The position numbers and the translations under genes are program-made. The notes under the pieces were generated by a model, which searched no databases, was not told where the DNA came from, and saw only the letters and a program-made list of their open reading frames with translations. From IMG/VR virus record IMGVR_UViG_3300023289_000030, positions 1 through 7,753 of that record: a stretch of 7,753 nt of DNA, one strand, 5' to 3'. This DNA comes from a virus. Lineage: Duplodnaviria > Heunggongvirae > Uroviricota > Caudoviricetes. This document shows, piece after piece, positions 1 to 7,753 of the stretch. How positions within the stretch are numbered: the stretch's first letter is position 1; the number at the start of each line of letters is the position of its first letter.

Positions 1-312
1 GACAGTTCCGGTGACACGGTCGATGCCATTAACTCTGCGCAGTGGGGCGCGGGTGCTTATGATGCTTATGGGACGGGAATACCGGCGCGGGGATACAAAC
101 CTTATCCGGCGGTAGATCTGGCTCAGTCAAACAACGCCTCCGGTGCCACAGGCCCAAATCCCTTCATGATTAACAAAGCTTCTGCGCCAAAAGTTGATGG
201 TGAGATCAAGGTCTCTTTTGTGAATTCGCCTCCGGGTATGCGGGTTATGGAAACGCGATCCAGCGGTTTTGATGTCAGCCATGATGTTGGCTATACGCGC
301 TTTGGCAGGTAA
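1..312 (+). CDS. 3' end of an upstream tail gene (partial, start outside window); by position probably the tape measure protein
   Basis: Frame 1 is open from base 1 to TAA at 310-312 with no internal stop. Same strand and 60 bp upstream of the N-like gene. Product is inferred from Mu-type gene order only. Confidence 0.5.
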   Translation, partial: DSSGDTVDAINSAQWGAGAYDAYGTGIPARGYKPYPAVDLAQSNNASGATGPNPFMINKASAPKVDGEIKVSFVNSPPGMRVMETRSSGFDVSHDVGYTRFGR

Positions 313-336
313 TGAAAAATTAATCTGTTAATGAGT

Positions 337-357
337 CCCACTCCGGTGGGATTTTTT
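337..357 (+). terminator. Short hairpin plus T-run, possible weak intrinsic terminator or attenuator between the upstream gene and the N-like gene
   Basis: cccac-tccg-gtggg (5-bp stem, 4-nt loop) at 337-350 followed by attttttat. The stem is short, so this is weak at best. Confidence 0.25.
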
Positions 358-372
358 ATGTACGGAGTTTAT

Positions 373-1701
373 ATGACGTGGAAAGACAGACTTCAGGACG
401 CGTCATTTCGAGGTGTGCCGTTTAAGGTTGAAGAAGAAAGTGCGGGAACCGGCCGTCGTGTGGAAACACACGAATATCCGAACCGCGACAAACCCTATAC
501 CGAAGATCTGGGAAAAGTCACTTTCCGCCCGTCCATCACAGCTTATGTGGTGGGAGATGACTGCTTTGACCAGCGCGATCGCCTGATTGAAGCGCTGAAT
601 AAACCCGGTCCCGGCACGCTTGTCCATCCGACTTACGGTGAGCTGAAAGTCTGTGTTGACGGGGAAGTTCGGGTCAGCACATCGAAAAGTGAAGGACGTA
701 TTGTCCGCTTTGACCTGAAGTTTGTCGAAGCGGGAGAACTCTCTTACCCCACATCAGGTGCGGCGACGGCGCAGACGCTGATGTCATCCTGTTCTGCACT
801 GGATGACTGCATCAGTGACAGTTTCAGTGGTTTCAGTATCGATGGCGTGGCAGATTTTGTGCAGAACGACGTCGTCGGTAATGCCGGCACAATGCTTGGG
901 TATATTTCTGATGCGATGAAAGTGGTGGATTCTGCCGTATCGGATGCCGCCAGGCTGTTGCAGGGGGATATCTCGGTACTTCTGCCGCCGCCATCGTCAG
1001 GCAAAAATTTCGTTGAGCAGGTGCAGAAAATGTGGCGTACCGGGAAACGCCTTTATGGTAACGCCAGCGACCTGGTCACCATGATCAAAACGCTTTCCGG
1101 TGTCAGCCTCGGCAGCGATCTGCAACCGCGCGGCGTCTGGAAAACGGACAGTAAAACCACCGCCACGGCGACGCAGCAGCGTAACGTGGTTGCCAGCACC
1201 CTTCGTACGACCGCAATCAGCGAAGCGGCGTATGCCGTCACCCGATTGCCTGCGCCAACAACTTCCGCGGTGATGCAGAATGCCGCAGTGGGGCAGGCAA
1301 CAACAGCTGCGCAGAGCACCGGCTGGCCTTCCGTCACGCATCCGGCATTGAACAATGCACCGGCGGTGAAAAACACGGTTGATCTGCCGACGTGGGAAGA
1401 ACTGACTGACATTCGCGACACACTGAATACGGCAATTGATAAGGAGTTGTCCCGTACAACCAGTGATGCGCTGTTTCTGGCGCTGCGCCGGGTGAAAGCA
1501 GATCTGAATGCGGATATCAACACGCGCCTTGAACAGTCTGCACGGATCATTCAGCGCACGCCGGATGAGGTTTTACCCGCGCTGGTGCTGGCGGCGACCT
1601 GGTTTGATAACGCGGCGCGTGACGCGGACATTATCCGGCGTAATGCCATTACGCATCCCGGCTTTGTGCCGGTGATCCCTCTGAAGGTGCCAGTGCAATG
1701 A
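373..1701 (+). CDS. DNA circularization protein (phage Mu N / gp43-like)
   Basis: Long ORF 331-1701. N-terminus MTWKDRLQDASFRGVPFKVEE matches the conserved start of Mu N-type proteins as I recall it. GGAG at 362-365 sits 7 nt before the ATG at 373, so I prefer 373 over the ATGs at 331 and 358. Stop overlaps the next start (ATGA at 1698-1701). Confidence 0.8.
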   Translation: MTWKDRLQDASFRGVPFKVEEESAGTGRRVETHEYPNRDKPYTEDLGKVTFRPSITAYVVGDDCFDQRDRLIEALNKPGPGTLVHPTYGELKVCVDGEVRVSTSKSEGRIVRFDLKFVEAGELSYPTSGAATAQTLMSSCSALDDCISDSFSGFSIDGVADFVQNDVVGNAGTMLGYISDAMKVVDSAVSDAARLLQGDISVLLPPPSSGKNFVEQVQKMWRTGKRLYGNASDLVTMIKTLSGVSLGSDLQPRGVWKTDSKTTATATQQRNVVASTLRTTAISEAAYAVTRLPAPTTSAVMQNAAVGQATTAAQSTGWPSVTHPALNNAPAVKNTVDLPTWEELTDIRDTLNTAIDKELSRTTSDALFLALRRVKADLNADINTRLEQSARIIQRTPDEVLPALVLAATWFDNAARDADIIRRNAITHPGFVPVIPLKVPVQ

Positions 1702-2777
1702 ACGATAACGTCACGCTACGGGTAAATGGCCGGGAGTGGAATGGCTGGACATCGGTGCGCATCGGTGCCGGTGTTGAACGACTGGCGCGGGATTTCAGTG
1801 TGGAGATCACCCGCCAGTGGCCGGGAGATGAGGGTATCACCACGCTTCAGCCGCGCATTAAAAATGGTTCAAAAGTGGAAGTGCTGATTGGTGATGAGCT
1901 GGTGATCACCGGCTGGGTGGAGGCGACCCCCGTTCATTACGATGCCCGTTCGGTCAGCACCGGTATTGCCGGACGTAGTCTGACTGCTGACCTGATTGAC
2001 TGTGCAGCCGAACCGACACAGTTTAACGGACGATCGCTGGTACAGATTGCGCAGGCGCTTGCTGCGCCTTTCGGCATTGAGGTGGTGAACAGCGATGCGC
2101 CGTCGGGTGTTATTCCGGATGTCCAGCCTGATCACGGTGAAACGGTGATCGAGGTGATCAACAAAATACTCGGTCAGCAGCAGGCGCTGGCTTATGACGA
2201 CCCGCACGGCAGGCTGGTGATTGGTGGTATTGGCTCAACGCGGGCACATACCGCGCTGGTACTTGGGGAAAACATCCTTTCCTGTGATACGGAGAAGAGT
2301 ATCCGGGAGCGGTTTTCAGTTTACCAGGTGGCGGGGCAGCGTGCCGGAAACGACGATGATTTCGGTGAGACCACCACCACCGCGCTGCGGGCCCGCACAG
2401 AGGACGCATTTATTGCCCGTTACCGTCCGATGTATATCAGGCAGACAGGGCAGGCCACGGGGGCAGGCTGTATTGCGCGTGCTGACTTTGAAGCCCGACA
2501 ACGGGCGGCGCGGACGGATGAAACCACCTATGTGGTGCAGGGCTGGCGACAGGGTAACGGTACGCTGTGGCAGCCCAACCAGCGGGTGATTGTCTTTGAT
2601 CCGGTCTGTGGTTTTGACAATACCGAACTGCTTGTTTCGGAAGTCACGTTTACTCAGGACCAGAACGGCACCCTGACGGAAATCCGTGTCGGCCCGCCTG
2701 ATGCTTATCTGCCTGAACCTGAAGACCCCGGCGCGCGGAAAAAGAAAAAAGCCAGAGTACAGGAGGACCCGTTCTGA
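1698..2777 (+). CDS. Baseplate hub / tail protein (Mu P / gp44-like, phage late control D family)
   Basis: 359-aa ORF translationally coupled to the N-like gene by an ATGA overlap. Size and position match the Mu-type hub protein. Family assignment is from recall. Confidence 0.75.
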   Translation: MNDNVTLRVNGREWNGWTSVRIGAGVERLARDFSVEITRQWPGDEGITTLQPRIKNGSKVEVLIGDELVITGWVEATPVHYDARSVSTGIAGRSLTADLIDCAAEPTQFNGRSLVQIAQALAAPFGIEVVNSDAPSGVIPDVQPDHGETVIEVINKILGQQQALAYDDPHGRLVIGGIGSTRAHTALVLGENILSCDTEKSIRERFSVYQVAGQRAGNDDDFGETTTTALRARTEDAFIARYRPMYIRQTGQATGAGCIARADFEARQRAARTDETTYVVQGWRQGNGTLWQPNQRVIVFDPVCGFDNTELLVSEVTFTQDQNGTLTEIRVGPPDAYLPEPEDPGARKKKKARVQEDPF

Positions 2778-3325
2778 TGAGGACGATTGAAGCCATGCAG
2801 CGACAACTTCTCGGCCTGATTGGGCGGGCAGTGGTGAAAAGCATCAGTGCCGCCACGAAATGTCAGACCGTGGATGTGTCCCTGATTGCCGGTGAACCCA
2901 AAGCCGGGGTTGAACATCTTGAACCCTACGGTTTTACCGCAAGGGCAAACAGCGGTGCGGAAGCGGTGGTGTTGTTTCCGGATGGCGACCGTTCTCATGC
3001 GGTGGTTGTTACGGTGTCGGACCGGCGCTACCGCCTGAAAGGGCTGCAGACGGGTGAGGTGGCTGTCTATGACGATCAGGGGCAGTCTGTGACGCTGACC
3101 CGGGAGGGGATCGTGGTGGACGGTGCAGGTAAAACGATCACGTTTCGCAATGCGCCCAGAGCACGTTTTGAAATGGACCTGGAAGTGACCGGACAGGTGA
3201 AAGACCTGTGCGACTCCGGCGGTACCACCATGTCAGCGATGCGGCTTGCCTATAACGGGCATCGTCACAGAGAGAACGGTCAGGGCAGTAACACCGACAA
3301 ACCTGATAAAGCGATGGAGGCATGA
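2777..3325 (+). CDS. Baseplate spike / assembly protein V-like (Mu gp45-like)
   Basis: 182-aa ORF. AGGAGG at 2761-2766 lies 10 nt before the ATG at 2777, which overlaps the upstream TGA by 1 nt. Size and position fit the small spike protein of Mu/P2-type baseplates. Confidence 0.7.
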   Translation: MRTIEAMQRQLLGLIGRAVVKSISAATKCQTVDVSLIAGEPKAGVEHLEPYGFTARANSGAEAVVLFPDGDRSHAVVVTVSDRRYRLKGLQTGEVAVYDDQGQSVTLTREGIVVDGAGKTITFRNAPRARFEMDLEVTGQVKDLCDSGGTTMSAMRLAYNGHRHRENGQGSNTDKPDKAMEA

Positions 3326-3750
3326 TGGAACTGTGGCTGACGGTGAACGGTAAACGCACCTGCGCCAGCGCACAGCTGGATCCGCTGACCCGCGCCGTGG
3401 TGATTTCCCTGTTTACCTGGCGGCGGGCGGAGCCTGATGACAACGCCGATGTCCCGATGGGATGGTGGGGGGATACCTGGCCTGCGGTACAGAATGACCG
3501 TTACGGCTCCCGACTGTGGCTGCTTCAGCGCAGCAAACTGACCAATCAGCTGGTGCAGACGGTAAGGGGGTATATCCGCGAATGCCTGCAATGGATGATT
3601 GATGACGGCGTGGTGTCCCGTATTGATCTGGATATCCGCCGCACCGGGATTAATGAACTGGGTAACAGTATCACTCTCTGGCGTCGTGACGGACCGGTAA
3701 TGATTTCTTTTGATGATCTGTGGAGTGCGATAACGCATGGCGGACAGTGA
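3322..3750 (+). CDS. Baseplate wedge protein, GP46 / gp25-like family (Mu gp46-like)
   Basis: 142-aa ORF. GGAGG precedes the ATG at 3322, which overlaps the upstream stop (ATGA). Size and position are typical of the gp25/W-like protein. Confidence 0.7.
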   Translation: MMELWLTVNGKRTCASAQLDPLTRAVVISLFTWRRAEPDDNADVPMGWWGDTWPAVQNDRYGSRLWLLQRSKLTNQLVQTVRGYIRECLQWMIDDGVVSRIDLDIRRTGINELGNSITLWRRDGPVMISFDDLWSAITHGGQ

Positions 3751-4795
3751 ATTTCAGCGCCCGACGCTGGCAGAAAATATCAGTATGCTCCGTAACGATT
3801 TATTCGCCAGGCTGGACGTCAGCGACACGCTCCGGCGCATGGATGAAGACGTGCGGGCAAAGGTGTATGCGGCGGCGCTGCATACGGTTTACGGTTACAT
3901 CGATTATCTGGCAATGAACATGCTGCCTGACCTGTGCGATGAGTCCTGGCTGGCGCGACATGCTGCGATGAAACGGTGTCCGCGCAAGGGGGCCACGGCT
4001 GCCAGCGGGGATATGCGCTGGGAAGGTGTCAGCGATGGCCTGAAGGTGACCGCCGGGAGTGTTATTCAGCGCGATGACCTGGTGCAGTACACGACAACTG
4101 ACGATGCAACCAGCTCCGGTGGTGTCCTGCGCGTGCCGATCGCCTGCTCAAGTGCAGGTGCGGTCGGTAACGCTGACGACGGTACGGCATTAATCCTGGT
4201 CACGCCGGTGAATGGTCTGCCGTCTTCCGGTGTGGCTGACACCCTTACAGGCGGATTTGATACTGAAGAGCTGGAAACGTGGCGCGCCCGCGTCATTGAG
4301 CGGTATTACTGGACGCCTCAGGGCGGGGCTGACGGGGACTATGTCGTCTGGGCTAAAGAAGTGCCCGGCATTACCCGCGCATGGACATACCGTCACTGGA
4401 TGGGAACGGGAACTGTCGGTGTGATGATTGCCAGCAGTGACCTGATTAATCCCATTCCGGAAGAATCAACGGAAACGGCAGCAAGACAACATATCGGGCC
4501 ACTGGCCCCGGTGGCAGGCTCTGATTTGTATGTATTCAGGCCGGTGGCACATACGGTGGATTTTCATATCCGTGTGACGCCGGATACACCGGAAATACGA
4601 GCCGCCATCACCGCGGAGTTGCGTTCGTTCCTGCTGCGTGATGGTTATCCGCAGGGAGAACTGAAGGTGTCACGTATCAGTGAAGCGATTTCCGGTGCGA
4701 ACGGGGAATACAGCCATCAGTTGCTTGCCCCGGCGGACAATATCTCCATTGCAAAAAATGAGCTGGCAGTTCTGGGGACGATTTCATGGACGTGA
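3737..4795 (+). CDS. Baseplate J-like wedge protein (Mu gp47 / P2 gpJ family)
   Basis: 352-aa ORF whose start overlaps the previous gene by 14 nt. Size and position fit the J family. Confidence 0.8.
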
Positions 4796-5370
4796 CAAAC
4801 GATGATTATATCCGTCTGTTGTCGGCACTGTTGCCGCCCGGTCCGGCGTGGTCAGTCAGCGATCCGGCGATTGCCGGTGCGGCACCGTCATTAACCCGCG
4901 TTCATCAGCGTGCGGATGCCCTGATGCGGGAGCTGGATCCGCGCACCACCACTGAACTGATAAACCGCTGGGAGCGTCTGTGCGGTCTGCCGGATGAATG
5001 TATTCCCGCAGGGACACAGACCCTTCGTCAGCGTCAGCAACGGCTGGATGCGAAGGTTAACCTGGCGGGCAGCATCAACGAGAATTTTTATCTTGCACAG
5101 CTTGCTGCCCTGGGCAGACCAGATGCCAACATCACGCGATACGACAAAAGCACGTTCACCTGCTCATCGGCCTGTACTGACGCGGTGAATGCGCCGGAAT
5201 GGCGGTATTACTGGCAGGTCAACATGCCAGCTGCCACCAACACCACCTGGATGACATGTGGCGATCCCTGTGATTCCGCACTGCGTATCTGGGGCGACAC
5301 CGTTGTCGAGTGTGTGCTTAACAAACTCTGCCCGTCGCATACCTACGTAATTTTTAAATATCCGGAGTAA
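4786..5370 (+). CDS. Baseplate wedge / tail protein, YmfQ-like (Mu gp48 / P2 gpI-like, DUF2313)
   Basis: 194-aa ORF overlapping the J-like gene by 10 nt. It sits directly before the tail-fibre gene, as gp48/YmfQ does in Mu and e14-type modules. Confidence 0.75.
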
Positions 5371-5373
5371 TCC

Positions 5374-6024
5374 ATGCATCGTATAGACACGAAAACCGCG
5401 CAGAAGGATAAGTTCGGCGCGGGTAAGAACGGTTTTACCCGTGGTAACCCCCAGACCGGCACGCCTGCCACCGATCTGGATGATGACTACTTTGACATGT
5501 TGCAGGAGGAGCTTTGCAGCGTGGTGGAGGCATCCGGTGCCAGCCTGGAGAAGGGGCGGCACGACCAGTTACTTACCGCACTTCGTGCGTTGCTGTTAAG
5601 CCGCAAGAATCCGTTTGGTGATATCAAATCGGACGGCACGGTGAAAACGGCTCTCGAAAACCTTGGTTTGGGAGAAGCGGCGAAAAGGGATGTGGGCACA
5701 GGAGAAAATCAGATACCGGATATGTCAGCCTGGAAAAGAAATCCGAGTTCTAATCGCTGGAGAAAATTGCCTGATGGAACCATCATTCAAATGGGAATAT
5801 CAGCATCAGGGCCATTAGGCTCACCTGTAAATATCACCCTGCCGATATCTTTCAGCAATACCAATTATTGTGTTGTTGCATCGTACGATAATGCACGGTC
5901 AGGTGTGTCAACAATGGTTAGTTTTGCAGCGTTACCTGTTTCACCATCGCAATTTTCCCTGATGTCATCTGTGACTGAGCAAGGAATAAATCCTTTTGCT
6001 TACTGGATTGCTTTTGGAGATTAA
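5374..6024 (+). CDS. Tail fibre protein: constant N-terminal part (to about 5664) plus variable C-terminal receptor-binding part in the current orientation (e14 StfP-like)
   Basis: 216-aa ORF with GGAG 7 nt before the ATG. N-terminus [33 protein letters not shown] is a typical conserved tail-fibre N-terminus. A crossover site lies inside the gene at 5651-5676, and base composition drops sharply after it. Confidence 0.85.
5651..5676. repeat. Left crossover site of the invertible segment (26 bp, hix/gix/pix-like), inside the tail-fibre gene
   Basis: ctctcgaaaacc-tt-ggtttgggagaa: two imperfect 12-bp half-sites around a 2-bp core. It matches the reverse complement of 7516-7541 at 23 of 26 positions and resembles hixL (TTCTTGAAAACCAAGGTTTTTGATAA) as recalled. 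Confidence 0.75.
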
Positions 6025-6027
6025 TAA

Positions 6028-6447
6028 ATGGATAGATACTTCTATTCACAAAAAGAAAATGGTTTTTTTACCGATTTAAATAAAGCACCTTCAGATGCTG
6101 TTGAGATAACCACGGATGAATGGCTGTTACTACTGGATGGTCAGGATAATGGCATGAAAATAGTCAGCAATCAGGAGGGATATCCGGTTTTGACAGAGCA
6201 ACCACCTTTATCAAAAGAAAACCTTATTGCATTGGCGGATTTGAAAAAAAGAAAACTTATTAATGAAGCCAACGAGCACATGAACAGCAGACAATGGCCA
6301 GGTAAAGCGGCGATTGGTCGCCTGAAAGGTGAGGAACTGGCACAATATAATTTATGGCTGGATTATCTGGACGCACTGGAACTGGTTGATCCCTCCAGTG
6401 CTCCAGATATTGAATGGCCTACGCCTCCGGCAGTTCAGGCCAGATGA
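6028..6447 (+). CDS. Tail fibre assembly chaperone (Tfa / Mu U-like), cognate to the currently expressed fibre C-terminus
   Basis: 139-aa ORF starting 3 nt after the fibre stop, with GGAG upstream. C-terminal motif LWLDYLDALELVDPSSAPDIEWPTPP is characteristic of tail fibre assembly proteins. Confidence 0.85.
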   Translation: MDRYFYSQKENGFFTDLNKAPSDAVEITTDEWLLLLDGQDNGMKIVSNQEGYPVLTEQPPLSKENLIALADLKKRKLINEANEHMNSRQWPGKAAIGRLKGEELAQYNLWLDYLDALELVDPSSAPDIEWPTPPAVQAR

Positions 6448-7024
6448 CATCCGGTGCGGTGCTGGTATCTGTTGCCGTCACCGCGTCAATGTAATCCAGC
6501 GCAGCGTTAAGTCGGGCGGTTTCTGCCTGCGTCAGATTCCGTCCGGCCTGTAATTTCAGTTGAATCAGACTGATAGAAGCCATTGCTGTATCAATCAGCG
6601 ACTGGCGCTGTGCTTCTGCTGCATCTACTACGGCGCTATGCTGTGCCTCGGTATCCGTCACCCATTTCTCACCATCCCATTTATCGTATGGCGTTAACGG
6701 GGCGATAGTGGTTGTATTTTCAGGGTAATCACCCGGAACTGTGATTTCTTTGGTATCTCCCGTTTCGGTACTATAGACAACTTCACCGCGATGGTCTGGC
6801 ACATATTCCCATGAATTTAAATCTACAGAGCGACAGATTGCATAACCAGCTTTATGTGTACCTGGTGCATCCAGACAGGAACATGCCGGGATACCGACGC
6901 CGACAGCGAGATATTCAGTTGATGTAGAAATATATTCCCGCGTTTCACCATCATAATTATAAACGGTAATATCTCCCACTTTTATGGCAATGAGTTCGCT
7001 ATTTAATACAGCTTTATTCATCAT
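6419..7024 (-). CDS. Alternative tail fibre assembly chaperone (Tfa', e14 TfaE-like), silent orientation
   Basis: 201-aa minus-strand ORF starting MMNKAVLNSELIAIKVGDITVYNYDGETREY, a typical Tfa N-terminus. Its C-terminus LDYIDAVTATDTSTAPDVIWPELP parallels the + strand chaperone. Its start overlaps the stop of the upstream minus-strand fibre segment (ATGA). Confidence 0.85.
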   Translation of the reverse strand: MMNKAVLNSELIAIKVGDITVYNYDGETREYISTSTEYLAVGVGIPACSCLDAPGTHKAGYAICRSVDLNSWEYVPDHRGEVVYSTETGDTKEITVPGDYPENTTTIAPLTPYDKWDGEKWVTDTEAQHSAVVDAAEAQRQSLIDTAMASISLIQLKLQAGRNLTQAETARLNAALDYIDAVTATDTSTAPDVIWPELPEA

Positions 7025-7541
7025 GCGGCCCTCACAATATAATTAAAAGCGATGTTACGAGGACGAGTTTCTGTACCTACATTTTCACTAATTTCACCAT
7101 AACGTTTAACACTACGAGAGCTAATAGCTCGTAGTGAGGAAGGCACCTTAAGACCGGGTTCGTCCGTTTTAACTATTCCCCCGTCACCGTATGTAGCCAG
7201 TATTCCTGGGTTTACGCCTTCCCGTGCACTTCCTGCGGCGAGTCCGTCCCCTGTCCATAATTCCATATAGTGTGCATGGTCCAAAATTGTGTGTGGCTGC
7301 CAATTAAGCAAAGTACGACCAGAATCAATCCCGCGACCGTCATCCCAGCCACGAATAAATTCACCGCGTAAATCAGGCAATTTATTGGTCGGGTAAGCCT
7401 TTGCCAGTTCCGGGTATTCTTCAGCAGAAAAAGCCGCACCATTGCATTTCAGCCAGCCTGTTGGCGGAGTGGCTGAAGGCCACGGAACAGGCACCCCAAC
7501 CGGTAATGCAGAGCCTTCTCCCAAACCAACGTTTTTGAGAA
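7021..7541 (-). CDS. Alternative tail fibre C-terminal variable segment (Sv', e14 StfE-like); promoterless and startless, expressed only after inversion fuses it to the constant fibre N-terminus
   Basis: Minus-strand frame open from the right crossover site to TGA at 7021. Contains WLKCNGAAFSAEEYPELAKAYP, a motif typical of tail-fibre C-terminal domains. No credible own start; the track's TTG at 7596 lies outside the invertible segment. Confidence 0.8.
7516..7541. repeat. Right crossover site of the invertible segment (26 bp, hix/gix/pix-like)
   Basis: ttctcccaaacc-aa-cgtttttgagaa. Inverted partner of 5651-5676 (23 of 26 positions; core AA here, TT at the left site). Lies 55 bp upstream of the invertase start. 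Confidence 0.75.
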
Positions 7542-7595
7542 TGACCATTCTGCTCACTAGTGGCATGCTTTCTGCTTTTTGCAGGGGATAAAACA

Positions 7596-7753
7596 ATGCT
7601 TATTGGTTATGTGAGAGTGTCAACAAATGACCAGAACACCGCATTACAGAGAAATGCGCTCGATAGCGCAGGATGTGAACTGATTTTTGAAGATAAGATA
7701 AGCGGAAAGACCTCGGAGAGGCCGGGGCTCAAAAAGGTACTCCGTATCTTGTC
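7596..7753 (+). CDS. pin: Serine DNA invertase, Gin/Pin/Hin/Cin family (5' partial, continues beyond window)
   Basis: N-terminus MLIGYVRVSTNDQNTALQRNALDSAGCELIFEDKISGKTSERPGLKK is near-identical in pattern to Gin/Pin N-termini as recalled, including the catalytic Ser in VRVSTNDQ. AGGGGA lies 7 nt before the ATG. The symbol pin is by analogy to e14; it could equally be annotated gin or cin. Confidence 0.9.
   Translation, partial: MLIGYVRVSTNDQNTALQRNALDSAGCELIFEDKISGKTSERPGLKKVLRIL

What the first reader, a model, noticed from the sequence alone, without database searches (positions are those of the whole stretch)
5651..7541. Complete Pin/Gin-type invertible tail-fibre switch with both alternative fibre and chaperone cassettes intact
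Two inverted 26-bp hix-like sites flank about 1.9 kb holding a fibre C-terminus plus chaperone on the + strand and an alternative pair on the - strand, with a serine invertase gene just outside. This is the architecture of the Mu G, P1 C and e14 P segments, so inversion should swap the receptor-binding tip and the host range. All four cassette reading frames are open, so both orientations look functional. It is a known class of system, not a new one, but the exact sites are called here from sequence alone.
Basis: partly seen in the sequence, partly recalled or inferred. Interest (0 to 1): 0.6.

Follow-up and report, generated by a model that had tools for sequence, protein, structure and literature searches.

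The report
Pin-type invertible phage tail-fibre switch
This is an ordinary, already well-known kind of phage DNA switch (the e14 "P segment" type) that flips a 1.9-kb piece to swap the tip of a tail fibre, and public genomes carry the very same element in both orientations.

Summary
Two 26-bp crossover sites lie at 5651-5676 and 7516-7541, in inverted orientation, with matching TT/AA central dinucleotides. They flank two convergent "fibre tip + chaperone" cassettes. A serine invertase gene starts at 7596.

The fibre gene (5374-6024) crosses the left site. Flipping the segment in silico keeps the frame and gives a 265-aa fibre with a different (Collar-domain) tip.

The left site is identical to the K-12 e14 pix site, and the right site matches it at 24 of 26 positions.

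Two public assemblies carry this same element (one of them with 1 mismatch in 6.8 kb). In both, 5678-7514 is the exact reverse complement and the compared flanks are identical. The breakpoints fall inside the shared half-site plus core. In those assemblies the invertase is full length (186 aa, 88% identical to PinE).

A pair of Fis-like motifs 48 bp apart sits in the invertase 5' end, where P1 cin has its annotated enhancer.

Verdict: a functional-looking member of the Hin/Gin/Cin/Pin family and an allele of the e14-type P segment. It is already known, so interest is low. The host-range effect is inferred, not shown.

The parts
5374..6024 (+). Tail-fibre gene as currently assembled (216 aa): constant N-terminal part fused to the (+) tip
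   Evidence: ORF list. Pfam Gp53-like_C on residues 131-215. This exact protein is on record in 2098 blocks of the public collection.
5374..5664 (+). Constant part of the fibre gene, outside the switch, up to the crossover core (97 codons)
   Evidence: 97.6% DNA and 99% protein identity to K-12 ycfK/stfP over the same stretch. Unchanged between the two orientations in L027/L028.
5651..5676 (.). Left 26-bp crossover site CTCTCGAAAACC-TT-GGTTTGGGAGAA, core TT at 5663-5664, inside the fibre reading frame (codons E-N-L-G-L-G-E)
   Evidence: Identical to the K-12 e14 site at L002 4779.
5665..7527 (.). Invertible segment between the two core dinucleotides (1863 bp)
   Evidence: In L027 and L028, 5678-7514 is the exact reverse complement. 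The largest exact reverse-complement stretch is 5663-7529. Stand-alone 1867-bp contigs L034/L035 map to 5663-7529.
5665..6024 (+). (+) variable fibre tip, currently expressed
   Evidence: Pfam Gp53-like_C. No tblastn hit at E<=1e-3 to K-12 e14 (including the StfP tip), Mu G or P1 C.
6028..6447 (+). (+) tail-fibre assembly chaperone (139 aa)
   Evidence: Pfam Caudo_TAP, E=3.5e-25. The exact protein is found in e14-like and P2-like prophages.
6419..7024 (-). (-) tail-fibre assembly chaperone (200 or 201 aa; ATG at 7021 or 7024). Its 3' end overlaps the (+) chaperone gene by 29 bp.
   Evidence: Pfam Caudo_TAP, E=2.3e-31. 89.5% identical to K-12 TfaE. The 200-aa form is on record.
7021..7527 (-). 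(-) variable fibre tip, silent in this orientation. After inversion it is joined in frame to the constant part, giving a 265-aa fibre.
   Evidence: Pfam Collar, E=1.5e-15. In-silico flip keeps the frame. A 265-aa Collar fibre is called in the flipped relatives L016, L027, L028 and L031.
7516..7541 (.). Right 26-bp crossover site TTCTCCCAAACC-AA-CGTTTTTGAGAA, core AA at 7528-7529
   Evidence: 24/26 identical to the K-12 e14 site at L002 6606; both differences are in the outer half-site.
7542..7595 (.). Spacer between the right site and the invertase start. On the minus strand it supplies start codons (ATG 7566, TTG 7596) that extend the silent tip ORF.
   Evidence: ORF 7021..7596 (-). Sequence. 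No consensus promoter found.
7596..7753 (+). 5' end of the serine DNA invertase gene (52 codons; cut by the window end)
   Evidence: Translation MLIGYVRVSTNDQ... with R7, S9, R42, K46, K47, R50. 7530-7753 is 100% identical to E. coli strains 1500 and FEX669, where the gene is 561 bp. It is full length, 186 aa, in L027/L028.
7618..7680 (+). Candidate recombinational enhancer: two Fis-like 15-mers (7618-7632 and 7666-7680), centres 48 bp apart
   Evidence: This is the only match of the paired motif in the window. The same two positions match in pinE, gin and cin. It lies inside the homologue of the annotated P1 cin enhancer, cin nt 19-90.

Best explanation
This is a two-site DNA inversion switch of the Hin/Gin/Cin/Pin type and an allele of the e14 'P segment'. 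It sits at the end of the tail module of a prophage with a Mu-like baseplate.

Proposed mechanism:
- The tail-fibre gene starts outside the segment (5374) and crosses the left site.
- The adjacent serine invertase binds the two 26-bp sites. With Fis bound to an enhancer in its own 5' coding region, it makes 2-bp staggered cuts at the TT/AA cores, rotates the half-sites and religates, which inverts 5665-7527.
- In the orientation in the window, the constant 97 codons are fused to a Gp53-like tip, followed by its own chaperone.
- In the other orientation, the constant part is fused in frame to a Collar-domain tip, followed by the other chaperone.
- Only the cassette joined to the constant 5' part is read from the late tail operon. 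A lysogen population would therefore release two kinds of virions with different receptor-binding tips.

Shown here: the sites, the frames, the domains, the invertase N-terminus with its catalytic and enhancer-contact residues, and the existence of the same element in both orientations with breakpoints inside the sites.

Inferred: catalysis by this particular invertase, dependence on Fis, expression logic, and a change of host range.
For: Sites and chance:
- The inverted repeat and its 12+2+12 register, with matching cores.
- Expected number by chance is 2e-5.
- The core motif is found only at these two places.

Coding content:
- ORFs and Pfam domains.
- The in-silico flip gives an in-frame 265-aa fibre.

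Orthology to e14:
- Identical left pix site and 24/26 at the right site.
- 97-99% identical constant fibre part and ymfQ.
- 89.5% identical TfaE.

Natural inversion:
- L027 matches the flipped window at 99.985% over 6813 bp.
- In L027 and L028 the compared flanks (5000-5677 and 7515-7753) are identical, 5678-7514 is the exact reverse complement, and the largest such stretch is 5663-7529, core to core.
- CX07 and CX15 show the same at the homologous locus: an 1810-bp exact reverse complement between identical flanks.
- Among complete E. coli genomes, 9 match the window orientation and 22 the flipped orientation at >=80% cover.

Invertase:
- Complete at 186 aa in L022, L023, L027 and L028.
- 88% identical to PinE, 83% to Cin and 75% to Gin.
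- Matches the Gin crystal structures 3UJ3/4M6F at E=8e-89.
- Resolvase + HTH_7 domains.
- The residues that PMC3798978 gives as specific to Fis-dependent invertases are present: K46, K47, R50, Q150, R153, L154.

Enhancer: paired Fis-like motif at 7618-7680, inside the homologue of the annotated cin enhancer.

Literature: inversion of the K-12 e14 P segment has been shown by sequencing, PCR and qPCR (PMC4272514; PMC12529663).
Against: - The window holds only 52 of about 186 invertase codons, so the gene's integrity in the source genome is not seen.
- There are no reads from the source strain, so switching there is not shown.
- The orientation counts include clonal sets and are not independent.
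- The paired Fis motif is weak on its own: 0.40 expected per window, and 65 of 200 shuffles have one. It also lies in a conserved coding stretch, so conservation does not prove enhancer function.
- No consensus sigma-70 promoter was found for the invertase.
- The receptors of the two tips are unknown.
- Relatives exist in which the neighbouring invertase has decayed.
Confidence: 0.9

Rival explanations
1. The switch serves the lysogen mainly as a phage-defence toggle rather than a host-range switch. The minus-strand start codons next to the invertase (7566/7596) would let whichever tip lies at the right end be made as a free protein. That protein would mask a surface receptor, as reported for the StfE2 chimera of K-12 e14.
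For: - PMC12529663 reports that inversion of the e14 P segment creates StfE2 (stfE start + stfP tip), which blocks T2 adsorption.
- The window has the equivalent stub ORF on the minus strand, 7021..7596.
- Gene callers find a 126-133 aa Gp53-like_C ORF at that place in flipped relatives.
Against: - Unlike defective e14, this element has a complete Mu-like baseplate and tail module, so virion production, and thus host-range switching, is plausible.
- No promoter was found reading leftwards from 7596.
- An open stub of about 18 codons is expected by chance roughly 40% of the time (my estimate).
- The (+) tip is unrelated to the K-12 StfP tip, so the T2 result does not transfer.
Confidence: 0.12
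2. The switch is a frozen relic in the source genome. The sites and cassettes are intact, but the invertase is broken beyond the window end, so the segment no longer flips.
For: - Only 158 nt of the invertase gene are visible.
- Related P2-like prophages carry a frameshifted or truncated invertase next to the same cassettes (CH425; L017/L018).
Against: - The 224 nt at 7530-7753 are 100% identical to strains in which the gene is complete.
- The near-identical elements L027/L028 carry a full 186-aa gene and are in the other orientation.
- Elements with a decayed invertase still occur in both orientations.
- Pin-type enzymes act in trans (PMC12529663).
Confidence: 0.06
3. The opposite orientations seen in public assemblies are assembly artefacts, not biology.
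For: Short-read assemblers can break at inverted repeats. The segment appears as a stand-alone 1867-bp contig in two Logan assemblies.
Against: - The perfect repeat is only 15 bp, shorter than usual k-mers, so a mis-join is unlikely.
- Records deposited as complete genomes (CX07/CX15; strains 1500 and FEX669) show both states.
- Breakpoints fall exactly at the core-proximal half-site every time.
- Inversion at the K-12 homologue has been confirmed by PCR and qPCR.
Confidence: 0.02

Closest known systems
e14 P segment with PinE (E. coli K-12 cryptic prophage e14: ycfK/stfP, tfaP, tfaE, stfE, pinE)
   Same: - Same gene order and strands, including the 29-bp convergent overlap of the two chaperone genes.
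- Left site identical and right site 24/26.
- ymfQ 96.8% identical and the constant fibre part 97.6% identical in DNA.
- TfaE 89.5% identical in protein.
- Invertase 88% identical.
   Different: - The (+) tip has no detectable similarity to the K-12 StfP tip, and the (+) chaperone is only 51% identical.
- The C-terminal half of the (-) tip diverges, about 60-70% identity overall.
- The tail/baseplate module here is complete, whereas in e14 it is deleted or pseudogenised.
- Near-identical relatives lie next to ssrA/smpB, not in icd.
Phage Mu G segment with Gin
   Same: - Fibre gene split by the site into a constant and a variable part.
- Two tip + chaperone cassettes facing each other.
- Invertase just outside, on the side of the silent cassette.
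- 26-bp sites with the AAACC-NN-GGTTT centre.
- Invertase 75% identical.
- Mu-type baseplate genes upstream (gp44-48 homologues).
   Different: - The G segment is about 3 kb, against 1.86 kb here.
- The core dinucleotide is TC/GA rather than TT/AA.
- The cassette proteins show no similarity at E<=1e-3.
- The fibre here is much shorter: 216/265 aa against 504 aa (1515 nt) for Mu S.
Phage P1 C segment with Cin
   Same: - TT/AA core, as in cixL/cixR.
- Invertase 83% identical.
- The annotated enhancer at cin nt 19-90 aligns to 7614-7685 with 57/72 identity and the same two Fis-like motifs.
   Different: - The C segment is 4.2 kb.
- cin lies on the opposite side relative to the constant part.
- The cassettes are unrelated.
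Salmonella Hin / H segment
   Same: Same enzyme family, 26-bp sites and Fis-bound enhancer inside the recombinase gene (PMC3798978).
   Different: Hin flips a promoter together with hin itself to switch flagellin, not a fibre tip. The hix sequences were recalled from memory only and were not compared with a record here.
Min system of plasmid p15B and other multi-site inversion systems (shufflons)
   Same: Fibre-tip variation by site-specific inversion.
   Different: Those systems use several crossover sites and many cassettes (from established knowledge). Here only two sites exist at up to 1 mismatch to the core motif.

Membership tests
Fis/enhancer-dependent DNA invertase systems (Hin/Gin/Cin/Pin) | Small serine recombinase: N-terminal catalytic domain with a serine nucleophile at position 9/10, and a C-terminal helix-turn-helix | tested here: met
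   The window encodes residues 1-52 with R7, S9 and R42. The near-identical elements L027/L028 give the full 186 aa, with Resolvase + HTH_7 domains. It matches the Gin structures at E=8e-89. The C-terminal two thirds are not in the window itself.
Fis/enhancer-dependent DNA invertase systems (Hin/Gin/Cin/Pin) | Two 26-bp imperfectly palindromic crossover sites in inverted orientation with the same central dinucleotide | tested here: met
   Sites at 5651-5676 and 7516-7541, with core TT on the + strand at the left and TT on the - strand at the right. The centre AAACC-NN-GGTTT is shared with the gix and cix sites read from the Mu and P1 records.
Fis/enhancer-dependent DNA invertase systems (Hin/Gin/Cin/Pin) | Cis-acting recombinational enhancer with two Fis sites about 48 bp apart, located in the 5' part of the invertase gene | tested here: inconclusive
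   A paired degenerate Fis motif with centres 48 bp apart occurs once, at 7618-7680. It lies within the homologue of the annotated P1 enhancer and at the same positions as in pinE, gin and cin. The motif consensus is from memory (Hubner and Arber 1989). The match is weak statistically and is confounded by coding conservation.
Fis/enhancer-dependent DNA invertase systems (Hin/Gin/Cin/Pin) | Residues that contact Fis/enhancer and are conserved only in invertases (Hin 47, 48, 51 basic; Hin Q151, R154, L155; PMC3798978) | tested here: met
   K46, K47 and R50 are encoded in the window. Q150, R153 and L154 are present in the full-length protein of L027. Numbering is shifted by one relative to Hin.
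Fis/enhancer-dependent DNA invertase systems (Hin/Gin/Cin/Pin) | The segment actually inverts by exchange at the site cores | tested here: met
   This is comparative, not experimental. The same element is found flipped in L027/L028, with the largest exact reverse-complement stretch running core to core, 5663-7529. CX07 and CX15 show the same. Inversion in the source strain itself was not testable.
Invertible tail-fibre segments (Mu G, P1 C, e14 P) | A fibre gene with a constant 5' part outside and alternative 3' parts inside, each followed by its own assembly chaperone, in frame in both orientations | tested here: met
   ORFs. Domains Gp53-like_C, Collar and 2x Caudo_TAP. The in-silico flip is in frame, 265 aa. 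Both fibre forms are called as genes in relatives.
e14 P segment of E. coli K-12 specifically | Same sites, same flanking genes and same four cassettes | tested here: inconclusive
   The sites (identical, and 24/26), ymfQ, the constant fibre part and the tfaE-like chaperone match at 89-99%. The (+) tip is unrelated and the (+) chaperone is 51% identical. It is therefore an allele of the locus, not the same cassette set.
e14 P segment of E. coli K-12 specifically | Carried by the defective prophage e14 integrated in icd | tested here: not met
   The window holds intact Mu-like baseplate genes that e14 lacks. The closest relatives (L022, L023, L027, L028) end next to ssrA/smpB. The attachment site of the source element is outside the window.
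Multi-site inversion systems (p15B Min, shufflons) | More than two crossover sites, giving several rearrangements | tested here: not met
   Only two matches to the core motif at up to 1 mismatch. At 2 mismatches the extra hits are at the chance level: 6 found, 3.3 expected.

The most novel reading that the evidence does not exclude
The invertase-proximal stub (start codons at 7566/7596 on the minus strand) may express the 'silent' tip and its chaperone as a free protein. The switch would then toggle a receptor-masking defence of the lysogen as well as virion host range. This would generalise the StfE2 effect reported for K-12 e14 to intact prophages with other tips.
Probability: 0.12. Interest if true: 0.4.

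Novelty: already known. Interest (0 to 1): 0.15.

Why it matters
It matters little beyond correct annotation. The locus is a textbook serine-invertase fibre switch and an allele of the e14 P segment, whose inversion has been shown experimentally.

Three things are of practical use:
- Annotators should join the constant part to either tip rather than calling the silent tip a pseudogene or "hypothetical protein".
- Assemblies of this prophage will differ in orientation and may break at 5663 and 7529.
- The two tips (Gp53-like and Collar type) are candidates for host-range engineering, and the same cassettes are shared between e14-like and P2-like prophages.

Tried and rejected
- An exact 53-nt pattern across the right site and spacer found nothing in genome contigs, so the source genome was not identified that way.
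- The exact-protein look-up of the 201-aa form of the (-) chaperone failed. The 200-aa form worked and led to L027/L028.
- Plasterk and van de Putte 1985 (PMC554175) is not held, so the published pix sites were taken from the K-12 record and from PMC12529663 instead.
- hix sequences were not found in the paper searched. hix was therefore not compared, and what I state about hix is from memory.
- The promoter scan found no consensus promoter for the invertase or for the minus-strand stub.
- A third crossover site (multi-inversion system) was looked for and not found.
- The cassette proteins were compared with Mu G and P1 C and showed no similarity at E<=1e-3. The payload is not a Mu/P1 derivative, although the machinery is homologous.
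- NCBIfam has no specific model that names this invertase. It gave only sub-threshold hits to other serine recombinases.
- Structure prediction was judged unnecessary, given the Pfam and PDB sequence matches.
Full report
**Observation**

The window's best inverted repeat by far is 5652-5677 / 7515-7540: 26 nt, 92% complementary, arms 1837 nt apart. With the window's base composition, only 2e-5 pairs with at least 24/26 complementary positions are expected. Fifteen shuffles gave at most 22/26.

Read in the 12+2+12 register of serine-invertase sites, the two sites are 5651-5676 (CTCTCGAAAACC-TT-GGTTTGGGAGAA) and 7516-7541 (TTCTCCCAAACC-AA-CGTTTTTGAGAA). The central dinucleotides are TT on the + strand at the left and TT on the - strand at the right, which is what inversion needs. 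The centre AAACC-NN-GGTTT, taken from the gix and cix sites that I read out of the Mu and P1 records, occurs with up to 1 mismatch only at these two places (0.18 expected). Allowing 2 mismatches adds only chance-level hits. This is therefore a two-site switch, not a multi-site one.

**Anatomy**

Upstream lies a complete Mu-type baseplate module: DNA_circ_N, gp44/P, gp45, gp46, Baseplate_J and gp48/YmfQ.

The fibre gene (5374-6024, 216 aa) follows ymfQ after 3 nt and crosses the left site. The site encodes E-N-L-G-L-G-E, and the core is the last two bases of the Leu codon.

Inside the segment, in order:
- a Gp53-like_C tip, to 6024 (+)
- a Caudo_TAP chaperone, 6028-6447 (+)
- a second Caudo_TAP chaperone, 6419-7021/7024 (-), whose 3' end overlaps the first by 29 bp
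- a Collar-domain tip, 7021-7527 (-)

On the minus strand the right site is read in the same frame (N-V-G-L-G-E). Flipping 5665-7527 in silico therefore yields an in-frame 265-aa fibre ending in the Collar tip.

The invertase gene starts at 7596. Its 52 visible codons, MLIGYVRVSTNDQ..., carry R7, the S9 nucleophile, R42, and the basic K46/K47/R50.

**Relation to known loci**

In E. coli K-12 the same arrangement is annotated as ymfQ, ycfK (StfP), tfaP, tfaE, stfE, pinE of cryptic prophage e14.

| Feature | Similarity to K-12 e14 |
|---|---|
| Left site | identical |
| Right site | 24/26; both differences in the outer half-site |
| ymfQ | 96.8% (DNA) |
| Constant fibre part | 97.6% (DNA), 99% (protein) |
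| TfaE-like chaperone | 89.5% (protein) |
| (+) chaperone | 51% (protein) |
| (+) tip | no detectable similarity |
| (-) tip | diverges in its C-terminal half |

None of the four cassette proteins resembles the Mu G or P1 C cassettes at E<=1e-3. The machinery is homologous to Mu and P1, but the payload is not.

**Is the invertase complete?**

This cannot be read from the window. However, 7530-7753 is 100% identical to two complete E. coli genomes, strains 1500 and FEX669, in which the gene is 561 bp. The near-identical elements L027 and L028 encode a 186-aa protein with these properties:
- 88% identical to PinE, 83% to Cin and 75% to Gin
- Resolvase + HTH_7 domains
- a match to the Gin crystal structures at E=8e-89
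- the Q-x-x-R-L patch that PMC3798978 describes as specific to Fis-dependent invertases

**Does it flip?**

L027 (GCA_021702355.1) matches the in-silico flipped window at 99.985% over 6813 bp. In L027, and in the independent assembly L028 (GCA_040038045.1), the compared flanks (5000-5677 and 7515-7753) are identical to the window and 5678-7514 is the exact reverse complement. The largest exact reverse-complement stretch is 5663-7529, that is, from core to core.

At the homologous locus of a 92%-identical prophage, the near-clonal complete genomes CX07 and CX15 have the same length and the same coordinates. Within the 5.7-kb loci compared they differ only by an exact 1810-bp inversion, and the breakpoint interval starts at the TT core.

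Among complete E. coli genomes, 9 match the window orientation and 22 the flipped orientation at >=80% cover. These counts include clonal sets.

Two Logan assemblies hold the segment as a stand-alone 1867-bp contig that maps exactly to 5663-7529. This is what a de Bruijn graph gives when both junction types are present, or when two copies sit in different contexts.

In the literature, inversion of the K-12 P segment has been shown by paired-end mapping and PCR (PMC4272514) and by qPCR. That qPCR work names the inverted repeats TTGGTTTGGGAGAAGG / CCTTCTCCCAAACCAA and finds inverted copies in 33% of 562 genomes (PMC12529663).

**Enhancer**

The P1 record annotates the Cin enhancer at cin nt 19-90. 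The homologous stretch here (7614-7685) is 57/72 identical. It contains the window's only match to two degenerate Fis motifs (KNNYRNNWNNYRNNM; the consensus is recalled from memory) with centres 48 bp apart, at 7618-7632 and 7666-7680. The same two positions match in pinE, gin and cin.

The first motif centre is about 96 bp from the right core. This is close to the 99-bp hix-to-enhancer spacing given for Hin, although the reference points of that figure may differ.

This evidence is consistent with an enhancer but weak. The motif pair is expected 0.4 times per window, and the stretch encodes a conserved peptide.

**Mechanism**

With high confidence, the segment is inverted by a Pin-type serine invertase through 2-bp staggered cuts at the TT/AA cores. 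This fuses the constant 97 codons to one or the other tip, and the matching chaperone follows in the same transcript. The other pair is silent because it lacks the 5' part and the late promoter.

The expected consequence is two virion types with different receptor specificity. That rests on analogy with Mu and P1 and was not tested.

**Rivals**

- *Defence role for the lysogen.* A free tip made from the minus-strand stub ORF (7566/7596) could mask a receptor, as reported for StfE2 in K-12 (PMC12529663). This is possible but unsupported here. No promoter was found, the (+) tip is unrelated to StfP, and the tail module looks intact.
- *Frozen relic.* This is unlikely, given the full-length invertase and the opposite orientation in near-identical elements.
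- *Assembly artefact.* This is unlikely, given records deposited as complete genomes in both states, a perfect repeat of only 15 bp, and breakpoints that always fall at the core-proximal half-site.

**Side observations**

- The same cassette set, with a 100% identical (+) chaperone, also sits in P2-like prophages behind a different fibre N-terminus. Homology to the window begins at 5657, inside the left site.
- In some of those P2-like prophages the neighbouring invertase is a broken remnant. Even so, L017 and L018 have 100% identical 4.9-kb flanks and opposite orientations. A truncated cis invertase would therefore not by itself refute switching.

**Verdict**

This is an allele of a long-known system: the e14-type P segment of the Hin/Gin/Cin/Pin family. 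Novelty: already known. Interest is low.

Noticed in passing
window 5657-7753; loci L005, L014-L020, L026, L029: The same invertible cassette set, with an identical 139-aa (+) chaperone, occurs in P2-like prophages behind a different, longer fibre N-terminus. Homology to the window starts at 5657, inside the left crossover site. This suggests the cassettes are exchanged as a module between unrelated tail types, with a boundary at the site.
   Followed up: partly
L017 vs L018 (and L005, E. coli CH425): A P2-like prophage has 100% identical 4933-bp flanks on both sides and the middle 1873 bp inverted, although the adjacent invertase is a frameshifted or truncated remnant. Either inversion happened in trans through another invertase, or it preceded the decay.
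   Followed up: partly
L034, L035 (Logan contigs), = window 5663-7529: Two public short-read assemblies contain the segment as a stand-alone 1867-bp contig whose ends are exactly the two core dinucleotides. This is the expected assembly-graph signature of both orientations (or two contexts) in one sample.
   Followed up: partly
window 6419-7024: The two chaperone genes converge and overlap by 29 bp at their 3' ends (6419-6447), exactly as tfaP/tfaE do in K-12. At 7021-7024 the stop of the (-) tip overlaps the chaperone start (ATGA/TGATG), which suggests translational coupling.
   Followed up: no
window 7542-7596, minus strand: The silent-tip ORF stays open past the right site to ATG 7566 and TTG 7596, next to the invertase start. 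K-12 stfE has a similar start (MMPF... against MPLV...). This is the part that forms the StfE2 chimera reported to block T2 adsorption.
   Followed up: partly
window 5665-6024: The currently expressed tip (Gp53-like_C) has no detectable similarity to the K-12 StfP tip, even though the flanking constant part is 99% identical. The full 216-aa fibre is nonetheless very common in public data (2098 blocks).
   Followed up: partly
window 331-5370; loci L022, L023, L027, L028: The window's left 5.3 kb is a complete Mu-like baseplate module (gpN/DNA_circ_N, gp44-48 homologues), which is missing or pseudogenised in K-12 e14. In the closest relatives the prophage ends (invertase, DinI, three to four small ORFs) next to ssrA/smpB rather than in icd.
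   Followed up: partly
L027 2771 and L028 5497-6616, relative to window 941: The near-identical relatives differ from the window upstream of about 941, and L028 does so across the baseplate genes. The tail modules of these prophages are therefore mosaic or partly deleted in some hosts.
   Followed up: no

What the first reader, a model, noticed from the sequence alone, without database searches (positions are those of the whole stretch)
5651..5676. Crossover site sits inside the fibre ORF and keeps the reading frame in both orientations
At the left site the + strand encodes ...ALE-N-L-G-L-G-E, with the core TT as bases 2-3 of the Leu codon CTT. At the right site the - strand encodes ...K-N-V-G-L-G-E, with the core as bases 2-3 of the Val codon GTT. 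Recombination at the core therefore joins the constant N-terminus (about 97 aa) in frame to either C-terminus, changing only one residue (Leu or Val) at the junction. This precise phase match is strong internal evidence that these are the true recombination sites.
Basis: seen in the sequence. Interest (0 to 1): 0.55.

Follow-up and report, generated by a model that had tools for sequence, protein, structure and literature searches.

The report
e14-type Pin tail-fibre inversion switch
This is the well-known Pin (e14 "P segment") DNA-inversion switch of an E. coli prophage: a recombination site inside the tail-fibre gene lets one constant N-terminus be joined in frame to either of two receptor-binding C-termini. 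It is real but ordinary.

Summary
Window 5651-5676 is a 26-bp site identical (26/26) to the published pixL site of E. coli prophage e14. Its partner at 7516-7541 matches pixR 24/26. The core TT (5663-5664; AA at 7528-7529) is bases 2-3 of Leu97 (CTT) on the left and of a Val codon (GTT) on the right.

That exact 265-aa protein is already in NCBI. Two E. coli assemblies are colinear with the inverted window at 100% and 99.985% identity. Two pairs of sister E. coli genomes differ only by this inversion. In each pair the exchange point falls within the 15-nt TTGGTTTGGGAGAAG, whose outer edge is the core.

Mu gix and P1 cix sit in the same codon phase (N/Y-L-G-L-x-E).

One detail is wrong. The first base of the junction codon lies outside the segment, so the expressed fibre keeps Leu97 in both orientations, and Val stays with the unexpressed copy.

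The phase match alone does not locate the core. Dyad symmetry and homology do.

Verdict: an already known system, here carrying new variable-cassette alleles. Low interest.

The parts
5374..5664 (+). Constant part (Sc) of the tail-fibre gene, codons 1-97, ending in Leu97 (CTT 5662-5664)
   Evidence: ORF 5374-6024. 96/97 aa identical to the first 97 residues of K-12 e14 StfP/YcfK. It follows the Mu gp48-like gene ymfQ at 4786-5370.
5651..5676 (+). Left crossover site (pixL), 12 + 2 + 12 bp: CTCTCGAAAACC TT GGTTTGGGAGAA, core TT at 5663-5664
   Evidence: 26/26 identical to the published pixL (Table 3 of PMC3241671). Half-site symmetry is 9/12 and peaks at this centre.
5665..6024 (+). Variable C-terminus now expressed (Sv, 119 aa, Gp53-like_C domain)
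   Evidence: Pfam PF21882, E = 5e-13. Only 38/119 aa identical to the variable part of K-12 StfP, so it is a different cassette allele.
6028..6447 (+). Tail-fibre assembly chaperone that goes with Sv (TfaP-like, 139 aa)
   Evidence: Pfam Caudo_TAP PF02413, E = 3.5e-25. Its start lies 3 nt after the fibre stop.
6419..7024 (-). Tail-fibre assembly chaperone that goes with Sv' (TfaE-like, 201 aa)
   Evidence: Pfam Caudo_TAP, E = 2.3e-31. Its start overlaps the Sv' stop (ATGA). It converges on the other tfa gene and overlaps it by 29 nt.
7021..7527 (-). Alternative variable C-terminus, not joined to Sc in this orientation (Sv', 168 aa, phage tail collar domain)
   Evidence: Pfam Collar PF07484, E = 2e-15 on the in silico fusion. 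Aligns with the T4 gp37 tip, 2xgf, E = 6e-18. 107/168 aa identical to K-12 StfE.
7516..7541 (-). Right crossover site (pixR): TTCTCAAAAACG TT GGTTTGGGAGAA on the - strand, core AA at 7528-7529 on the + strand
   Evidence: 24/26 identical to the published pixR. Half-site symmetry is 9/12 and peaks at this centre.
7596..7753 (+). 5' end of the serine invertase gene pin (52 codons; the window ends inside the gene)
   Evidence: Pfam Resolvase PF00239, E = 5.5e-13. The motif GYVRVSTNDQ carries the family's catalytic serine. The same 158 nt continue in L010 into a 186-aa Resolvase + HTH_7 protein, 87% identical to K-12 PinE, 83% to P1 Cin and 72% to Mu Gin.
7614..7685 (.). Presumed Fis-dependent recombinational enhancer inside the pin coding sequence (inferred by position and homology only)
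   Evidence: Aligns without gaps to the enhancer annotated in P1 cin (NC_005856 31678-31749), 57/72 nt identical. Coding constraint could account for that identity, so this part is an inference.

Best explanation
The window is the tail end of an e14-like (Mu-type baseplate) E. coli prophage and carries the Pin 'P segment' switch. It shows the baseplate genes, a short fibre gene, two convergent variable-end/chaperone cassettes, and the first 52 codons of a Hin/Gin/Cin/Pin-family serine invertase gene.

Shown here: the site sequences, their codon phase, the in-frame products, and natural molecules in both orientations.

Inferred from established knowledge of the family: Pin dimers bind the two inverted 26-bp pix sites. 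They synapse with a Fis-bound enhancer in the 5' part of pin. They cut both strands with a 2-nt stagger at the central TT/AA, rotate one half by 180 degrees and religate. This inverts the 1863 bp between the two cores (5665-7527).

Consequence for the protein: pixL lies inside the fibre gene, and the inner arm of both sites reads (T)T-GGT-TTG-GGA-GAA in the same phase. Each orientation therefore fuses the same 97-aa N-terminus (presumably the baseplate attachment part) to a different C-terminus, and places the matching chaperone gene directly downstream.
- Current orientation: Gp53-like end, 216 aa in total.
- Inverted orientation: collar / T4-gp37-like end, 265 aa in total.

The junction peptide ENLGLGE, including Leu97, is the same in both forms. 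By analogy with Mu and P1, the presumed purpose is to alternate host range.
For: - Anatomy and domains.
- Site identity to the published pixL (26/26) and pixR (24/26).
- In silico inversion gives a 265-aa ORF ending at 7021.
- The exact 265-aa product is in NCBI (EJN9900071.1, ENE0528559.1, HBP4746479.1).
- E. coli contigs L010 and L009 are colinear with the inverted window at 100% (3380 bp) and 99.985% (6813 bp). The window as given aligns to them in three pieces that break at the two repeats.
- Sister genomes CX07/CX15 and CH425/CH423 differ only by an exact inversion, with the exchange interval bounded on the outside by the core.
- Both orientations occur among complete E. coli genomes: 21 records match the window orientation and 32 the inverted one at 80% coverage or more.
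- Same codon phase and peptide motif at K-12 e14, Mu gixL and P1 cixR.
- Dyad symmetry centred on the core.
- Experiments on K-12 e14, whose repeat TTGGTTTGGGAGAAGG shares its first 15 nt with the window's repeats: the 1797-bp P segment inverts, PinE/PinQ/PinR all invert it, and a strain is reported with the segment locked in one orientation (PMC12529663). Both orientations coexist in clonal cultures (PMC4272514).
Against: - Nothing contradicts the explanation.
- Only 52 codons of pin are in the window. Its integrity in this molecule is inferred from L009/L010, which are identical over the shared 158 nt.
- The enhancer and the Fis requirement are inferred by homology, not tested.
- Public data limit the exchange point to a 15-nt interval, not to the dinucleotide itself.
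- Related copies (L009, L010, K-12 e14) are decayed prophages, so the switch may no longer serve a viable phage.
Confidence: 0.95

Rival explanations
1. Both junctions are meant to be expressed. The ORF that runs leftwards from a short leader just outside pixR (MPLVSRMVILKNV, ATG near 7566) is translated on its own. The switch would then toggle two pairs of proteins. The leader-fused free receptor-binding domain would act in the host, for example by blocking adsorption of other phages, as reported for StfE2 of K-12 e14.
For: - The minus-strand ORF stays open for 13 codons outside the site back to an ATG, and it is in frame in both orientations.
- Annotation pipelines call this gene: 181-182 aa or 126 aa products.
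- PMC12529663 reports that plasmid-expressed StfE2 lowers T2 adsorption and that inversion rises during T2 infection.
Against: - The leader is not conserved in sequence: MPLVSRMVILKNV in the window, MMPFACYFFIFINV in K-12. In the P2-like copy an in-frame stop interrupts it.
- An open run of 13-14 codons is expected by chance about half the time.
- There is no clear Shine-Dalgarno sequence before the ATG in the window, and the scan found no promoter-like site there.
- The 54 bp between pixR (which ends at 7541) and the pin start codon at 7596 must also carry the signals for pin.
- K-12 RefSeq annotates stfE as a pseudogene.
Confidence: 0.15
2. The inversion arises by general (RecA-dependent) homologous recombination between the short inverted repeats, and the neighbouring invertase gene is incidental.
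For: Any exchange within the 15 identical nucleotides gives the same product, so the sequence data alone cannot separate the two mechanisms.
Against: - Fifteen identical nucleotides is very short for RecA-dependent exchange (general knowledge).
- The sites have the 12-2-12 dyad architecture of Din-family sites and are identical or nearly identical to pixL/pixR.
- A Pin-family invertase gene lies 54 bp away.
- In K-12, PinE/PinQ/PinR all invert the segment, and a locked non-inverted state is reported.
- The longer similarity between the two tfa genes (18 nt at 83%) is not used as a junction.
Confidence: 0.02
3. The repeat is only a conserved coding motif (NLGLGE) shared by two diverged fibre genes on opposite strands, and this element does not invert.
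For: The motif is conserved at the protein level in Mu and P1 fibres as well.
Against: The inverted form of this very element exists base for base in public assemblies, and isogenic pairs differ only by the inversion.
Confidence: 0.01

Closest known systems
P segment / Pin system of E. coli K-12 cryptic prophage e14 (ycfK/stfP, tfaP, tfaE, stfE, pinE; Plasterk & van de Putte 1985, as cited in PMC4272514 and PMC12529663)
   Same: - Same gene order and orientation.
- pixL identical 26/26 and pixR 24/26.
- Constant fibre part 96/97 aa identical.
- Invertase 87% identical over the full length taken from L010.
- Same junction codon and phase.
- Same 81-nt spacing from the inner edge of the repeat to the pin ATG.
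   Different: - The variable cassettes are different alleles: Sv 38/119 aa and Sv' 107/168 aa identical.
- The segment between the cores is 1863 bp here; K-12's P segment is given as 1797 bp.
- The window keeps a full Mu-type baseplate module upstream, which is truncated in K-12 e14.
G segment / Gin of phage Mu and C segment / Cin of phage P1
   Same: - 26-bp sites with a 2-bp core inside the S fibre gene.
- The core is bases 2-3 of a Leu codon in QNLGLQE (Mu) and QYLGLRE (P1).
- Sc/Sv/U and Sv'/U' cassette logic.
- An enhancer lies in the 5' part of the invertase gene in P1.
   Different: - The constant parts are much longer: about 170 aa in Mu and about 454 aa in P1, against 97 aa here.
- The Mu core is TC, not TT.
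- In P1 cin lies on the other side, with cixL at its 3' end.
Min system of plasmid p15B (multiple inversion)
   Same: The mix sites share the TTCCCC(C/T)AAACC AA CGTTT... half-sites and also shuffle fibre C-termini.
   Different: p15B has six sites and several overlapping segments. Here only two sites are found, even with 3 mismatches allowed.

Membership tests
Din (Hin/Gin/Cin/Pin) serine-invertase switches: the recombination site | 26-bp site made of two imperfect 12-bp inverted half-sites (consensus TTC---AAAC-) around a 2-bp core, commonly AA or GA | tested here: met
   Both sites fit 12-2-12 with core AA/TT. Half-site symmetry is 9/12 and peaks at the core. 26/26 and 24/26 identical to the published pixL/pixR.
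Din (Hin/Gin/Cin/Pin) serine-invertase switches: the recombination site | Two sites in inverted orientation with identical, non-palindromic core dinucleotides | tested here: met
   Core TT at 5663-5664 on the + strand and TT on the - strand at 7529-7528.
Din (Hin/Gin/Cin/Pin) serine-invertase switches: the recombinase | Adjacent small serine recombinase: N-terminal resolvase catalytic domain with the active-site Ser, and a C-terminal HTH | tested here: met
   The window encodes 52 aa with a PF00239 hit and GYVRVSTNDQ. The identical 5' end continues in L010 into a 186-aa Resolvase + HTH_7 protein, 87% identical to PinE. The window itself does not contain the 3' part.
Din (Hin/Gin/Cin/Pin) serine-invertase switches: accessory elements | Fis-dependent recombinational enhancer in cis | tested here: inconclusive
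   Window 7614-7685 aligns to the annotated P1 cin enhancer at 57/72 nt. The stretch is coding, so the identity does not prove enhancer function. Fis binding cannot be tested with these tools.
Din (Hin/Gin/Cin/Pin) serine-invertase switches: the reaction | The segment actually inverts, with junctions at the sites | tested here: met
   Public contigs are 100% / 99.985% colinear with the in silico inverted window. The exact fusion protein is in NCBI. Isogenic pairs differ by an exact inversion. Experiments on the K-12 homologue are reported in PMC12529663 and PMC4272514.
Din (Hin/Gin/Cin/Pin) serine-invertase switches: the reaction | Staggered 2-nt cleavage at the core, with a phosphoserine intermediate | not testable with these tools
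   Sequence comparison limits the exchange point to the 15-nt interval TTGGTTTGGGAGAAG, which begins at the core. Biochemical mapping is needed.
Phage tail-fibre host-range switch (Sc/Sv/U type) | The crossover site lies inside the fibre ORF, with one constant N-terminus, two alternative in-frame C-termini, and a tail-fibre assembly gene after each | tested here: met
   Products of 216 aa and 265 aa share residues 1-101. They carry Gp53-like_C or Collar domains, and two Caudo_TAP genes follow. Wrong frames stop after 25-50 codons.

The most novel reading that the evidence does not exclude
The pin-proximal junction may also be functional. The short leader ORF outside pixR (ATG near 7566) would be translated, so that each orientation also yields a free, leader-fused receptor-binding domain: collar type now, Gp53-like after inversion. 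That domain would act in the lysogen as an anti-adsorption decoy, as claimed for StfE2 of K-12 e14. This element carries different cassette alleles, so the set of phages it excludes could differ.
Probability: 0.12. Interest if true: 0.45.

Novelty: already known. Interest (0 to 1): 0.1.

Why it matters
The finding matters little as a discovery. In-frame crossover sites in tail-fibre genes are the textbook feature of the Gin/Cin/Pin/Min switches, and this left site is base for base the published pixL.

Its practical value is for annotation:
- The two 'phage tail protein' genes here are one gene with two alternative 3' ends.
- The pin-proximal copy lacks its own N-terminus.
- Assemblies of the same strain can legitimately differ in orientation.

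The variable cassettes are new alleles (Sv is only 32% identical to K-12 StfP). This illustrates modular exchange of receptor-binding ends at the crossover site, including exchange with P2-like prophages.

Tried and rejected
- Further crossover sites, which would indicate a Min-like multiple-inversion system. The 26-nt pattern with up to 3 mismatches finds only the two sites. Rejected.
- Independent expression signals for the pin-proximal ORF. The promoter scan finds nothing near 7541-7600. The leader peptide is not conserved and is interrupted by a stop in the P2-like copy. Kept only as a low-probability rival.
- Reading the primary papers (Plasterk & van de Putte 1985; Mehta et al. 2004). 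They are not held in the library, so they are cited only through the reference lists of PMC4272514 and PMC12529663.
- Solved structures of the fibre. No solved structure aligns with the constant part (residues 1-81). Only the collar end aligns, with T4 gp37/gp12-type tips. The Gp53-like form gives one weak hit, E = 0.0037.
- Not attempted, because the verdict did not need them: structure prediction, large protein-database searches, and collection-wide scans for the site.

Full report
**What is in the window**

The ORF list and Pfam scans show a phage tail module. It runs through the baseplate genes to a Mu gp48-like gene (4786-5370, PF10076). After it come:
- a short fibre gene (5374-6024, +, 216 aa, Gp53-like_C at its C-terminus);
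- a tail-fibre assembly gene (6028-6447, +, Caudo_TAP);
- a convergent second assembly gene (6419-7024, -, Caudo_TAP);
- a minus-strand ORF with a phage tail collar domain (7021 up to about 7530);
- the first 52 codons of a resolvase-family serine recombinase (7596-7753, +, PF00239, motif GYVRVSTNDQ).

**Check of the observation**

- The + strand encodes ...ALENLGLGE. The core TT at 5663-5664 is bases 2-3 of CTT, codon 97 of the fibre ORF.
- The - strand at the right site encodes ...KNVGLGE. The core (AA at 7528-7529 on the + strand) is bases 2-3 of GTT.
- The repeat 5652-5677 / 7515-7540 is the longest inverted repeat in the window: 26 nt, 92% complementary.
- A 26-nt site pattern with up to three mismatches matches only 5651-5676 and 7516-7541. 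None of 200 shuffles gave any match.

I inverted the segment in silico. Translating from 5374 gives one 265-aa ORF whose stop maps to original coordinate 7021.

As an internal control, the correct frame downstream of the junction stays open for 119 codons in the current orientation and 168 in the inverted one. The other four frames hit a stop after 25-50 codons.

**Natural inverted molecules**

- An exact-sequence look-up finds the predicted 265-aa fusion in NCBI as an E. coli tail fibre protein: EJN9900071.1, ENE0528559.1 and HBP4746479.1.
- Two contigs that encode it (L009, GCA_021702355.1; L010, GCA_040038045.1) are colinear with the in silico inverted window. L009 is 99.985% identical over 6813 bp and L010 is 100% identical over 3380 bp. 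The window as given aligns to them in three pieces that break at the two repeats.
- Among complete E. coli genomes, 21 records match the window orientation and 32 the inverted orientation at 80% coverage or more.
- Two pairs of near-identical sister genomes, CX07/CX15 and CH425/CH423, are identical over about 5 kb except for an exact inversion. The exchange point can be placed anywhere within TTGGTTTGGGAGAAG but no further out than the first T of the core.

**Identity of the system**

- The region corresponds gene for gene to ymfQ-ycfK(stfP)-tfaP-tfaE-stfE-pinE of the K-12 cryptic prophage e14.
- The left site is 26/26 identical to the published pixL (TTCTCCCAAACC AA GGTTTTCGAGAG). The right site is 24/26 identical to pixR (Table 3 of PMC3241671).
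- The constant 97 residues are 96/97 identical to K-12 StfP. The variable parts are different alleles: Sv 38/119 and Sv' 107/168 identical.
- The window's 158 nt of pin are identical to L010. There the gene is complete: 186 aa, Resolvase + HTH_7, 87% identical to PinE, 83% to P1 Cin and 72% to Mu Gin.
- Experiments on the K-12 locus show inversion of the 1797-bp P segment at the repeats TTGGTTTGGGAGAAGG. PinE, PinQ and PinR all invert it, a strain is reported with the segment locked in one orientation, and the two orientations coexist in cultures (PMC12529663; PMC4272514).

**Codon phase is a family trait**

In K-12 e14, Mu (gixL) and P1 (cixR) the core dinucleotide is also bases 2-3 of a Leu codon. 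The peptides are ENLGLGE, QNLGLQE and QYLGLRE. The P2-like prophage of CH425/CH423 carries the same cassette behind a constant part of about 203 aa, read from the coordinates.

1. The junction residue does not alternate between Leu and Val. The first base of the junction codon (C at 5662, G on the pin side) lies outside the segment, and the core is TT at both sites. The fibre joined to the constant part therefore always has Leu97, and Val stays with the pin-proximal copy. The NCBI protein confirms ...ENLGLGEGSAL....
2. The phase match shows that both cassettes are built to be fused to the same N-terminus through the repeat, but it does not locate the core. Any exchange within the 15 shared nucleotides gives the same product. 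The core assignment rests on the dyad symmetry of each site, which is 9/12 at this centre and no more than 6/12 at neighbouring centres. It also rests on homology with the annotated cix crossover points and the published pix sites.

**Mechanism**

Shown here: the sites, their phase, both products, and natural molecules in both orientations.

Inferred from established knowledge of Hin/Gin/Cin/Pin invertases: dimers on each site, a Fis-bound enhancer, a 2-nt staggered double-strand cut at the core, 180-degree subunit rotation and religation.

The enhancer is placed at 7614-7685 only by gap-free alignment to the annotated P1 cin enhancer, 57/72 nt. Coding constraint could explain that identity.

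**Rival readings**

- Independent translation of the pin-proximal ORF. This is the StfE/StfE2 idea of PMC12529663. It cannot be excluded but has weak support here. The 13-codon leader is not conserved, the P2-like copy has an in-frame stop in it, and I saw no clear ribosome-binding site or promoter match.
- RecA-dependent exchange between the repeats, and a non-inverting shared coding motif. Both are contradicted by the site architecture and by the natural and experimental inversions.

**Verdict**

The feature is an already known system, the e14-type Pin switch, here with new variable-cassette alleles. Interest is low.

Noticed in passing
L005 3440-3639 and L006 3440-3639 (E. coli CH425 / CH423): In a P2-like prophage the same invertible cassette sits next to an invertase annotated as a frameshifted, truncated 200-nt pseudogene. 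Even so, the two sister isolates differ by an exact inversion. This implies inversion in trans by another Pin-type invertase in the genome.
   Followed up: partly
L009 1-1567 and L010 1-5000, compared with window 1-4373: The two contigs that carry the inverted form of this element lack different upstream parts of the window: L009 lacks window 1-940 and L010 lacks everything before 4374. These copies are decaying prophages, like e14.
   Followed up: partly
window 7541-7596, - strand: A short leader ORF (MPLVSRMVILKNV) runs into pixR in frame, and annotation pipelines use it to call a separate 'phage tail protein'. Its sequence is not conserved between relatives, and the P2-like copy has an in-frame stop in it. 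The 81-nt spacing to the pin ATG and a TGGCAT motif are conserved, which suggests regulatory rather than coding constraint.
   Followed up: partly
window 6419-6447; also 6357-6374 / 6483-6500: The two tail-fibre assembly genes converge and overlap by 29 nt at their 3' ends. An 18-nt imperfect inverted repeat reflects their homologous C-terminal ends (LDYLDAL / LDYIDAV).
   Followed up: no
window 7021-7527, - strand: The collar-type variable end aligns with the T4 gp37 receptor-binding tip (PDB 2xgf, E = 6e-18). The alignment includes an H-x-H motif (DHAHY against EHSHY) and the C-terminal NIAFNYIVR.
   Followed up: partly
whole window: The 181-aa pin-proximal ORF product is recorded on a single JGI/IMG contig of exactly 7753 bp, so the window is apparently a complete short metagenome or viral contig of E. 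coli origin. The closest complete genome is 97% identical over the whole length.
   Followed up: no
window 7655-7670, - strand: A terminator-like hairpin lies on the minus strand inside the pin coding sequence. The region has 6 terminator-like sites, against 2.1 +/- 1.6 in shuffles.
   Followed up: no
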